Positions 1 through 64,000 of a stretch of DNA of 64,000 nucleotides are shown here, piece by piece; positions within the stretch are counted from its first letter, which is position 1, and each line of letters opens with the position of its first letter. The notes under the pieces are model-generated. The model was not told the DNA's origin, did not search any database, and saw nothing but the letters and a program-made list of their open reading frames with translations. The stretch spans positions 9,552 to 73,551 of the forward strand of contig CACYTP010000012.1 of assembly GCA_902777385.1 (NCBI GenBank), in the 5' to 3' direction. The DNA is from an uncultured bacterium (GTDB taxonomy: Bacteria > Cyanobacteriota > Vampirovibrionia > Gastranaerophilales > Gastranaerophilaceae). A program made the position numbers and the translations under genes.

Positions 1-40
1 TTATGCAACATATTCCATATAATCCCAAAAGTCTTATAAG

Positions 41-292
41 TTAATCTCCCAGACTTATTTTATCAATATCAATGTATATCCTGTAACCGAGAATTTTGCA
101 TATCATTTTCATTTCGTTGTATCTGAGAGAACCACTGGATAGTTTATGCGAAATTAAACTTTGAGAATAGTTTTTACCGCTTAACTCTGACATTTTTTGG
201 GCAAGTTCCGTAATTGTCATACATTTCGAACCCAACATAATTTTTACTTCATCTTTTAAGTTCATAACGACATTATAACTATATCTTGACAA
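41..292 (-). CDS. small helix-turn-helix (XRE/Cro-like) DNA-binding protein
   Basis: 83-aa ORF. The segment MTITELAQKMSELSGKNYSQSLISHKL has an XRE/Cro-type HTH pattern. Divergent from the pilin-like gene at 371. Confidence 0.5.
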   Translation of the reverse strand: MSRYSYNVVMNLKDEVKIMLGSKCMTITELAQKMSELSGKNYSQSLISHKLSSGSLRYNEMKMICKILGYRIYIDIDKISLGD

Positions 293-370
293 ATTATGAA
301 AATAGTTGTAAAATAATGAATATAATTCATATAATATGAAATAACTTCATTTTTGATTAACGGAGGATAT

Positions 371-1156
371 ATGAAAAAAGGATTTACTTTAGCAGAAGGT
401 GCTACGCACGTAGCTCAGTTTCCAAAGCCTAGTTGTGCTGCGTTTACCCTCGCAGAAGTCTTAATCACCCTTGGTATTATCGGAGTTGTTGCGGCTATGA
501 CTCTGCCAACGCTTATACAAAACTACAGAAAACACGAAGTCGAAACCAAACTGGCTAAATTTTATTCCGTTATGAACCAGGCAATTAAACTGTCAGAAGT
601 TGAAAACGGTGAAATGTCAGCATGGGGTGATATTCAAAGTGGATTTGAACAGGACGAAAATGGTAATAATGATTTATCTAAACCTCGAGCTGAAGCGTGG
701 CTTAAAAAATACATATTCCCATACCTTAGTGCAGTCGAAATAAATAAAATTCCAAATGCACAAAAATTTGAAGTATATTTTAAAGATGGCAGCCTTGCCT
801 TATTTGGAGCGGATAGTGTTGTTTATTATGTAAACAAAAATGCATATAAACTTAACGGAAACACAGAAGGAAAAGATGCATACAATAAAATAGATTTTGG
901 AACAAGGGCATTTACTTTTTTTATAAAACACGCTCATACATGTGAATATTCAACTATCTCGGAAAGCTCAAAATATTCATGCGATGATGCAGGATTACAA
1001 CCATATAAATGGGGTTGGGATGGCACGGAAGAACACTTGCGTAATCGCACAGATATAGGCTGTAATGCAAATGCGACAAATGAAGCTGCATATTGTACTG
1101 CATTAATCCAACTTTACGGCTGGAAGATACCAAAAGATTATCCGTTTAAGTTTTAG
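371..1156 (+). CDS. prepilin-type N-terminal cleavage/methylation domain protein (pilin-like paralog 1)
   Basis: GGAGGA SD 6 nt before the ATG at 371. N-terminus MKKGFTLAEGATHVAQFPKPSCAAFTLAEVLITLGIIGVVAAMTLPTLIQNY carries the class III signal (F+1, E+5, hydrophobic helix). C-terminus is Cys...GW...DYPF. Confidence 0.75.
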   Translation: MKKGFTLAEGATHVAQFPKPSCAAFTLAEVLITLGIIGVVAAMTLPTLIQNYRKHEVETKLAKFYSVMNQAIKLSEVENGEMSAWGDIQSGFEQDENGNNDLSKPRAEAWLKKYIFPYLSAVEINKIPNAQKFEVYFKDGSLALFGADSVVYYVNKNAYKLNGNTEGKDAYNKIDFGTRAFTFFIKHAHTCEYSTISESSKYSCDDAGLQPYKWGWDGTEEHLRNRTDIGCNANATNEAAYCTALIQLYGWKIPKDYPFKF

Positions 1157-2070
1157 AATAACAGCACTTTAATAATAAACTTTACAAATCCGCGTTTTCC
1201 GAATTTATTTATAAAATTGTTTCTGCTATCCAACAAGAATTTAAGAGTTTCAGGACGAATTTTTATGTTATTTGAGATATTTCTTTTTGTGGTTTCATCA
1301 TTGTTATACTTTTTGTCACCCGTTACATAATCCGTTCCGCCTGCATTATTTTTGTGTCTTCTGTACGCAACCAGAGGTGATGAAATATTTATAGAACCTC
1401 CAATCAAGTGCATCAGGTTGAATATAAATTTATCGGGACAAACTTTCCATTTATCCGCATTTTTATAATTCAAAATTATCTCTAAAGAGGATTTTCTGTG
1501 CATTGCCGTACTGTTAGGCGACCAATACCATCCTCCAAATCGTTTCCCTTTAACTTTTTTATATTCAACATTTTCAGTATTTGACAATTCCGCAAGAGAT
1601 TTTATATCATCTTTGTCTTGCGGAGAAGATATTGAATATGCCGTATGAAGTTCATTATTCTCGTCAATTTCAAGCATACTGCAAGAAGTAAACGCCGCAC
1701 TTGTTTCAAGATGAACCTTAACATGAGCCGCTGCGTATTCGGGAAGCAGCAAATCATCCGAATCAACAAAACTAACAAATACACCCTGTGCAATCTTTAA
1801 TCCGTCAATCATTGAAGCTAATTGTCCGAGATTTTTGCCGTGCTTTATCAGAGTAATCCGCATATTCTGATTATTTTGAATAAACCGTTCAACAATCTCT
1901 GCGGAATTATCCTCCGAACAATCATCTACAACAATAATTTCAAAATGCTTATATGTCTGATTTTTAATACTCTCTAAAGTTTGTTCCAGAAATTTTCCGT
2001 AATTATATGAAGTAACAACAAAACTTACAAGAGGAGTTTTAAGCATTTTCATTTCCTTCTTCTTCGGCAA
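1153..2070 (-). CDS. family 2 glycosyltransferase
   Basis: VSFVVTSYNYGKFLEQTLESIKNQTYKHFEIIVVDDCSEDNS is a typical GT2 N-terminal motif with DxD-type VDSDD. Its stop overlaps the convergent pilin-like gene stop. Confidence 0.8.
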   Translation of the reverse strand: MPKKKEMKMLKTPLVSFVVTSYNYGKFLEQTLESIKNQTYKHFEIIVVDDCSEDNSAEIVERFIQNNQNMRITLIKHGKNLGQLASMIDGLKIAQGVFVSFVDSDDLLLPEYAAAHVKVHLETSAAFTSCSMLEIDENNELHTAYSISSPQDKDDIKSLAELSNTENVEYKKVKGKRFGGWYWSPNSTAMHRKSSLEIILNYKNADKWKVCPDKFIFNLMHLIGGSINISSPLVAYRRHKNNAGGTDYVTGDKKYNNDETTKRNISNNIKIRPETLKFLLDSRNNFINKFGKRGFVKFIIKVLLF

Positions 2071-3112
2071 TCAGATTTGCACGTTTTTTGTTATGAACAA
2101 CCGAAGAAACAAACGCCGCAACAATAAAACCTAACCCGATTAAACCTGTAATAACTTCCGGAACTTCTTTTACCGTTGAAACAAGCATTAACCCTGCTAA
2201 AGCACCGATTGCCCAGTGAGCACCATGTTCAAGATATAAAAACTGTGCCAAAGTTTTCTTTTCTACCAGCAAAATTGTAAGAGAACGAACAAACATTGCA
2301 CCGATTGAAAGACCTATTGTAATTATTATAATATCTTTACTCAATGCAAATGCACCCAGTACCCCGTCAAGAGAGAAGGATGCATCTATAAGTTCAAGAT
2401 AAATAAAGCTTATTAATCCCGTGCAAGCCAAAGATTTGCCTGTACTTGCAGCGGCACGCATTTCCTCGTGTTTTTCCAAGAAATGAGTAAATCCCTCAAT
2501 TAATAAATATGTAATAATACCGCTTATACCTGCTATCATAACAGAAACCTTCTGCTCAGCAGGAACAGCAGCCTGAGTTGCCAACAACATGAATAATGCA
2601 AGTACAATTTCTATTCCTTTTAAATGATCAAGGTGAGATAACGGCAATTCTATAAACTTTATCCAGTGAACAACTTTTTCGTGATTGAAAAAGTAATTAA
2701 GACATAACATAACAAGGAACATTCCGCCGAAAGTTACAATCGGTGCATGAGTCAGATGCAGATAATGTGCATACTGATCCGGATTTGTAGTCGCAATCTT
2801 AAACACCTCAAGCATACTGAGTTTTGCAAATATTGCAACAACCAGTATCGGGAATAAGAATCTCATACCGAACACCGCTATCGCAATACCCCATGTTATA
2901 AATCTGTGACGCCATTTTTCGCTCATCTTTTCTAATTTCATTGCATTGACTACAGCATTATCGAAAGATAAACTTACCTCAAGTATTCCCAACACAAGTG
3001 CAATAAAAGCACACTGTAAACCACTGCCGGAATGGACATGTTCACCCCATAAAAAGGCTCCTATCAAACCTGCAGCCGTAACTAAATATGAACCTAAAAA
3101 ATATTTTAGCAT
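2039..3112 (-). CDS. DUF475/TerC-like integral membrane protein
   Basis: Polytopic membrane protein with the LEVSLSFDNAVVNA motif seen in DUF475/TerC-type proteins. Confidence 0.5.
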   Translation of the reverse strand: MLKYFLGSYLVTAAGLIGAFLWGEHVHSGSGLQCAFIALVLGILEVSLSFDNAVVNAMKLEKMSEKWRHRFITWGIAIAVFGMRFLFPILVVAIFAKLSMLEVFKIATTNPDQYAHYLHLTHAPIVTFGGMFLVMLCLNYFFNHEKVVHWIKFIELPLSHLDHLKGIEIVLALFMLLATQAAVPAEQKVSVMIAGISGIITYLLIEGFTHFLEKHEEMRAAASTGKSLACTGLISFIYLELIDASFSLDGVLGAFALSKDIIIITIGLSIGAMFVRSLTILLVEKKTLAQFLYLEHGAHWAIGALAGLMLVSTVKEVPEVITGLIGLGFIVAAFVSSVVHNKKRANLIAEEEGNENA

Positions 3113-3256
3113 TATTAAACCCTCTCTACTTTGGTTATATTAAACCATATTCAGACATTTCTGACAATACAACGCCTGATTGAATATCAAAATATATTCA
3201 ATCAGTCCGCAAAATTTTTTATTTCATGGTATAATGATTTCACTAAGGAGATAATT

Positions 3257-3601
3257 ATGACTTTAAGAAATGAACGAGTGCGAAAAGAATTAATGCGTGA
3301 CATATCCGAAATTCTCAGAAAAGAAATTCGCGGATTAGCAGGTGTAGTGTCAATTGTTGATGTAGAAGTAGCTCACGACAATTCTTTTGCAAAGGTTATA
3401 TACAGCGTCCTCGGTTCGGAAGAACAAATAGAAAAAACAAAAGAAATTATAGAAAAAAGTACCCCTAAAATCAGATATGAAGTCGGCAAACAAATTCGTC
3501 TACGCTTAACTCCGGAATTGAAGTTTGTTTATACAGACTCTTTAGAAAAAGGTTCAAAAGTAAGTGAGTTAATCAACAAAATTTCCCGTGGAGAAATCTA
3601 A
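3257..3601 (+). CDS. rbfA: ribosome-binding factor A
   Basis: AAGGAG SD at 3245..3250 before the ATG at 3257. RVRKELMRDISEILRKEIR...IVDVEVAHDNSFAKVIYSVLG...LRLTPELKFVYTDSLEKG matches the RbfA pattern. The ORF-track start at 3131 is probably too far upstream. Confidence 0.85.
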   Translation: MTLRNERVRKELMRDISEILRKEIRGLAGVVSIVDVEVAHDNSFAKVIYSVLGSEEQIEKTKEIIEKSTPKIRYEVGKQIRLRLTPELKFVYTDSLEKGSKVSELINKISRGEI

Positions 3602-3607
3602 GAAATT

Positions 3608-4507
3608 ATGTTCGGGGTAATAAATATATATAAACCCAAAGGTATAACCTCTCACGACGTTGTAGGCATTGTAAGAAAAATACTTGGTATCAAACAAGTC
3701 GGACATACCGGAACTCTTGATCCGTTTGCAGAAGGGGTTTTACCGATTTGTGTCGGCAAAGCAACCAGACTGATTGAATATTTTGATGATGATAAAGAAT
3801 ATATTGCAACGGTACAATTCGGAACAGCTACAGAAACCTACGATACAGAAGGCAAAATAACAAAAACAAGTAATAAAAAAATTACTCAGACAGAAATTTT
3901 AGAAAATCTGAAATTTTTTAGCGGAGAAATAGAACAAATCCCTCCGATTTATTCTGCGATAAAAGTTAACGGCAAAAAATTGTACGAATATGCAAGAGAA
4001 GGCAAATCTGTTGATATAGAACCAAGAAAAGTTACTGTATATGAAATTGAGCTTGTTGGATTTGATAACATAAATCAAACCGCCGACATAAGAATAAAAT
4101 GTTCAAAAGGAACTTACATTCGCTCAATTGCAAATGATTTGGGAGAAAAATTGGGATGCTGCGGACACCTTATAAAACTTATACGTTCAAAAGCCGGCAA
4201 ATTCAACGTTGAAAATTCCGTACAATTACCTGCAAATATTAAAGAAGATAAAAAATATACAATAAAAGAAAATGCAAAAGAAATTCTGTGTAAAGCAATT
4301 CAAAACCCGACAGCAGCAATTTCTTTACCTCAGATGATTATTACAGACGCAGAATATGAGAAGATTTCACACGGAAATCCGATAAAAATTAACAATAAAA
4401 AATTTAAATGTGGTGATTTTTTAATTTTGGTTTATAATAATAATGTTGTTGCGACAGCTCAACAAAAAGAAGAAGAAATAAGAGTGAAAAAGGTGTTTAT
4501 ACAATGA
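3608..4507 (+). CDS. truB: tRNA pseudouridine(55) synthase
   Basis: GHTGTLDPFAEGVLPICVGKATR catalytic Asp motif. Canonical rbfA-truB gene order. Confidence 0.9.
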   Translation: MFGVINIYKPKGITSHDVVGIVRKILGIKQVGHTGTLDPFAEGVLPICVGKATRLIEYFDDDKEYIATVQFGTATETYDTEGKITKTSNKKITQTEILENLKFFSGEIEQIPPIYSAIKVNGKKLYEYAREGKSVDIEPRKVTVYEIELVGFDNINQTADIRIKCSKGTYIRSIANDLGEKLGCCGHLIKLIRSKAGKFNVENSVQLPANIKEDKKYTIKENAKEILCKAIQNPTAAISLPQMIITDAEYEKISHGNPIKINNKKFKCGDFLILVYNNNVVATAQQKEEEIRVKKVFIQ

Positions 4508-5364
4508 AGAAACTGGCTTTGATTTTAGGTTTAATGTTAACAATTAATACTGCTGCAAATGCAGGCACATACGGAATGACTTGTCCCGCTAATCCTTATT
4601 CACAATCAATAGGATTAAGCAATATTACGGGTATAAATTTTCTGTCCGAAAAAATTGCAAATGCCATAATTAAAAAAGCCATTCTAAAAGATTCAAAAGG
4701 GAAATACAAAGTTGACATGCAGTCGTACAACCTGAGTTCACTAAAACAAGGTATTTTCAAATCTCTTGAAATAACAGGTAAAGATACCGTAACTGACGGG
4801 GTTTATATTTCTAATATCAAACTTAAAACATTATGTGATTATAATTATATTGCTTTGGATAACAAGAATAAAACAGCCACATTCAAAGAAGATTTCCACA
4901 TGGCATACGCTTTGCAATTCACTGAAGACGATTTAATCAATACTATGCAGACAAACAGACAATATTTGGAAATGATTAGAAAAGCAAACAGCATAGGAAA
5001 TGCCTCAAAATTATTCAATATTGTATCTACTTCTGCAAAAATCAAAGACAATAAATTATATTACACTATGAAGGTCGCAATACCGCTTATTAAGAAAAGA
5101 CCTGAAATTGTAATTGAAACAGACATGAAAGCACGCAACGGGGAAATAGTTTTGAATGACTCAAAACTGGTAACTGATAGCTTTAAGCTTGATATGAGCA
5201 AGCTGGAAAAAATACTTAATTTTCTGAATCCTCTGGAATTTGCTATAGGTATTTTTGAAGAAAAACAAGCAGTATCAAAAGTCCAAGAAATAACTATTCA
5301 AAATAATACAGTTAATATTATAGGAACATTTACAATACCTAAAGATGTTGTTACTGAACAATAG
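4504..5364 (+). CDS. secreted protein, possibly DUF2993/LmeA-like lipid-binding
   Basis: Signal peptide MKKLALILGLMLTINTAANA. The beta-rich repeat pattern resembles DUF2993. ATGA overlap with truB. Confidence 0.35.
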   Translation: MKKLALILGLMLTINTAANAGTYGMTCPANPYSQSIGLSNITGINFLSEKIANAIIKKAILKDSKGKYKVDMQSYNLSSLKQGIFKSLEITGKDTVTDGVYISNIKLKTLCDYNYIALDNKNKTATFKEDFHMAYALQFTEDDLINTMQTNRQYLEMIRKANSIGNASKLFNIVSTSAKIKDNKLYYTMKVAIPLIKKRPEIVIETDMKARNGEIVLNDSKLVTDSFKLDMSKLEKILNFLNPLEFAIGIFEEKQAVSKVQEITIQNNTVNIIGTFTIPKDVVTEQ

Positions 5365-5382
5365 AGAAAGGGTTTACAAATC

Positions 5383-6000
5383 ATGAATAAACAACAGCAA
5401 TCGTTATTACTGGCACTTATAGGTCTTATTATTATAGCATTATCAATTTTCATCGGTATAAGAGTGCTTTCTCCGCTAATGACAGAGCCGCAAGAAAATC
5501 CGGGAGCTATTGCAGAAACACCGCAGGAACTTCCTAATGAAAATCCGGAAGCTAATCCTGAAGAGCCTGTCGCAAAAGAATATGTACCAATTGTATTTAT
5601 CGGTAAAAATTCTAACGGAGACGAGGTTTATAAAGTTGTAAAAAGAGAATACGATCAAAATATTGATGGCTCTAAATTAAGACACGCAATCAATTCACTT
5701 ATTCTCGGACCTAAACAGAATGAAAAAATGAGCGGAATATACTCGGAAGTTCCGACAAGCACAAACATATTACACATATATGATAATGAAGATAAAGTTA
5801 TTGTAGATTTGTCATCAGGATTTGCCTATGGCGGCGGCTCAGAGAGCATCTACAAAAGATTATTCCAGCTTATAAAAACTATTACAAGAAATACCGAAAA
5901 ACCTGCATATTTATATATTGACGGTAAGCAGGCAGATGTAATAGGCGGAGACGGAATAATGATTACACAACCGCTCAGTGAAAAGTCAATTGGTGAATAA
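5383..6000 (+). CDS. GerMN domain-containing membrane-anchored protein
   Basis: N-terminal TM helix, Pro/Glu-rich linker, then LILGP...SGIYSEVPTSTNIL...VIVDLSSGF, typical of the GerMN domain. Confidence 0.6.
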   Translation: MNKQQQSLLLALIGLIIIALSIFIGIRVLSPLMTEPQENPGAIAETPQELPNENPEANPEEPVAKEYVPIVFIGKNSNGDEVYKVVKREYDQNIDGSKLRHAINSLILGPKQNEKMSGIYSEVPTSTNILHIYDNEDKVIVDLSSGFAYGGGSESIYKRLFQLIKTITRNTEKPAYLYIDGKQADVIGGDGIMITQPLSEKSIGE

Positions 6001-6003
6001 AGA

Positions 6004-6270
6004 ATGGAAAAGGACTTAGACTACTATCTTAATCTTGATTGGACATTAATTGAAGGAGAGGATTTGGATTTTGAAGGGAAACCTTATCATTACATTATGA
6101 TAGACGAAATTCCAAGTTTCTGCTTCTGTTCTAAGTCAATTGAAAAAGCCAGAGAGAATTATAAAAAACAATTAAAACTGACTTTAACTGTCATGCTTGA
6201 AACGGGTGAACACATTACAGAACCCGGAGAAAATAATGACGAAACGGACTGGGAAAGTCTTTGCCCATAA
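6004..6270 (+). CDS. HicB-like / UPF0150 family small protein
   Basis: YHYIMIDEIPSFCFCSKSIEKARENYKKQLKLTLTVMLETGEHITEPG follows the HicB-antitoxin fold pattern. No HicA partner seen nearby. Confidence 0.4.
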   Translation: MEKDLDYYLNLDWTLIEGEDLDFEGKPYHYIMIDEIPSFCFCSKSIEKARENYKKQLKLTLTVMLETGEHITEPGENNDETDWESLCP

Positions 6271-6289
6271 AATAAGAGGTTAATGATTA

Positions 6290-6760
6290 ATGGAAGAAAA
6301 TACACAAGAAGTTACTGCCAATCTTACAGAAGACAATAATGACAAACAATCTGAATGCGGTTGCAAAAAAGTCCTAATGTGGATTTTAAAATCTCCGCAA
6401 AACCCGTATATACTTGGGATTTTATCCGTCATATTTTTGTATATGGTAAACTTTACTCCAATTGTTTTTACAACAGCGGCATTAATTTGGTTTTGTTACA
6501 ATAGAAAAATTATTGATTTTAAATCTTTAATAAAATTTTCCGCAATATACTCACTCGGACAAATGCTCGTTAATTCCTACATTATATATCAAACAGGATT
6601 TGTAGATATAACAGGATTACAGTATATTGCACTCAGAATGTTAGGCTTCTTCGTACTTTCATTTGTTTTGGGAAGTTTGATGTTCTATCTTGCCAACGGT
6701 ATTTTTTACATTGCATATAGGCTTTTAAGAAAAATTATGCAAACGGATAATCCTGAATAA
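6290..6760 (+). CDS. hypothetical polytopic membrane protein
   Basis: 156-aa ORF with about 4 hydrophobic helices. No motif recognised. Confidence 0.4.
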   Translation: MEENTQEVTANLTEDNNDKQSECGCKKVLMWILKSPQNPYILGILSVIFLYMVNFTPIVFTTAALIWFCYNRKIIDFKSLIKFSAIYSLGQMLVNSYIIYQTGFVDITGLQYIALRMLGFFVLSFVLGSLMFYLANGIFYIAYRLLRKIMQTDNPE

Positions 6761-6825
6761 CATTTACAAGACAAGTATTTAAGGGTATAATAAAATAAAG
6801 AATTTAATTGAAAGGCTGCAATAAA

Positions 6826-7341
6826 ATGATAGAAATGAAAGTTATGGGTATTGCTCTGGATACAAGAACAGGCTCCCCGATAGTTGTATTACACGATAAA
6901 GAAAACAGAAGGGCTTTGCCAATATGGATTGGCTCAGCAGAAGCAAGTGCTATAATAAGAAAAATTGAAAATCTTAGTGTAGCAAGACCTATGACCCACG
7001 ATTTAATTATAAACGTAATCGAAAAAACCGGTTACGAACTGGAAAAAGTAACTATTAATGACGTAGAAAAAGAAACTTACTACGCTACACTTTATCTGAG
7101 AAATGACAAAGATGAAGTTATAGAAATAGATTCACGCCCATCTGATGCAATAGCAATTGCCATAAGAGTTGATGCACCGATTTATGTTACACCTAACGTA
7201 CTTTCTAACGGTTCAGTATCCACCGATACGGCAAAAGATGAGGAAGAAGCTCAGGAGTTCAAAGAATTTATCCAGAGCATAAAACCGTCAGACTTTGCTA
7301 AATTAATGAAAGACAACGATCATCACGAAAGTGATCAGTAA
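6826..7341 (+). CDS. bifunctional nuclease family protein (BFN/DUF151)
   Basis: PIVVLHDKENRRALPIWIGSAEASAI...RPMTHDL...YYATLYL...IDSRPSDAIAIAIRVDAPIYV matches the BFN domain. The ATG at 6826 has GAAAGG upstream. The ORF track starts at a TTG at 6808. Confidence 0.75.
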   Translation: MIEMKVMGIALDTRTGSPIVVLHDKENRRALPIWIGSAEASAIIRKIENLSVARPMTHDLIINVIEKTGYELEKVTINDVEKETYYATLYLRNDKDEVIEIDSRPSDAIAIAIRVDAPIYVTPNVLSNGSVSTDTAKDEEEAQEFKEFIQSIKPSDFAKLMKDNDHHESDQ

Positions 7342-7450
7342 AAATTATTTGATTATATTAAGAATGTAACAAAAAATCTTAAACCTGAAATTTGCTTGAA
7401 AAATAATTTTTTATATAAGAGAAGAGAGCAAATATCAAGAGGTCAAGAAG

Positions 7451-7654
7451 TTGGATTATTCGGTTAAGGCAGTACAGGCACAGCAGCTATACAAGGTGCA
7501 GCCTGTCAGTTTAGAAGAGAAATCAAATCAAAGAAATTTCCGACAACAAGAAATGGCGGGCATAAATCCGTTTACACAAAAGACGTATAACCCGTTCTAT
7601 CCGTCAGTGGAAAACAGTCCCACACTGGCTCGTTCGTTGGATTTACTAGGATAA
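7451..7654 (+). CDS. small hypothetical protein (TTG start; uncertain)
   Basis: 67-aa ORF with AAGAGG 9 nt upstream of the TTG, followed by a hairpin at 7682..7696. An internal MAGINPF start at 7553 is also possible. Confidence 0.25.
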   Translation: MDYSVKAVQAQQLYKVQPVSLEEKSNQRNFRQQEMAGINPFTQKTYNPFYPSVENSPTLARSLDLLG

Positions 7655-7681
7655 ATTTAGTTAAAAAAATAAGGAAAAAAT

Positions 7682-7696
7682 GCCCTATTTTAGGGC
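7682..7696 (+). terminator. weak hairpin terminator
   Basis: GCCCTA-TTT-TAGGGC after an A-run. Only a short T tract follows. Confidence 0.35.
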
Positions 7697-7790
7697 TTAA
7701 TATTTCGTAATATAATGCACAAAATTACGCAATTTTTTGTGCATTAAATTTTTTATATATATGTAAGGAAAAATTAAGGGGTAAATTAAC

Positions 7791-8003
7791 ATGGCACCAA
7801 TTTTCGGACTTGGAGCAATCTCAACAGCATTCAGACCGACGGCTATTACTACGGGAGAAACGCCTAAAGCTGAAGTTCGCAGTTCTTCATTCATACAAAA
7901 TACAATAGCTCCTAAATATTCACTTACATTTCCAAAGGTAGATAATTCTGTACCTTATGGAGATTCACAGTTAGGGACAAAATTACCAAGACTTTATGCT
8001 TAA
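7791..8003 (+). CDS. small hypothetical protein
   Basis: 70-aa ORF with AAGGGG upstream, ending before the bidirectional terminator at 8034. The N-terminus MAPIFGLGAI resembles the ORF at 38955 (MGSIFGIADL). Confidence 0.3.
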   Translation: MAPIFGLGAISTAFRPTAITTGETPKAEVRSSSFIQNTIAPKYSLTFPKVDNSVPYGDSQLGTKLPRLYA

Positions 8004-8033
8004 AAAAGATTTTTGCAATCTCGAAAGATATAA

Positions 8034-8054
8034 ATGCCGGCTATATGCCGGCAT
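8034..8054. terminator. bidirectional intrinsic terminator
   Basis: ATGCCGGC-TATAT-GCCGGCAT flanked by A-rich and T-rich runs, between convergent genes. Confidence 0.7.
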
Positions 8055-8077
8055 TATTGTTTTATAACCAATTTTAT

Positions 8078-8902
8078 TTACCACGGATAATCGCGGTCCA
8101 TCTGCCAGCCATCTCTCATAATTTTTGCTGAACAAGTATAACCGTCTGAATTTCTACCTTTGCCGCAACCGGCTCGTATATTGTTATTATTCCACAGAGT
8201 TACATCTTGAGCATCTGCACCATCTACATTAGAACTACCCGGGAAGAGCATCCAACCGCTGTTTCCCAATCCGTGTCCGTCATTTGTTCTAGAATATTTG
8301 AAATAAAAAAGGTCCTTTCCGAGTGTATTATAACCTGAATACGGTCCGTCAACATCAATATAAAAGACTCCTCTGTCATTACCGGTATAGGCATAAGCCA
8401 TCCAAAGTACGCAGGCACCGTTTGGCATCTGAGCCGACCAAGAATAAGTTGAGAAAGGATTGAGATCCGCACCCCTTAAATTTTTGTATGGACGATAAGG
8501 TTTTCCTTCATAACACATAACTTTATCGGCATCTGCAACACGTTCATACATTTTTGCACCCATTTTTTTAGGTACCAAGTGAAAACAGCTTTCTTGAGAA
8601 TAATCAAATTCCGTTCCTCCGTTATCACAAGACCACTTGTGCATAGGTAGCGTGTCAAACTCTGCTGATACAGCCTCTGCACCTGTCTGTAACTGTGAAA
8701 ACGTCTGTTTCAAACGATTTAATGCAACACCTTTTTGATAATTCTGAATTAAAGCAGGCAAAGTCATAGCAGCAACCACACCAATTATGCCGAGGGTGAT
8801 TAAGACTTCTGCAAGTGTAAAGGCGGCACGACGAGGCTTTACAGACTGAGCTACGTGCGTAGCACCTTCGGCAAGAGTAAAAGCGGCTTTCTTTGATGTC
8901 AT
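8078..8902 (-). CDS. prepilin-type N-terminal cleavage/methylation domain protein (pilin-like paralog 2)
   Basis: From the ATG at 8902: MTSKKAAFTLAEGATHVAQSVKPRRAAFTLAEVLITLGIIGVVAAMTLPALIQNYQK. C-terminus is CSAKIMRDGWQMDRDYPW. The ORF track extends it to 9343 through repeat elements (see findings). Confidence 0.7.
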   Translation of the reverse strand: MTSKKAAFTLAEGATHVAQSVKPRRAAFTLAEVLITLGIIGVVAAMTLPALIQNYQKGVALNRLKQTFSQLQTGAEAVSAEFDTLPMHKWSCDNGGTEFDYSQESCFHLVPKKMGAKMYERVADADKVMCYEGKPYRPYKNLRGADLNPFSTYSWSAQMPNGACVLWMAYAYTGNDRGVFYIDVDGPYSGYNTLGKDLFYFKYSRTNDGHGLGNSGWMLFPGSSNVDGADAQDVTLWNNNNIRAGCGKGRNSDGYTCSAKIMRDGWQMDRDYPW

Positions 8903-9040
8903 CACGAACTTTACAAAGCGAACCACCGCAACGAAGTGAGGATGAGTGAGCCTGTATGCAGAGCTGTTTCGGGATCTGGCCACCTTTACATAATTACGAC
9001 TTTCACTATATGCACTACCTAAAGAATCACATTGGCTAGA

Positions 9041-9059
9041 TGCTGAAACGAGTTCAGCA
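9041..9059. repeat. palindromic repeat unit TGCTGAA-N5-TTCAGCA
   Basis: Same stem as 50026..50043, with the 5-nt loop reverse-complemented (acgag vs ctcgt). Confidence 0.7.
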
Positions 9060-9115
9060 CGACATTTAATGGGTGTAGCACCCTCGGCTAGGGTAAAGGC
9101 GGCTTTCCTACCCAT

Positions 9116-9157
9116 GTCATTGCGAGGGAGCAAGTAGGCTTGCGACCGTGGCAATCC
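9116..9157. repeat. REP-like unit GTCATTGCGAG...GGCAATCC
   Basis: Shares both ends with 49157..49191. GC-rich imperfect palindrome in an AT-rich genome. Confidence 0.7.
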
Positions 9158-9284
9158 AGCCGGTTTTGCAATAACTGAGAAATTTTGCCTCGCTTTTTTA
9201 TTTATATTTCTGTAATCTAATGGCTGAATTACGTCGCAAATCAAACCTTTGATTTGCTCGTAATGACATGTGTCCGCATTAGCA

Positions 9285-9387
9285 AAATCTTGTAAATCCT
9301 TACTACGAGAGGATTTTACCCCCCTCCCTATGTTTAAATCCAATCATGATAACATCCTCCGTGGTTTTTGTACATTATCATTATAAC
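9285..9387 (-). repeat. 103-bp leader module, copy A (partner 50215..50317)
   Basis: 8 mismatches in 103 positions, counted by eye. On the minus strand it contains TATAAT, GGAGGA, ATG and the hairpin AAATCCT-N9-AGGATTT. Confidence 0.85.
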
Positions 9388-9407
9388 ATTTTTGGGGATT
9401 ATTTCAA
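9380..9407 (-). promoter_or_regulatory. sigma70-like promoter TTGAAA-16-TATAAT for leader A
   Basis: Minus strand has TTGAAA (9407..9402), a 16-nt spacer and TATAAT (9385..9380). Same geometry at 50310..50337. Confidence 0.5.
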
Positions 9408-9471
9408 TCCTTAAATTAAAATTATTTATCACGACTAACATTTGCATCCAACGAGCGAAGCATCTATTAAA

Positions 9472-9485
9472 GCAGGCTAGCCTGC
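9472..9485. terminator. palindrome GCAGGCTAGCCTGC flanked by A/T runs (likely terminator of the 9605 gene; also a repeat unit)
   Basis: AAAGCAGGCTAGCCTGCTTTTTT. The same 35-nt unit (ACGAGCGAAGCATCT..GCAGGCTAGCCTGC) recurs at 50180..50214. Confidence 0.6.
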
Positions 9486-9604
9486 TTTTTTAGTTTTTGC
9501 AAGTCTATACGGAATAAAAATAATAACAATACACATAAAAAAAACGACTAAGTATAGCTCAGTCGTTGGAAATTAATAGGAAAAAGGAAAGGAAAACTTA
9601 TTTA

Positions 9605-11077
9605 TTAAGCTGAGAATGTTTTGAAGGTATCTTGAGTATTCTTTTCAATAACTTTTGATACAGCTTCTTTTTCTGTTTGGATAGCTTTTTGTTCAGTATC
9701 CAATTGTTTCAATCTCAATTCAAGATTTTTATCTTCAGCTTGGATAATTTCAATCTTTGAATTAATATTTTCTACAGCTTGATCGTATAAATATTTATCA
9801 TATTCGTATTGATTCATAGCGTTGTTATATGCAGCCTGATCTGTAGATGTTTCAGTAGTAAGTGCATATTCAATGTATGTAGTAGAACCGTCATCATTTT
9901 GTTTTGGAATTGCAATTGAAATTAATCTTCCTGATGAATCTTTTTCGACTTTACAATTTTCAACGCCTTTGAATTCCGAAATCTTTTGTTCACTGCCGAT
10001 TGTATAGCAATTGATAGCTGACAAAGAAGCTTTTGTCTTTTCATCATATATTGCAGCACCTAAATTGCTCTTTGAATAGAAGTAAGGTTTCTTTGTGCCT
10101 GTAGTAGTATCAGTTACATATCTTACCAACCAGTCAGTATCACCGTATTTCTGTTTTAACAATTCAGCCCAAGCTCGTTCTTCTTTCAACATATTGTTAA
10201 TCTGAGTCTGAGAAAGTCCTTCAAATTCAGAACCAAGAGTAGCTGAAGTAGTTGTAATACTAGCAACTTCATCGTCTGACAAGTTATATCTTTCTGTTAC
10301 ATCTTTATAAACTTGTTTTTCATAACCGTTTCCTGCTGCATTTTTCTGAACCAAAGATATAGCATACATAGGATCTGTTTGACTTCCATCATATAAACAT
10401 ATAATTAAATCATCTTCAGAATATGCAGTTGCATTACCGTTCGCATCAGAGAAAGTACCGTCGGCATTCTTAAATACCTGCTGCATATTAGTAAAGTTAT
10501 TCGTATCCGGTGTATAATAATATTCAAAATTAGATATATCAGCCGCAGTACAAGCTTCCATAGTAGCAGTATCAGACTTTTTAGTCTTTTCTACATAATA
10601 CCCTTGAGCATCTTGCAGTACTGTATAAGTACCGTCCGCAAGAGTAATTGTACTTGCAACCTGAGTTGATACACCTGTAGGCAACTGACCTAAAGGCCTT
10701 AATGCTGCAGCACCTATTGCATAAGTATCATTAGGTTTTGCAGTCAATTGAGTTGCAACACTTGATGCCGCAGATACAACAGCATAATCATCCTGCCATT
10801 TTGACAAGTAACTTACTGTGTACATACCGTTTGATTGAGCAATCATAGATGTTACAGTATTTGTTAATGCACCATCTGAGAATGTGTACATCGTCTTAGT
10901 ATAAGCATCTACTGATGGCGGTGTTGGTACAACCATACCCAGCAAATCGTTATAGTAATTTGCAGATTCATTTGACAACAATGTACGTTGCTGATTGACT
11001 TGTTGACCTTCAAACTCAACGTTGTTTTGTCTGGCCGTTAGTCCTAAAAATCTTGCTTGTGATGCTGCCATTCCCAT
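9605..11077 (-). CDS. hypothetical protein with helical termini and a Thr/Ser/Ala-rich centre
   Basis: 490-aa ORF with AAAGGAAAC upstream. N-terminus MGMAASQARFLGLTARQNNVEFEGQQVNQQRTLL. C-terminal coiled coil IEIIQAEDKNLELRLKQLDTEQKAIQTEKEAV. No family recognised. Confidence 0.6.
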   Translation of the reverse strand: MGMAASQARFLGLTARQNNVEFEGQQVNQQRTLLSNESANYYNDLLGMVVPTPPSVDAYTKTMYTFSDGALTNTVTSMIAQSNGMYTVSYLSKWQDDYAVVSAASSVATQLTAKPNDTYAIGAAALRPLGQLPTGVSTQVASTITLADGTYTVLQDAQGYYVEKTKKSDTATMEACTAADISNFEYYYTPDTNNFTNMQQVFKNADGTFSDANGNATAYSEDDLIICLYDGSQTDPMYAISLVQKNAAGNGYEKQVYKDVTERYNLSDDEVASITTTSATLGSEFEGLSQTQINNMLKEERAWAELLKQKYGDTDWLVRYVTDTTTGTKKPYFYSKSNLGAAIYDEKTKASLSAINCYTIGSEQKISEFKGVENCKVEKDSSGRLISIAIPKQNDDGSTTYIEYALTTETSTDQAAYNNAMNQYEYDKYLYDQAVENINSKIEIIQAEDKNLELRLKQLDTEQKAIQTEKEAVSKVIEKNTQDTFKTFSA

Positions 11078-11173
11078 AGTTTAGTTTCCTTTCGCATTGT
11101 TCCTTGTCATGCATGACGGCAAGTATTTAGGAAACTTTAATTATTTGTTCTCTTTTGTTAAGAAATATTAAGA

Positions 11174-12700
11174 CTATGCGTAACTCCACCATTTCCAGCT
11201 TGGTTCAAGAGCAACATCCTTTGCATCATAATATGTTGCAATATGATCTTTTATAGATTGTTTTTCATCAGCACCGTTATAATACCCTTCACTGACACTA
11301 TCAAGATAGTCTTCACCTACCTGATATGCAACATGTTCACCCCATCTAGGCAAATCAGAAGGATATAAATACGCTGTAGCATGCGTAATTTCGTGAACCA
11401 TAACCTGAACCATCAAATACCAAGTTGTACTAGGATTTTTTGCCAGATTTTCGTCAAGAAACATACCTGCATCGCTCGGATCATCTTTTACCCAATCTCC
11501 GGTAGTTGTATTTTGATAATATACATATTGACCTAAAGTAGTACCTGCGCCTGAGCTTCCTGCATTTAGATTGGCATAAGAAATTTTATTATTTGCAATT
11601 AATCTGTCTAAAGCTTTTGTCTGGTCAGTTAACCCTGCAGCCTTAAAATAATCTCTCGTCATTTCGATTAAAAATTCTTTTTTCTGAGAAAGAGTCATTG
11701 TACTAAATTTTGACTGAATTTCTGCAGCCCAAGTTTCAACTTTACTTTCATAATTACTGAAACTGCCGATTTCATTACCAATCAACTCTTTTATTTCCTG
11801 ATATGACAAAATATCATTATTATCTTTATCAACAACGGTAAATGCTTTATTCAACAAACCAAAGAAATAACCGTGAGATGCTTCCCAGTCATCCTTTTGT
11901 GTAAGTTTCCACAACTGGCTTGCCGTAATACCTGTATCTTTAGTAATACTGCTATCCTGTGAATGCAGCCATTCAAATAAGCTGTCGGTGTCATCAAATT
12001 CATCTAAATAAGAAGTCTTATTTGTATTATCACCGTCATCATCGGTACGAGTACCGCTTTCATCATCAGTACCGCCTGTACCAGAAGTACCACCGGTACC
12101 GCCTGTTGTTGAACCACTATCATCATCGTCAGTTCCGTCTGTACCTGAAGTACCACCTGTACCAGTACCTGAACCTGTACCGCCTGTACCTGAAGTGCCG
12201 CCCGTACCGCCGGTTGTTGAACCGTTTTCATCATCGTCAGTTCCGCCTGCACCAGTTCCTGAACCAGTACCGCCTGTACCGGAAGTTCCGCCCGTGCCTG
12301 TTCCTGAACCTGTACCACCCGTACCGGAAGTTCCACCTGCACCTGAACCCCCGTTACCTGAACTGTGGTGAAGATTATATATCATCTGCTTAATTTTATT
12401 TTCCTGAGCCTTTGACAAGGTACTAACCGTAATAGAAAGTCCTGTTCTAACAGCATTATCAATACCCGAATTTTTAATATTAGTCTGTTTTGCAGATACA
12501 CCATCAATAGCAATCTGGTTCGCAATTTCATAGATAGACTTATTGCCGTTTTCAGCAATCAGTTTATCTATAACGCTTTCTTCAGCACCCTCTGCCTGAT
12601 ATTCAACAATTTCATTTAACAGTCTTTGCTTTGAAGAAATCCCTTCTATTTGCTTTTGCTGACTTACAATCCTTAGAAGAGGGGTATTGTTAATATCCAT
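11174..12700 (-). CDS. hypothetical Gly/Thr/Ser-repeat protein with an EF-hand loop and HExxH motif (putative metallopeptidase)
   Basis: AAGGAG SD. GGTSGTGGTGSGTG repeats at residues ~113-226. DKDNNDILSYQE EF-hand loop (11795..11830). HEITH (11381..11395). Confidence 0.6.
   Translation of the reverse strand: MDINNTPLLRIVSQQKQIEGISSKQRLLNEIVEYQAEGAEESVIDKLIAENGNKSIYEIANQIAIDGVSAKQTNIKNSGIDNAVRTGLSITVSTLSKAQENKIKQMIYNLHHSSGNGGSGAGGTSGTGGTGSGTGTGGTSGTGGTGSGTGAGGTDDDENGSTTGGTGGTSGTGGTGSGTGTGGTSGTDGTDDDDSGSTTGGTGGTSGTGGTDDESGTRTDDDGDNTNKTSYLDEFDDTDSLFEWLHSQDSSITKDTGITASQLWKLTQKDDWEASHGYFFGLLNKAFTVVDKDNNDILSYQEIKELIGNEIGSFSNYESKVETWAAEIQSKFSTMTLSQKKEFLIEMTRDYFKAAGLTDQTKALDRLIANNKISYANLNAGSSGAGTTLGQYVYYQNTTTGDWVKDDPSDAGMFLDENLAKNPSTTWYLMVQVMVHEITHATAYLYPSDLPRWGEHVAYQVGEDYLDSVSEGYYNGADEKQSIKDHIATYYDAKDVALEPSWKWWSYA
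12023..12364 (-). repeat. degenerate in-frame tandem repeat encoding (GGTSGTGGTGSGTG...DDD) x3
   Basis: Three decaying repeat blocks, each ending in an acidic DDDxxGSTT stretch. They also generate shadow ORFs on both strands. Confidence 0.8.
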
Positions 12701-12954
12701 AAAAATGCTCCTTATAAAACAGCAATACGGACATGAAATCTAAATACTTTATATATTTAAAAAAAAATTTAACAAAAATTAATAAATTTTATAAATATTG
12801 AAAACTAAAAAGCCCAATCACAATCGGAAAGGGCTATGGTGTTTAATTAAGTATACTCGGTAATATCGTTTACTAAAGTAACTAATAATGTTTTTGGGTA
12901 AATATTCGGGGTAAATATAAATAATTAACGATTATCTGAACAAATAAAAACAAA

Positions 12955-13233
12955 TTATCCTAAGAATGTTATATGCTGATCCGGAACATTGCCTTTACCT
13001 TGTGGTTGTTCAGATGAGGAAACTACATATTTATAAGTTCTTGCAATTTTCTTTATCACTGTAGATATAGGATTGTTAGACGGCATTGAATCATTCAAAT
13101 TACCTTCAAATTCTCTACGAGCATTAGGCTTTTGCAAAGCAAGTATAGCCATATTCGGAGTAACATTGTTACCGTCACCGAATGAAATGTACTGTTTAGA
13201 TGTATTAAATTTTACAGGATTTATTGTTATCAT
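12955..13233 (-). CDS. small hypothetical protein (92 aa)
   Basis: GGAGG 7 nt before the ATG at 13233. Own promoter at 13295..13323 and a hairpin + T-run terminator near 12810..12840. Starts MITINPVKFNT. Confidence 0.45.
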   Translation of the reverse strand: MITINPVKFNTSKQYISFGDGNNVTPNMAILALQKPNARREFEGNLNDSMPSNNPISTVIKKIARTYKYVVSSSEQPQGKGNVPDQHITFLG

Positions 13234-13294
13234 TTTCTGCCTCCTCTCTTGAGGTTTTATTAAGTGTGTTTTGAACACTTCATCTAACACTTTT

Positions 13295-13323
13295 AATATA
13301 CATTATAAAAATTATTTTGTCAA
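13295..13323 (-). promoter_or_regulatory. sigma70-like promoter TTGACA-17-TATATT
   Basis: Minus strand has TTGACA (13323..13318), a 17-nt spacer and TATATT (13300..13295), about 60 nt upstream of the 92-aa gene. Confidence 0.5.
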
Positions 13324-13569
13324 CCCCTACTATAAAGTTTTGTTAAGATACCTATAAAGCAAGTATATTCTATATTGTCGATAAAGTGGCAAATATACAC
13401 TTATTCAACCGAATGGTTGGGATTTAAGTATATCCAATCGGGTAATTTTTAAATTTTGCCATTTTTTTACCAAAATCAAAGAACTACCCAATAGGGTAAT
13501 TGTAAAAATGACACTTATTCGGTTAAATATAAATAATCTTTTTCATACTTCCAGCTATTCTTAATTCCA

Positions 13570-13598
13570 ATGAGCCTCATATAGAGGCTCTTTTTTTT
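13570..13598. terminator. hairpin GAGCCTC-ATATA-GAGGCTC with T-run (end of the 16288..13624 operon)
   Basis: 7-bp perfect stem. The T8 run is on the plus side and an A-run on the minus side, so it is strongest in the plus orientation. It lies directly downstream of the 146-aa gene. Confidence 0.5.
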
Positions 13599-13623
13599 AT
13601 TTAAATTATATTTTGAAAAATAT

Positions 13624-14064
13624 TCAGGCAATATAACTTAGTATAGCTCCGCCAATTTCTTCATTAGGATCAAAAAATGGGGATTTTACAGGATTTAGCG
13701 AATTATTTATCAGCATACTAATCAAAGGTCCAAAAGCGTCAGGAACTTGAGTTTTTCTGTAAATACCTGCCAAAAATGTTTGGATATTAGGCGATTGTGT
13801 CCTATTAAACCTTGATAAAGCAGGATACATTTTATCAATATTTTTAACTCCGTTTTCCAGCATTCTGTCAAGTATATAAAGAGTTTCAACAATCTGTTCT
13901 TCATTTTGAGAAAACTTTAAGACTTCATTCAGGTAAGGTAAAACCTGCTCTCCCTGCCGGACAAATTTATCAACCTTTTGCTGATTAAAACAACAGTAAT
14001 TTCTGCCGGATGTCGGCATGTTCACACTATAGGTATTTACACAAAAATTTACAGGCTGAATCAT
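13624..14064 (-). CDS. hypothetical protein, HEAT/ARM-like helical (146 aa)
   Basis: Third gene of the riboswitch-led operon. Helical repeats LPYLNEVLKFSQNEEQIVETLYILDRMLENG. Starts MIQPVNFCVNT. Confidence 0.5.
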   Translation of the reverse strand: MIQPVNFCVNTYSVNMPTSGRNYCCFNQQKVDKFVRQGEQVLPYLNEVLKFSQNEEQIVETLYILDRMLENGVKNIDKMYPALSRFNRTQSPNIQTFLAGIYRKTQVPDAFGPLISMLINNSLNPVKSPFFDPNEEIGGAILSYIA

Positions 14065-14075
14065 AACTATAATCC

Positions 14076-15581
14076 TTATGAATAAACGAACGGAGGACCG
14101 TTTTTAATCTCAAACAAAATATTTTCAGCTACGGTTTTGAGCTGTTCTTTCGGTTTCCCTTCATCAACCTGCTTGTAAAACTCATCTACAAGAGGTTTGA
14201 TAGCCGCATCTTTTTTGGCTTTAAAATTCCTAAGCTCTGTAGATACAAGCCTTTGCTGCAAATCCAGTTCTGTCTGAGCGTTAATTTTTTTAACCTGAAC
14301 TTCTTTAATTGCATCCCCAATGACTTTTCCGCCATAACTTACACCTGCCAGAGCGGTCGTACCAAAGAACAATTGTTGGAATTGTTTGTTATCAGGTTCT
14401 ATCAACAAGTTATAGAAAAATGCTCTATAGTCATCAACGAACGAAGAGAATGAAGGTTTTTGAGTGCCGTCACCGCCAATATTTGGGTTAACTTTTACCG
14501 TAGAAGTGTTTATTTTTTGCATAACCATTTCAACAAAAGCTTTTTTATCTTTTTTCTTCCAGTTAGTCATTTCAACTATTTTTTCAACATCCTGACGTTT
14601 TGCATTGATAAATTGGAACATATTTTCCATATATTCCTGCTTAAAACGTTTATTTCCACGGGCTTTTGCAATATACTCCAAATCTTTTTTTGTTTTTTCA
14701 ACAAATTTTTTAGTTTCACTATGTCCTGCCCTCAGATTTTTCATAGAATACAAGGACAAACCTATAATAGAAGCTAACGTTGCACCGCCAAGTGCAAAAT
14801 ATCTTAGCATATCTTTTTTGTTATCTTTATCCGCACCCGTAGCTTCTGAAGTAAATGTCAAATCTTTTGAACTTTTGAACATGCCAAACGGTTGTTCATT
14901 ATATTCTGAAGGAGCAAGATATGATGAAAACATCTTAGTTTTTTCAGAAAGAGAATTTCTTATAATCTGCATTTTTCCGCTAAACGACTGTGTTTCAACA
15001 GCAATCAACTGTTCCTGAAGATTTTTTTGAATATCTGCTTCCCGTTTTTTAACCCAAACTTCCTTAAATCCGTCCAAAAATGTTTTACCCATAAATGCAG
15101 TAGCCGTCAGCGTCAACACACCCAAACCGGCACGAATTGTTTTTTTATTCGGGTTTTGAACCATTTGAACAATTGCCTGTACAGTTTCTTCATTTATAGA
15201 TATATTACGGGTAAAGGATGTAATCCATTTTTCCTTTGCAATTTCGTTTGTAATTTTGGCATTTCTTTTTACAAAGTACGAAAGCCCTGCAAACACACCC
15301 ATAACACCTACAGCCAATCCGCTTATTGGAAGCAGACTTCTCTGGGGATTTGTTTTGTTCTCATTTAATTGTTTCGGTAACTTTACATTATCTGAAATAA
15401 TTAAAGTATCACGGCTTGAATCAAGCGATAGAGCGTTTGGAGAATACAAATCATCATTATCTTTAATAAAATTATTGACGATAACGCCCTCTTTTGTTTT
15501 GTAGTTATTGACTTTCTGAGAGTTTGTTAAATTCCTCAGCTGACGCCTTGTTTCTCCGTCATTGAATTGTATCGTATTCAT
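14076..15581 (-). CDS. hypothetical 4-TM membrane protein with internal duplication
   Basis: Two halves each end in a TM helix followed by FLDGFKEVWVKKREADIQKNLQEQLIAVE or VIGDAIKEVQVKKINAQTELDLQQRLVSTE. No family recognised. Confidence 0.6.
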   Translation of the reverse strand: MNTIQFNDGETRRQLRNLTNSQKVNNYKTKEGVIVNNFIKDNDDLYSPNALSLDSSRDTLIISDNVKLPKQLNENKTNPQRSLLPISGLAVGVMGVFAGLSYFVKRNAKITNEIAKEKWITSFTRNISINEETVQAIVQMVQNPNKKTIRAGLGVLTLTATAFMGKTFLDGFKEVWVKKREADIQKNLQEQLIAVETQSFSGKMQIIRNSLSEKTKMFSSYLAPSEYNEQPFGMFKSSKDLTFTSEATGADKDNKKDMLRYFALGGATLASIIGLSLYSMKNLRAGHSETKKFVEKTKKDLEYIAKARGNKRFKQEYMENMFQFINAKRQDVEKIVEMTNWKKKDKKAFVEMVMQKINTSTVKVNPNIGGDGTQKPSFSSFVDDYRAFFYNLLIEPDNKQFQQLFFGTTALAGVSYGGKVIGDAIKEVQVKKINAQTELDLQQRLVSTELRNFKAKKDAAIKPLVDEFYKQVDEGKPKEQLKTVAENILFEIKNGPPFVYS

Positions 15582-15592
15582 ACCGCAAATCC

Positions 15593-16288
15593 TTAATCTG
15601 TTTCTTTGGAATCATTTTCACCCTTAATTTTTTTGTATAAATCGTGGATAAAGGTTTTAAGTCTAAATGCTTTCTTTGTCTCATCGACCTGCTTGTCCTC
15701 GTTTTGAGCATCCTGAGGATCAAATATTGAGAAAAGAGATTTTATTTTCTTCTTGAACTCGTTTAACGGTTCTCCGATTTTTTTGGCTAAAGCGGCTTTA
15801 ACTTCGCCATAAACAGCAGCAAGTTTATCGGAAATTTCAACAAATTTTTGTGATATTGACTGTGCTATATTTTGCATAGCGGCAGGAATATTTTTTATTA
15901 AATTAATCGTACCGCCTACAATATTATTTAACACAAAACTTACGGGTTTTGCAATAATCGGCGGAAAATTTTGAGAAAACATGCCTGAGATATCTGCCAA
16001 TTTCTGAGAAATATTCATCATATTCTTTTCGAACAGAGCAATTCGCTGAGCGAAATTAACTGCATCCTGCTGATGTTGAGCCTTTGCAGCTTTTTGAGCT
16101 CTTAACATAGCACCTATAGCTGCACACTCGTTCCAACTCATTTCTCCCGGTTTTGCGGTATGATCTGCCTTTCTCATACTACCGGCACCACCCATGCCAT
16201 TACAAATCGGACATGCACCCAACGGGGCTCCGTGCGGACACGTTCCTGCTTTCATTATGCTTGATTGTTGCATCACCGCTGATGGCAT
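15593..16288 (-). CDS. hypothetical protein with N-terminal CPHGxPxGxCPxC knuckle and long amphipathic helices
   Basis: 231-aa ORF immediately after the riboswitch-like leader. Contains CPHGAPLGACPICNGMGG, then Ala/Lys/Gln-rich helices. Confidence 0.6.
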   Translation of the reverse strand: MPSAVMQQSSIMKAGTCPHGAPLGACPICNGMGGAGSMRKADHTAKPGEMSWNECAAIGAMLRAQKAAKAQHQQDAVNFAQRIALFEKNMMNISQKLADISGMFSQNFPPIIAKPVSFVLNNIVGGTINLIKNIPAAMQNIAQSISQKFVEISDKLAAVYGEVKAALAKKIGEPLNEFKKKIKSLFSIFDPQDAQNEDKQVDETKKAFRLKTFIHDLYKKIKGENDSKETD

Positions 16289-16289
16289 T

Positions 16290-16456
16290 AAAAAATCCTC
16301 TTTCTGAACTTAAGAGGACAATCAAAGAACTTTATACAAACTTTTCCATATCGCTCGTAGAAACAGTTTTCTTTGAGTGTTCCGACTTCCCTATATTATT
16401 ACGGGTACACGGTTGCGGCTACAGTCGGGGATTTGCACCCCGTTTCCTCTTAACGC
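16290..16456 (-). promoter_or_regulatory. cobalamin-riboswitch-like 5' leader with SD-sequestering terminator hairpin
   Basis: Minus strand reads GAGGAAACGGGGTGCAAATCCCCGACTGTAGCCGCAACCGTGTACCCGTAATAATATAGGGAAGTCGGAACAC. It ends in the hairpin TCCTCTT-N9-AAGAGGA (16296..16318) plus a U6 run 1 nt before the ATG. Confidence 0.6.
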
Positions 16457-16461
16457 TACTA

Positions 16462-16490
16462 ATACTAAGATAACATGTACAACATGTCAA
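16462..16490 (-). promoter_or_regulatory. sigma70-like promoter TTGACA-17-TAGTAT driving the leader
   Basis: Minus strand has TTGACA (16490..16485), a 17-nt spacer and TAGTAT (16467..16462). Embedded in a region with two ACATGT palindromes. Confidence 0.55.
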
Positions 16491-16543
16491 CAATATGTTA
16501 TGTTTATTTAAGTTACATAATTTATCCATGATAAAATAATGCT

Positions 16544-17413
16544 ATGAGCTTTTCCGAAAAATATCAAAACATATATAATACGGTTTCTGAGGATATTGAA
16601 AGAGTAAAAAAAGAAGTCTTGCTTGAACTGAAGAATTCTTTTGAGTTAACTTCCGATTTGGAACAGTTATTTAACTCTCCATCAAAACACATAAGAGCTG
16701 CACTAAGTCTTTTATATTTAAAAGCAAACAATATTGAAGCAGACGAAAATCAAATAAAATTTCAGGCAATAATAGAACTTATACACAACGGTTCTTTAAT
16801 CCACGATGATATAATTGACAATTCCGATATCCGCAGAAACCATACAACACTCAATGCCTCCCATGGAAATCACTTGTCAGTAATAGCAGGAGATCTTGTA
16901 CTTTCGTTCGCACTAAAAAAAATAGCTGAATTAAATTCAGGTACAGTTTTAAAATTGGTATCCGACACAATAACAAGAATGTGCGAGGGAGAAATTCATC
17001 AATATTATTCAAAATATAAAATCCCGACAGAAAAGGAGTATATTACCAAAACCTATAACAAAACAGGTACACTGTTTGAAACAGCAATAAAAGGAGCTGC
17101 AATACTTTCAGGTAATACCGACAATATAAAAAACGCAGAATTATTCGGAAAATATTTTGGAATAGCATTTCAAATAAGAGATGATATTAAAAATATAGAA
17201 AACAACCAACCCGATAGTGATATAAAAAATGGGATTTACACCGCAGCCGTAATATATTCAAATAATCCGGATAATCCGTCGGAAGGTATTGAAAAAGCAA
17301 AAGCTTTATTGGATAATTATGTAAGAAAAGCTGAAAATACAATTTCTGATATAAAAAAAAACAAATATAAATCAGCTATTATTGAATTATTGGAGCTAAT
17401 CAATCATGAGTGA
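16544..17413 (+). CDS. polyprenyl diphosphate synthase
   Basis: LIHDDIIDNSDIRRN (first DDxxD) and FQIRDDIKN (second Asp-rich motif). Confidence 0.85.
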   Translation: MSFSEKYQNIYNTVSEDIERVKKEVLLELKNSFELTSDLEQLFNSPSKHIRAALSLLYLKANNIEADENQIKFQAIIELIHNGSLIHDDIIDNSDIRRNHTTLNASHGNHLSVIAGDLVLSFALKKIAELNSGTVLKLVSDTITRMCEGEIHQYYSKYKIPTEKEYITKTYNKTGTLFETAIKGAAILSGNTDNIKNAELFGKYFGIAFQIRDDIKNIENNQPDSDIKNGIYTAAVIYSNNPDNPSEGIEKAKALLDNYVRKAENTISDIKKNKYKSAIIELLELINHE

Positions 17414-18356
17414 TAAATTTATCGGGGAAATGTCTTATCAAGAGTTCATTGATGCACTAAAAATTATTGTATCAAAAGACGAAACCGCAAAAGATGAAAA
17501 AGAAGAGAAGTTATCTCTTATTGAGAGCATAAAAGAAGAAATTAAGGAAACTGTTGATGCTTTCATATATCTTTTCTCCGTTGACATGCTAAAAGACCTG
17601 TATTCAAAAATAAAATATATATTTTCTAAACAAATATTTATTGATTGCAAAAATAAAATCTGTAAATTTTTTGAAAAGAAAGAAAAAAAACCTTTAACAA
17701 AAGAAGAATTCATAATTAAGGGGAAAAAATTTAAAGCAGGTTTGAAAGAAACCGTTGATACTGTTTTATTTGTTATTGTAATGGTTATATTAATCAGATT
17801 TTTTATCGGAGAAATTCGCTGGATACCTTCCGGTTCAATGCGTCCTACATTAATAGAAGGTGACAGAATATTTGTTGAAAGGTATTCCAGATTTTACAAA
17901 ACACCGGAAAGAGGGGATATCATGGTATTTTACCCTCCGTTTGAAAAATTAAAAAATACACCGATAAAAGTTTTCTCAAGATTGACCGGATTTTTCTGTA
18001 AAGACATCGCTTATATAAAAAGAGTAATCGGTATGCCCGGTGACAAATTTGAAGTTAAATGGGACGATACAGGTAAATATACAATTTATATAAACGATAA
18101 ACCGCTTGATGAACCATATATCAGAAGTGCTTACGACTACACAACCTGCACGGAAGCTATGACATGCGGACCTTTGGTTATTCCTGAAAAGCACTATATG
18201 ATGCTCGGAGACAACAGAGGTAATTCTCAGGACGGAAGATACTGGGGATTGTTAAGCGAAGACCGTTTCATCGGCAAAGCCGTTTTTCTGTTCTGGCCGA
18301 TTAACAGGATTAAATCATTAAAGTTGAAAGAATATCCGTACGGAAATTTAAAATAA
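17406..18356 (+). CDS. lepB: signal peptidase I with a long N-terminal extension
   Basis: IPSGSMRPTLIEGDRIFVE (catalytic Ser box), YIKRVIGMPGD and GDNRGNSQDGRYWG boxes. About 125 aa of charged extension precede the TM helix. Confidence 0.85.
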   Translation: MSDKFIGEMSYQEFIDALKIIVSKDETAKDEKEEKLSLIESIKEEIKETVDAFIYLFSVDMLKDLYSKIKYIFSKQIFIDCKNKICKFFEKKEKKPLTKEEFIIKGKKFKAGLKETVDTVLFVIVMVILIRFFIGEIRWIPSGSMRPTLIEGDRIFVERYSRFYKTPERGDIMVFYPPFEKLKNTPIKVFSRLTGFFCKDIAYIKRVIGMPGDKFEVKWDDTGKYTIYINDKPLDEPYIRSAYDYTTCTEAMTCGPLVIPEKHYMMLGDNRGNSQDGRYWGLLSEDRFIGKAVFLFWPINRIKSLKLKEYPYGNLK

Positions 18357-18366
18357 TAAAAATATT

Positions 18367-18921
18367 ATGACTACTGAAAAAGAAAAAATGATTTCGGGAA
18401 AAATATACAATCCCGGAGACAAAGAATTATTAAACGCAAGACAAAGAGCAAAAGAACTTTGCCATAAATATAATACTTTACCAAATTCTTCCGTAAACGA
18501 ACGGGAAAATCTGATAAAAAATTTGTTTGGCAAATGCGAAAGCATTATTTCAATTGAGCCGAATTTTTACTGCGACTACGGTTTTAATATATCGGCAGGG
18601 AAAAACTTTTACATTAATCATAACTGTGTAATACTTGATTGTGCCGCCGTAACTTTTGGAGATAACGTATGGATAGGACCTAATTGCGGATTTTATACGG
18701 CAATACATCCGACAAATGCAGAAGAAAGAATTACCGGTGTTGAATATGCAAAACCGATAACCGTAGGTAATAATGTATGGATTGGTGGAAATGTAGTAAT
18801 ACTTTCGGGAGTAACAATTGGAGATAACACCACAATCGGAGCAGGAAGCGTAGTTACAAAAGATATTCCATCGAACGTTGTTGCATTCGGCAATCCCTGC
18901 AAAGTTATACGCAATATTTGA
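18367..18921 (+). CDS. sugar (maltose/galactoside-type) O-acetyltransferase
   Basis: The N-terminus MISGKIYNPGDKELLNARQRAKELCHKYN plus hexapeptide repeats (VWIGGNVVILSGVTIGDNTTIGAGSVV) are typical of the Maa/LacA family. Confidence 0.8.
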   Translation: MTTEKEKMISGKIYNPGDKELLNARQRAKELCHKYNTLPNSSVNERENLIKNLFGKCESIISIEPNFYCDYGFNISAGKNFYINHNCVILDCAAVTFGDNVWIGPNCGFYTAIHPTNAEERITGVEYAKPITVGNNVWIGGNVVILSGVTIGDNTTIGAGSVVTKDIPSNVVAFGNPCKVIRNI

Positions 18922-19047
18922 ACATGCCGATTAAACTTGTAAAAGGATTTAGTATTTTAAAATTTTATAATTTACAATAAACTGTATTTGTGTTAGGCTG
19001 TACTTATTCTAAGACAATTAATTAATTGAAATTGAGAGGGATAAAGA

Positions 19048-21552
19048 ATGAAAGAAGCGTATTTTCCGCAGGAAATAGAAAAGAAATGGCAGAAAGTATG
19101 GGAAGAAACAGGTGCATTTAAAACTCCTGATAACAGTGACAAGCCTAAATATTATGCTTTGTCTATGTTCCCGTACCCATCAGGCAAACTGCACATGGGA
19201 CACGTCAGAAACTATACGATTACCGATGTAATTGCACGTTTCAAGAAAGCTCAAGGATTCAACGTCCTACATCCTATCGGATGGGATAGTTTCGGATTAC
19301 CTGCAGAAAATGCCGCAATGAAACACGGTGCAAATCCTGAGACTTGGACTGATGAAAATATAGCTTATATGACAAAACAGCTTAAAATGCTCGGTCTGTC
19401 ATACGACTGGGATAGAGAAGTAGCTACTTGCAAGCCTGAATATTACAAATGGACTCAGTGGTTATTTTTACAATTGTACAAAAAAGGATTAGCATATAAA
19501 AAAGAAGCTGCCGTAAACTGGTGTAATGATTGCGGGACAGTACTTGCCAATGAACAGGTTATTGACGGTAAATGCTGGAGATGCGACAGCGTTGTTGAGA
19601 AAAAATACCTCTCTCAATGGTTTTTAAAGATTACCGAATACGCAGATGTGCTTTTAGAAGATTTAGAAAAACTTCCGGGTTGGGGCGATAATGTTAAAAC
19701 TATGCAGGCAAATTGGATTGGCAAATCTCATGGTGCGATTTTCAGATTTCCTGTAATTGACGCTCCTAACGGAGAAAAAATGGAAGTACCTGTATATACA
19801 ACAAGACCTGACACCGTTCATGGGATTACATATCTTGTTGTAGCACCTGAGTATAAAGATATTGAAAAACTTACTACAGCAAACAACAAAGCTACTGTTG
19901 AAGAATACAGAGCCAATGCAAGAAAAATGTCGGAAATCGAAAGACTTTCAACAGAACGACCTAAAACCGGAGTTCCGCTTGGGACACATTGCAAAAATCC
20001 GTTTACCGGAGAAACATTCCCACTCTGGACTGCGGATTATGCACTCGTAGAATATGGTACAGGTGCCGTAATGGCAGTACCTACACACGATACAAGAGAC
20101 TTTGCATTTGCAAAAAAATATAATTTACCGTTAAAAACAGTTATTAAGCCTGCAGATAAAGACTTAGGCTCTCCTGAAAACTGGGCAGATGCCTATGTGG
20201 ATTCTGGAATACTTGTTAATTCCGGAGAATTTAACGGTATGGATAACGAAAAAGCTAAAAAAGCTATTACGGAAAAAGCTGTAAAAGAAGGTTTCGGTGA
20301 ATTCAAAACTCAATACAGACTTCGTGATTGGTTAATTTCCCGTCAAAGATACTGGGGAGCTCCAATCCCTGTTGTGTATTGCGACAAATGCGGCATACAA
20401 CCTGTTCCGGAAGATCAGCTGCCTGTATTACTTCCAAAAGACGTAGATTTTTCTGTGGTAGGGAAATCACCTATTACAACTTCACCTACGTTTAAAGATA
20501 CGGTTTGCCCTGTATGCGGCGGACACGCAACCAGAGAAATGGATACCATGGACACCTTCATTTGCTCAAGCTGGTATTATTTAAGGTACGCAGATGCCCG
20601 TAATGATAAAGAATGCTTTAATAAAGATAAAGTAAATCACTGGTTACCTGTTGATCAATATGTAGGCGGTATTGAACACGCAATTCTTCACCTGCTGTAT
20701 TCAAGATTCTTTACAAAAGCACTCAGAGATTGCGGACTGCTTGATTTTGACGAACCGTTCAAAAACTTGCTGACACAGGGTATGGTATTAAAAGACGGTT
20801 CTAAAATGTCTAAATCAAAAGGAAATACTGTAGATCCTGACGAAATATTTGAAAATTACGGAGCAGATACTGCAAGATTGTTCATACTTTCAGATTCACC
20901 TCCGGCAAGAGATTTCGATTGGTCTGATGCCGGTGTCGAAGGTTGTTATAAGTTCCTTAACCGTGTATGGAGATTAATATCAACAAATGCAGAAAATATT
21001 TCTCTTGAAATTCCTGAAATTAAGGCAGGAGATTTAAAGAAAAAAGAAAATGATGATTTGCTGCGTAATGTCCATATAGCCATAAAAGGAATTACTAACG
21101 ATATTTCCAATGATTTTCAGTTCAATACTGTAATCTCTAAATACAGAGAATTAACGAATGCTATATATGACTGGCAGGGTAAAAAGCCTGTATTGGATGA
21201 AGAAGACAAGCTTGTCCTAAGTTTTGCAATTGTATCGTTGATGAAATTGATGTCACCTGTTGCAGTACATTTGACAGAAGAGGCTTGGCATGATTTGGGC
21301 GGTACAGAGTCAATTCATAATCAGCCGTGGTGCAAATGGGATGAAAACCTTGCGAAATCAAGTTCAATAACTCTTGTAGTCCAAATTAACGGCAAAGTTA
21401 AAGATAAAATTGAAGTTGATGAAGGACTCGAACAAGACGAGTTAAAGGAAAGAGCTTTATCAAGCGAAAAAGTTAAGGCTTTGACTGAAGGGAAAACAAT
21501 TATAAAAACAATTGTAGTACCAAAGAAACTTGTAAATATTGTAGTTAAATAG
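19048..21552 (+). CDS. leuS: leucine--tRNA ligase
   Basis: 834 aa with PYPSGKLHMGH (HIGH), KMSKSKGN (KMSKS) and the CP1 editing region TRPDT. Confidence 0.95.
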   Translation: MKEAYFPQEIEKKWQKVWEETGAFKTPDNSDKPKYYALSMFPYPSGKLHMGHVRNYTITDVIARFKKAQGFNVLHPIGWDSFGLPAENAAMKHGANPETWTDENIAYMTKQLKMLGLSYDWDREVATCKPEYYKWTQWLFLQLYKKGLAYKKEAAVNWCNDCGTVLANEQVIDGKCWRCDSVVEKKYLSQWFLKITEYADVLLEDLEKLPGWGDNVKTMQANWIGKSHGAIFRFPVIDAPNGEKMEVPVYTTRPDTVHGITYLVVAPEYKDIEKLTTANNKATVEEYRANARKMSEIERLSTERPKTGVPLGTHCKNPFTGETFPLWTADYALVEYGTGAVMAVPTHDTRDFAFAKKYNLPLKTVIKPADKDLGSPENWADAYVDSGILVNSGEFNGMDNEKAKKAITEKAVKEGFGEFKTQYRLRDWLISRQRYWGAPIPVVYCDKCGIQPVPEDQLPVLLPKDVDFSVVGKSPITTSPTFKDTVCPVCGGHATREMDTMDTFICSSWYYLRYADARNDKECFNKDKVNHWLPVDQYVGGIEHAILHLLYSRFFTKALRDCGLLDFDEPFKNLLTQGMVLKDGSKMSKSKGNTVDPDEIFENYGADTARLFILSDSPPARDFDWSDAGVEGCYKFLNRVWRLISTNAENISLEIPEIKAGDLKKKENDDLLRNVHIAIKGITNDISNDFQFNTVISKYRELTNAIYDWQGKKPVLDEEDKLVLSFAIVSLMKLMSPVAVHLTEEAWHDLGGTESIHNQPWCKWDENLAKSSSITLVVQINGKVKDKIEVDEGLEQDELKERALSSEKVKALTEGKTIIKTIVVPKKLVNIVVK

Positions 21553-21556
21553 ACAT

Positions 21557-21589
21557 AATTACCCCTTGTATCAAAGGGGTAATTTTTTA
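21557..21589 (+). terminator. intrinsic terminator after leuS
   Basis: AATTACCCCTT-GTATCA-AAGGGGTAATT followed by TTTTT. Confidence 0.85.
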
Positions 21590-21601
21590 TAAGGATAAAG
21601 T

Positions 21602-22990
21602 GTGAAAGAAAAATTGCTAAATATACAGATTGAAAAAATCTTTGTGATAATTGCACTCGTTTTTGGATTTTTATACACAATAATACTTCCTCCATTCCAA
21701 TCCGTAGACGAAGCTTCGCATTTTTTCAGGGCATACCAAATTTCAGAAGGCAATTTTAAAGCCAAATACATTGATAATAAAGTTGGAGACTATCTTCCAT
21801 CCGCACTTTACACATATTATCAGAAATATAACCTTATGATTAAAAACATAGATAATAAAACAAACCTCGCAAATCTTAAAGAAGATTTTAATATCAAAAC
21901 AGACAGAAATAATACAACATTCATAACATTTTCAAACACGGCACTATATTCTCCAATTTGTTATGCAGGACAGCTGCCCGGGATTATATTGGGGAAATTT
22001 ATTACGGATAAAATAGCTATACAGTACTATTTTGGGCGTTTCAGCAATCTGATTATGTACTGTTTGCTTATATTTCTCGCTATAAAAATTCTGCCCTTTT
22101 ACAAGCTGCCTTTAGCAGTTATCGCACTTATGCCTATGAGTTTATCTGTCGGAAGTGCATATTCCTCCGATGTTATGGTATTCGGATTAAATTTTTTGTG
22201 GACTGCCATAATCCTGAAAATTGTTTTCGGAAAGGGAAATACTAATATTAAAATGTTATCCTGTATTTTAATATTATTGGCATTTTTTATAGCACTTACG
22301 AAATCCTACATACTATTAATTCCGTTGTGTTTTTTAATTACACCAAAAAAATTTAATTCTGCCAAAATATATACGGCAACAATGCTTGGCATAATACTGT
22401 CTACAGCAGCAGGACTGCTTTTATGGCACGGGTTAATATCAAATATACCGATAAACATGAATGAAGGAATAGCAAATTCCAATAACCAAATCCTATTTAT
22501 ATTGTCACACCCTGTAAGTTATACAATTATTTTGCTTAAAACATTAATTATAAAATTACCGAGATTATTTATAACAATGGTAGGCGTCTTGGGTTGGCAA
22601 GATACTCCGCTTGATTTTTGCACATATATTTTATATCCGATTATCCTGTACATTTCAATGTTTTGTAGTAATATAAAATTTGAACTTAACAAATTTCAAA
22701 AGAGTTTAATTATTTTAACCCTGATAACCGGAATAATTATAACATTTACAAGCCTTTATATTATGTGGTCACCTTTAAAAAACAGTATTATACTGGGACT
22801 AAACGGCAAATACTTCATCCCCATGCTGCTTCCGGCATTACTGTTGCTGAAAAAGATAAAATTTAATTATGATTATGAAAAATTAGCAGTAATTGGAATA
22901 CTTTTGTTAATCCTTATTTTGTTTTCAAGTGAATTATCACTGCTGCACAGATTTTATGATATAACGCCACAGCTATACTACAAAATATAA
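21602..22990 (+). CDS. DUF2142-like polytopic membrane protein (putative glycosyltransferase)
   Basis: GTG start. SVDEASHFFRAYQISEG motif after the first TM helix, then about 10 further TM helices. Confidence 0.55.
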   Translation: MKEKLLNIQIEKIFVIIALVFGFLYTIILPPFQSVDEASHFFRAYQISEGNFKAKYIDNKVGDYLPSALYTYYQKYNLMIKNIDNKTNLANLKEDFNIKTDRNNTTFITFSNTALYSPICYAGQLPGIILGKFITDKIAIQYYFGRFSNLIMYCLLIFLAIKILPFYKLPLAVIALMPMSLSVGSAYSSDVMVFGLNFLWTAIILKIVFGKGNTNIKMLSCILILLAFFIALTKSYILLIPLCFLITPKKFNSAKIYTATMLGIILSTAAGLLLWHGLISNIPINMNEGIANSNNQILFILSHPVSYTIILLKTLIIKLPRLFITMVGVLGWQDTPLDFCTYILYPIILYISMFCSNIKFELNKFQKSLIILTLITGIIITFTSLYIMWSPLKNSIILGLNGKYFIPMLLPALLLLKKIKFNYDYEKLAVIGILLLILILFSSELSLLHRFYDITPQLYYKI

Positions 22991-23011
22991 ACTTTATGCT
23001 AAAATAAAACT

Positions 23012-23827
23012 ATGAGAGAATTTGATTTTTACATAGTACCAACACCTATCGGAAATCTCGGAGATATTACAAACAGAGCAATTGACGTACTTAAATCCGT
23101 GGATATCATTGCGTGTGAAGACAGTCGCAACACCCAAAAGCTTTTAAACCATTTTTCAATTGGGACAAAATGTATTTCATATCATAAATTTAACGAAAAA
23201 GAGCGTGTATCGCAGTTTATAAAGCTTATCAAAGAAGGGAAAAAGATTGCATTAGTATCTGATGCAGGAACTCCCTTGTTTTGCGATCCCGGAGCAATTC
23301 TTGTTGAAGAATTAAAGAAAGAAGATATTTCTGTTACGGCACTCCCCGGAGCAAACGCCGTTATTACTTTTATATCTCAAATTCCAAGAGACAGCGAAGA
23401 ATTTGCTTTCGTTGGTTTTTTACCTAAATCCAAAAATCAGATAATAGAATTATTTGAAAAATACAAAACTACAGACCTGATATTCTATGAATCTCCTAAC
23501 AGACTCTTGGAAACACTTAAAGTAATAAAAGATTATGATTCTGACAGAACAGTATCTGTCGGCAGGGAACTAACAAAAATATTTGAAGAAGTAATAACTA
23601 AAAAAACAGAAAACATGCTTGAGCATTTTTCTCAAACCGGAATTAAAGGTGAAATTGTCGTAATGCTGCACAAAAGTACATCTTCAGACCATATAAAAAA
23701 TTATGAAGATAAAATAAGAAAACTAAAAAACAAAAAATATTCTGATAAAGACATCTCCGTAATACTTTCAACCATATATAACATTAATAAAAATGAGGTT
23801 TACGGATATCTACAAAAAACGAAGTAA
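23012..23827 (+). CDS. rsmI: 16S rRNA (cytidine1402-2'-O)-methyltransferase
   Basis: VPTPIGNLGDITNRAIDVLKSVDIIACEDSRNTQKLL and LVSDAGTPLFCDPG motifs. Confidence 0.85.
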   Translation: MREFDFYIVPTPIGNLGDITNRAIDVLKSVDIIACEDSRNTQKLLNHFSIGTKCISYHKFNEKERVSQFIKLIKEGKKIALVSDAGTPLFCDPGAILVEELKKEDISVTALPGANAVITFISQIPRDSEEFAFVGFLPKSKNQIIELFEKYKTTDLIFYESPNRLLETLKVIKDYDSDRTVSVGRELTKIFEEVITKKTENMLEHFSQTGIKGEIVVMLHKSTSSDHIKNYEDKIRKLKNKKYSDKDISVILSTIYNINKNEVYGYLQKTK

Positions 23828-23907
23828 TTTATATATTTACATGTTTTCTTTTTTATTTTTTGATGATATAATGTTAGTCGGGTAGGATAATTTTAAGGAT
23901 CGGATGT

Positions 23908-25866
23908 TTGAAAAATCCTAAATTTTATAAGTTAATATTAGCATTAGCACTAGCAGCAACATTTCCTCTATCTGGTTTTGCCGAGGATAGCTATTTCCCC
24001 AGCCTTGCTGCTGTAGATGAAAATCCTGCCGTAACCCAAACAGAAGCATCTTCTGAAGAATATTCCTCCGAAACACAGGAAACTGATAAAAACGTCAAAT
24101 ATATCAAAGATGTAGAAATTCATGGAACGAATGTCGTATCCGATGAGGAAATTTTATCAAAATTGAACCTGCATAAAGGAGATGTTTTCAAAAGAGAAAG
24201 TATCAAAGACGGTCTTAATGCCGTGTATGCAACAGGTTATTTTACAGAAAAAATGAGAGCCCTGCCCGTAAACAACCCTGATGGAACTATTACCTTAAAA
24301 ATCATTTTAGAAGAAAATGCACCTGTAACAGATTTTACAATTGAAGGGAATACCGTACTTTCTACAGAGGAAATTCTGGAACCGCTTATTCCTCTGAAAG
24401 GTAAACCGCAAAATATTGCAAAATTGAATGAAGCAATCGAAAAAATCCAAGCAGAATACAATTCTAAAGGTTATATTCTTGCCAGAGTGGAATCTGTAAC
24501 TGATGATCCTGATGGAACTATTAATATCAAAATTCAGGAAGGAATTATAAATTCTATTGCTATTTTCGGCAACAAAAAAACAAAAGATTATGTTATTGCA
24601 AGAAATATTCTTACTGAACCCGGAACCGTATATAACGAGAATCAAATCAGACAGGATTTAGTAAGGTTATATGCAACACAAGCATATAGGAATGTAACAA
24701 GACAAATTGAACCTTGTGAAGATGATCCTGACAAATATGATATTACAATTAATATTGAAGAAGCCGGTACAACTTCAATATCAGTTGGTGCCGGATTAGA
24801 TTCTGCTACAGGTGTTTTTGGTAACGTTGGAATTGCTAATAATAACTTTAGAGGCTTAAATCAAAGGATTTCTCTTAACGGTATTGTTGGTACCGGTACA
24901 ATTCTTAATGATTCATCTATTAAAAGAAGGATGAACATGCAATTTGAACTGAGTTTCTTTGAACCACATTTTTTAAATGCTGATACCTCATTAATGTCTA
25001 AATTATTCTATCGAGACTACGGATCTTATCAGGTACCACTTGCAATAGAAAGACGTTTTGGCGGCGAAATTACGATTGCACACCGTATGAAAAAGAACAA
25101 GAATTTAACATCCAGACTTGCACTTGGTGTTGAAAATGTAGATGTAAGAGAAGGGGATTTCGATAAAATTTCCAGCATGTACGCAAAATACGGAATTCCT
25201 ATAAGCCGTCGTGCAGAAGAACTTAATGGCGGGTTATTCTTAACATTAAGTCCTTCTCTTGTCTATGACACAAGAGATAACAGCACAGTTACAAGAAAAG
25301 GTACTATAGCAAACATTAGATTTGAAGAGAATTTTGGATTGAACGGATTTAATAAGACTCACGGGAAGCTTTCCGGATCAATCAAACAATATATACCAAT
25401 TGGTAAGAAGTCTTCGTTATCATTTATGGCAAGAGCCGGTGGCAAAATACACGGCGACCACATGCCTGAAGTTATGGCATACCGTTTAGGCGGACCGTAT
25501 TCTGTAAGAGGTTATAAGATGAGTGGTGTCGGTACAGGTAATGCGTTTATAATGGGGTCAATGGAATTTGCAACACCAATACCGTTTATAGACAGAACAA
25601 AACTTTCAAGAGGCAGAATGGGCAACTTCTTGAACAATATCAGGTTGACAGCATTTGTTGACGCAGGTAAAGTATTTGATAAGACAATTGCATCAACTCT
25701 GTATGACAGACCAATGTACGGTGTATCTGCCGGTGTAGGTATAAAATTGTACATACCTGGTATGGGACCGGTATCAGTTGATTACGGTATTCCATTTACC
25801 AATGTCGGCAGCAATGGAGCTAAGCACGGGTACTTTACTTTTGGTGTAGGTGATTTCTTATACTAG
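23908..25866 (+). CDS. bamA: outer membrane protein assembly factor BamA
   Basis: Signal peptide, POTRA-like repeats (IKDVEIHGTNVVSDEEIL..., FTIEGNTVLSTEEIL...) and a C-terminal beta-barrel ending FGVGDFLY. Confidence 0.8.
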   Translation: MKNPKFYKLILALALAATFPLSGFAEDSYFPSLAAVDENPAVTQTEASSEEYSSETQETDKNVKYIKDVEIHGTNVVSDEEILSKLNLHKGDVFKRESIKDGLNAVYATGYFTEKMRALPVNNPDGTITLKIILEENAPVTDFTIEGNTVLSTEEILEPLIPLKGKPQNIAKLNEAIEKIQAEYNSKGYILARVESVTDDPDGTINIKIQEGIINSIAIFGNKKTKDYVIARNILTEPGTVYNENQIRQDLVRLYATQAYRNVTRQIEPCEDDPDKYDITINIEEAGTTSISVGAGLDSATGVFGNVGIANNNFRGLNQRISLNGIVGTGTILNDSSIKRRMNMQFELSFFEPHFLNADTSLMSKLFYRDYGSYQVPLAIERRFGGEITIAHRMKKNKNLTSRLALGVENVDVREGDFDKISSMYAKYGIPISRRAEELNGGLFLTLSPSLVYDTRDNSTVTRKGTIANIRFEENFGLNGFNKTHGKLSGSIKQYIPIGKKSSLSFMARAGGKIHGDHMPEVMAYRLGGPYSVRGYKMSGVGTGNAFIMGSMEFATPIPFIDRTKLSRGRMGNFLNNIRLTAFVDAGKVFDKTIASTLYDRPMYGVSAGVGIKLYIPGMGPVSVDYGIPFTNVGSNGAKHGYFTFGVGDFLY

Positions 25867-25912
25867 GGATAAAATAAATAATAAGGTTATATAACAGACT
25901 ACAGGAGGTTTT

Positions 25913-26368
25913 ATGAAAAAAATCAGATTAGCAATGACATTACTTGGATGCGGCCTATTACTTTCAGGTATTAACCAGGCATTTGCAGGTGGCATAGGAT
26001 ACATTGATTACGGTAAAGTACAGGAAAATTATCCTCTAGCACAACAGGCAATTAAAGAAGTAGATGCAAAGGCACTTGAACTACAACAATTTATGGTAGA
26101 TAAAGAAAAACAATATAAAGCATTAGATACACCATTGAAAAAACAAAACTTTGAAGAAGCTACAAGCAGAGAACTTGATGCCAAACAAGATGAATACGCA
26201 AGATTAAGAACTCAAAAAGAAGAAATGGTTTATAATAACATTCAGGCAGCAGCAAAAAAAGTTCTTGTTGAACAGGGATTAGATGCCATACTTGATTACA
26301 GAGTAATATTTGTTGGTGGAGTAGACATCACAAATCAGGTAATACAAAAATTGAAAAGTGGTAATTAA
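25913..26368 (+). CDS. skp: OmpH/Skp family periplasmic chaperone
   Basis: Signal peptide plus a coiled-coil-rich 151-aa protein directly downstream of bamA. Confidence 0.7.
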   Translation: MKKIRLAMTLLGCGLLLSGINQAFAGGIGYIDYGKVQENYPLAQQAIKEVDAKALELQQFMVDKEKQYKALDTPLKKQNFEEATSRELDAKQDEYARLRTQKEEMVYNNIQAAAKKVLVEQGLDAILDYRVIFVGGVDITNQVIQKLKSGN

Positions 26369-26370
26369 TA

Positions 26371-27678
26371 ATGCGAATAGTCGATATTATCGATAAGAAA
26401 AAAAGAGGCTTTGAATTAACCAAAGAGGAAATAAATTATTTTATAACCTCTTTGGTTAATGGTTCTATGCCGGATTATCAGGCTAGTGCATGGTTGATGG
26501 CAGTATGGTTTAAGGGTATGAATGAAGATGAAACAGCATACCTAACAGAAGCCATAATAAATTCCGGAGAAAAAATAGATTTTGGCGATTTAGCAAAACA
26601 GATTGTAGATAAGCACTCCACCGGCGGAGTTGGAGATAAAGTTACAATTACATTAATTCCTCTTCTTGCCGCAGCCGGAATTCCAATAGCTAAACTTTCC
26701 GGTAAAGGCTTAGGGCACACAGGTGGAACAATTGATAAATTGGAATCTATACCCGGATTTAGCTGTAACCTGACTATTGATAAGCTTAAAGAGCAGGTTG
26801 AAAGAATTGGAGTTGCAATAGGACAGCAGACAGGAAACCTGACCCCTGCTGACGGGAAATTATATGCACTTAGGGATGTAACAGCAACTGTAGATTCGCT
26901 GCCGTTGATTTGTTCGTCGGTTGTATCAAAAAAAATTGCAGCAGGTGCAGACAATATTGTTTTAGATGTTAAATACGGTTCTGGAGCTTTTATGAAAACT
27001 CCTCAAAAAGCTGTTGAACTGGCAAGATTGATGGTAAAAACAGGTAAAAAGCTAAACAAACAAATCACAGCCGTTGTAACATCTATGGAAGAACCACTTG
27101 GCAGAGCAGTCGGAAATTCTTTAGAAATTATAGAATCAATAGAATTTTTAAAAGGTAATATCGTAACCGGAGATATTGCAGAATTAACATACGATTTTGC
27201 TGTTTTAGCATTGATGCTGACAGGCAAATTCCTTGATGAAGAAACCGCAAGAAACTATCTCCAAGAACTTATACACAGCGGCAAAGCTATTGATAAGTTC
27301 AGAGAACTTATTGCAGCACAAGGCGGCAATACTAAAGTAATAGATGACTATTCACAATTTGGGGATGTAAAATATAAAACAGAAATTCCTGCTAAAAATA
27401 CCGGATACGTCAAAAAAATAGACGCATACAAAATAGCATACGGCTGTAAACTTCTGGGAGCAGGAAGGGAAAAGAAGACAGATTCAATTGATTACAGCGT
27501 AGGTGTTTTTCTTAACAAAAAAACAGGAGAAAAAGTCTCAGAGGGAGATATATTATACACTATTTATTCAAATTCCGAAGAGAAAACATCTTTATGCAAA
27601 GAGTACTGTGATGAAGCTTTTGAATTCTGTTCGGATAAACCTGAAAAAACTCCTCCAATATACGAAATTGTAAAATAG
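26371..27678 (+). CDS. pdp: pyrimidine-nucleoside (thymidine) phosphorylase
   Basis: DKHSTGGVGDKVT, SGKGLGHTGGTIDKLESIPG and LYALRDVTATVDS motifs. Confidence 0.9.
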   Translation: MRIVDIIDKKKRGFELTKEEINYFITSLVNGSMPDYQASAWLMAVWFKGMNEDETAYLTEAIINSGEKIDFGDLAKQIVDKHSTGGVGDKVTITLIPLLAAAGIPIAKLSGKGLGHTGGTIDKLESIPGFSCNLTIDKLKEQVERIGVAIGQQTGNLTPADGKLYALRDVTATVDSLPLICSSVVSKKIAAGADNIVLDVKYGSGAFMKTPQKAVELARLMVKTGKKLNKQITAVVTSMEEPLGRAVGNSLEIIESIEFLKGNIVTGDIAELTYDFAVLALMLTGKFLDEETARNYLQELIHSGKAIDKFRELIAAQGGNTKVIDDYSQFGDVKYKTEIPAKNTGYVKKIDAYKIAYGCKLLGAGREKKTDSIDYSVGVFLNKKTGEKVSEGDILYTIYSNSEEKTSLCKEYCDEAFEFCSDKPEKTPPIYEIVK

Positions 27679-27699
27679 TAATAATACAGGAAAAGTGGT

Positions 27700-29178
27700 A
27701 TGTATAAAAACAACAAAATGCAATATGTAATTAAGACTTGCTCCAGTGAAAATCCGCAAGACTTACAAAATCTGTTGAACGAAATGTCTATGAATGGCTG
27801 GGAATTGTACAGCCTTAACGAAGTAGAAACTGATGACGGATTTAAATATAATTGTATTTTTATGTCGGAAAATGCAGCTTATGATGATGAAAGTATTGGA
27901 GATAGAATAAATATTACATCTTTTAAGAGTCAAATGGAAAAAATGCTTTCTCCGGAATTAACTCCTTATGAAAACTGTATTGATATCCAATCAAAAATAT
28001 CAAATCAACAGAAGAAAATTGCAAAAATAAAATCAGAATTAGAGGGGGAAGCACCTGCATCTGTTAATCGTAAAAAACTTAATGACAAAATATCCGCAGG
28101 ATTAAAAGAATTAGACGAATTAAAGAAAAAGCTTGCAAAAGCCACTTCGCCTGATATTATGTTTTCAAGATTAAAAGAAGACAAATTTTCCATTAATCTG
28201 AGTGAAGAACTCTTGGATTATGTTGATTCGGAAAAAGATTTTTCGGAAGATGATTTAGTAGCATCAACCGTAAAGTCCAGACTAAAGTTGACGGATGAAT
28301 ACGGCTATGTTATGCCGCAGTTGGTATTTAACGAAGACCAGACACTAAATCCTTATGAATTTTCTATAAAAGTCAGAGGGTATGAAGTACACAAATCTTG
28401 TGTATATCCTGCTTATTCCATGTTTTTTGCAGATGACCTGCATCTTGAAAAAATGCCAAAAAATGCAATTAAAGACATTGATACAATAACAGGTAAAAAA
28501 ATTGTATGGTTAGAAAAATCGCAAACAAAAGATTTCTGGGAAAAAGGTATTTCAGGTTCTGAATATATTACAAGAATGCTTGAATTTTACGCAATCAAAT
28601 ATGCTGACGAGCTTATTGATTATGCAGAAATTGAAAAATACATAGATGTAGTAGAAAAGGTTAATCCGTTTCTTGTCGAAAACATTATTCCTGACTATGT
28701 AGCCTTGTCAGACTTGAAATTCATACTTACAAGTTTAATTAAGGAAAGAATTTCAGTAAAAAATATTGTATATATATTTGAAAAACTTAATGACTATGCT
28801 GATGAATGTCCAAAATCCGAGTTACTGAAAAAGCTAAGACTTGCAATGTCAAAAACTATATGCAGCAAATATATAAATCAAGACGGAGTAATCGCAGTAT
28901 TTGATTTAAGCGAAAAAACCTTAGAGGAATTCGCACCAAATTATGAAGATGATGATTCAAGTATTATAACAATAGACGGTACGTTTGCAGAGAAACTGGC
29001 AGCAAAACTCACTAAAAAGGCTAAACATCTGGGAATTTCATCTCCAATATTAGTTGCACCGTTAGAATTCAGACAGCTGTTTTATACACTGCTTTCAAAT
29101 TATATGAACAATATTACGGTTCTTTCTATGGAAGAGCTTGGCTGCAATTTCAGAATAGAAACGGTTGCAGAGATTTAA
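27700..29178 (+). CDS. soluble DUF4177-like + coiled-coil + FlhA/FHIPEP cytoplasmic-domain-like protein
   Basis: N-terminal NEMSMNGWELYSL (DUF4177-like). The C-terminal half has YGYVMPQLVFNEDQTLNPYEFSIKVRGYEV and ALSDLKFILTSLIKERISVKNIVYIFEKLND, resembling FlhA-C. No TM domain. Confidence 0.5.
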   Translation: MYKNNKMQYVIKTCSSENPQDLQNLLNEMSMNGWELYSLNEVETDDGFKYNCIFMSENAAYDDESIGDRINITSFKSQMEKMLSPELTPYENCIDIQSKISNQQKKIAKIKSELEGEAPASVNRKKLNDKISAGLKELDELKKKLAKATSPDIMFSRLKEDKFSINLSEELLDYVDSEKDFSEDDLVASTVKSRLKLTDEYGYVMPQLVFNEDQTLNPYEFSIKVRGYEVHKSCVYPAYSMFFADDLHLEKMPKNAIKDIDTITGKKIVWLEKSQTKDFWEKGISGSEYITRMLEFYAIKYADELIDYAEIEKYIDVVEKVNPFLVENIIPDYVALSDLKFILTSLIKERISVKNIVYIFEKLNDYADECPKSELLKKLRLAMSKTICSKYINQDGVIAVFDLSEKTLEEFAPNYEDDDSSIITIDGTFAEKLAAKLTKKAKHLGISSPILVAPLEFRQLFYTLLSNYMNNITVLSMEELGCNFRIETVAEI

Positions 29179-29235
29179 ATATAAAATTTTATAAATAAAT
29201 AGCAAATTTTTTTTTGTAGGGGTTTTATACTAACC

Positions 29236-31245
29236 ATGCTAGTTGGAAAAGTTAACGGATATACAAACAATTTAATACAAAATCATAAGGCTGCACCGTC
29301 TTTTACCCGTCAATTACGACAGGATGAGGTAAGCGATTATAACGAAAATGCAATAAAAGCAGCCTTGGATTATCTCGGCACACAATCCGTAGCAATGATT
29401 TTGCACGGTTCATGCAATCCTGTAACCGAAAATGATTTAGGCATAGGTTCCCCTTGCAACGCCAAAGCAAAAGAAGTTTTGGAATTTGAAAAATTACACG
29501 GATTTAACGCAAATCAGCTTGGACCGATGGGAGAAATCACAAGAGGAGACATTTCACCATATTCGGCATCAGTATTTGCACTGAACAGAATGTTTATTGA
29601 TGCAGATGCCCTGACCGGAGATGAATATGCACATATTATTCCGGTTGATGAATTAAAAGCATTAAGAGTAAATTACGAAAATGAACACAAAGGTTATACC
29701 TATTCAAAATTTTTCGATTCATTCGCTAACTACGACAAGATTATCAAAGATGCATACACAGATTTCAGAGAAAAGGTTAGAGAAGGAAATCCGAATGCAC
29801 TAAAGCTTGAAAAGGAATACGAAGAATTTAAAAGCAAAAAACAAAACCGTGCAATGATGGCGGCAGTATTTGAAGTATTGAGTAATGTCTACGGAACAAG
29901 AGATGTATCCGCTTGGGAAAGTGAAATAGACAGAAACTTGCCTTGGCTCTTAGGACAACGCAATAAGCTGGCAATAGAAAGATATAAACAAATTCTCAGA
30001 CGCTCAGGAGCAGACATAAACAGTTACATGTTCGGTCAATTTTTAGTGAACAAACAACTGAAAGAAAATAAAGAGTACAGAGATTCAATAGGATTTGAAT
30101 ACATTAACGATAATCTTGTCGGGAATGATAAGAGTGAAGAGTGGATGTATCCCGATGTATTTTTAAAGGATTACAGATTGGGATGTCCTGAGGGCGGAAA
30201 AGATAACGGGCCTCAATTATGGGATATTCCTGTTATAAATCCCCAAAAATTATTCAATGCTGACGGGACACTGGGACCTGCCGGACAATTTTTAAAAGAT
30301 AAACTTGAAGCAGGTTTGGAATATTGTGAAAATATCCGTATCGATCACGCACTCGGACTTGTAGATCCTTATTTGTATGATAAAAATACAGTATTTATTA
30401 CAGACGGGCATCTTGACCGAGGACGATTATATGGTGACAATATTTCAAGAATGCATCATGTAGATCCGCAGGGAGATTATAAAAATATACTGGAACGAAT
30501 AGTTTTACCAACACTTGAAGCTCACGGAATCACTCCTGAAAAAGCTGTATGGGAGGATTTAGGCAACCAGACAGATACTTTCAGATATATATACCACGAC
30601 AAATTACATATCCCGGGAATGACACAACTTCATTGGGATAGGGGTGAAATTAAACCAAGAGAAAACTGGGCATTAATGGGTTCTCATGATGAACCATCTG
30701 CAATAAGCCTTATAAAAGAAGACTGGATGAAAAACAATTGGGACAACAGTGACACCGCATGGCATGTTGATTATCTTGCAGGATACTTAAATCAGGATGA
30801 CACAAGAGCTGCGGAAAGAGAACAGTATAAGCAAAAGCTGCTCAGCAACCCTGTAGAACGAGTTAAGGCAAAATTTGCCGAATTATTCACGACTTCAGAC
30901 AGAGTACAAATTCCTTACACTGATTTCTTTGGCATTGAAGAACGTTATAATGAAAAAGGCTCCAAAACTGCTAAAAACTGGAAATTACGTCTGAATGAAA
31001 ACTATAAAGACGAATATTATAAAAATTTACAAAGCAGTAACCCTACAGCACTTAATATGCCTGAAATATTAAAGATTGCCGTACAAGCTAAAGTTGACCA
31101 CAAAGTTACGGAATTCAAACGCAACAAAAACAATAATGTTGAAAATGAAGCTGTACAAAAGTACAGAGAAACATTAAATGAACAAGTAAAACCGATATTA
31201 AGCAAACTGGACTATTACGAGAAAGTTTTAAAAGAAAAAGAATAA
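29236..31245 (+). CDS. malQ: 4-alpha-glucanotransferase-like (GH77) protein
   Basis: LGIGSP near the N-terminus, IRIDHALGL catalytic-region motif, MGSHDEPS. Has N- and C-terminal extensions relative to typical MalQ. Confidence 0.6.
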   Translation: MLVGKVNGYTNNLIQNHKAAPSFTRQLRQDEVSDYNENAIKAALDYLGTQSVAMILHGSCNPVTENDLGIGSPCNAKAKEVLEFEKLHGFNANQLGPMGEITRGDISPYSASVFALNRMFIDADALTGDEYAHIIPVDELKALRVNYENEHKGYTYSKFFDSFANYDKIIKDAYTDFREKVREGNPNALKLEKEYEEFKSKKQNRAMMAAVFEVLSNVYGTRDVSAWESEIDRNLPWLLGQRNKLAIERYKQILRRSGADINSYMFGQFLVNKQLKENKEYRDSIGFEYINDNLVGNDKSEEWMYPDVFLKDYRLGCPEGGKDNGPQLWDIPVINPQKLFNADGTLGPAGQFLKDKLEAGLEYCENIRIDHALGLVDPYLYDKNTVFITDGHLDRGRLYGDNISRMHHVDPQGDYKNILERIVLPTLEAHGITPEKAVWEDLGNQTDTFRYIYHDKLHIPGMTQLHWDRGEIKPRENWALMGSHDEPSAISLIKEDWMKNNWDNSDTAWHVDYLAGYLNQDDTRAAEREQYKQKLLSNPVERVKAKFAELFTTSDRVQIPYTDFFGIEERYNEKGSKTAKNWKLRLNENYKDEYYKNLQSSNPTALNMPEILKIAVQAKVDHKVTEFKRNKNNNVENEAVQKYRETLNEQVKPILSKLDYYEKVLKEKE

Positions 31246-31290
31246 AATAACACATTTTCAATTACATAAAATTATGCTAAAATAACAAGT

Positions 31291-32208
31291 ATGAGAAGAG
31301 AATTATTAATAATTTTATCGGCACTTGTTTTTGCTTTTTACCCTGCAAATAAGGTTATGGCAGAATATTCCGCAGACATACAACAAGATACAAAACAGGA
31401 GGACACAAAATCCTCCGAAGATCCGGTACTACCAAGCATATTTATCTGGCAGCTGCCTGATACGGTAATTAATCAGGAACCTGAAGCTGAAGATGACGAT
31501 TATGCTGATTACTTTGAAGATAATTCTCAGGCAGAGGAAAATGCGGAGGAAGATATTTTTATTACGGACGAAACCAAAACTCCGCTAAAAGGATACCTTG
31601 AATTCGTGGAAGATTCAAATGCAATCACACTTAAAGAGGGTTACAATGAACACGTTATCAATTTAAAAAAGCCCCAAAAATTTGCAGGCTCACAACTTAA
31701 AGTAAGCGACCAATACATTCCGCAAACTACATTTACTCAAAATGTATATTCAAGATCGGGAAATATAGAATATAATATCGCACCAATTGATACTGACTCA
31801 AAAATCACAAGCAAAAAGTTAAAGTACGGTAATTTTTCAATAGGCACAGCATATAATGAAAGCATTGATACATCTGATTTAGGATTTACGACATCATTTT
31901 ATACAAAGTATGAAAATAAATATTTTGCACTAAGTACCTCATATAACAAGAATTCAGGGGTAGCATACAGTGATGTTATAGATAAATTTTCACTTGCACC
32001 GGAAATAAAACTGAACAAATATATTTCAATAAAAGATATTGTAACATCAGACATAACCAGAAACAGAACCAAAAATGAAATTGTACTGTCTATAAAACCT
32101 ACAAAAAATGACCGGATACGATTTGAATTTGGTGCAAATCAGACATACGACCGAAACAATGCTCTTTTACAGTCCCAATTAAAATTTTCGACTAAAGTAA
32201 AACTATAG
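31291..32208 (+). CDS. secreted hypothetical protein (acidic linker + beta-rich C-terminal domain)
   Basis: Signal peptide, an Asp/Glu-rich stretch, then alternating beta-strand-like pattern. No family recognised. Confidence 0.4.
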   Translation: MRRELLIILSALVFAFYPANKVMAEYSADIQQDTKQEDTKSSEDPVLPSIFIWQLPDTVINQEPEAEDDDYADYFEDNSQAEENAEEDIFITDETKTPLKGYLEFVEDSNAITLKEGYNEHVINLKKPQKFAGSQLKVSDQYIPQTTFTQNVYSRSGNIEYNIAPIDTDSKITSKKLKYGNFSIGTAYNESIDTSDLGFTTSFYTKYENKYFALSTSYNKNSGVAYSDVIDKFSLAPEIKLNKYISIKDIVTSDITRNRTKNEIVLSIKPTKNDRIRFEFGANQTYDRNNALLQSQLKFSTKVKL

Positions 32209-32252
32209 ACACCATCGGGAATTTTATATATAATTATATTAGGAGTTCTGTA

Positions 32253-32699
32253 ATGGAAAATGAACAAGAGCATAACGAGCAAATGCAAGATTCTCAGGAA
32301 AGCGAAAAGCTGCCGATAAATAAGAAGATTGCAGATAAAGCGAAAGATAAATCAAAAAAACATAAACGGAAAATAGTATTTTACTATTCATTTTTAACGT
32401 TTGTGTTACTGTTCTGCATCGTTCAGGTAGGTTCAAGCGTAATTTTGAATACATCTAAAACCGTAGCATATCACAACAAAATAAAAACTATGAACAAAGT
32501 TCGTGATGAAGCTGAACAAAGAAATAAAGATTTAAAAAACGATATAAAATTATTTTCAAAAGCCTCCAGCTTAGAAGAAATTGCAAGAAATAATTTAAAA
32601 ATGGCAGGAAATAAAGAAGTCTTGGTTATTATAAACAATAATCAACCTGCACAAACAACAAAAGACAAGAAAAAGAAAAAAAATAAAAATAAAGACTAA
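32253..32699 (+). CDS. septum formation initiator (FtsB/DivIC-like) protein
   Basis: Single TM helix followed by coiled coil KIKTMNKVRDEAEQRNKDLKNDIKLF and LEEIARNNLKM. Lys-rich tail. Confidence 0.55.
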   Translation: MENEQEHNEQMQDSQESEKLPINKKIADKAKDKSKKHKRKIVFYYSFLTFVLLFCIVQVGSSVILNTSKTVAYHNKIKTMNKVRDEAEQRNKDLKNDIKLFSKASSLEEIARNNLKMAGNKEVLVIINNNQPAQTTKDKKKKKNKNKD

Positions 32700-32717
32700 G
32701 GTATTATTGGAGAATTT

Positions 32718-34295
32718 ATGACGGAAAACGAAGAGATAGTAACATATATTAAGCGTGCATTTGAATTAAAAGAACAAGAATGTTATAAACAAGCTATCGA
32801 AATGTTGTATAAAGCTATTGCACTTGAACCTGATAATACTGAAATTCTCTTTCAGATTGGAGAATTATACTATCTGCTTAATAACTATTCCAGAGCAATA
32901 CAGTATCCTGAGCAGGTTTTGGAACAAAATAGCAGTCATCTTCCGTCACTAAAACTTTTGAAAAATATTTGTCTGAAACAAAACGAACTATACCGTGCAA
33001 AAGAAATTGCAGAAAAAATCTATACCCTTGAAGAAAATGAACAAAATCTTTCTGCACTTATTGAAATTTACGGAAAACTTGATTTATTTGAAGAAATAGA
33101 ACAATATAATTCACAAATTGAACAAAGTGAATTATGTCTTTATACTTATGCAAAAACATGCTACAAAACAGGACACGCACAAAAAGCCGAAGAAATTATT
33201 GAAAAAGCACTGACAAAAAATTCTGAAAGTGAAGACCTGCTAATTCTTAAAGGTAAAATTCTTTTTGACAAAAATAAACTGTCCGAAGCTAAAGAAATAT
33301 TTTCAAAATTTGATAAAAATAGTTCTAATTCCGAAATACTAAACTATTTTGGGCTTTTTGCAATGGAAGATTTGAACTACATTGAAGCAATCAAAAACTT
33401 TTCAAAAGCCTGCAATCAGGATAAAAATAACCCCACATATTTATTCAATTTAGGAAATGCCTACTATCTGAATGGTTGGTATAATGAGGCTGTAGCTTCC
33501 TATCAGAAAGCAATTTGCCTCCGTCCTGACAACTGTGAATACAGATATGCAATTGCTTACGCATACTACGAACATAACGAATACGAAAAAGCCAAAAAAG
33601 AAGTTGACTGCATTTTACTCAATAATAGTACCCACTCAGGCGGAAGAGTACTAAAAGCTTTGCTGCTTTTAAAAGACAAGAATTATATTGAGGCTGAAAA
33701 TATACTCAATACTAATATAAAAAACGGTTATAATGATAATTTTACACTGTCATCTTTAGCCAAAATAGAATGCGAACTTGGCAAATACGATTATGCAGAA
33801 AATCATATTAAAGAAATTTTAGACAGAACAACCTATAATCTTAGCTATAAATGTGATTTAGGAGAAGTTTTGATTAAGGAAAAGAAATATAAAGAGGCAG
33901 CTAAACTGGCTGATGACATTATCAACGAAAATGCTAATTTTATAGACGGTTACATTCTTGGGGCAAAGGCTTCATTCAATGATGAAGATTTTGATAACAC
34001 AAAAAAATATGCTCAGGAAGCCCTTTCAATAGATATAAACTGTGATGGCGGATATTATTATCTTGCTCTTGTAAGAAAACACGAAGAAGATTATGAAGAA
34101 GCTATTGAATGTATGAAACGTGCAATTACATATAACGTAAATAATGCGAAATATTATGCAGAAATGGCTGATATATATAAACAATACGGTGACAACAGAA
34201 CCGCATTTGAATACATTAAAGAAGCTGAAAATATTGATAATTCCGAGGAATACAAGATACTATTCAGAGAATATGCCGCTCTTAACAGAAAATAA
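32718..34295 (+). CDS. tetratricopeptide repeat protein
   Basis: Multiple 34-aa repeats with the A..Y.KA....P.N pattern (e.g. AIEMLYKAIALEPDN, AVASYQKAICLRPDN). Confidence 0.75.
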   Translation: MTENEEIVTYIKRAFELKEQECYKQAIEMLYKAIALEPDNTEILFQIGELYYLLNNYSRAIQYPEQVLEQNSSHLPSLKLLKNICLKQNELYRAKEIAEKIYTLEENEQNLSALIEIYGKLDLFEEIEQYNSQIEQSELCLYTYAKTCYKTGHAQKAEEIIEKALTKNSESEDLLILKGKILFDKNKLSEAKEIFSKFDKNSSNSEILNYFGLFAMEDLNYIEAIKNFSKACNQDKNNPTYLFNLGNAYYLNGWYNEAVASYQKAICLRPDNCEYRYAIAYAYYEHNEYEKAKKEVDCILLNNSTHSGGRVLKALLLLKDKNYIEAENILNTNIKNGYNDNFTLSSLAKIECELGKYDYAENHIKEILDRTTYNLSYKCDLGEVLIKEKKYKEAAKLADDIINENANFIDGYILGAKASFNDEDFDNTKKYAQEALSIDINCDGGYYYLALVRKHEEDYEEAIECMKRAITYNVNNAKYYAEMADIYKQYGDNRTAFEYIKEAENIDNSEEYKILFREYAALNRK

Positions 34296-34377
34296 ATTGA
34301 GAAAAATTTGACGGAAAAATAAATATCAGTATAATGTAAATATCATTAAGGATTAAGAAGAGGAGAGTTTACACCGT

Positions 34378-35049
34378 ATGAATTTGAAAAAGATTACAAT
34401 AACACTTGCTTTAATAACAATGATGCCGTTGAGTGCCATTGCTAAATCCAAAGATATTGTTATTCCGCAAAATTTTCCGGCTAAATACACAAAGGAATAT
34501 ATTTTAGAAGTTACACCACTATACAAATCCGTAAGTAAAGAACCTGTCGTAATGGCAGCTCTTGATATGATGATAGGAACAACCGGAGAGTTTTCCCGCA
34601 ACGCTATTTTAGGAAATAATCTCAGCCAAAAACCCGTAAAAGTGGAATTTAAAAATCTTAGCGAAATAGACAGCAAGTATGCGAATTTTGATGCTCTTGG
34701 TTGGAAAAAGGGCAGACAGCTATACATATATATAAATGCTAAACATAAAGATGCACCTCCGGGAGCATTGGCGGCACTTTTGTCACACGAAGCACTCCAC
34801 CAAGACGAATACAACTCTATAGCCGAAGAAACTTATGCTTGGACCATGGAAGCTGCGGTTTGGTGCGAAATTCTAAGGATTTATCCTGAAAGCAACGAAA
34901 ATCTATCCGCTCTCGTCAATAGAGAAAATAACCTGAAAAAAATGTTTGAAAAAGGAAACTACTCAGACAAATACATAAAAAAAGAAATTCGTGCTAACTC
35001 CGGATATAAAAATCTGCCGCAAACATCTCCCGGATTTGAAGATATTTAA
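34378..35049 (+). CDS. secreted hypothetical protein with HExxH (HEALH) motif
   Basis: Signal peptide MNLKKITITLALITMMPLSAIA. LLSHEALHQDEYNSIAEETYAW. Confidence 0.4.
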   Translation: MNLKKITITLALITMMPLSAIAKSKDIVIPQNFPAKYTKEYILEVTPLYKSVSKEPVVMAALDMMIGTTGEFSRNAILGNNLSQKPVKVEFKNLSEIDSKYANFDALGWKKGRQLYIYINAKHKDAPPGALAALLSHEALHQDEYNSIAEETYAWTMEAAVWCEILRIYPESNENLSALVNRENNLKKMFEKGNYSDKYIKKEIRANSGYKNLPQTSPGFEDI

Positions 35050-35074
35050 AATTGATACAAATATATTATAAAAA

Positions 35075-35100
35075 AGACTGATGTATAACTACATCAGTCT
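35075..35100. terminator. bidirectional intrinsic terminator
   Basis: AGACTGATGTA-TAAC-TACATCAGTCT flanked by A5 and T5, between convergent genes. Confidence 0.8.
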
Positions 35101-35129
35101 TTTTATCCTTTAATTAATCTCTCTTCTCT

Positions 35130-37607
35130 CTATAAATTCTGTAATGAGAAGTCTTCTTCGTAAGGCAGAATTGACGGAATCTTGTTCATCCATTCTTTTG
35201 CCTTGTCATTAGCCTTAGCCCAGTTAACAGCAAGCAATCCTCTTTGTACCCATATCAATTCTTTGAAGAATTCATATTGAGAATTCAGTGCATCAAGTTT
35301 TGCCTTGAAATATAACTCTTGAGCATCTGCAACCTGATCTACAGGTGCTTTACCCACAAGATAACGCTGTTTTACCATTTGATAGTTTTCTGCCTGTGCA
35401 AACATTGCCTTATACGATTTTTCAATCATAAAGTATTTTGATATAGCTCTGTTTACTACCGAACGAACCTTCATCTCTATTTCTGTATCTACTTCTTCTA
35501 AATAGGCATTTAACTCATTTAATTCAGATTTACATCTTGCAATTTCCGCAAACTTATGACCGCCTTCAATAGGTTTCCATTGGGCACCTATGAAAAATCT
35601 GAATGAATTTTTATCCAAACCTAAATAAGGTGAATTTGCCCAAGCCTGACGCCCTGCGGCAGTACCCAGACCTCCCATAACACCGGATTGTACGGCTTTG
35701 ATTTGATTATGTCCTGCATCTTCATAAGGAATATTTCTGTCAAACTGAGTTGTATATTCCAGCGACATTTTTGCATTAGGCATTACGAATTTTTGAGCAT
35801 AATTTGACAATTCGGCTTTCTTCATTGCAATTGCCGCTTTTAATTTTGTGGTTTCAGGTGATAAATATATTACTTCGTCAACAAGCATTTCCGTAAATTT
35901 CTCTAATTTCTTTGGATTACGAACATGGTCGATGATATGAACATCTGATGAGAAAAATGCTTTGTCACTTGCTGTTAGCGGTTTTAATCTGAAATCGGAT
36001 TTTTGATCTTTGTTTAAAAGTTTATTAATATGAATTTTTATATTTTTATGTTCGGCTTTCATTGCCAGCAATTTCTTTTCAGCTTCACTAACTTCACCTG
36101 CCCAGCGTAAAGTTTCTTCTTTTCCGCATTTACCGGTTTTCTCTCTTACTCGGGCCATTGCAAGAGTTTCTCTGACTTGCTCTACATATTCTTCCTGAAC
36201 TTTTAGAGCATTTTCTAACATCAATGTATCAATATACAAGTTTGCAGTTTGATACTCTGTGTTAGCCTTAATAAGAGCAGCTTCTGCTTTATCAAATTTT
36301 AGCTTTTTATGTTTTACAATAATGTTTGTTACCAAATCAGGTGAATAAAGCACCTGATCCATCGCAACAGTAAAAGCACCTGCTCTTGTAGGGATATCCG
36401 AGTACGATTCTGCATAAGAACTGTTGTATGTCTGATAACCCAAATCCAGTCTTAATGTAGGAAGATATCTTAAATATGCACTCGCTACAGAACGTCTTGC
36501 AGCACTAACAAGAAATCTCTTCCTTGCCATATCAAGGTTGCTGCCTTCAAGTGCTGTCAACAACATATCTAAATCATAATTTGGCAATTCTTTATGAGAA
36601 ATTACTGTAGAATTATTCAGCAACCTTAGTGGAGCTGTATAACCTAACAATTCGGCAGTATCAGAGTTGAAAAATAAAACTTTATCGTCATAGAACGGTA
36701 TCTTTTCATTTTTTACTGCACTACCATGCAATACTCCGTGAATATTAAATGATGTTGCTTCGGCAAGCTTTCTGTCAACATCGAACGCTGAAGTACCGAG
36801 CATTACGCCTAAATCTACATCATCCTGACCTACAGAAGAGAATGACGGTAATTTTTTACTGTTTATATAATTAAATACCTCTTTTCTTTGCGAAGATGTA
36901 AGATTGAACAGCGGTGTTATAAATACAGAATCTACATCTGACGGTATTTTTGCAAGTGATGCTTTTACATTAGAATTTATTGGAATGACAACATAATTGA
37001 TGTTGCAATTCTTTTCTTTTAATTTCTTTGAAATTATTGCATTCCAATTTGGTTGAGTTTTGTAGAAATTTTCATTCATCAAAATTGCAACCTTATTAAT
37101 ATTTGGCACTAAATTTTTAAAAGTAACAAAATCATTTATTGATTGCTGTAGCGGATTAAAGAAATTATTTCCAAAGTCCCTAAGTCCATACTGATCTATT
37201 GTTACAACATATTTATTCTTATTTTTCTTTGAAGAGTAGTAATCACTTGATAAATATCCCAAAGATATTACCATAGTTGCCCTTGATGCCAAAGCTTTAT
37301 TAGAAGCATTTATAGCACCCTGTTTTGTCCAGTCACCTGAAAATATTAACTCTTTCGGGAAAGCTGCCTTGTAATCAGGTAAAAGTGATAACGTTATTGT
37401 TTTCTGGAATGTTTTAATTACTTCCGCATTTTTATCGGATGGGCCGTCAAATACGAATGCAAATTCAATTGTTCTTGCATTCGGTGCAGCCTGCAAATTA
37501 GGCTTTGGTATTGAAGGCATGTTTGGATTTACGGCTGCCGCAAAAGTAACCGCACTATAAGAACTCAACAGCATAACAGATAACACTGTACACAATAATC
37601 TTTTCAT
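35130..37607 (-). CDS. TolC-family outer membrane protein with a ~300-aa N-terminal extra domain
   Basis: Signal peptide. The C-terminal half has the duplicated OEP/TolC helical-barrel pattern. The N-terminal half resembles a periplasmic-binding-type alpha/beta domain. Confidence 0.55.
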   Translation of the reverse strand: MKRLLCTVLSVMLLSSYSAVTFAAAVNPNMPSIPKPNLQAAPNARTIEFAFVFDGPSDKNAEVIKTFQKTITLSLLPDYKAAFPKELIFSGDWTKQGAINASNKALASRATMVISLGYLSSDYYSSKKNKNKYVVTIDQYGLRDFGNNFFNPLQQSINDFVTFKNLVPNINKVAILMNENFYKTQPNWNAIISKKLKEKNCNINYVVIPINSNVKASLAKIPSDVDSVFITPLFNLTSSQRKEVFNYINSKKLPSFSSVGQDDVDLGVMLGTSAFDVDRKLAEATSFNIHGVLHGSAVKNEKIPFYDDKVLFFNSDTAELLGYTAPLRLLNNSTVISHKELPNYDLDMLLTALEGSNLDMARKRFLVSAARRSVASAYLRYLPTLRLDLGYQTYNSSYAESYSDIPTRAGAFTVAMDQVLYSPDLVTNIIVKHKKLKFDKAEAALIKANTEYQTANLYIDTLMLENALKVQEEYVEQVRETLAMARVREKTGKCGKEETLRWAGEVSEAEKKLLAMKAEHKNIKIHINKLLNKDQKSDFRLKPLTASDKAFFSSDVHIIDHVRNPKKLEKFTEMLVDEVIYLSPETTKLKAAIAMKKAELSNYAQKFVMPNAKMSLEYTTQFDRNIPYEDAGHNQIKAVQSGVMGGLGTAAGRQAWANSPYLGLDKNSFRFFIGAQWKPIEGGHKFAEIARCKSELNELNAYLEEVDTEIEMKVRSVVNRAISKYFMIEKSYKAMFAQAENYQMVKQRYLVGKAPVDQVADAQELYFKAKLDALNSQYEFFKELIWVQRGLLAVNWAKANDKAKEWMNKIPSILPYEEDFSLQNL

Positions 37608-37785
37608 AACCCTATTAAACTCCTATGTCCCATTAATCACACATATAACTCGTTATAAATATATCAATAATATAACTTCGTGTCAAAATTTTAATACGGT
37701 TATCTTAAGTTTTGGTAACATTTCAGCTGATTATTAAAAAATATGATTATTATTTACGCTCTGTTGTTTTTACAACAATACAAAA

Positions 37786-38178
37786 CTACCTATTTAACAG
37801 GAAAAATCCTGCATTCAAGTATGTAGCAAACAGTATCCATAAAAAATATGGAATAAGCATACCCCCGGCAAGTTTAGAAATCTTGTTGAATTCTTTTATT
37901 GTCATAAAAACGACAACATCCATCAGTATAACAATAAACAATGCCAATCCGATATTTCTCAAAAGGAAAAATGCAGGTGTCCACATAAAATTTAACAGCA
38001 TTTGTATTGTAAACCAAACATATCCGCCTGTTTTTGTAAATACAGTTTTTTTATTTAAAAATAATAAAAAAGAAATTATTATAGTTAAATATAATACCCC
38101 CCACACAGGTGAAAATAGCCATGCCGGAGGACTCATTACAGGTTTTATTAATTCGTTGTACCAATTTAAATCAATCAT
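37786..38178 (-). CDS. tspO: TspO/MBR family protein, N-terminally short (TM1 absent)
   Basis: WYNELIKPVMSPPAWLFSPVWGVLY begins at residue 6, whereas in canonical TspO this motif follows a first TM helix. An in-frame TGA lies 4 codons upstream. Confidence 0.65.
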   Translation of the reverse strand: MIDLNWYNELIKPVMSPPAWLFSPVWGVLYLTIIISFLLFLNKKTVFTKTGGYVWFTIQMLLNFMWTPAFFLLRNIGLALFIVILMDVVVFMTIKEFNKISKLAGGMLIPYFLWILFATYLNAGFFLLNR

Positions 38179-38553
38179 ATAATAATTATGTCATTACTGT
38201 AAAATTTTTACATTCCCCAATAGTATATCCCCTAAATTACTGTAAGTATTCCAATTTAATTTATTAGTACAAATATAAAGTTTTTGTTTGTAATTGTTAC
38301 TTATGATAATAAGCATCAAACTACAAGTTCTCGCCAAAGTATCGCATTATAAAACCCCCGATTACCTCAGAGGCTCTATGGGGGGCGATACAAGACTGTC
38401 TTGACCTGTTCGCATTAAACGTGACTTCGTGTTTTGCTTTTTGTGCTAATCGCACTATAAAGCAAAAGCACTCCGCACTCTGCTCACAGGTCGCTCGAAC
38501 TTTGGCACAGCTTTGCTGTGCAAGTTCTCAACACTTGTTACATCCTTATTACT

Positions 38554-38585
38554 AAAAAGACAGTAACAAATGTTACTGTCTTTTT
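38554..38585. terminator. bidirectional intrinsic terminator after tRNA-Val
   Basis: AAAAAGACAGTAACA-AA-TGTTACTGTCTTTTT. Confidence 0.75.
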
Positions 38586-38587
38586 AG

Positions 38588-38663
38588 TGGTGGGCGATAC
38601 AAGACTCGAACTTGTGACCCTCTGAATGTCGTTCAGATGCGCTACCAACTGCGCCAATCGCCC
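38588..38663 (-). tRNA. tRNA-Val (anticodon GAC), CCA encoded
   Basis: Manual cloverleaf: GGGCGAT/TG/GCGC-AGTTGGTA-GCGC/A/TCTGA-ACGACAT-TCAGA/GGGTC/ACAAG-TTCGAGT-CTTGT/ATCGCCC-ACCA. Position 33 is C, not U. Confidence 0.8.
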
Positions 38664-38676
38664 GTTTTATATCTGA

Positions 38677-38955
38677 CTATTTTATAATATGTTTCGGCTT
38701 AATTCCGCTTAAATGACTCATTAATTTTCCAAAACCGTTTCGCATTTTTATTATACCATTGGATAAGGGCTTTTTTTTCGGCAATTGTACTACATCTGTA
38801 CTTAATGGTGCCAGATTTGCACCTTTTACAGATTTGCCAAAATCTGATACCTCATGCGATATCACCGGAGCAGGAACCTGTCCGTTACTGTTGATTTTTA
38901 CTGTATCTGCAATTGTATCTACCGGTAAATCAGCTATTCCAAAAATTGAACCCAT
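38677..38955 (-). CDS. small hypothetical protein between two tRNA genes
   Basis: 92-aa non-repetitive ORF with a weak, distant SD (GAGGGG about 15 nt upstream). Starts MGSIFGIADL. Confidence 0.3.
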   Translation of the reverse strand: MGSIFGIADLPVDTIADTVKINSNGQVPAPVISHEVSDFGKSVKGANLAPLSTDVVQLPKKKPLSNGIIKMRNGFGKLMSHLSGIKPKHIIK

Positions 38956-38988
38956 ATTTTTATTAATACCCCTCTATAAAACTAAAAA

Positions 38989-39060
38989 AGGCGACACCCA
39001 GATTCGAACTGGGGGATAAGAGCTTTGCAGGCTCCTGCCTTACCACTTGGCCATGTCGCC
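38989..39060 (-). tRNA. tRNA-Cys (anticodon GCA), no encoded CCA
   Basis: Manual cloverleaf: GGCGACA/TG/GCC-AAGTGGTAA-GGC/A/GGAGC-CTGCAAA-GCTCT/TATCC/CCCAG-TTCGAAT-CTGGG/TGTCGCC + U73 discriminator. Confidence 0.85.
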
Positions 39061-39110
39061 TCACCTCGTCCATTATAATACGAAACACATACCGCAATGT
39101 CAACCCTATT

Positions 39111-40118
39111 TTATTCTATTATCTTACTTACTATTTCCTCAGCAGATATTTTCAAACAGTCTAAACTATCACAGGTTGTCATTCTTCTTTCCCATAAACA
39201 CGGTTTTAACGGACAATTGTCATTTGCTTTTATCGGTACAACCTTATCCGTCTTTGGAATTAATTTATTATCATCTGTTGAACCAAATATTACATAAGTC
39301 TGTGTCTTTAACGCTACTGCAACATGCAACGGAGCAGAATCGGAACATAAAAATTTTTCCGCACCTGATATTAGTTCACCCAAATCCCTCATTGATTTTG
39401 TTTTACCGTAATAATTTTCAAATTTAGGATTATCCTTACATGAAATAGAATTAAGTATAGTTTCTATACATTCCTTATCGTCAGGTCCTCCGGCAAGCAT
39501 TACCGTCTTACCTTTCTCTGTTAACAAGTCAATTACTTTTGCCCAAACTTCCGCACCGACTGTTTTTATACATCCCTTCTGAATACTCATCTTACTTACT
39601 CCGGGATGAATAAGTACCGTGTTTTCACGTTTCGGCTGAGGTGTTATATTCAATACAGGTAGTTCTGTCCTATGCTGCGTAAGCGGTTTTACCAAATCAT
39701 GGTACATTGCACATGCATATTGGTTTTTGTTCAAAGGAACAGTCTGTGTCAAAAGTTTTCTGCTTAATGCCCCTGCATCATAACCATATCTTTGTCTTAT
39801 TCCGGTTAACCATAAAATAATACTCATAAATTTATTTCCGCCGGCAGTTATGGCTATGTCAAATTTTCCTCTTCTTGCAAGAAATATTAATTTCAAAATT
39901 TCTGCGTATTTATTTTTCCCCTTAATATCCACTAAAAACAAATTATCTATAATATCAGTTAAATCTTTAATGCTCTTACTTCTTGGCTCAAGTGCCAACG
40001 TAATTTCCGAATTAGGAAATTCTTTTTTTAATGAGATTAGTGTCGGCAAAAAGAATATCTCATCTCCAATTCCACCAAAATTTACAGCTAATATTTTTGT
40101 TAAATTTTTAACTTCCAT
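39111..40118 (-). CDS. family 9 glycosyltransferase (LPS heptosyltransferase-like)
   Basis: KILAVNFGGIGDEIFFLPTLISLKKEFP N-terminal motif and C-terminal GSDSAPLHVAVAL. Confidence 0.8.
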   Translation of the reverse strand: MEVKNLTKILAVNFGGIGDEIFFLPTLISLKKEFPNSEITLALEPRSKSIKDLTDIIDNLFLVDIKGKNKYAEILKLIFLARRGKFDIAITAGGNKFMSIILWLTGIRQRYGYDAGALSRKLLTQTVPLNKNQYACAMYHDLVKPLTQHRTELPVLNITPQPKRENTVLIHPGVSKMSIQKGCIKTVGAEVWAKVIDLLTEKGKTVMLAGGPDDKECIETILNSISCKDNPKFENYYGKTKSMRDLGELISGAEKFLCSDSAPLHVAVALKTQTYVIFGSTDDNKLIPKTDKVVPIKANDNCPLKPCLWERRMTTCDSLDCLKISAEEIVSKIIE

Positions 40119-40198
40119 AACAAAATTATTTTATCAAAAACATATAAAAATAGCAGACAGAAATTTCTGTCCGCTACTTAATACACTGAACTTTAAAT

Positions 40199-41488
40199 TT
40201 ATTCGTCATCCCTTACCATAGCTTCATATTCATCAGGTGTAAATGTATCAAAAGTCATACCCTTTCGCTGGGTAGCTTTCTTCATCATTTCGGGGATTTT
40301 TTCTATCATTTCTTCAGAAGCAGAAACTATATCATGATTTTTTTGTTCGTTAATGACTCTTATTGTTACTTCAGAAGGAGAACCGTCTTCACCTACTACA
40401 TCCTGAACACAATAACTTGCCCAGTCTTCAGGCAACTCATCTGTATACAAGTAATCTTTATCCGTTCCTAAACGTTTATCAATTTCCTTTTCAAGAACTT
40501 TACTTACATATTTCTTTTGAGATTCAAAGTGACAAGGGTGTACAACTTCTTCCCCAATTACTTCTTCAGGATCTCTGTCCTCGTGTTTTTTAAAGAGTTC
40601 TGCCGCAGTATGTAAGTGGTCTAATTCTATAGCCAAAAACTCTTCCCATATAGGTTTTATCATTTCATCCGTTTCGTCCTCATAACAATTATGATATGTG
40701 CAAACTTCCGTAAACTCGTGCAGAAGCAGTTTTTCGTACCATGATTCGGTCGGATCTATGAGTGATTCATACATAGTAACGTGTTCTTCTTCTACGTCTT
40801 TAATTTCGGCGTAAGTTTCTCTTAACAACTCGCTGCCATATTCAAAACCGTGTTCTCCGTAGTAGTTATGAGTTTGTTGTTCACCTGCTACAAGTGTTAA
40901 TATATTGACCTTTGTTTGCGGAGTAGCCGTTTTCTTATCGTAAGGCTTTCTTAATCTTATAACATTACAGTTATGATGGTTTTGTGTAGGTCGCCCGAGT
41001 ATTACATCCGTATTGCCTTGCACTATTGCATCAGGTTCAATTCCATGAACCATGTATGCCCACTGTGAATATCTGTACAAATGATCAAAATCTTCTAACA
41101 AACCAAAGTCAAAGGTTTCTTTAACATATTTATCAGGCTCATTCTGTGCCATCCAAGCAGTTAAGTCAACAGCTACCTGCTCGTACCCGAGTGTAGTTTC
41201 TAATACAGACTGATCACAAGGAGCAAGCCAGTTTATTGTTGTTTGTTGAGCATCTTCAATACGTTTTGTTCTTGCAAGGAATTCCTGAGTTTCTTTATCT
41301 TCAGTATTTCTTGCAAAATTGTGTTTGAAATTCCACCCTTCAACCTCAATTCCGTTCATTAATATTTGTCGTGTTCTTGTATAACAATCAACATGGGTTT
41401 TGTTAAACTTTCTGTGTGCTATATCGTGCCAAGTTCTAAGCTGTTTTTCAAGAGGAATACCTTTTTCTTTTAGCGGATTAAATTTCAT
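40199..41488 (-). CDS. hypothetical ferritin-like (di-iron ExxH) protein
   Basis: AAGGAG SD before the ATG at 41488. EEEHVTMYESL and ELDHLHTAAELF motifs suggest a ferritin-like four-helix bundle. Confidence 0.35.
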   Translation of the reverse strand: MKFNPLKEKGIPLEKQLRTWHDIAHRKFNKTHVDCYTRTRQILMNGIEVEGWNFKHNFARNTEDKETQEFLARTKRIEDAQQTTINWLAPCDQSVLETTLGYEQVAVDLTAWMAQNEPDKYVKETFDFGLLEDFDHLYRYSQWAYMVHGIEPDAIVQGNTDVILGRPTQNHHNCNVIRLRKPYDKKTATPQTKVNILTLVAGEQQTHNYYGEHGFEYGSELLRETYAEIKDVEEEHVTMYESLIDPTESWYEKLLLHEFTEVCTYHNCYEDETDEMIKPIWEEFLAIELDHLHTAAELFKKHEDRDPEEVIGEEVVHPCHFESQKKYVSKVLEKEIDKRLGTDKDYLYTDELPEDWASYCVQDVVGEDGSPSEVTIRVINEQKNHDIVSASEEMIEKIPEMMKKATQRKGMTFDTFTPDEYEAMVRDDE

Positions 41489-41640
41489 AATAAAATCTCC
41501 TTTCTTATACACTCAAAAATTAAACTGCATGTGCATATTTTTAATTCATCAATACGGCTAATAAAACATTCCTATATTATGATTTTATTTGATTAAAAAT
41601 ATTATTCGTGATAAATTCTTGTTACAAATTAAGGATTTTT

Positions 41641-42222
41641 ATGAGCATTGAGGAAGATTTAAAAGAAGTTAAAGATTTGTGCGAACTCTGTCAAAATTGT
41701 GCGTTGGGTGCTACCCGTACAAATATTGTATTTTCCGGCGGCGTTCCAAATCACAAACTTATGCTTATTGGCGAAGCTCCTGGGTATAATGAAGATATGC
41801 AGGGTGAACCTTTTGTAGGTAAAGCAGGTCAGTTACTTGATAAAATATTTGAATCAGTCGGATTATCAAGAAAACGAGATATTTATATTTGCAATACTTT
41901 AAAATGCCGTCCGCCAAATAACAGAGATCCTCTTCCTGAGGAGAAAGAAGCTTGCAGAGCTTTTCTTGATGCACAACTTGAAATTTTAAAACCCCGTATA
42001 ATCCTATTATGCGGTAAAGTAGCTCTTACTTCTATGCTAAATACTAATCAGGGGATAACAAAACTAAGAGGACAATGGTTTGAAGGACCTTATGACAGTG
42101 TTATGATGCCAATATTTCACCCGTCTTATCTTTTGAGAAATGAATCTCACGAAAAAGGAAGCCCAAAGTGGCTTATGTGGCAGGATATTAAAGAAGTTAA
42201 AAGGGTTTATGACAGTTTATAA
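41641..42222 (+). CDS. uracil-DNA glycosylase, family 4
   Basis: CxxC...GEAPGYNEDMQGEPFVGKAGQLLD and HPSYLLRN motifs. Confidence 0.85.
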   Translation: MSIEEDLKEVKDLCELCQNCALGATRTNIVFSGGVPNHKLMLIGEAPGYNEDMQGEPFVGKAGQLLDKIFESVGLSRKRDIYICNTLKCRPPNNRDPLPEEKEACRAFLDAQLEILKPRIILLCGKVALTSMLNTNQGITKLRGQWFEGPYDSVMMPIFHPSYLLRNESHEKGSPKWLMWQDIKEVKRVYDSL

Positions 42223-42245
42223 GGTTTTTATGTTATAATCCTCTT

Positions 42246-43562
42246 ATGAATATTCTGTTCAACCCTGTAATTATATCAGTTATTTTGCTTTGCATACTAT
42301 GTTTACGCAAAGTAAACGTTCTTTTGGCAATAATTATTTCCGCAATAGTTGCCGGAATGGTCGGAGGTATGCCAATCGGAAAAGTTATGGATACTTTTAT
42401 TTCCGGAATGGGCGGCAATACGGAAACTGCATTGAGTTATATTTTACTCGGAACATTTGCGGCAGCTATGACGCATACCGGATTAGCTACAATTCTGGCA
42501 AAGAAAATAGCCTCCGTTATTGAAGATAAAAAATTAATACTACTCATCATAATTACAGTAATTGCAATGCTTTCTCAGAATTTGATACCCGTACATATTG
42601 CATTTATTCCTATATTAATACCGCCGCTGCTGCATGTAATGAACAAACTAAAGATTGACAGACGAGCTGTTGCCTGTTCGTTATCATTTGGATTAAAAGC
42701 TCCTTATATTACTATTCCTGCAGGGTTTGGTTTAATTTTTCAGGGCTTGATTGCAGAGAATATGACACTGAACGGTATGGAAGTTCTAAAAAATGATGTC
42801 TGGAAATCAACATGGATATTGGGAATTGGAATGTTTATAGGACTTCTTGCCGCTGTTTTGATTTCATACAGAAAACCAAGAGAGTACAAGGATATTGTAT
42901 TTGCAAAAAATAAAATAGAAGAAGATGATGAAGAAGCACTTAAATTAAATAAAAATCATTATATTACGCTACTTGGTGCATTTGCTACACTGATTGTCCA
43001 ATTACTTACAAAATCATTACCTCTTGGAGCTTTAGTCGGACTTGGCATAGTATTTGGCGGTGGTGCCGTCAGTCATAAAAAGATGGATAAACTCATAAAT
43101 GAAGGGATTGGATTAATGGGTTATGTCGCATTTGTAATGCTTGTTGCCGCAGGTTTCGCTCTGGTACTGAAACAGACAGGCGGCATAGAAGTTCTTGTAA
43201 ATGCAATGATACCGTTTATGCAGAACAGCAGGTTTATTGCTGTAGGATTAATGCTCATTGTAGGATTATTTGTTACTATGGGTATCGGAACCTCATTTGG
43301 TACAATTCCTATTTTGGCGGTATTATTTATTCCGGTTTGTTCTCATTTAGGATTTTCACCTGCCGCTTCTGTCGTAATTTTGGCTGCAGCAGCCGCACTT
43401 GGAGATGCAGGTTCGCCGGCTTCCGATACTACTCTTGGTCCTACCGCAGGGTTAAATGCAGACAATCAGCATAACCACATTACTGATACTTGCATTCCTA
43501 CCTTTTTGCATTTTAATATTCCATTGATTATTTTTGCTATTTTGGCTGCATATATATTTTAA
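42246..43562 (+). CDS. Na+/H+ antiporter family (NhaC/YuiF-like) transporter
   Basis: 438 aa, about 11 TM helices, with the N-terminal pattern LLAIIISAIVAGMVGGMP...GMGGNTETALSYILLG. Confidence 0.5.
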   Translation: MNILFNPVIISVILLCILCLRKVNVLLAIIISAIVAGMVGGMPIGKVMDTFISGMGGNTETALSYILLGTFAAAMTHTGLATILAKKIASVIEDKKLILLIIITVIAMLSQNLIPVHIAFIPILIPPLLHVMNKLKIDRRAVACSLSFGLKAPYITIPAGFGLIFQGLIAENMTLNGMEVLKNDVWKSTWILGIGMFIGLLAAVLISYRKPREYKDIVFAKNKIEEDDEEALKLNKNHYITLLGAFATLIVQLLTKSLPLGALVGLGIVFGGGAVSHKKMDKLINEGIGLMGYVAFVMLVAAGFALVLKQTGGIEVLVNAMIPFMQNSRFIAVGLMLIVGLFVTMGIGTSFGTIPILAVLFIPVCSHLGFSPAASVVILAAAAALGDAGSPASDTTLGPTAGLNADNQHNHITDTCIPTFLHFNIPLIIFAILAAYIF

Positions 43563-43628
43563 TACTTGACTGAGAGTTGCTATCAAGTTATAAAATTGTT
43601 ATCGGAGATAATATAGGAGAGTAAATAA

Positions 43629-45404
43629 ATGATTTTAGACAAGGTTAACACTCCTGATGACGTAAAAAAGTTATCTGTTGAAGAAATGAGTACACTGGCT
43701 GACGAAATCAGAAGTTTTGTTATTAAAAAAGTTAATACAGTAGGCGGACATTGCGGCCCGAATTTGGGAATTGCAGAAGCTACAATAGCTTTACATTATG
43801 TATTTAATTCCCCTGTTGATAAAATAGTTTTTGATGTTTCGCATCAATGTTATCCGCACAAATTTTTGACAGGCAGAAAAGAAGGTTTTATTAATCCGGA
43901 AAACTATCACATTTATACGGGTTATACAGCTCCTGAAGAAAGTGAACATGATTTCTTCAAGGTAGGACATACTTCTACTTCTGTATCACTGGCTACAGGA
44001 TTAGCAAAAGCAAGAGATTTGAAAGGTGAAAAAGGTAATGTTATTGCTCTTATCGGAGACGGTTCTTTAAGTGGCGGAGAAGCCTTGGAAGGGCTTGATA
44101 ATGCCGCTGTACTCGGTTCAAACATTATCATAATAGTTAACGATAATGATATGTCCATTGCACCTAACGAGGGCGGATTATATAAAAATCTTAAAGAACT
44201 TCGTGAAACAAACGGCAAAGCAGAATGCAATTTCTTTAAATCTCTGGGCTTCGACTATTTATATATAGGCGAAGGGAATAATGTCGAAAAGCTTATTGAA
44301 GGATTTAGAAAGGTAAAAGACATTAATCATCCTATCGTTGTTCATATTGTTACAGAAAAAGGTCATGGCTTAAAAGCCGCTACGGAAAATAAAGAAATGT
44401 TCCACTGGATTTTGCCAAATACTCTTGATAAAAATAACGAAATAGTTGTAAACACAACGACAACTGGGGAGGATTGGAATAGTATAACAAAAGATTATAT
44501 TGTGAATAAGATTAAAGAGGATAAATCTGTTGTAGTTGTTAATGCAGCAACACCGGGAGTATTCGGATTTGATGCAAATTTCAGAAAACAGTTAGGCTGT
44601 CATTATGTTGATGTAGGTATAGCAGAAGAACACGCTGTTGCTTTTTCTTCAGGTATCGCAAGAGGTGGTGCAAAACCAATTCTCAACGTTATGAGTTCTT
44701 TTATTCAGAGAACATACGACCAGTTATCACAGGATTTATGTCTAAACAATTCTCCACTAACCCTTCTTATTTGGTGGGGTGGAATTTCCGGAGCAGATGC
44801 AACACACCTTTGTACATTTGATATGGCAATGATGGGGAATATTCCTAACCTTGTATATCTTGCACCTACAAACAAGGAAGAGTATCTTGCTATGTTGGAT
44901 TGGTCAGTAAATCAAACTCAATATTCTACTGCAATAAGAGTTCCGGGATGTGGGTTGAATTCTACAGGCGTAAAGGATACCACGGATTATTCCGATAGCA
45001 TAAACAAATTTAAGATGACAAAGTCAGGTGAAAAAATTGCGGTTATAGGTTTAGGTAATTTTTACTGGCTGGCTGAAAAAGTTGTTAATGAAATTAAATC
45101 TAAGTTAAATATAGATGCAACTCTAATAAACCCCAGATTTATAACAGGAATAGACAAAGATATGCTTGACAGTCTGAAATCTAACCATGAGGTTGTAATA
45201 ACACTGGAAGACGGAGAATTAAACGGCGGTTTTGGTGAAAAAATTGCAAGCTATCTTGGCAACTCTGACCTGAAAGTTTTGAACTATGGTGCTAATAAAG
45301 AATTTACAGACAGAGTTCCTCTGGATGTATTGTACAATCGTTACAGACTAACACCGGTTCAAATTATTGAAGATGCAGTAAAATGTTTAAAGGCAGGGGT
45401 TTAA
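43629..45404 (+). CDS. dxs: 1-deoxy-D-xylulose-5-phosphate synthase-like transketolase
   Basis: GGHCGPNLGIAEATIALHYVF..DKIVFDVSHQCYPHKFLTGR and the GDGSLSGGEALEGLDNA TPP-binding motif. Shorter, variant subtype. Confidence 0.65.
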   Translation: MILDKVNTPDDVKKLSVEEMSTLADEIRSFVIKKVNTVGGHCGPNLGIAEATIALHYVFNSPVDKIVFDVSHQCYPHKFLTGRKEGFINPENYHIYTGYTAPEESEHDFFKVGHTSTSVSLATGLAKARDLKGEKGNVIALIGDGSLSGGEALEGLDNAAVLGSNIIIIVNDNDMSIAPNEGGLYKNLKELRETNGKAECNFFKSLGFDYLYIGEGNNVEKLIEGFRKVKDINHPIVVHIVTEKGHGLKAATENKEMFHWILPNTLDKNNEIVVNTTTTGEDWNSITKDYIVNKIKEDKSVVVVNAATPGVFGFDANFRKQLGCHYVDVGIAEEHAVAFSSGIARGGAKPILNVMSSFIQRTYDQLSQDLCLNNSPLTLLIWWGGISGADATHLCTFDMAMMGNIPNLVYLAPTNKEEYLAMLDWSVNQTQYSTAIRVPGCGLNSTGVKDTTDYSDSINKFKMTKSGEKIAVIGLGNFYWLAEKVVNEIKSKLNIDATLINPRFITGIDKDMLDSLKSNHEVVITLEDGELNGGFGEKIASYLGNSDLKVLNYGANKEFTDRVPLDVLYNRYRLTPVQIIEDAVKCLKAGV

Positions 45405-45431
45405 CACCCCTCCTTTTTTGTGAGGTTAAAA

Positions 45432-45830
45432 ATGTACACGATAAAAGAAGTTGCAAAAAAAATGGAGGTTTCTGAACATACTCTGCGTTTTTGGGCAAAA
45501 TGCGGATTTTTCCCTTTTGTTGAGCGTGATAAAAATAATGTAAGAGTGTTCAGCGAAAGTGATTTGGATTGGGTAAAAATTGTTAAATGCTTAAGAGCTT
45601 GCGGCACTGATAATAAATCCATAAAAAAATATTTAACCCTTTGTCTGGAAGGGGACAGCACACTAAAAGAACGTTTTGATATTATAAAAGAAACCAAGAA
45701 AAAAGCATTATCTAAAATGGAAGAACTCAAACAACAACTTGAAATGCTGGATTATAAAGAACAGTTCTATATGGATTTAATTAAAAATAATAAAAAAGAC
45801 ATTTGGAACCCTATCTCTGCTTCCAAATAA
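45432..45830 (+). CDS. MerR family transcriptional regulator
   Basis: MYTIKEVAKKMEVSEHTLRFWAKCGFF...RVFSESDLDWVKIVKCLR is a canonical MerR HTH. GAGG SD before the ATG at 45432. Confidence 0.8.
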   Translation: MYTIKEVAKKMEVSEHTLRFWAKCGFFPFVERDKNNVRVFSESDLDWVKIVKCLRACGTDNKSIKKYLTLCLEGDSTLKERFDIIKETKKKALSKMEELKQQLEMLDYKEQFYMDLIKNNKKDIWNPISASK

Positions 45831-45860
45831 ATATTATATAATCACTTACACAACAATAAA

Positions 45861-45892
45861 AATAGCGGCTGAGGAATTCTCAACCGCTATTT
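45861..45892. terminator. hairpin terminator between convergent genes
   Basis: AATAGCGGCTGAG-GAATT-CTCAACCGCTATT (one mismatch) with T-run. Confidence 0.6.
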
Positions 45893-45901
45893 TCATAATT
45901 A

Positions 45902-47578
45902 TTACGCTTTAATTAATTCTCTTACTTCCTTACGCTTAACTTTTCTTGTTGTAGTTTTAGGGAGTGCTTCTTTTGAAATTATAATATTTGTCGGACGTTT
46001 ATATTGAGCCAAGTGCATAGAAAGAGTTTTTATATCCAACTTAATCATACGTTCAATATCTTCATCCGAATATGAATTATACAATTCATCTTTAGGAACT
46101 ACAACAGCCGTAACTTCTTCCGTTCCGTCCTTTGAACCGAAGCTTCTGGATACACCCAGTACACAGGTTTCTGCAATATAATGGCTCTTTTCTAAAACCG
46201 CTTCAACTTCTTCCGGAAATACTTTCTTTCCTCCGGATAAAACTATCATATTTTTAATACGACCGGTAATATATAAGTGTCCGTCTTTATCTATTTTTGC
46301 AATATCACCTGTATGCAGCCATCCTTCGGAATCAATGACTTCTGCGGTCATCTCAGGCTGATTGTGGTAACCCTTCATAACAGAAGGACCTCTTAAAAGC
46401 AATTCTCCTGATTCTTTATCAACTTTTGCCTCAAAATGTTTAAGAGGATGTCCGACAGAGGCAAGTTCATGACGCTTATCAAGATTAACCGAAACGACAG
46501 GACTTGTTTCTGATAACCCGTATCCTTGATATACTTTGATACCAATACGTTCAAAAAATCTTCCGACATCAATATCCAATGGAGCACCGCCTGATATACA
46601 TCCGATAAACTTTCCGCCAAGGTTTTCATGTATTTTCTTAAACATAACTTTTTTAACCGAATAGAACGGAATAAATTTTGCCAGATGATACAAAAACTTG
46701 AACATATATTTCACAATCGGCGGATTTGCATTAATTTCTTTTTCAATGCCTGCCTTTAAGAGTTTCAAGAATGCCGGAACAACAATCATAAACTGAATAT
46801 GTTTTTCCCTCATTATACCCGTAATATCTTTAGGTTTAAGACTGCTTGTATAATACACTGTATGTCCAAAATGCAAAAATGTAGAAAATCCGATTGTCAT
46901 TTCAAAAAGATGATTCATCGGCAATATAGAAAGAAGATTAATCCTCTCTCCGTTTGGCAAAATAGTATTTATGGCATCAGTACAATCCTCAATCTGAGCC
47001 TTAATATTTCTGAAAGAAATTTCTACACCCTTTGGAGCACCTGTTGTACCTGACGTGTAAATAATAAATGCAGTAGATTTTGAACTTCTCTGTCTCCATT
47101 TTGCATCATATTTTTCAGGCAAATTATATATATTTTTTACATTTTCATTAGAAACATGCTCATCTATAACAAGAATATGTTTGATAGATGTAACTTCTTT
47201 TTGGATAGCAAGAGCTGTTTCCAAATACTCCTGAGATACAAGCATTACGCTTGGCATACAATCCGAAAGAATAGATACAAGTTCATACTTGGATAATTTA
47301 ATATCCAACGGAACGGTTATAGTACCCGTCAGCACAGATGCAAAAACGCAAGCTCCGTATTCGGGCTTTGACTCTGAGAGAATTGCCAGACACTCACCTT
47401 TTTTAATACCTACATCTTCAATCAAATAACGGGCAATTCTTCTGGAAAGAAGTCCGATACCTTTGTATGTAAATTCTCTCCATCCGTAAGCACCCTTCAT
47501 TCCAAGAGCAATTCTATCCTGAAAATCACCTGTTTTAGTTTCAAGTAAAGATAAAATATGACTGTTTCTCAATTCCAT
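45902..47578 (-). CDS. AMP-dependent synthetase / long-chain fatty acid--CoA ligase
   Basis: YTSGTTGAPKGV AMP-binding motif, GYGLSETSP and TGDIAKIDKDGHLYITGRIK. Confidence 0.8.
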   Translation of the reverse strand: MELRNSHILSLLETKTGDFQDRIALGMKGAYGWREFTYKGIGLLSRRIARYLIEDVGIKKGECLAILSESKPEYGACVFASVLTGTITVPLDIKLSKYELVSILSDCMPSVMLVSQEYLETALAIQKEVTSIKHILVIDEHVSNENVKNIYNLPEKYDAKWRQRSSKSTAFIIYTSGTTGAPKGVEISFRNIKAQIEDCTDAINTILPNGERINLLSILPMNHLFEMTIGFSTFLHFGHTVYYTSSLKPKDITGIMREKHIQFMIVVPAFLKLLKAGIEKEINANPPIVKYMFKFLYHLAKFIPFYSVKKVMFKKIHENLGGKFIGCISGGAPLDIDVGRFFERIGIKVYQGYGLSETSPVVSVNLDKRHELASVGHPLKHFEAKVDKESGELLLRGPSVMKGYHNQPEMTAEVIDSEGWLHTGDIAKIDKDGHLYITGRIKNMIVLSGGKKVFPEEVEAVLEKSHYIAETCVLGVSRSFGSKDGTEEVTAVVVPKDELYNSYSDEDIERMIKLDIKTLSMHLAQYKRPTNIIISKEALPKTTTRKVKRKEVRELIKA

Positions 47579-47695
47579 ACATTAAACCCCTTAATCATCG
47601 ACACCATAATTTTATAGCGGTTGTTTCTAAATGTCAATGATATTAAGTTGTTTTAACCTCGAGTTGTAAACATATTGATACGTTTGTTATATTTT

Positions 47696-48958
47696 CTACC
47701 AGTAATTTTCGTAAAAATAAGGGTAAGGCTGACGCATATAGAGAAAATCGTCTAAATACATTCTCTGGTAATATGTCTGTTCAAGAAACTGCTGCTGCAT
47801 TCTGATAGCGTCTAATTCTTGTTGTTGTTCAAGCATTTCCTGCTGATACTGAGTTAATTTTTCATTTGAAATCTTTGCTTCTTCTTTATTGACATATTCA
47901 AAACATTTAATCAAATCCTGACCTGCATATCTATCAATACAATAATTTGTTGATTTAAAGAAATTAGCCTGTCGTTGACTCAGCTCCAGAGGCTCTGTCA
48001 AATGTGAAACCTCATTGTATATTTTATTCCAGTCGGGTTTTTCTATAAAACCGCTCAAATTTGATACTGCTCCGTCAATCTTTTTCTGTTCAAGTCTTGC
48101 AATACCAATATCTGCCCTTAACAGATTGTCATAATCTTCACTTTGAAGAGCCATATTGCGAGCTTTGTTCAAAATTTCGAGTTTAGTTTTATCATTATCG
48201 TTTGAAGTTGCCGCAAGCCGTATGTAGTTATGGGCATTAGGATTTCTTGACACAAGTTCCTTTGCACACCTGTATGCTTCCTGAACATTATTTATACTGT
48301 AGTAATCATTAAATAAAATTTCCTGAGCCTGAGAATAATTTACAGAAGTTTTTGGAATTTTAACAGCATATTTTATACTGTCATCATAACTACCCAAATG
48401 AAAATATATGTCGGAAAGTACATACCATAAATTATCCTCGGAAGGATTATGGCTATCTGTGTAATGAGATAAATAAGTCAATGCACCTTGATAGTTTTTG
48501 TCAATGTAATAGAGCATTCCCAATTTATAGGAAATTATATCGTCATTCAAAATTTTATCCATAGAATTTACACGTTTTATAGATATAATTTCATTCATAG
48601 CAGAATGATAATCATTCTTTCTAAGATGATAATTATAATACTGAATATGTGTCGGCAAAAAATCATTATCTACTTTAAGTGCTTTGTCAAAATTTCCTTC
48701 CGCAATATATTTCTGGATTTTTTTTACTTTTTTGTATGTATCTTTTGATTGTCCGGATAATTGTCTTTCGGCATTTTCGCTAAGCTTATTGTATCTTGCG
48801 GTTATCTCTGTCGGATTTATGTCATAAAATCTTACATACTCAGGAGAACGAGCAGACACATAGACATGCTGATTATCTGCCGAAAAATTATACCCCTGAG
48901 CGAACCCGAAACCTGCAAACGACATCATCAAAAAAATAGCAAGTAAAAATCTTTTCAT
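47696..48958 (-). CDS. secreted TPR-like hypothetical protein
   Basis: Signal peptide MKRFLLAIFLMMSFAGFGFA, helical-repeat body and a Gln/Tyr-rich C-terminus. Confidence 0.5.
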   Translation of the reverse strand: MKRFLLAIFLMMSFAGFGFAQGYNFSADNQHVYVSARSPEYVRFYDINPTEITARYNKLSENAERQLSGQSKDTYKKVKKIQKYIAEGNFDKALKVDNDFLPTHIQYYNYHLRKNDYHSAMNEIISIKRVNSMDKILNDDIISYKLGMLYYIDKNYQGALTYLSHYTDSHNPSEDNLWYVLSDIYFHLGSYDDSIKYAVKIPKTSVNYSQAQEILFNDYYSINNVQEAYRCAKELVSRNPNAHNYIRLAATSNDNDKTKLEILNKARNMALQSEDYDNLLRADIGIARLEQKKIDGAVSNLSGFIEKPDWNKIYNEVSHLTEPLELSQRQANFFKSTNYCIDRYAGQDLIKCFEYVNKEEAKISNEKLTQYQQEMLEQQQELDAIRMQQQFLEQTYYQRMYLDDFLYMRQPYPYFYENYW

Positions 48959-49156
48959 ACAAAGTCCTCAAATATACACTTACTTATTGTTTATAAAAAT
49001 ATCAAAAGTGTCAAGTTTATGCGTAAATGCAATACCTGCAAGACTTAACATCCTTTAATAAAATTTATGCACAGGGAATTTTTAGAAAAATAAGTGAGCG
49101 GTGAACTAAACCTACTTCGACCGCTCGGATTATCTTTTGGCAAATTTATATTTCAT

Positions 49157-49191
49157 GTCATTGCGAGCGAACAACGTGAGCGTGGCAATCC
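49157..49191. repeat. REP-like unit GTCATTGCGAG...GGCAATCC
   Basis: Shares its termini with 9116..9157. Lies in the GC-rich spacer downstream of pilin-like paralog 3. Confidence 0.7.
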
Positions 49192-49274
49192 GGCCGTTTT
49201 TTCGACTGTTGATACTAAAGATTTAACGCTATCTGAAAGGTCTGACCCCTCACCCGAAAATCTAACTTTCGCTT

Positions 49275-50018
49275 CTAGTAGTTCATTGCATCTTCTTCCA
49301 GCACTCTTGCTGCACACGTCCAACCTTTGGCTGAAGAATCATCCGTTGTACACTTATTAAGAGCCCTTTGTGTTGTTCGCCAATATAAAACATTCGGATC
49401 ACCACTAATCATTTCAGAAACAGCCTGAGAACCATACCCAACTACCGTTCCTGTATTATCCAGATATAATTTAAAAATATCTCTACCAAGAGTATTTGGG
49501 TTTTTAGGTCCGTTTATATCAATAAAAAAATCAGCATAATATGAATCAGTTGTTGGATAAAATAAATAATTGTAAATTTCAGAGCCATCAACGAATTTTA
49601 TACATGAGCGAGATGTATTCTTTGCAATCCCCCCAGCAGCATTATCACCATTCAAAAATTTTACTTGAACCGCATCACATGAAGTAAACTGAATACCTGA
49701 AAATACGCTCGCAAGTCCCTCTCTTATACTACTACAATTGTTGGTAAGTAAAGTGTTTTCAGAAACGAACTCACCGCAGGCATCTACCCACATACCGCTA
49801 AATGCATGCGTATCTTTCAATTCTGTTACGCCATCATGTGCCATCATAAGTCTAAATCCATTTGATAGTACTGATACCGACTTCTTTAACTGGGTTACAT
49901 AGACACGTTTTTGGTAATTTTGTATCAATGTCGGTAATGTTAACGCCGCAACCACACCGATTATACCCAAAGTTATCAAGACCTCCGCTAATGTGAAAGC
50001 GGCTTTACGCCCCCACAT
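49275..50018 (-). CDS. prepilin-type N-terminal cleavage/methylation domain protein (pilin-like paralog 3)
   Basis: From the ATG at 50018: MWGRKAAFTLAEVLITLGIIGVVAALTLPTLIQNYQKR. C-terminus is AKGWTCAARVLEEDAMNY. The ORF-track extension to 50273 runs through repeat units. Confidence 0.7.
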   Translation of the reverse strand: MWGRKAAFTLAEVLITLGIIGVVAALTLPTLIQNYQKRVYVTQLKKSVSVLSNGFRLMMAHDGVTELKDTHAFSGMWVDACGEFVSENTLLTNNCSSIREGLASVFSGIQFTSCDAVQVKFLNGDNAAGGIAKNTSRSCIKFVDGSEIYNYLFYPTTDSYYADFFIDINGPKNPNTLGRDIFKLYLDNTGTVVGYGSQAVSEMISGDPNVLYWRTTQRALNKCTTDDSSAKGWTCAARVLEEDAMNY

Positions 50019-50025
50019 TATGTTA

Positions 50026-50043
50026 TGCTGAACTCGTTTCAGC
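50026..50043. repeat. palindromic repeat unit TGCTGAA-N5-TTCAGCA
   Basis: Partner of 9041..9059, with the loop inverted. Confidence 0.7.
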
Positions 50044-50110
50044 ATCTGACCCATGCTACTTGCTACGACCTTCTCTTTTTGAGTACTACCTAAAGTTTTA
50101 CTGTGGCTAG

Positions 50111-50131
50111 ATCCTGAAATAAATTCAGGAT
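50111..50131. repeat. palindromic repeat unit ATCCTGAA-ATAAA-TTCAGGAT
   Basis: Perfect 8-bp stem. GC-richer than its surroundings. Part of the leader B mosaic. Confidence 0.6.
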
Positions 50132-50179
50132 GACATAAAATAGGCTTAATTCTTTCTTCACCGTGGTTTAAAAAATGCC

Positions 50180-50214
50180 ACGAGCGAAGCATCTCTAAAG
50201 GCAGGCTAGCCTGC
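50180..50214. repeat. repeat unit ACGAGCGAAGCATCT..GCAGGCTAGCCTGC
   Basis: Near-identical to 9451..9485. Here it sits inside the leader, whereas at the other locus it lies upstream of the promoter. Confidence 0.75.
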
Positions 50215-50317
50215 AAATCTTGTAAATCCTTACTACGAGAGGATTTTACCCCCCACCCTACGCTTAATTCCAATCATGATAATATCCTCCGTGGTTTTTA
50301 TACATTTTCATTATAAA
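50215..50317 (-). repeat. 103-bp leader module, copy B (partner 9285..9387)
   Basis: See copy A. Contains TATAAT, GGAGGA and an ATG-initiated 14-codon uORF (50277..50233) ending in the loop of the hairpin AAATCCT/AGGATTT. Confidence 0.85.
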
Positions 50318-50337
50318 CTATTTTTTACATTTTTCAA
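50310..50337 (-). promoter_or_regulatory. sigma70-like promoter TTGAAA-16-TATAAT for leader B
   Basis: Minus strand has TTGAAA (50337..50332), a 16-nt spacer and TATAAT (50315..50310). Confidence 0.5.
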
Positions 50338-50342
50338 GAGGT

Positions 50343-51113
50343 CTACAGTCGAGTTGCTACAAACATACTTAGAATTATCAAAAGCGAAATAAATGATGTA
50401 ACTCCGACAATAACCCAGAAAAATGATACTTTTTTACCTCTGTTTTGAGGTGTCATAGTATATGACTGTTTTGTAAATTTTTTCTTAGGTTCTTTTTTTG
50501 TTGCTTGTTCTTTCTTTTGAAAACCCCAGCCTATCGGAAAAAGATTTATTGCTTTCTTTGATTTTCTTCCACGTTTTCTCCCTGCTGATTTTGAGGATAC
50601 TTTCTTATTCAGATTACTTTTTGCACTTTCTTCTTCGTATTTTTCAGACAATGATTTTTTAGACTTTTTACCTGTTACGAGTAATTCCGTATCGTAACGA
50701 AGCCTTAAAACACTTTCATTAGCATTTTTATTATAAACAGCATAATTTATTGCAACTTCAAAAGCACGCTGCAAACATTCCAAAGCATCCATTCCGCTTT
50801 TATTAACCTTTGAAGAATGGACGGCATCGTTTCCGTGTTTTTTCAGGAAATACAAATCATCAATAAATTCTTTTTCCTGCTCTTCACCGTTACCATTATC
50901 TTTCAGTGTTGCCAACATTTCATCAAAAGTATCCTCGGTTGTACGTTTATCTCCCAGTACGGTTTTGCATACATTTTCGCCAAAACGTCTTGTCTGTGCC
51001 ATACACTGATCGAAATATTCATCCCGATACAACGATTCTGCCTCGTTTATTATTTCAAATAAATCTTTATCAACCTTTTTCAAAAAATCAAAATTTGCAG
51101 CCATAAATACCAT
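50343..51113 (-). CDS. DUF4145-like domain protein with basic linker and C-terminal TM anchor
   Basis: N-terminal FDFLKKVDKDLFEIINEAESLYRDEYFDQCMAQTRRFGENVCKTVL...LKKHGNDAVHS resembles DUF4145. Lys-rich linker. C-terminal helix VSFFWVIVGVTSFISLLIILSMFVA. Confidence 0.5.
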   Translation of the reverse strand: MVFMAANFDFLKKVDKDLFEIINEAESLYRDEYFDQCMAQTRRFGENVCKTVLGDKRTTEDTFDEMLATLKDNGNGEEQEKEFIDDLYFLKKHGNDAVHSSKVNKSGMDALECLQRAFEVAINYAVYNKNANESVLRLRYDTELLVTGKKSKKSLSEKYEEESAKSNLNKKVSSKSAGRKRGRKSKKAINLFPIGWGFQKKEQATKKEPKKKFTKQSYTMTPQNRGKKVSFFWVIVGVTSFISLLIILSMFVATRL

Positions 51114-51190
51114 CCAGTCTGTATATACGAATTATTCTATAACAACAGAAGGATTAACACATCAAACAAGAGGTTGATTTAGGTTAATTA

Positions 51191-51730
51191 TCAGACAGTC
51201 TTACCCAGTTCATAAGCCCGCTGAACATGCTCAGTATCATTAATATCGCCTTTTTGAGTAACTCCGCCTGCAAAAAGATATCCTTTTTCTTCAGCACCAT
51301 TCAAGTATGACAATAACCCCTTAAATTCGCCGAGTGCATATTGAATAGTCTTGTCGCCTTCTTCTTCGGCAGTCATAATATAGTAAAATTCTTTGTTAAC
51401 AATTTTTGTATATTTAGCATAAATTCTGTCAATAAAAGTTTTTAGCTGTCCTGCTATTGTGTTAAAATATATCGGAGTAGCAAACACAATAACATCAGCT
51501 TCTATCATTTTATCCAAAATTCCGTCCATATCGTCATTTTTTGCACATCCGTTAAATCCGCTGATATTGCAATATCCGCAGCCCATACAGTAATTTATAT
51601 CCTTTTCTCTCAAGAATATTTTTTCTGTTTGATGCCCTGCTTCAGCTGCCCCCTCTAAAAACTTATCGCACAATATATCTGAATTACCACCTTTTCTTGG
51701 GGAAGCTGAAATTATAATAACTTTCTTCAT
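51191..51730 (-). CDS. NADPH-dependent FMN reductase / iron-sulfur flavoprotein family
   Basis: MKKVIIISASPRKGGNSD flavodoxin-like start and CMGCGYCNISGFNGC cysteine cluster. GGAGG lies 10 nt before the ATG at 51730. Confidence 0.7.
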   Translation of the reverse strand: MKKVIIISASPRKGGNSDILCDKFLEGAAEAGHQTEKIFLREKDINYCMGCGYCNISGFNGCAKNDDMDGILDKMIEADVIVFATPIYFNTIAGQLKTFIDRIYAKYTKIVNKEFYYIMTAEEEGDKTIQYALGEFKGLLSYLNGAEEKGYLFAGGVTQKGDINDTEHVQRAYELGKTV

Positions 51731-51937
51731 CTGCAACCGTCCTCCGGATAAAATCTAAAAATTCATAACCGACCTTAAATTAGCCCATATATACAGTATA
51801 ACATATTTATTTATATTACTCAACTTTGTAAAAACTTATCTTGAAAGAACTATAACTAATATGATTTTTGAATTCTCAATACAAAAGTTTAATATAAACT
51901 GATTGCCGTAAAAAGTTTTAAGCTTATAATAAAAATT

Positions 51938-52660
51938 ATGATTAGTATAAACTTAGTAACGGACGACTCTATAAAAATTGCTATAGATTATTATGAAAAT
52001 AATCACAACAGTGTTGTAATCGTCTGCCCCGGCTGGTGTATGACAAAAGATTCCAATGCGTTCAAACTTATTGCAAAAATGTTTGCAAAAGAATATGATG
52101 TACTGAGTATTGATTTTCGAGGACACGGCAAAAGTAGCGGCTGGTTCACTTTTATGGCTAAAGAAATAAAAGACATAGACTCGGTTGTAAAATTTGCAAA
52201 ATCAAAAAACTATAAAAAAATATATCTTGCAGGATTTTCTTTAGGTGCAGGGATTTCACTTATTTACGCAGCCCAAAATCAAAATATTGATGCGGTTATT
52301 GCGGTATCTGCACCTGCTGATTTTGGGAAAATTGAAAATCAGATGTGGAAAAAAGAAGCTTGGGGTGAAACATTTAAAAAGTTTGAGCTTAACAGATTTT
52401 TATCAATACGTCCTTATCCCGTGCCTTTAAAGAAAATTAAACCGATTGAAATTGTACGGAATATAAAGTGTCCGACACTATTTTTGGCAGGTGAAAAAGA
52501 TCCTACAGTACACAGCTGGCACACCAAAACTCTATATGAAAAAGCTGATTGTAAAAAAGACTATATCCTGTTTGAGGGTGGCTGTCATGCAGAAGATTTA
52601 TATCTTCACTTTGAAGATAAGTTCACAAAAGTTTGCCTCGACTGGCTGAAGAACAATTAA
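51938..52660 (+). CDS. alpha/beta hydrolase
   Basis: GFSLGA nucleophile elbow, HG oxyanion motif (DFRGHGKS), C-terminal GGCHAED. Confidence 0.7.
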   Translation: MISINLVTDDSIKIAIDYYENNHNSVVIVCPGWCMTKDSNAFKLIAKMFAKEYDVLSIDFRGHGKSSGWFTFMAKEIKDIDSVVKFAKSKNYKKIYLAGFSLGAGISLIYAAQNQNIDAVIAVSAPADFGKIENQMWKKEAWGETFKKFELNRFLSIRPYPVPLKKIKPIEIVRNIKCPTLFLAGEKDPTVHSWHTKTLYEKADCKKDYILFEGGCHAEDLYLHFEDKFTKVCLDWLKNN

Positions 52661-52706
52661 TGATTATCATTAATTTATAATTTAATTTTACTTCTTATAA
52701 AAAATA

Positions 52707-54263
52707 TTGTATAATCTGCTTATGGTAAACAAAGTAACAACAGCAACCGTAATAGGTCTTAACGCATACAAAGTAGATGTAGAAGTGGATACAACGCATT
52801 CCGCCCCTATGATTTCTATTGTCGGATTGCCGGATGCAGCAGTAAATGAGGCCCGTGACAGAGTTCGCTCTGCAACAAGAAACTCTAATCTGACTTTCCC
52901 GTCAGGTCGTGTCATAGTCAACCTTGCCCCTGCTGATTTAAAAAAAGAAGGTTCAAATTTTGATTTGCCGATTGCTGTAGGAATACAGGTTGAAGAAGAA
53001 GTTATAACTCCGGAAGCCGTTGAAAAATACGGATTTATCGGTGAGTTATCCCTTGATGGAAGTTTGCGTCCTGTTAACGGTGTACTTTCTCTTGTTATGG
53101 GATTAAAAAGTTTTGGAATTACAAATGTAATTGTGCCTAAGGCTAACGCAAAAGAAGCCGCTCTTGTACAGGACATAAATGTATATGGAGCAAATAATCT
53201 TGGAGAAGTTATAGACCACTTTACGGAAAATCCTATAGAGAAAACTGTTGTTGACATTAATGAATACTTGAATTCATCAATCGAACAGGAATATCTGTAT
53301 GATTTTAAAGATGTTAAGGGGCAGCATAAAGCTAAAAAAGCATTAGAAATTGCCGCTGCCGGCGGACATAATATGCTTATGTTCGGCTCTCCCGGTTCAG
53401 GTAAAACTCTTATGGCAAAGTGTTTCCCGTCAATACTACCTCCGCTTGAGTTATCTGAAGCTCTTGAATTAACCAAAATATACAGCGTTTGCGGTCTGTT
53501 ACATTCGGATGAACCGCTGTTAAAGCAACGTCCGTTTCGCTCAGTCCACCATACAGCATCCCCTGTAGGTATCATAGGCGGGGGTACTAATCCTAAACCC
53601 GGTGAAATTACTCTTGCACACAGAGGGGTTCTGTTTCTCGATGAAATGGTAGAATTTCCGAGAAATGTACTCGAAGTATTAAGACAACCTATTGAGGACG
53701 GAGAAGTAGCAATATCAAGAGCAAAACATTCTATTAAATATCCTGCAAAATTTATTTTGCTTGGTGCAATGAATCCTTGTCCGTGCGGATATTTAGGAGA
53801 TAAAGAAAAACAATGTACCTGCTCGGAATACCAAATCCAACGATATTTATCTAAACTGTCAGGACCATTATTGGACAGAATTGACTTACAAATTGAAGTC
53901 CCGAGATTAACAACAGATGAGCTGCTTTCTTACGGAGAAAAAGAAGAAACCTCTGCCCAAATAAGAGAACGTGTTGTTAAAGCAAGAAAGATACAGGCTG
54001 ACAGGTACAAAGATGAAGGGTTTTTAACGAATTCGGAACTAACTCCAAAATTGGTAAAAAAATATTGTAAAATTGATAGTTCGGCAGAAGATATGTTCAA
54101 AGTCGCAATTGTAAAATACCGGCTTTCCGGAAGACGCTATGACCGCATTCTAAAACTTGCCCGCACAATTGCGGATCTGGAGGGTTCTGAAATCATAAAT
54201 CAAATACATTTAATGCAGGCACTACAATATAGAATGTTTAATCAAAACGACATGTACAAATAG
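52707..54263 (+). CDS. comM: YifB/ComM family Mg-chelatase-like ATPase
   Basis: Lon-like N-terminal domain, GSPGSGKT Walker A, GVLFLDE Walker B, zinc ribbon NPCPCGYLGDKEKQCTC. Confidence 0.9.
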   Translation: MYNLLMVNKVTTATVIGLNAYKVDVEVDTTHSAPMISIVGLPDAAVNEARDRVRSATRNSNLTFPSGRVIVNLAPADLKKEGSNFDLPIAVGIQVEEEVITPEAVEKYGFIGELSLDGSLRPVNGVLSLVMGLKSFGITNVIVPKANAKEAALVQDINVYGANNLGEVIDHFTENPIEKTVVDINEYLNSSIEQEYLYDFKDVKGQHKAKKALEIAAAGGHNMLMFGSPGSGKTLMAKCFPSILPPLELSEALELTKIYSVCGLLHSDEPLLKQRPFRSVHHTASPVGIIGGGTNPKPGEITLAHRGVLFLDEMVEFPRNVLEVLRQPIEDGEVAISRAKHSIKYPAKFILLGAMNPCPCGYLGDKEKQCTCSEYQIQRYLSKLSGPLLDRIDLQIEVPRLTTDELLSYGEKEETSAQIRERVVKARKIQADRYKDEGFLTNSELTPKLVKKYCKIDSSAEDMFKVAIVKYRLSGRRYDRILKLARTIADLEGSEIINQIHLMQALQYRMFNQNDMYK

Positions 54264-54308
54264 CAAAAAATTCTATTTATATACGTTATAAAAATACCTG
54301 AGGTAAAA

Positions 54309-54887
54309 ATGATTACAAAAGTCAGTCTGACAAATTTTAATAACCAACATTATCAAACTCGGAAATATCAATATAGTCCGAGCTTTCAGGCTGTAAAATT
54401 GTACAATGACAGAACTGCAACAGATATGTTCAAATTAAAATTAAATAATTTTTACAGAAAATTACACTATACATATAAAAAATTTATCAAAAATGTACCC
54501 CAACATAAAAATAATTCCGCAAATCCTGAGGAAATAAAGAAAAACAATAAATTTATTGCCAAAGTACAAAATAAAATAAGTTCTTACGGAGCACCTGCCG
54601 GGGAATTCAAGAGTAATAACGGAGATATTATAATTGTCAAGACATTGGGGAACGGGCAAAAAAAGATTGACTTATACCTGCCTGATGATGAAATAAGGAA
54701 TATTCCTTTAAGATCAGCTACAATTGACGATGAAGGAATTATAAAGGCTTATGAAACCTCATATCCGTGGCGAATTTTTACCAAAACAGACAAGGGCTAT
54801 GTATGCACTAAAAATTCCGAAGCATATTTCAAACATTTTGCATCCGATCCTCTGTTAAAATGGGATGTAATGATACCACGTCAATAA
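54309..54887 (+). CDS. hypothetical protein
   Basis: 192-aa ORF with GAGG upstream. Starts MITKVSLTNFNN...SPSFQAV. No family recognised. Confidence 0.4.
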   Translation: MITKVSLTNFNNQHYQTRKYQYSPSFQAVKLYNDRTATDMFKLKLNNFYRKLHYTYKKFIKNVPQHKNNSANPEEIKKNNKFIAKVQNKISSYGAPAGEFKSNNGDIIIVKTLGNGQKKIDLYLPDDEIRNIPLRSATIDDEGIIKAYETSYPWRIFTKTDKGYVCTKNSEAYFKHFASDPLLKWDVMIPRQ

Positions 54888-54949
54888 CAAGTAGTAAACA
54901 TACCGTTACAAATATTGATTAATTAGAAATTCAGAATTATAATTCACTT

Positions 54950-56632
54950 ATGAAGGAAATTAAGATTGTAGCACCGGTAAAAAAACCGGAAGATATTGAG
55001 CATTTTGCAAAAAATACTGCTTGCAGAGATTACTACGTTTATTATAAGAAGTTTTTGAACAATAATTTTGAATATGTAAAAGAATTTGTAAATATGGCAA
55101 AAGGGTTCAATTGCAATATTTACATCAATTTTAAACACGACATAAATGAAGAAAACCTGCCTGAAATAAAAAAAATGCTGAAATTTCTAAAGACTTCAGG
55201 TATTAACGGGATTTTCATTAACAGTTATGCTATGTTAGAAGCAATTAAGCTTTTTAATCTTCCGTTCAAAGTTATTGTAGATTCTTATTTTGATATACAT
55301 AATCTTTCCGGCATTGATTTTATAAACAACTTTCACAAGGTTGATGAAGTTATCATTACCGAAGAAATCTACATGAAAAATATTGAAAAAATCAAAAAAT
55401 ATACAAAACTTCCGCTTGCAATAGATACTGACAATCTTCCGTACTGTGCTGAAGAAATTAAAAAATCGGGTGCTATTGATAAGGTTGTAATTAAAGGAAA
55501 ATTTGAAACGTCAGAAGATATTTTGGATGCAATTGAACTTATACAAAAAATTCTCGATAAACCAAAATTATTCAGGAAACAAAAATTGCCGTTCAAACAT
55601 GTCAGAAAAAGTATTTATCAAACAAACCATTTCTCAGGCGAAATGATTTGTGCAGAAAGTAAAAACTTCAAGTTTAGCCGTAATATTCAGAACTTTGAAT
55701 GGAATATAAAAAGAACTCGTATAAATAAAGAAATAGATTTTGAAAAATCTGAAGAATGCAGAATAAATTTAAGATTATCTGAATTAGCACAGATTAAAGA
55801 ATTGGAAAATTACATAAAAAAAATAGGAATTAATCCCGTACACTCAATTGAATACGGTGAAATACTTTCCACATCAGATTTATCGACCAGCAGTTTTTGT
55901 GAAATTATAACAAAGGTAAAAAAATTCTGCAAAAAACATGATATAAAATTTCAGCTTTCAACCCCAAGAATACTTATAGAACGAGATTTTGACAGAGTTT
56001 ACGAATACGGAAAACAGCTTATGCTGGCAGATTCCGAACCTGACAGCATAATAATCAATAATATAGGCTATTTTTGGACATTTATTAATGATAATGATAT
56101 TAATCACATACCAATCGAAATCGGGCAGGGAATTAACCTTTTAAATAGTCTTTCAATTAAATGTCTGAATAATCTTGCACCTATAAGTACTGTTGATTTT
56201 ACAGCATTTGATGATATTGAACTTGCAATACAAACAGCTAAAAAAGTTAAAAATATTATTCCAAATAAAAAATACACTATTGCAGGCAATATCAGAGTTC
56301 CGAGTCTTGGACTATGTCCGTTAAACAACGATAGTGCAATAATTTCCAGATTATCCTGTGCCGCACCATGCCACAGAGGCGGATACGCCCTAAAAGATCC
56401 GTCGCTAAATAAAGTTTTTCCTTTCACTTGTGACGGATTTTGCAGAATGCACATGTTTGAAGATAGGGTACTGGAAGATTTTGAAGATGTTGAAAAGCTC
56501 CATAAAGCAGGAATAAATGAATTCATCTTTGATTTTTCCGCACTAAATGCAAAATATGTTCCTATATTACTGGATAAATTTTTGAGAATGGATAAGCCGT
56601 GTTCTAAGCCAAAACAACTCGTAATGTCATAA
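54950..56632 (+). CDS. hypothetical protein, possibly divergent U32-peptidase-like TIM barrel (duplicated)
   Basis: KIVAPVKKPEDIEHF...NIYINFKHDINEENLPEIKKMLKFLKTSGINGIFINSYAML follows the U32 N-terminal pattern. The classical U32 Cys signature was not seen. Confidence 0.4.
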   Translation: MKEIKIVAPVKKPEDIEHFAKNTACRDYYVYYKKFLNNNFEYVKEFVNMAKGFNCNIYINFKHDINEENLPEIKKMLKFLKTSGINGIFINSYAMLEAIKLFNLPFKVIVDSYFDIHNLSGIDFINNFHKVDEVIITEEIYMKNIEKIKKYTKLPLAIDTDNLPYCAEEIKKSGAIDKVVIKGKFETSEDILDAIELIQKILDKPKLFRKQKLPFKHVRKSIYQTNHFSGEMICAESKNFKFSRNIQNFEWNIKRTRINKEIDFEKSEECRINLRLSELAQIKELENYIKKIGINPVHSIEYGEILSTSDLSTSSFCEIITKVKKFCKKHDIKFQLSTPRILIERDFDRVYEYGKQLMLADSEPDSIIINNIGYFWTFINDNDINHIPIEIGQGINLLNSLSIKCLNNLAPISTVDFTAFDDIELAIQTAKKVKNIIPNKKYTIAGNIRVPSLGLCPLNNDSAIISRLSCAAPCHRGGYALKDPSLNKVFPFTCDGFCRMHMFEDRVLEDFEDVEKLHKAGINEFIFDFSALNAKYVPILLDKFLRMDKPCSKPKQLVMS

Positions 56633-57880
56633 TTATTTATGGCTAATCATTTTTGAAAGGATATTTTTGGCTGTCTGAAGCTGTACATCTTCCTTATTTC
56701 TGATATTTTTTTCAGTAAATTGAACTTCCACATCAGGTTTAATACCCTTCTTATTAATGTCAATTCCGTTAGGAGTAAGATATTTGGCAACAGTCAAATT
56801 CAATCCTGTTTCGTTTTCAAGCGGATAAATTTTTTGCACCATACCCTTACCAAAAGTTCTGGTACCTACAAGAGTAGCTTTTTTATAATCTTTCATTGCA
56901 CCTGAGAAAATTTCACTTGCACTTGCACTACCGCCATCAACAAGAATAACTGTAGGCTTCACTATAGAAAAATCTGTATTCTGAGCATTTATATCATATT
57001 TATATCCGTCCCTGCCCACTATACTAACGAGTTTACCTTCGGGAATAAACAGATTTGCAATAAAAATTGCATTCGGTAATAAACCTCCGGTATTACCTCT
57101 CAAATCAATAACTAAACCTTCAGCAAATTTAGTTTTTTCAGCAGCTTCCAAAAATTCGTTAGGAGTAGTTGAACCGATAAAACTGTTTATTTGAATATAT
57201 CCTATATTATTGTCAACAGAACTTTTTACGGTTTTAATTTTAATTTCTTTTCTTATAATTTTTTTAACAAATTTATCATTATTCCTCATAATAGTTAACT
57301 GAACAGATGTATTTTCAGGGCCTCTTACAAGACTTGCCACTTCTGCAACAGACAGACCGCTCGCTTCTTTGCCATCAATATCCAGAATTATATCACCTGA
57401 TTGAAGATTAGAAGCTTGAGCAGGAGTACCGTCTAAAACATTGACTATATGTATTTTTCCTGCAACAGAAGAAATATTAACTCCTATACCACAAATTTTT
57501 GAATTTATGGAAGTATTCTGGTCATTATACTCTTCTTTATTCATAAACCTTGAATACGGATCATTAAGACTTGCAAGCATAGTATCAATAGCAACTTTTG
57601 CATCATCATCATTCTTAATTTGACCGTCATAACGATGTTTCCATCTGTACCAATTCTGGTTATTCATGCCGGAATCATAATAATTTTTTCTTACCAATCC
57701 CCATACAATTTCATATAATTTTTGCGAAGACACGATTTCATGGTTAATTAATTCCTCACTGCCTGATGTTTCGGGATTATTAATAACCATTATGGTTTTG
57801 TTCAAAACGAACAAAATGCATGCCACAATTATTACGGAAATATATAGCTCTTTTCTTTTCATACCAGTATTAAACATCAA
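56633..57880 (-). CDS. ctpA: carboxyl-terminal processing (S41) peptidase with PDZ domain
   Basis: PDZ motif GDIILDIDG, DLRGNTGGLL, GGSASASEIFSGA catalytic Ser motif, TFGKG. Confidence 0.85.
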   Translation of the reverse strand: MMFNTGMKRKELYISVIIVACILFVLNKTIMVINNPETSGSEELINHEIVSSQKLYEIVWGLVRKNYYDSGMNNQNWYRWKHRYDGQIKNDDDAKVAIDTMLASLNDPYSRFMNKEEYNDQNTSINSKICGIGVNISSVAGKIHIVNVLDGTPAQASNLQSGDIILDIDGKEASGLSVAEVASLVRGPENTSVQLTIMRNNDKFVKKIIRKEIKIKTVKSSVDNNIGYIQINSFIGSTTPNEFLEAAEKTKFAEGLVIDLRGNTGGLLPNAIFIANLFIPEGKLVSIVGRDGYKYDINAQNTDFSIVKPTVILVDGGSASASEIFSGAMKDYKKATLVGTRTFGKGMVQKIYPLENETGLNLTVAKYLTPNGIDINKKGIKPDVEVQFTEKNIRNKEDVQLQTAKNILSKMISHK

Positions 57881-57945
57881 TAGAATTCTATAATCAATAT
57901 ACTTTTTCAGTAGATTACAAAGATATTAAAATATTATTTAAAATT

Positions 57946-58833
57946 TTAATTTTTATTCTGTGCAATACGGTCTTTAACCTTTACAGCCAAATTTGCACCA
58001 ACACCCATTGCAACAGCAGAAGCAAAGTATGTACCCCATGCCAGAGCATTAGTTTTTGCAAGTTTCTTTAACAAATCAGGTTTCAGAACACTTTTAGCAA
58101 GTTTATGTCCGTTTATACTTGCCAAACCTTCTTCTGCGAGCGTCGGTACCATTGCCATAAATACAACTTTTCCGCAATTATCTTTTGTGAAAGTTTCAAC
58201 CTTGTCCATAAAATTCTTTGGTTTTTCACCTTCAGGCTTTTTCTCTTTTAACAGACCAACTACAAGTGCAACAGGAGCCAAAAATGCAAAACCATGCCTG
58301 CCCCAGTGCAACGCATTAGTCCACGGATTCATATTTGCATTTATTGCATGACCGAGTTCATGAAATCCTGCAAAAGAAAATTCTTTTTTATTTATTAACA
58401 ATTGTTTGCTTATAGTGTGGTAAAAAGCGTTCTTGCCGGCGGCAACCCCATTTGCAAATTTCTTTAAATTTTTGTATACGTTAGTATCTTTACCAACTAT
58501 ATTTATCTTTTTGTTATCTTTAGGTTTTATATAAACCTTTATAAAATCAGTGAGAAGCTTATCAATTTTTTTTACGAATTTGTCAAATGCAACATCCTTA
58601 TTGGCCGGATTTATATCAACAATTTCAACACCTTTAGCCGCAAGTCCTGATTTATTATATGAGCGGGTTAAAGCACCCTCCAGTACGGATTTTTCTCCCG
58701 GAGTATAATCTGCCCATTTTGACATTATACCTTTTATAACAGGTTTTGCTCCATATTTTGATACGCATAAATAAGTTGCACCACCTGCACCTATTCCAAG
58801 AGCTGTATTGTAATTGTTATTATTTCCCGACAT
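57946..58833 (-). CDS. hypothetical membrane protein with HExxH (HELGH) motif
   Basis: AAGGA SD before the ATG at 58833. FHELGHAINAN followed by hydrophobic helices. Confidence 0.45.
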   Translation of the reverse strand: MSGNNNNYNTALGIGAGGATYLCVSKYGAKPVIKGIMSKWADYTPGEKSVLEGALTRSYNKSGLAAKGVEIVDINPANKDVAFDKFVKKIDKLLTDFIKVYIKPKDNKKINIVGKDTNVYKNLKKFANGVAAGKNAFYHTISKQLLINKKEFSFAGFHELGHAINANMNPWTNALHWGRHGFAFLAPVALVVGLLKEKKPEGEKPKNFMDKVETFTKDNCGKVVFMAMVPTLAEEGLASINGHKLAKSVLKPDLLKKLAKTNALAWGTYFASAVAMGVGANLAVKVKDRIAQNKN

Positions 58834-58987
58834 AAGATTTCCTTCACACAAATTTCTTCCATCATGCTTAATATATATGAAAACTAAAAATTGCATAAAT
58901 TATCTGATTTATAAAGTTATGTTAACCTGATTTTGGCAATTTTATATAAAAAAAAACGTTTATATAAATACGGGGATAATTATATTT

Positions 58988-59854
58988 ATGACGGAGAAAA
59001 TACGGGGAAACACACCATCTATATATTTCAGGTACTATAACGGCACATCGCAAGACTCAAGGAATGCCGTAAAAGATGCTGTAACAGATTTTTACAGAAA
59101 AGTTGGAGAAAATATATCTTTTCTTCTGGGGACAACTATTTTCGTTGCAGATGAATACGGTGACATAGAGGGAAAAGCTCCTCTCTCATCTTACATAAAA
59201 AAACATGGGGATACAGATAATCCATATACACACGGCTGCACAATATTCCCTGAATTAAATGCAGGCAAAAAAGAAATAATTATAAAAACAGAAGAATATC
59301 AATTCCCATATAACCTTTTCAGAAAGAGTTTGAAACCGGAAACTATAAAACAGGGAGTACTTCACGAAATAGGGCATCAATTTGACAACTACTTTGGCAC
59401 AAAAAATAAAAGAATGCTCAACCGAATAAAAAACATCCAAATATCGGATAATTTGACTAAAATGGAAAAAGCTCATGTAGAAGAATACAGCAGACATAAA
59501 GATTTAAGCGATTCTAAAGAATTCAAGGAGGCTTGGAAAAAGGATGTTGAAGCTTTAGGAAAAGATAAAAAGAAATACGAAAAATTTAAAAGCGGTTGGA
59601 CTACATCATACTATTCAGCACAAGAAATCGATATTACTGACGGAGTTAGCAATGAGGAAATAGAGCAGGCTGATAAAGCAAGGTCAGAAATATTTGCACA
59701 ATTGTTTGGTTACGCTTTTGGAAGGGATGACGGTTACAGAAAAGAAATTATACAAACATATCCCAATACATATAAAATGGTATTAACATACATTAACAAA
59801 TATTTAGGTGTAGATTGTAACATTGGGCATGCACAATTATCATTTTTATATTAG
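58988..59854 (+). CDS. hypothetical protein with HExxH (HEIGH) motif
   Basis: GVLHEIGHQFDNYFG, with a downstream EIFAQLFGYAF possibly supplying a third ligand. No signal peptide. Confidence 0.45.
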   Translation: MTEKIRGNTPSIYFRYYNGTSQDSRNAVKDAVTDFYRKVGENISFLLGTTIFVADEYGDIEGKAPLSSYIKKHGDTDNPYTHGCTIFPELNAGKKEIIIKTEEYQFPYNLFRKSLKPETIKQGVLHEIGHQFDNYFGTKNKRMLNRIKNIQISDNLTKMEKAHVEEYSRHKDLSDSKEFKEAWKKDVEALGKDKKKYEKFKSGWTTSYYSAQEIDITDGVSNEEIEQADKARSEIFAQLFGYAFGRDDGYRKEIIQTYPNTYKMVLTYINKYLGVDCNIGHAQLSFLY

Positions 59855-59914
59855 AATTAACTTAATGGTAGGTCAGGTTCTGCCTGACATCGTTAAGTAA
59901 GGAGAAATATAAAA

Positions 59915-61213
59915 ATGTTAACAAAAAGTTCAGCAGTTAAAACAAGTTTTTCAGGAGTAGATTTTTCAAAATACTCTTCAAAAGTTTCTGAATTTGTAAA
60001 AGAATTTTCTTCCCGTGCAAATAAAACAGGACATTTTCTTAATTGGGTAAATTTACCTTCAGAACAACTAAAAAGAGTTGATGAATTATATTCTATGGTT
60101 TCAACTTTCAAATCTCAAACAGGTGCAAAGAAATTAAGCGTTATGGGTATTGGCGGTTCTAAACACACAGTAGAACACATGTTATCTATTAACGGACTTA
60201 ACGTAAAACATGATTCGGTAGAATTTTATTCGGATGTTGATTCCGTAAGCTTGAACAGATACTTATACAGACTTGGAGATATCACATCCTCTAACTTTAT
60301 GATTGCATCTAAGTCCGGTTCCACTTTTGAAACAAAAGACGGATTTTTAAGAGTTCAGAAAATATTGACTGACGCATATATTGCACAAGGTCAATCCGAA
60401 GCAGATGCAAAAAAATCAGCTGCAAAACACTTTATAGCAGTTACTGACGGTAATAGTGAAAAAAGTGAATTACGCCGTACTTCAATTGCAGACGGTTGGT
60501 TAGGTGATTTGTTCATTCACGATGATGTAGGCGGCAGATTTTCTGCATTTGACGATCATGCATTATTCACACTTATTTGGGCAGGCATGAAAAAAGAAGA
60601 TATGATTACAATGTTAAATGCAGCTCAGGATATGTCAACACAATCACTATCGGATGATTTGGAAATAAATGATGCCTTGAAAGAAGGTATCTTCTGGGCA
60701 GATGCAAAATTGAACGGAATTGAAGCTTCTGTACATCAATACATGGGGTCATTATTTGAAAACACTGTATACTGGCATGCACAAATGCAAAATGAATCAG
60801 TAAAAGATACATTAAAACAGGTTGCAAAAGTTCCTGATGCTATGCACCATTCAGCAGAAGCACACTTTAACCCTGCAAACAAATTAGTATTTGCATTGAC
60901 TGTTCCGTCTGACAATGGTGTTTGCAGAGAAAATGCACAAAGTTACATTGATGCGTTAACAAAATCATACACAATAACAGGTGCATTCTTTAAGGAAGAA
61001 GTTGCAACTTCCGAATTGGGATTAACTCCTGAAGCGGCAGGAGCTATGACAATGTTAAGAGCTTATGCTACAGTTTATCAAGAAATTGTTACAGCCGTTA
61101 TGAACGGTAAAGCTTTACCTGAAGTATTGGACAGCGTACTTCAACCGCACGTTGAATTCTATAAAAAGAATTTAAAAGGCGGAGTTGTAGTTCCGGGTAG
61201 AATTTCAAAATAA
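59915..61213 (+). CDS. pgi: glucose-6-phosphate isomerase (short type)
   Basis: GIGGS, ASKSGSTFET and GGRFSAF motifs. AAGGAG SD. Confidence 0.8.
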   Translation: MLTKSSAVKTSFSGVDFSKYSSKVSEFVKEFSSRANKTGHFLNWVNLPSEQLKRVDELYSMVSTFKSQTGAKKLSVMGIGGSKHTVEHMLSINGLNVKHDSVEFYSDVDSVSLNRYLYRLGDITSSNFMIASKSGSTFETKDGFLRVQKILTDAYIAQGQSEADAKKSAAKHFIAVTDGNSEKSELRRTSIADGWLGDLFIHDDVGGRFSAFDDHALFTLIWAGMKKEDMITMLNAAQDMSTQSLSDDLEINDALKEGIFWADAKLNGIEASVHQYMGSLFENTVYWHAQMQNESVKDTLKQVAKVPDAMHHSAEAHFNPANKLVFALTVPSDNGVCRENAQSYIDALTKSYTITGAFFKEEVATSELGLTPEAAGAMTMLRAYATVYQEIVTAVMNGKALPEVLDSVLQPHVEFYKKNLKGGVVVPGRISK

Positions 61214-61236
61214 TTATAATATAAGATAATTTTATA

Positions 61237-61264
61237 AAAGGTCAGATTTTAAAATCTGACCTTT
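61237..61264. terminator. bidirectional intrinsic terminator
   Basis: AAAGGTCAGATTTT/AAAATCTGACCTTT perfect palindrome between convergent pgi and ugd. Confidence 0.8.
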
Positions 61265-61281
61265 TATGTTTTGTATAAAAA

Positions 61282-62580
61282 TTATCTGCCTATACTAATA
61301 TATTCAAACCCCATTTTCTTCAATCTGGATACATCATATTGATTTCTGCCGTCAAATATCAACGGGGTTTTCAATAGTCGTTTCATTTTATCAAAATCAG
61401 GACGCTTAAATTCATTCCACTCTGTCAAAAGCAACAATGCATCGGAATTCTCCAGAGCCTCGTATGAACTTTGCATATATGAAATTTTGTTCCCAAAATG
61501 AATTTTTGCATTATCGTATGCTTTTGGATCATAAGCCTTTATTTTTGCACCCTTTTCAAGCAGTTTATTTATTATGGTAATAGAAGGTGCCTCTCTCATA
61601 TCATTTGTATTTGGCTTAAAGGATAATCCCCATACTGCAAGAGTTAAACCGCTTAAATCTTCTCCAAGCTTACTTGTAATTTTATCTACAAACAGAAGTT
61701 TTTGTTTTTGGTTAACTACATCCGCAGCCTTTAAAATTTCATACTCGCAGTTATTGTCTTTAGCGATTTTTGACAGGGCTTTTATGTCTTTTGGGAAACA
61801 GCTTCCTCCAAATCCTAAACCCGGAAATAGAAATTGAGAACCGATGCGTTTATCGGAACACATACCCAGTCTTACCATTTCTACATCCGCACCAACTTTT
61901 TCGCATATATTTGCAATCTCATTTGCATAAGATACTTTAACAGCAAGAAAAGAATTCGAAGCATACTTAGTCATTTCGGCAGACTTTACATCCATAACTA
62001 TTATAGGATTTCCTGTTCTCATATAAGGGGAATACAGTTCTTTCATAATTGATGTTGCCCGCTCTGAATTTGAACCTATAATAATTCTGTCAGGTTTTAA
62101 GAAATCATCAACAGCAGCCCCCTGTTTTAAGAATTCAGGGTTTGATATTACATCAAAATCTGATGATGTTTTTGATTTTATTATGGAAGTAATCTTGTCC
62201 GCAGTTCCGACAGGAACCGTTGATTTATCAACAATAACTTTGTATTCGGTAATATACTCCCCAATTTGTTCAGCGACTTCATACACATATTTAAGTTCAG
62301 CACTACCGTCATCTCCCTGAGGAGTTCCAACCGCAATATAACAAACTAAAGAATTTTCCACGGCATATTTTAAATCATCGGTAAATATTAACCTATCCTC
62401 TTCTACATTAACCTTGATAAGTTCTTCCAAACCCGGTTCATATATGGGAATAATTCCCTGTTTTAATAATGAAAGTTTGTTCTCGTCATTATCAACACAA
62501 ATAACATTATTACCCATTGATGCAAGACATGTACCTGCAACAAGACCTACATAACCTGTACCAATTACACATATCTTCAT
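61282..62580 (-). CDS. ugd: UDP-glucose 6-dehydrogenase
   Basis: [14 protein letters not shown] Rossmann start, [10 protein letters not shown] catalytic Cys motif. Confidence 0.9.
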
Positions 62581-63530
62581 TGCTGTACCTTCTCTCTTAT
62601 TAATCTTTCGAAATATTCAATAGTTTTAGCTAAACCATCTTTAATATCAACTCTCGGAGCCCAATCTAATTTTTCTTTTGCAAGGGTTATATCCGGCTTG
62701 CGACGAGTTGGATCATCACTCGGTAAAGGTTTATTTATTATCTTTGATTTTGAATTAGTCATTTCAATAACAAGTTTTGCAAAATCCATAATCGTAGTTT
62801 CTGTCGGGTTTCCAAGGTTAACAGGCCCGTTAAATCCATCCTTATTATTCATCATTCTGATTAGTCCTTCAACAAGATCGGAAACATAACAGAAAGAACG
62901 TGTCTGACTGCCATCACCATATATAGTAATATCTTCATTTTTCAATGCCTGTACAATGAAGTTAGAAACTACTCTGCCATCATCCATACACATATTAGGT
63001 CCATAAGTATTAAATATACGAACAATCCTTGTATCTACATTATGCTGTCTGTGATAATCCGTCATTAAGGTTTCTGCACAGCGTTTACCCTCGTCATAAC
63101 AGCTCCTTATACCTATAGGATTAACATTTCCCCAATAATTCTCAGTCTGCGGATGGACTTTTGGGTCACCATACACTTCTGAAGTAGATGCCTGAAGGAT
63201 TTTTGCGTTACAACGTTTCGCAATCCCAAGCATATTAATTACACCTATCACGGAAGTCTTTATTGTTTTAATTGCATTATACTGATAATGCGGAGGGCTT
63301 GCAGGACACGCCAAATTGTATATTTCGTCTACCTCAGTAAAGAATTCTTTTGTAATATCGTGACGCACAAGTTCAAAATGGTCATCATTCAGCAAATGGC
63401 GAATATTATCTTTTGAACCGGTAAAAAAATTATCTAAGCACACAACATCATTGCCATCTTTGATTAACCTGTCACAAAGATGACTGCCTATAAATCCGGC
63501 ACCACCTGTTATTAATATACGCTTAGACAT
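62577..63530 (-). CDS. uxs: UDP-glucuronate decarboxylase (UDP-xylose synthase)
   Basis: [28 protein letters not shown] and YDEGKR (YxxxK) motifs. 4-nt overlap with ugd. Confidence 0.9.
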
Positions 63531-63555
63531 ACTTTTATTTATTCCTTTTCACTAC

Positions 63556-64000
63556 TCAAACTCTACCGTAACAATCTTCATAACGAATTATGTCATCCTC
63601 TGAGATATAATCCCCTTTTTGCACTTCGATAATCTTTAATTCTTCGTCATAAGGATTTTGCAGGGAATGTTTTGACTTTAACGGGATATCAATACTATCA
63701 CCAGCTTTGACAGTATATTTTTCTCCATCTTTAAGTACCAAAGCAGTTCCCTCTAAAACAACCCAGTGTTCTGAACGATGATTATGTGATTGCACAGATA
63801 ATTTTTGATGCGGCATCACGCAAATAGTTTTTGTCAAATATCCTTCTCCGCTATTCAAACAAGTATAATATCCCCAAGGTCTAAACACTGTTTTATGCAA
63901 TTTTGTCGTATCACTGGCTTCATTTTTTAGTTTGTCATATAAAACTTTAACACTCTGTGCCTCATCCATTTTGCAAGCCATAATTGCATCCTCAGTTTCA
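63556..64000 (-). CDS. manC: mannose-1-phosphate guanylyltransferase/mannose-6-phosphate isomerase, C-terminal cupin part (5' end outside window)
   Basis: RPWGYY...KTICVMPHQKLSVQSHNHRSEHWVVLEGTA cupin motif. The reading frame stays open upstream of the ATG at 63981 to the window edge. Confidence 0.75.
   Translation of the reverse strand, partial: ETEDAIMACKMDEAQSVKVLYDKLKNEASDTTKLHKTVFRPWGYYTCLNSGEGYLTKTICVMPHQKLSVQSHNHRSEHWVVLEGTALVLKDGEKYTVKAGDSIDIPLKSKHSLQNPYDEELKIIEVQKGDYISEDDIIRYEDCYGRV

Follow-up and report, generated by a model that had tools for sequence, protein, structure and literature searches.

What is the function of a bacterial operon whose three proteins have no recognisable relatives, and whose only clue is an RNA leader resembling a vitamin B12 sensor? 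The question is raised by a contig of an uncultured member of Gastranaerophilaceae, of which we analysed a stretch of 64,000 nucleotides (here, the window). An initial annotation had described three tightly packed genes with unassignable products behind a B12-like leader. The genes, designated A, B and C, lie in that order on the minus strand (16288..13624; Table 1), and the open reading frame coordinates agree with the packing described. Both intergenic gaps (A-B, 15582..15592; B-C, 14065..14075) are 11 nt long and in both TAAGGA is directly 5' of the following ATG. The peptides quoted in that annotation are all found in the translated A and B proteins. The promoter assigned next to the leader is a consensus match only, and its T/A-rich box (TTATTTTA in the equivalent position) is kept in leader alignments. 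The hairpin noted at the 3' end of the cluster is present at 13572..13590, although with the T8 tract on the plus-strand side; on the minus strand A8 comes before the stem and a weak U tract after it. The gene that follows (13290..12955) has its own strong promoter-like site (13323..13295, 11/12 matches). In most loci C is followed after about 138 nt by a conserved gene, which was considered as a further operon member and rejected because it has its own sigma-28-like promoter. It is well supported that 16490..13480 on the minus strand is one transcription unit, with promoter, AdoCbl-II riboswitch, the three genes and terminator.

Table 1. Positions of the operon, its leader elements and protein features in the window
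Feature	Position	Strand	Description
Sigma-70-like promoter	16462..16490	-	TTGACA, 17 nt, TAGTAT; 10/12 consensus matches; adjoins the 5' side of the aptamer
AdoCbl-II aptamer (RF01689)	16370..16464	-	30.7 bits in the window; gathering score 36.5
Extra hairpin (CCC...GGG) in P6 arm of aptamer	16389..16405	-	From leader alignments
Platform hairpin, candidate P13-like regulatory element	16344..16362	-	Conserved loop, CGNGC core
Sequestor/terminator hairpin	16290..16318	-	Anti-SD UCCUCUU 16312..16318, SD AAGAGGA 16296..16302, then U6 16290..16295
Gene A	15593..16288	-	231 aa; N-terminal Cys/His knuckle, Gly-rich linker, long amphipathic helices
Knuckle codons of A, C17-x-H19-x6-C26-x2-C29 (CPHG....GACPIC)	16202..16240	-	Includes one CxxCxGxG
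Gene B	14076..15581	-	501 aa; all-helical membrane protein with internal duplication
B strong hydrophobic segment 1 (residues 82-106)	15264..15338	-	KD19 maximum 1.88
B repeat unit 1 (residues 128-218)	14928..15200	-	Short helix, hydrophobic segment 149-165, long helix
B strong hydrophobic segment 3 (residues 256-280)	14742..14816	-	KD19 maximum 1.51
B repeat unit 2 (residues 380-472)	14166..14444	-	Short helix, hydrophobic segment 403-418, long helix
Gene C	13624..14064	-	146 aa; small soluble helical protein, possibly HEAT/ARM-like
Transcription-unit end	13482..13590	-	Hairpin 13572..13590 and terminator-like site 13501..13482

The leader belongs to the AdoCbl-II class of cobalamin riboswitches, although this is not apparent from the window alone: scanning the whole window at the gathering threshold gave no match to RF01689, the copy there scoring 30.7 against the required 36.5 bits. 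We attribute the low score to the hairpin inserted in P6. The insertion is common to the window and five other loci (L001, L003, L004, L005 and L014), where the covariance-model matches are longer. A custom covariance model scores the window aptamer at 80.4 bits (16357..16474) and finds the aptamer in all 78 related species loci that keep their upstream DNA. RF01689 itself passes its gathering score in 14 of the 18 loci scanned with Rfam, that is, in 11 of 15 orthologous loci (37.3-49.9 bits), always just upstream of A, and in all three distant loci in which B is only 28-33% identical (38.1-43.3 bits). In L081, the most distant relative, its place is taken by a classic Cobalamin riboswitch (RF00174), which scores 39.8 bits (gathering score 31.5). 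In an alignment of 82 sequences 98.9% of the cells in the stems are paired, compared with 23-48% when the partners are slid. Double-sided changes are seen in five pairs and in 70 cells, the latter against 18.5 in shuffled alignments, and none of 500 shuffles reaches the observed value. It could be argued from the sub-threshold score and the missed scan that the leader is a chance resemblance or a decayed element in front of genes unrelated to B12. This is hardly credible and is effectively refuted by the conservation of the aptamer in all 78 orthologous loci, with many copies above threshold and covarying, by the conserved expression platform, and by the different cobalamin riboswitch class in L081. 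The B12-like leader of the initial annotation, which its absence from orthologous loci would have called into question, was found at every orthologous locus examined.

Compared with other AdoCbl-II riboswitches (RF01689, clan CL00101), which precede btuB, nrdDG and metE-type operons, the leader has the same aptamer core and covarying helices and is likewise a 5' leader with an SD-sequestering, terminator-like expression platform. The window copy differs in its P6 hairpin insert and sub-gathering score, and the genes it controls are in no family earlier linked to B12. Judged from its sequence, the leader is a new member of a known riboswitch class and a predicted cobalamin sensor.

Downstream of the aptamer two further hairpins suggest how such a sensor may act. 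In an RNAalifold analysis of 25 leaders the platform hairpin has five pairs, with compensatory changes in up to eight sequences per pair, and its loop is conserved as ACG(U/A)GC. A by-eye search of aptamer loops L4 and L5 for a kissing-loop partner of the CGNGC motif found no convincing complementarity. The anti-SD/SD hairpin is kept in all 30 leaders printed, and its U6 tract stops 2 nt before the ATG of gene A at 16288. In folding predictions the anti-SD alternatively pairs with a second copy of AAGAGG, located at the 5' margin of the aptamer. The covariation of the stems and the conserved SD-sequestering, terminator-like hairpin point to a B12-OFF switch. When a corrinoid is bound, the 5' AAGAGG would be kept inside the aptamer, leaving the anti-SD to pair with the SD, so that the hairpin and U6 would block translation and probably terminate transcription. 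Without corrinoid the anti-SD would pair with the 5' AAGAGG and the operon would be on. By this logic the three proteins would be made when B12 is scarce. A search of public metatranscriptomes for expression of the operon returned only short spurious contig matches.

The operon is conserved far beyond the window. Relatives of B are found in 332 GTDB species representatives, and in 80 of 80 species loci the order A-B-C is kept while the flanking genes rearrange; A runs into or directly adjoins B, and 8-18 nt separate B from C. Homologues number 1712 for A, all unnamed, and 2338 for C, and most of the 80 loci encode a B with 53-59% identity. The data support well that the unit is of ancient origin and is found in practically all Gastranaerophilales and their non-photosynthetic relatives among Cyanobacteriota. 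In these lineages the AdoCbl-II type otherwise mainly precedes nrdDG, which encodes the B12-independent ribonucleotide reductase; second riboswitch copies in L023, L041, L048 and L078, for example, precede nrdD(G). Among 122 metagenomic aptamer-core matches 76 lie before A, 22 before nrdD, three before ECF-S-like genes, two before TonB-dependent receptor genes and two before CobA/BtuR genes, a pattern biased towards operon-linked aptamers because the survey was seeded from them. Gut Melainabacteria genomes have been scored as having an incomplete B12 pathway (PMC4914512), and B12 is missing from a published list of complete vitamin pathways (PMC3787301). The host organisms thus appear unable to make B12 and are likely auxotrophs. 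Canonical BtuFCD, ECF-CbrT, BtuM or BtuB systems, with or without riboswitches, may be encoded elsewhere in their genomes. The literature searched contains no experimental characterisation of any member of Gastranaerophilales and no earlier description of this operon.

Homology searches did not connect the three proteins with any known system. Against Pfam and NCBIfam at E <= 1 there were chance-level matches only, distant orthologues being likewise negative, and sequence and profile searches of the PDB were negative too. Matches in the anti-phage and phage collections PADLOC and PHROGs were also at chance level (E >= 0.004). No BtuB, BtuC/D/F, BtuM, ECF-CbrT, CbtAB, CbiMNQO or NiCoT was detected in the Pfam and NCBIfam scans, and a regular-expression search of A, B and C for the DxHxxG (base-off/His-on) B12-binding motif found none. 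The profile and structure searches thus bear out the statement that the proteins are unassignable and are not BtuBCDF, BtuM, CbrT, cobalt transporters, MetE or NrdD. Clear homology to a characterised non-B12 system, which would have spoken against a role in B12 metabolism, was not detected in Pfam, NCBIfam, the PDB, PADLOC or PHROGs. While the riboswitch class is already known, the protein module would be new, as far as sequence comparison can tell.

The A protein begins with a Cys/His knuckle within CPHGAPLGACPICNGMGG (residues 17-34 of the 231-aa protein). The knuckle is invariant in 33 homologues and is kept in homologues of 28-32% identity. It does not qualify as a DnaJ-type zinc finger, which requires two or more CxxCxGxG motifs where A has a single one (residue 26), and there is no Pfam match; the N-terminal 68 residues have no match among PDB sequences. 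The first gene of L081 cannot be aligned with A but also encodes an N-terminal His/Cys cluster (HSHHHVPAH..CCGCGG). For the remainder of A an AF2 model gives helices at 52-107, 110-149, 153-186 and 200-222, with low confidence (pLDDT 47) and too poor to search. We regard the knuckle as a candidate ligand- or metal-contacting element that would be carried on a Gly-rich tether before the amphipathic helices.

The construction of B from two halves, proposed in the initial annotation, is confirmed by an hhalign alignment of residues 128-218 with 380-472 (probability 98.1%, E 9e-14). Of the two transmembrane helices then assigned to each half, those at 82-106 and 256-280 are clearly hydrophobic (KD19 1.9 and 1.5), while those at 149-165 and 403-418 have a length of only 16-17 residues and are less hydrophobic. 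The two strings described as juxtamembrane are residues 168-196 and 420-449. In a mediocre AF2 model (pLDDT 67.6, pTM 0.45) long helices extend over residues 146-222 and 399-473. B has no Cys and no conserved His, and its hydrophobic segments 2 and 4 end in invariant Lys/Asp pairs. All of its loops are net positive, so the topology is not fixed by loop charges. For C the description as HEAT/ARM-like is weakly supported: the window protein has no match in Pfam, and its profile retrieves from the PDB only an armadillo fragment (E 1.0), while the L081 orthologue, which aligns with it at a probability of 98.4%, has sub-threshold matches to HEAT_2 (20.7 bits, cut-off 27.7) and Arm (19.8 bits, cut-off 20.6).

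The conserved association of riboswitch and operon across the gut non-photosynthetic cyanobacteria makes these genes a strong candidate for an undescribed system of B12 acquisition or handling. With the apparent auxotrophy, and a riboswitch that is found almost only on this operon and nrdDG, corrinoid acquisition or handover is the most likely task. Like the initial annotation, we still infer a role either in acquiring or handling corrinoids or in some membrane function repressed by B12; within this range we favour, at a probability of roughly 0.4, a B12-repressed, membrane-anchored A-B-C complex for corrinoid acquisition or handover. B would be held in the cytoplasmic membrane by its two duplicated hydrophobic units, from each of which a helix of some 75 residues extends. 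A and C, which lack signal peptides and whose translation is coupled to that of B, would probably assemble on its cytoplasmic helices, C as a small HEAT/ARM-like adaptor, and the complex would act on corrinoids at the cell membrane. The operon resembles BtuB-BtuFCD, ECF-CbrT, BtuM and the Bacteroides BtuG/BtuH in being a riboswitch-controlled, membrane-associated set in B12 auxotrophs. BtuM contacts cobalt via a cysteine, and the knuckle of A may be analogous. However, A, B and C have no sequence relationship to these importers, the operon has no ATPase, periplasmic binding protein or beta-barrel, and it adds two cytoplasmic-looking partner proteins. Against our reading it also counts that B, which has long soluble helices, no conserved His or Cys and no more than four hydrophobic segments, two being weak, is unlike any known B12 importer, and that none of the three proteins could take B12 across a diderm outer membrane. 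Members of Gastranaerophilales are widespread in gut and rumen and apparently depend on external B12, and this universal riboswitch-controlled module is the strongest genomic pointer to how the lineage handles B12 scarcity. If it does serve corrinoid acquisition or handover, it would represent vitamin-uptake machinery of a new class, with no relationship to BtuB/BtuFCD, ECF-CbrT or BtuM, and would bear on cobamide competition in gut communities. If it serves another function, then B12 riboswitches control a so far undescribed kind of membrane function.

One such function would be B12-sparing or adaptive, with the proteins remodelling or protecting the envelope, or replacing a B12-dependent process, under scarcity. 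The same riboswitch type does control nrdDG, whose B12-independent isozyme replaces a B12-dependent reductase. The long amphipathic helices that make up most of A recall apolipoproteins or phasins, the only matches being weak ones to coiled coils, and B, as modelled, looks less like a polytopic transporter than like a membrane anchor that bears long stalk helices. However, none of the three proteins is enzyme-like, and no B12-dependent process is known to be replaced by non-enzymatic helical membrane proteins. The invariant knuckle of A suggests ligand or metal chemistry, and the universal operon with its universal riboswitch fits a core nutritional function. We therefore regard a B12-sparing role as rather unlikely. 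Handling of a metal, either cobalt or zinc/nickel, would make B a channel with CorA-like long helices by the membrane and A a Cys/His metallochaperone. B12 riboswitches control cobalt importers, and the knuckle, the His-rich start and CCGCGG cluster in L081 and the Lys/Asp pairs of B are in keeping with this. The closest analogy is with CbtA/CbtB and other riboswitch-controlled cobalt transporters, which likewise have a membrane protein with a small partner carrying metal-binding residues under a B12 riboswitch. Yet there is no homology to CbtAB, nor to CorA, NiCoT or CbiMNQO. We consider metal handling improbable, and downgrade cobalt import in particular because gut Melainabacteria have no complete B12 pathway according to published reconstructions, in which case cobalt import under riboswitch control would be purposeless.

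It is also conceivable, but very improbable, that B and A form an alpha-helical pore-former or translocon induced by B12 starvation, with C as a helical-repeat chaperone, that is secreted, enters foreign membranes by means of hydrophobic helical hairpins and thereby frees corrinoids from neighbouring cells. The operon resembles XaxAB/YaxAB/PaxAB, ClyA, Hbl/Nhe/Ahl and the type III translocator-chaperone operons in that these comprise two or three all-helical proteins with hydrophobic hairpins on coiled-coil stalks, some of them without signal peptides and with a small helical-repeat partner. The modelled B likewise has hydrophobic hairpins flanked by very long helices, and in size C matches class II chaperones. 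PaxB (E 0.52, TMq 0.13), XaxB (E 0.88) and ClyA (E 1.7) are among the top Foldseek matches of the B model to the PDB, and Hemolysin BL L1 (E 0.41) and the SseD translocon (E 0.017; 15.2 bits, cut-off 130) are weak sequence matches. None of these similarities is significant, the best Foldseek match having an E value of 0.44 and TM scores not exceeding 0.21. B differs from such proteins in its internal duplication, a folded N-terminal knuckle as in A is atypical of a type III substrate, and no secretion system is linked to the operon. Under strong purifying selection and nutrient control, the cluster behaves as a universal housekeeping set of its lineage. If the pore-former reading were true, a nutrient riboswitch would control a device for lysing or preying on other cells, in a lineage that has the predator Vampirovibrio among its relatives.

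Some observations concern the neighbourhood of the operon. In L081 the operon is followed by a gene for a TPR-HExxH protein, to which the HExxH protein encoded downstream in the window (11174..12700) is unrelated. In favour of a corrinoid-related role, about six loci have immediately upstream of the operon genes whose products contain the CdhD and Fe-S Pfam domains known from corrinoid iron-sulfur proteins.

A scan of the whole window at Rfam gathering thresholds returned two tRNAs and no cobalamin riboswitch, while a permissive Rfam scan placed an AdoCbl-II aptamer (RF01689) upstream of the three minus-strand genes A, B and C at 30.7 bits, against a gathering score of 36.5. On its own this match would be doubtful. 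Relatives of protein B occur in 332 species in GTDB, and our comparison set consisted of 80 species-representative loci that encode one. Where these records carry a taxon label, it is Gastranaerophilales, Melainabacteria or Cyanobacteria, except for a few MAGs given as Clostridium or Muribaculaceae; all other records are unclassified 'uncultured bacterium' MAGs. Of 15 loci scanned with Rfam, 11 have an AdoCbl-II copy that passes the threshold (37-50 bits), each directly 5' of the A homologue. With a covariance model of our own, trained on AdoCbl-II copies from related loci, the aptamer was found at the orthologous position in all 78 loci with upstream DNA kept, and the window copy scored 80 bits. 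In an 82-sequence alignment, paired cells amounted to 98.9%, against 23-48% with the partners slid, and both-side changes to 70 cells, against 18.5 in shuffles. The above-threshold orthologues, the constant position and the covariation identify as a cobalamin riboswitch what the initial annotation had called a B12-like leader, and comparative genomics could hardly put its regulatory claim on firmer ground. The low Rfam score of the window copy is explained by an additional hairpin inserted in P6, one arm of the aptamer, which is shared only with the nearest relatives. By sequence, the window RNA belongs as a new member to a known riboswitch class, the P6 insertion being specific to the window's sub-clade. 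Cobalamin riboswitch classes are told apart by P6 extensions, and by analogy the corrinoid form sensed here could differ.

Features of the operon, its surroundings and related loci (window positions; the prefix L denotes a fetched related locus)
Feature	Position	Strand	Remark
A	16288..15593	-	ORF, 231 aa
B	15581..14076	-	ORF, 501 aa
C	14064..13624	-	ORF, 146 aa
AdoCbl-II aptamer	16370..16464	-	
Sub-clade-specific P6 hairpin	16389..16405	-	shared with L001, L003, L004, L005, L014
Sigma-70-like promoter site	16490..16462	-	TTGACA-17 nt-TAGTAT, upstream of operon
Terminator-like hairpins	13572..13590; 13501..13482		3' of C
Gene after operon	13290..12955		
Second AdoCbl-II copies	L041:2996-3092, L048:2974-3070, L078:2767-2860, L023:1485-1580	-	divergent from the operon's own
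CdhD and Fe-S domain genes, examples	L066:1967-3100, L043:1136-1975		
First gene in place of A	L081:263-1405		380 aa
TPR protein gene	L081:3889-6093		734 aa
Flagellin-like family	9605..11077	-	
Flagellin-like family, relatives	L006:3867-4934, L011:1482-3104		
C-to-flagellin-like intergenic region	L007:5985-6135, L017:3137-3256		
HEITH protein gene	11174..12700	-	508 aa
FlhA-like protein gene	27700..29178	+	492 aa
Prepilin-motif protein gene	353..1156	+	
Prepilin-motif protein gene	8078..9343	-	
Prepilin-motif protein gene, relative	L085:10367-10705		

The expression platform is also conserved across leaders. It contains, in this order, a hairpin supported by covariation whose conserved loop has a CGNGC core, a stretch complementary to the aptamer's 3' flank, and an anti-Shine-Dalgarno sequence, UCCUCUU, which pairs with the Shine-Dalgarno AAGAGGA and is followed by U6 and the ATG. 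A search by eye in L4 and L5 of the aptamer revealed no convincing kissing-loop partner for the CGNGC-core loop. The aptamer's 5' edge likewise has an AAGAGG, and in folding the anti-Shine-Dalgarno sequence is able to pair with either copy. The simplest model that can be inferred from these sequences is an OFF switch. With ligand bound, the 5' AAGAGG would be locked inside the aptamer, a sequestor/terminator hairpin would form and the genes would be silent; with no ligand, the anti-Shine-Dalgarno sequence would be captured and A, B and C expressed. The operon is therefore probably B12-repressed.

The separation of A from B and of B from C is 11 nt in each case in the window, with TAAGGA in both gaps ahead of the next ATG, and the peptide strings quoted in the initial annotation were all recovered in the ORF translations. 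Genes A and B overlap or adjoin each other in most loci, and 8-18 nt separate B from C, which suggests co-translation of a complex. The gene after the operon has a strong promoter-like site of its own; this, together with the operon's own promoter-like site and the terminator-like hairpins, marks A, B and C as a discrete unit. On comparative sequence evidence, we conclude that they form an operon under cobalamin riboswitch control, and that this operon is a core trait of the lineage.

The proteins had been described as unassignable, and searches of A, B and C against Pfam, NCBIfam, PDB sequences, PADLOC and PHROGs gave no match; nor does any of them contain a DxHxxG motif. There are 1712 A homologues, none of them named. 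A has an invariant Cys/His knuckle, C17-x-H19-x6-C26-x2-C29, which includes one CxxCxGxG and is kept in homologues of 28-32% identity; it is followed by a Gly-rich linker, an invariant PGEMSW.EC and long helices rich in Ala, Gln, Asn and Lys. B is all-helical in an AF2 model (helices 80-111, 146-222, 251-306 and 399-473; pLDDT 67.6, pTM 0.45) and internally duplicated, residues 128-218 aligning on 380-472 (probability 98.1%, E 9e-14). It has two strong hydrophobic segments and two that are short and weaker, the latter ending in invariant Lys/Asp pairs, as well as an almost invariant C-terminus, NGPPFVYS, no Cys and no conserved His. A Foldseek search with this model gave nothing significant (top match E 0.44). 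C, with 2338 homologues, is small and soluble and has a highly conserved core of ~110 residues, and HEAT/ARM matches were sub-threshold and confined to the orthologue in L081, the most distant relative. Neither A nor C has a signal peptide or strong hydrophobic segment. No prior description of the three-gene module was found in the searchable literature. Judged by sequence and by the predicted fold of B, the module has no detectable relation to any characterised family.

Several related loci contain a second AdoCbl-II copy, on the opposite strand and ahead of nrdD, in L041 also of nrdG, so that in some species two B12-controlled units stand back to back. The nrdD-nrdG pair encodes the B12-independent isozyme classically found under the control of B12. 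Metagenome contigs were scanned for exact matches to a pattern of the aptamer core that favours operon-type aptamers; of the 122 matches, 76 lie 5' of an A homologue and 22 5' of nrdD. The minor downstream classes, on contigs without taxonomic assignment, are an ECF S-component-like protein (3/122), a TonB-dependent receptor (2/122), a CobA/BtuR adenosyltransferase (2/122) and other genes (8/122; FGE-sulfatase domain, DUF4292, small unknown proteins and others), while nine matches have no called ORF, eight of them too near a contig end. The low-GC metagenome contigs L090, L098 and L162, L128 and L150, and L127 and L156 share the same aptamer core ahead of different genes, which encode an ECF S-component-like membrane protein whose N-terminus is rich in Lys, proteins with an FGE-sulfatase domain, and an unknown protein of 77 aa. 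Directly 5' of the riboswitch, ~6 of the related loci have genes bearing CdhD and Fe-S Pfam domains, which are those of corrinoid iron-sulfur protein subunits. In published genome reconstructions, gut Melainabacteria were scored without complete B12 synthesis (PMC4914512), and the vitamin pathways listed as complete do not include B12 (PMC3787301).

From the logic of the regulon, we tentatively propose that A, B and C act at the cell membrane in acquiring or handing over corrinoids (probability about 0.4). The organisms use B12 and are apparently auxotrophic for it, the uptake genes of B12 auxotrophs are normally under B12 riboswitch control, and in the sequences examined few genes other than this operon and a B12-independent reductase stand under the riboswitches. 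The invariant knuckle of A sits on a flexible tether and could plausibly contact the corrin or a metal, which also argues for this reading. Against it, no known B12 importer has an architecture like that of B, and the operon includes no outer-membrane component.

A B12-sparing or envelope function for the three genes is rather unlikely. Handling of cobalt or another metal is improbable, being weakened by the reported lack of B12 synthesis. That the proteins form a secreted helical pore-former or translocon with its chaperone has a still lower probability, since every similarity is insignificant; the alpha-pore-formers PaxB, XaxB and ClyA match the B model at chance level in Foldseek. A non-functional leader we regard as hardly credible, and the distant relatives bear on this point. 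Among 1.84 billion cluster representatives, a search with the B profile found only 233 related clusters, ~60 of them full length, and the family is therefore confined to one lineage. In L083, L085 and L086, where B is 28-33% identical to the window protein, the A-B-C order is kept and an AdoCbl-II aptamer lies upstream, above threshold. L081, from a MAG labelled 'Cyanobacteriota bacterium', encodes a B of 627 aa and a C of 190 aa that aligns with the C family at 98.4% probability. Its first gene could not be aligned with A and encodes a highly charged protein that, like A, has an N-terminal His/Cys cluster, here HSHHHVPAH..CCGCGG. The leader here is a classic Cobalamin riboswitch (RF00174, 39.8 bits against 31.5). 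The riboswitch class has thus been swapped and B12 control retained, which argues strongly that the link between operon and riboswitch is functional. A TPR protein with a C-terminal HEFAH motif is encoded in L081 12 nt past C and, given this short gap, may be a fourth operon member there.

Several neighbouring genes were also of note. In ~45 of the 80 loci an unannotated family of 350-540 aa, with several paralogues and no match in Pfam or PHROGs, lies ~138 nt 3' of C. Its conserved N-terminus (MGMAASQARFLGLTAR..), variable middle and conserved C-terminal helix form a flagellin-like architecture. The intergenic region contains a conserved sigma-28 (FliA)-like promoter, TAAAGTTT-N11-GTCGATAA, suggesting that the family is part of the late flagellar regulon, with transcription separate from that of the B12 operon; the inverted repeat ATGTTAC..GTAACAT that precedes this promoter is a possible operator. 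In the window's sub-clade only (L003, L004), the operon and the flagellin-like gene have between them the gene for a protein with long Gly/Thr/Ser/Asp low-complexity repeats, a C-terminal HEITH (HExxH) and a weak EF-hand-like match, with no family assignment. Elsewhere in the window, a protein whose FHIPEP (FlhA) match is limited to the C-terminal cytoplasmic part (profile positions 310-653/657) appears to be FlhA-like and to lack the usual N-terminal membrane domain. Several proteins with a prepilin N-terminal methylation motif, one also with DUF6613, are dispersed around this locus and around related ones, which indicates that type IV pilin-like genes are abundant in the genome.

Follow-up and report, generated by a model that had tools for sequence, protein, structure and literature searches.

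A probable class-II cobalamin riboswitch in front of an uncharacterised three-gene operon of Gastranaerophilales

Cobalamin riboswitches stand in front of genes for corrinoid uptake, salvage or synthesis, or for substitutes of B12-dependent enzymes. More than once they have led the way to new B12 biology: such leaders first drew attention to several B12 transporters, BtuM and CbrT among them, and to BtuG, which binds B12 at the cell surface. The Gastranaerophilales, a gut and rumen lineage living in humans, livestock and rodents, have to our knowledge never been cultured, and our literature search returned nothing on how Melainabacteria take up B12 or on B12 riboswitches in them.

Class-II cobalamin riboswitches (Rfam RF01689, AdoCbl-II, in clan CL00101), with env8 as the paradigm, are built around a four-way junction of helices P3-P6 with an L4 T-loop hairpin, and have conserved J3/4 GGAAA and J6/3 strands, a short P6 and regulation through a kissing loop between L5 and L13 (PMC5028336, PMC6158498). 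A P1 helix and a J1/3 T-loop docking on J6/3 are typical of the class but missing in some members (PMC6158498). The leader described here resembles the paradigm in the junction, the L4 hairpin, both joining strands, the short P6 and the kissing loop. In contrast to it, the leader is predicted from its promoter to have neither a P1 helix nor a J1/3 T-loop, its P13 does not contain the Shine-Dalgarno (SD) sequence, a separate anti-SD/SD hairpin with a U-tract following instead, and in the clade of our sequence there is an extra hairpin in P6. Compared by description, the class-II riboswitch of Enterococcus faecalis (cited in PMC6158498) likewise lacks a J1/3-J6/3 tertiary contact, whereas organism, targets and expression platform are different here. 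With class-I riboswitches (RF00174), such as those of Escherichia coli btuB and Thermoanaerobacter tengcongensis, the leader has in common the core, the kissing loop and accessory structure on P6, but its P6 addition is a single small hairpin, absent from most orthologues, and the family fits RF01689. On the side of the regulated genes, a parallel is found in the B12 riboswitch of Mycobacterium tuberculosis ppe2, which also precedes genes without an evident B12 role in an operon of uncertain function (PMC11260477), although the genes are unrelated and the riboswitch architecture and the lineage are others.

The DNA analysed here is a stretch of 64 kb, referred to below as the window. On its minus strand a leader (16490..16286), which we scored against Rfam and against orthologous leaders, precedes three genes that encode proteins of 231, 501 and 146 residues (g231, g501 and g146). 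We put at roughly 85% the probability that this leader is a functional cobalamin riboswitch of the class-II/AdoCbl-II type, most likely shutting the three-gene operon off when B12 is abundant. By homology the RNA itself is a further class-II cobalamin riboswitch, and what is new is its predicted regulon.

At Rfam gathering thresholds no cobalamin model matched in the 64-kb window, the only matches being two tRNAs, tRNA-Val(GAC) at 38588-38663 and tRNA-Cys(GCA) at 38988-39061, both on the minus strand. A permissive scan of positions 16200-16600 (401 nt) gave AdoCbl-II as its one meaningful match, at 30.7 bits (E=2.2e-5), below the gathering score of 36.5. The alignment to RF01689 is full length, with model positions 1-81 lying on 16464..16370, and it shows non-canonical P1 pairs together with insertions of 8 and 15 nt at the short P6 loop of the model. 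The insertions are due to a hairpin inserted in P6, and this hairpin together with the missing P1 plausibly explains the sub-threshold score; the P1 pairs are non-canonical in the Rfam alignments of orthologous leaders too. The initial annotation had proposed a cobalamin-riboswitch-like leader at this position, and had named the lack of a cobalamin hit above threshold as a reason to abandon it. Formally the window falls on that side, a result which is overturned by the orthologous leaders and by covariation.

From among the homologues of g231 we fetched 80 species-representative loci, and nhmmer found the leader of the window upstream of g231 in every one of them. Seventeen of the 20 orthologous leaders that were scanned reached the Rfam gathering score, 16 as AdoCbl-II at 37-51 bits and one as RF00174. 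For L002, a close relative, RF00174 is the best model (32.0 bits vs 31.5). A covariance model, R1, was then built from 66 leaders. It matches the window leader over its full length at 127 bits, all 80 species-level loci over their full length and, among the closest 80 metagenome loci, all 69 that have enough upstream DNA. The proposed leader is thus supported by the orthologues above threshold as well as by a covarying structure that includes the kissing loop, and homologous loci keep it in genomes and metagenomes alike.

The aptamer occupies 16375..16451 of the minus strand, as delimited by the RF01689 match, R1 and covariation. It begins with AAGAGGA (16451-16445), which includes the P3 5' strand GAG (16449-16447); the P3 3' strand is CUC (16377-16375). 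P4 pairs 16442-16438 with 16430-16426 around an L4 of UGCAAAU, J4/5 is AC (16425-16424), P5 pairs 16423-16421 with 16416-16414 around an L5 of AGCC (16420-16417), and P6 pairs 16412-16410 with 16384-16382, followed by a J6/3 of AACA. The regulatory hairpin P13 (16323..16375, minus strand) has a lower stem of 16375-16369 with 16329-16323 and an upper stem of UUUCU (16363-16359) with GGAAA (16347-16343), closed by the conserved loop L13, ACGAGCGAUAU (16358-16348), in which G16354 and C16353 pair with C16418 and G16419 of L5. The sequence quoted as the aptamer in the initial annotation (16453-16378), the hairpin behind it, the U6 run and the ATG are all seen in the letters of the minus strand as described there.

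In the model-based alignment 93.1% of the cells are paired, vs 83.5% in shuffles and 36-64% with slid partners, and in the same model-based alignment 22 of the 32 pairs show changes on both sides. Compensatory changes are many in P4 and in both stems of P13; P5 and P6 are invariant, and P3, P5 and P6 are 99-100% paired. The P3-P6 four-way junction is recognisable from J3/4 GGAAA, the 7-nt L4, GCCGCA and J6/3, together with the covarying P4. The L5-L13 kissing loop is 91% paired, vs 8-71% in slid controls, and its variable pair is U-A in 34 leaders and A-U in 21. In the window it consists of two Watson-Crick pairs, the third pair being an A.G mismatch.

It had also been proposed that the B12 box pairs with an upstream CCGACU. 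The inner two or three pairs of this CCGACU:AGUCGG pairing stand, as a contact of J4/5 (R-C) with the last two bases of L6 (G-Y) in which pair 43-83 covaries (G-C in 40 leaders, A-U in 20). The next pair outward is A.C in 58 of the 66 sequences, the outermost bases being part of P4 and P6. A full helix of 6 bp was hence rejected in favour of a tertiary contact of 2-3 bp. GGGAAG, earlier read as an element of the conserved core, is instead the 3' arm of the clade-specific P6 insertion. This insertion (16389..16405, minus strand) is a hairpin of CCC (16405-16403), an 11-nt loop and GGG (16391-16389), and was found only in the window and in L001-L005, six species in all, where its stem covaries as CCC/GGG, CCAC/GUGG, CCGC/GCGG, CCGCA/UGCGG and CCGUAA/UUACGG.

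A separate P6 insertion of about 60 nt is present in L055 (3789-4003) and L057 (1322-1535). It is independent of the hairpin in the window's clade, and therefore P6 has been expanded more than once.

The sub-threshold Rfam score, the P6 insertion and the A.G mismatch in the kissing loop could together be taken to mean that the copy in the window is a decaying relic and that the operon is constitutive in this organism. We consider this very improbable. The window leader retains every position that is invariant across the 66 leaders and matches R1 over its full length; the P6 insertion is a covarying hairpin common to six species, one of which (L004) passes Rfam at 42 bits with the same insertion; and the L13 form of the clade, GCGAU(A/U)U, is kept in the window and at least in L001, L002, L004, L005, L006 and L009. 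The P6 accessory region is moreover known to be highly variable (PMC9600662).

Upstream of the aptamer lies a predicted promoter (16462..16490, minus strand) with a -35 box TTGACA at 16490-16485, a 17-nt spacer and a -10 box TAGTAT at 16467-16462. Both boxes are present as the initial annotation had them, but the match by itself is not significant, since a promoter scan with shuffled sequence as control found 32 such sites vs 33 expected by chance. The promoter gains its credibility because the two boxes are kept at a fixed distance in the orthologues: of 81 orthologous leaders, 57 have TTGACA or TTGACT as their -35 box, and the distance from the end of the -10 box to GAGGAAA is 7-12 nt in 63 of the 81. 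With this consensus promoter transcription should start 0-6 nt 5' of P3, which leaves no space for P1 or J1/3. The aptamer is thus predicted, from the consensus promoter only, to do without a P1 helix and J1/3. For RNA biology the leader would be a compact, P1-less example of class II in which the 5' strand of the aptamer duplicates the SD.

The expression platform is a putative terminator and SD-sequestering hairpin (16290..16318, minus strand), identified from its sequence and conservation. It is formed by the anti-SD UCCUCUU (16318-16312), a 9-nt loop (16311-16303) and the SD arm AAGAGGA (16302-16296), and is followed by U6 (16295-16290); a single A separates U6 from the g231 start codon, ATG at 16288-16286. 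The window therefore has the layout of an intrinsic terminator, with a 7-bp stem, a 9-nt loop and U6, and the 3' arm AAGAGGA is indeed the sole SD-like sequence 5' of the ATG, as first noted. At least six contiguous anti-SD/SD pairs followed by U5-6 and AUG occur in 73 of 76 distinct leaders, and the U-tract columns are invariant or almost so. The suggestion that the platform could act on both termination and translation is upheld in so far as this layout is conserved, the action itself being predicted.

The SD arm recurs in the aptamer 5' strand AAGAGGA, which holds the P3 5' strand and the beginning of J3/4. In 73 of 76 leaders the aptamer 5' AGAGGA offers the anti-SD a second pairing of 5 bp or more, which gives two mutually exclusive states with a median energy difference of 1.4 kcal/mol (-42.8 vs -42.3 kcal/mol in the window). 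In L170, from a divergent branch of the family, P3, SD, anti-SD and aptamer 5' strand have changed jointly, to AAG/CUU and AAGGAA/UUCCUU/AAGGAA. These observations suggest a B12-off switch working on termination and translation, the structure being known by comparison and the switching logic deduced from it. When B12 is bound, P3, the core and the kissing loop would be locked, and the anti-SD would close on the SD, forming an intrinsic terminator and masking the ribosome-binding site. When B12 is absent, the 3-bp P3 would open and the aptamer 5' AAGAGGA would take the anti-SD, so that no terminator would form and the SD would be free. Duplication of the SD in the 5' strand thus suggests a simple strand-exchange design that links ligand binding to termination and translation. 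The anti-terminator pairing may also follow inevitably from the presence of two purine-rich GAGGA motifs, and since its two partners hardly vary within the main branch, it offers little covariation. The base of P13 captures the P3 3' strand completely in just 17 of 78 leaders, and such capture was rejected as a universal feature of the switch because it was only partly borne out.

A reading in which the switch is translational only, the hairpin hiding the ribosome-binding site and the U-tract being an A/U-rich spacer, seems to us rather unlikely, while deserving more weight than the other alternatives. The paradigm env8 controls translation through its kissing loop (PMC5028336, PMC6158498). 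In L069 (2298-2420) and L080 (3859-3991) there is no anti-SD/SD hairpin and the 3' arm of P13 adjoins the SD directly, so that their predicted platform is simpler and works on translation alone, as in the classical class-II layout. With no more than 3 G-C pairs and a loop of 9 nt, the hairpin of the window escaped a terminator scan. Against these points, the U5-6 after the stem is (nearly) invariant across species while the spacer sequence otherwise varies freely. Predicted terminator platforms were present in 37 of 38 functional cobalamin riboswitches in reporter assays (PMC9600662), and the two modes are compatible with each other.

The opposite polarity, in which B12 binding would activate the operon, has a precedent in a reported activating corrinoid riboswitch (PMC10327014). 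It is scarcely credible here: no sequence is able to pair with the anti-SD solely in the bound state, and the sole alternative partner of the anti-SD is the aptamer 5' strand, which is sequestered once the aptamer folds. A B12-off switch on termination and translation remains our preferred reading.

The unit leader-g231-g501-g146 is conserved as such, with g231 and g501 in all 80 loci and g146 in 78. Across the loci g231 and g501 typically overlap by 11 nt and g146 starts 8-18 nt after g501. In order to reach more divergent relatives we queried again with P0288, the most divergent g501 relative at 25% identity. Ten divergent loci were fetched, of which L161/L162 and L163/L164 are duplicate pairs, leaving eight distinct ones. 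This branch also belongs to the Gastranaerophilales, and its loci have a g231-like protein overlapping a g501-like one, often together with a g146 homologue (53% identity in L168-L170). An AdoCbl-II riboswitch lies directly upstream in six of the eight distinct loci, passing Rfam at 41.8-54.4 bits; the riboswitch is absent from the remaining two (L163/L164 and L169). The link between riboswitch and operon hence persists down to 25-30% protein identity, and the attachment of a B12 switch to this clade-specific, uncharacterised module is both ancient and nearly universal.

In L163 (identical to L164) the g231-like/g501-like pair without riboswitch spans 4304-6527, and a gene for a phage-type integrase (2240-3127) lies two genes upstream of it. 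Its genome may carry the main, riboswitch-controlled operon as well, in which case the pair would be a paralogue.

Seven loci related to the window, from other genomes and metagenome contigs, have a second AdoCbl-II riboswitch on the opposite strand, in front of nrdD-nrdG: L062 (3642-3754), L065 (2077-2231), L075 (3639-3758), L101 (1008-1122), L112 (425-559), L114 and L117 (both 2447-2581), all on the minus strand. In some loci the two B12 switches stand back to back in one intergenic region, and both leaders of L075 reach the Rfam gathering score. The nrdD product matches Pfam NRDD at 686 bits. The pair nrdD-nrdG encodes the anaerobic ribonucleotide reductase and its activase, a classic target of B12 riboswitches. 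Repression of a B12-independent isozyme is textbook cobalamin riboswitch logic (PMC9600662, for metE). The switch before nrdDG therefore indicates that bacteria of this clade use B12, and the shared switch type indicates that the g231 operon is co-regulated with a bona fide B12-starvation gene. As with the B12 riboswitches of nrdDG and metE, the switch would repress a function needed only when B12 is scarce; unlike in those cases, g231, g501 and g146 are not recognisable isozymes of B12-dependent enzymes.

This bears on the question of whether the aptamer might bind something other than the B12 cofactors of the cell, for instance a corrinoid precursor or an unrelated molecule, which would account for so unusual a regulon. 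By sequence the regulated genes show no relation to B12, and the RNA is predicted to have neither P1 nor J1/3, the latter being a known determinant of selectivity (PMC6158498). However, the same type of aptamer controls nrdDG in the seven related loci, following classic B12 logic, and the core nucleotides fit the AdoCbl-II consensus over its full length, and we regard a different ligand as improbable. With B12 as the preferred ligand, the operon would belong, judged by its regulation, to a B12-starvation response together with nrdDG. No B12 transporter or B12-dependent enzyme was found elsewhere in the 64-kb window. The TP_methylase at 23012-23827 was considered as a corrin enzyme and set aside, as its size and domain make an RsmI-type rRNA methylase more likely.

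The first gene of the operon, g231 (15593..16288, minus strand), encodes a protein that has no transmembrane segment and in which Lys-rich helices come after an N-terminal C17-x-H19-x6-C26-x2-C29 knuckle. It has 1712 homologues in Gastranaerophilaceae/Melainabacteria assemblies, none of them named. The C-x-H-x6-C-x2-C knuckle is invariant and its CPICNGMG fits CxxCxGxG; we predict a zinc-knuckle helical protein. The second gene, g501 (14076..15581, minus strand), encodes a basic membrane protein of 501 residues (net charge +20). It has one strong hydrophobic segment and three weaker ones, and from each of them extends a helix of 50-77 residues. The sequence and its alignment suggest an internal duplication, and the C-terminal NGPPFVYS does not vary even at 25-30% identity. 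An exhaustive profile search of 1.84 billion protein representatives gave 230 clusters for g501, a closed family. The last gene, g146 (13624..14064, minus strand), encodes a soluble protein of 146 residues with a conserved domain of about 125 residues.

None of these three proteins, nor the g490 protein encoded further downstream, has a match in Pfam or NCBIfam or relatives in PDB profile searches; hhalign found no relationship between g231 and g501, and with g501 as query Foldseek returned nothing from PDB beyond coiled-coil noise (best E 0.16). AF2 models of g231 (pLDDT 45) and g501 (pLDDT 56) were too poor for a fold assignment, which was given up. The three operon proteins are unlike known B12 proteins or typical transporters, in agreement with the original remark that nothing downstream can be recognised as linked to B12. 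Collectively they look like a basic, coiled-coil-rich, membrane-associated complex, a clade-specific module by its sequence relationships. Because the riboswitch is kept in front of them across the lineage, these three 'hypothetical' proteins are strong candidates for a B12-starvation function. We see about even chances that g231-g501-g146 form an unrecognised, Melainabacteria-specific B12-linked system, either for corrinoid capture or uptake or as a B12-sparing membrane complex induced together with nrdDG. If this is so, their tight and ancient association with the riboswitch would offer a direct handle on the B12 physiology of an uncultured gut lineage.

The likely end of the operon is a hairpin, AATTACCC-TATT-GGGTAGTT (13501-13482), followed by CTTTGATTTT (13475..13501 in all, minus strand). 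After it comes a strong promoter-like site for the next gene (13323-13295). Across species g490 follows g146 in 56 of the 80 loci, about 119 nt away, with a terminator-like hairpin between them in 9 of 51; in the window two other genes lie between the operon and g490. Whether g490 is co-transcribed with the operon is uncertain.

A further hairpin, GAGCCTC-N5-GAGGCTC (13573-13591), is located just past g146 and is flanked by A8 on one side; its layout is that of a plus-strand terminator, and no plus-strand gene converges there. The N-terminal motif of g146 is similar to that of g111 (12955-13290, minus strand), both being of the form M-x-I-(Q/N)-P-V-x-F, with MIQPVNF in g146 and MITINPVKF at an internal Met of g111. 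The protein of g490 (9605-11077, minus strand) has invariant helical N- and C-terminal ends and a hypervariable, indel-rich middle, a layout that resembles filament subunits such as flagellins, and it has no detectable relatives. Next to it, g508 (11174-12700, minus strand) encodes a very acidic protein (net charge -37) that shows weak similarity to an EF-hand and, C-terminally, a HEITH (HExxH) motif; at 12135-12343, tandem repeats with unit lengths of 45 and 90 nt encode Gly/Thr-rich low-complexity sequence.

Elsewhere in the window, the match of an ORF at 27700-29178 (plus strand) to FlhA/FHIPEP is confined to the cytoplasmic, C-terminal half (profile positions 310-653), and the ORF may be left over from flagellar export. 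Incomplete sets of flagellar genes have been described in Gastranaerophilales (PMC4040986). Pilin-like proteins with N-terminal methylation motifs are encoded at 353-1156 (plus strand), which also matches DUF6613, and at 8078-9343 (minus strand); in the latter the methylation motif lies at residues 171-194, and the listed ORF start is therefore probably too far upstream. Among the metagenome loci, L081 (3501-5003 of contig Ga0247611_10015790) has a g501 that is 99% identical to that of the window, and on this identity its JGI sample contains the same organism or a very close strain.
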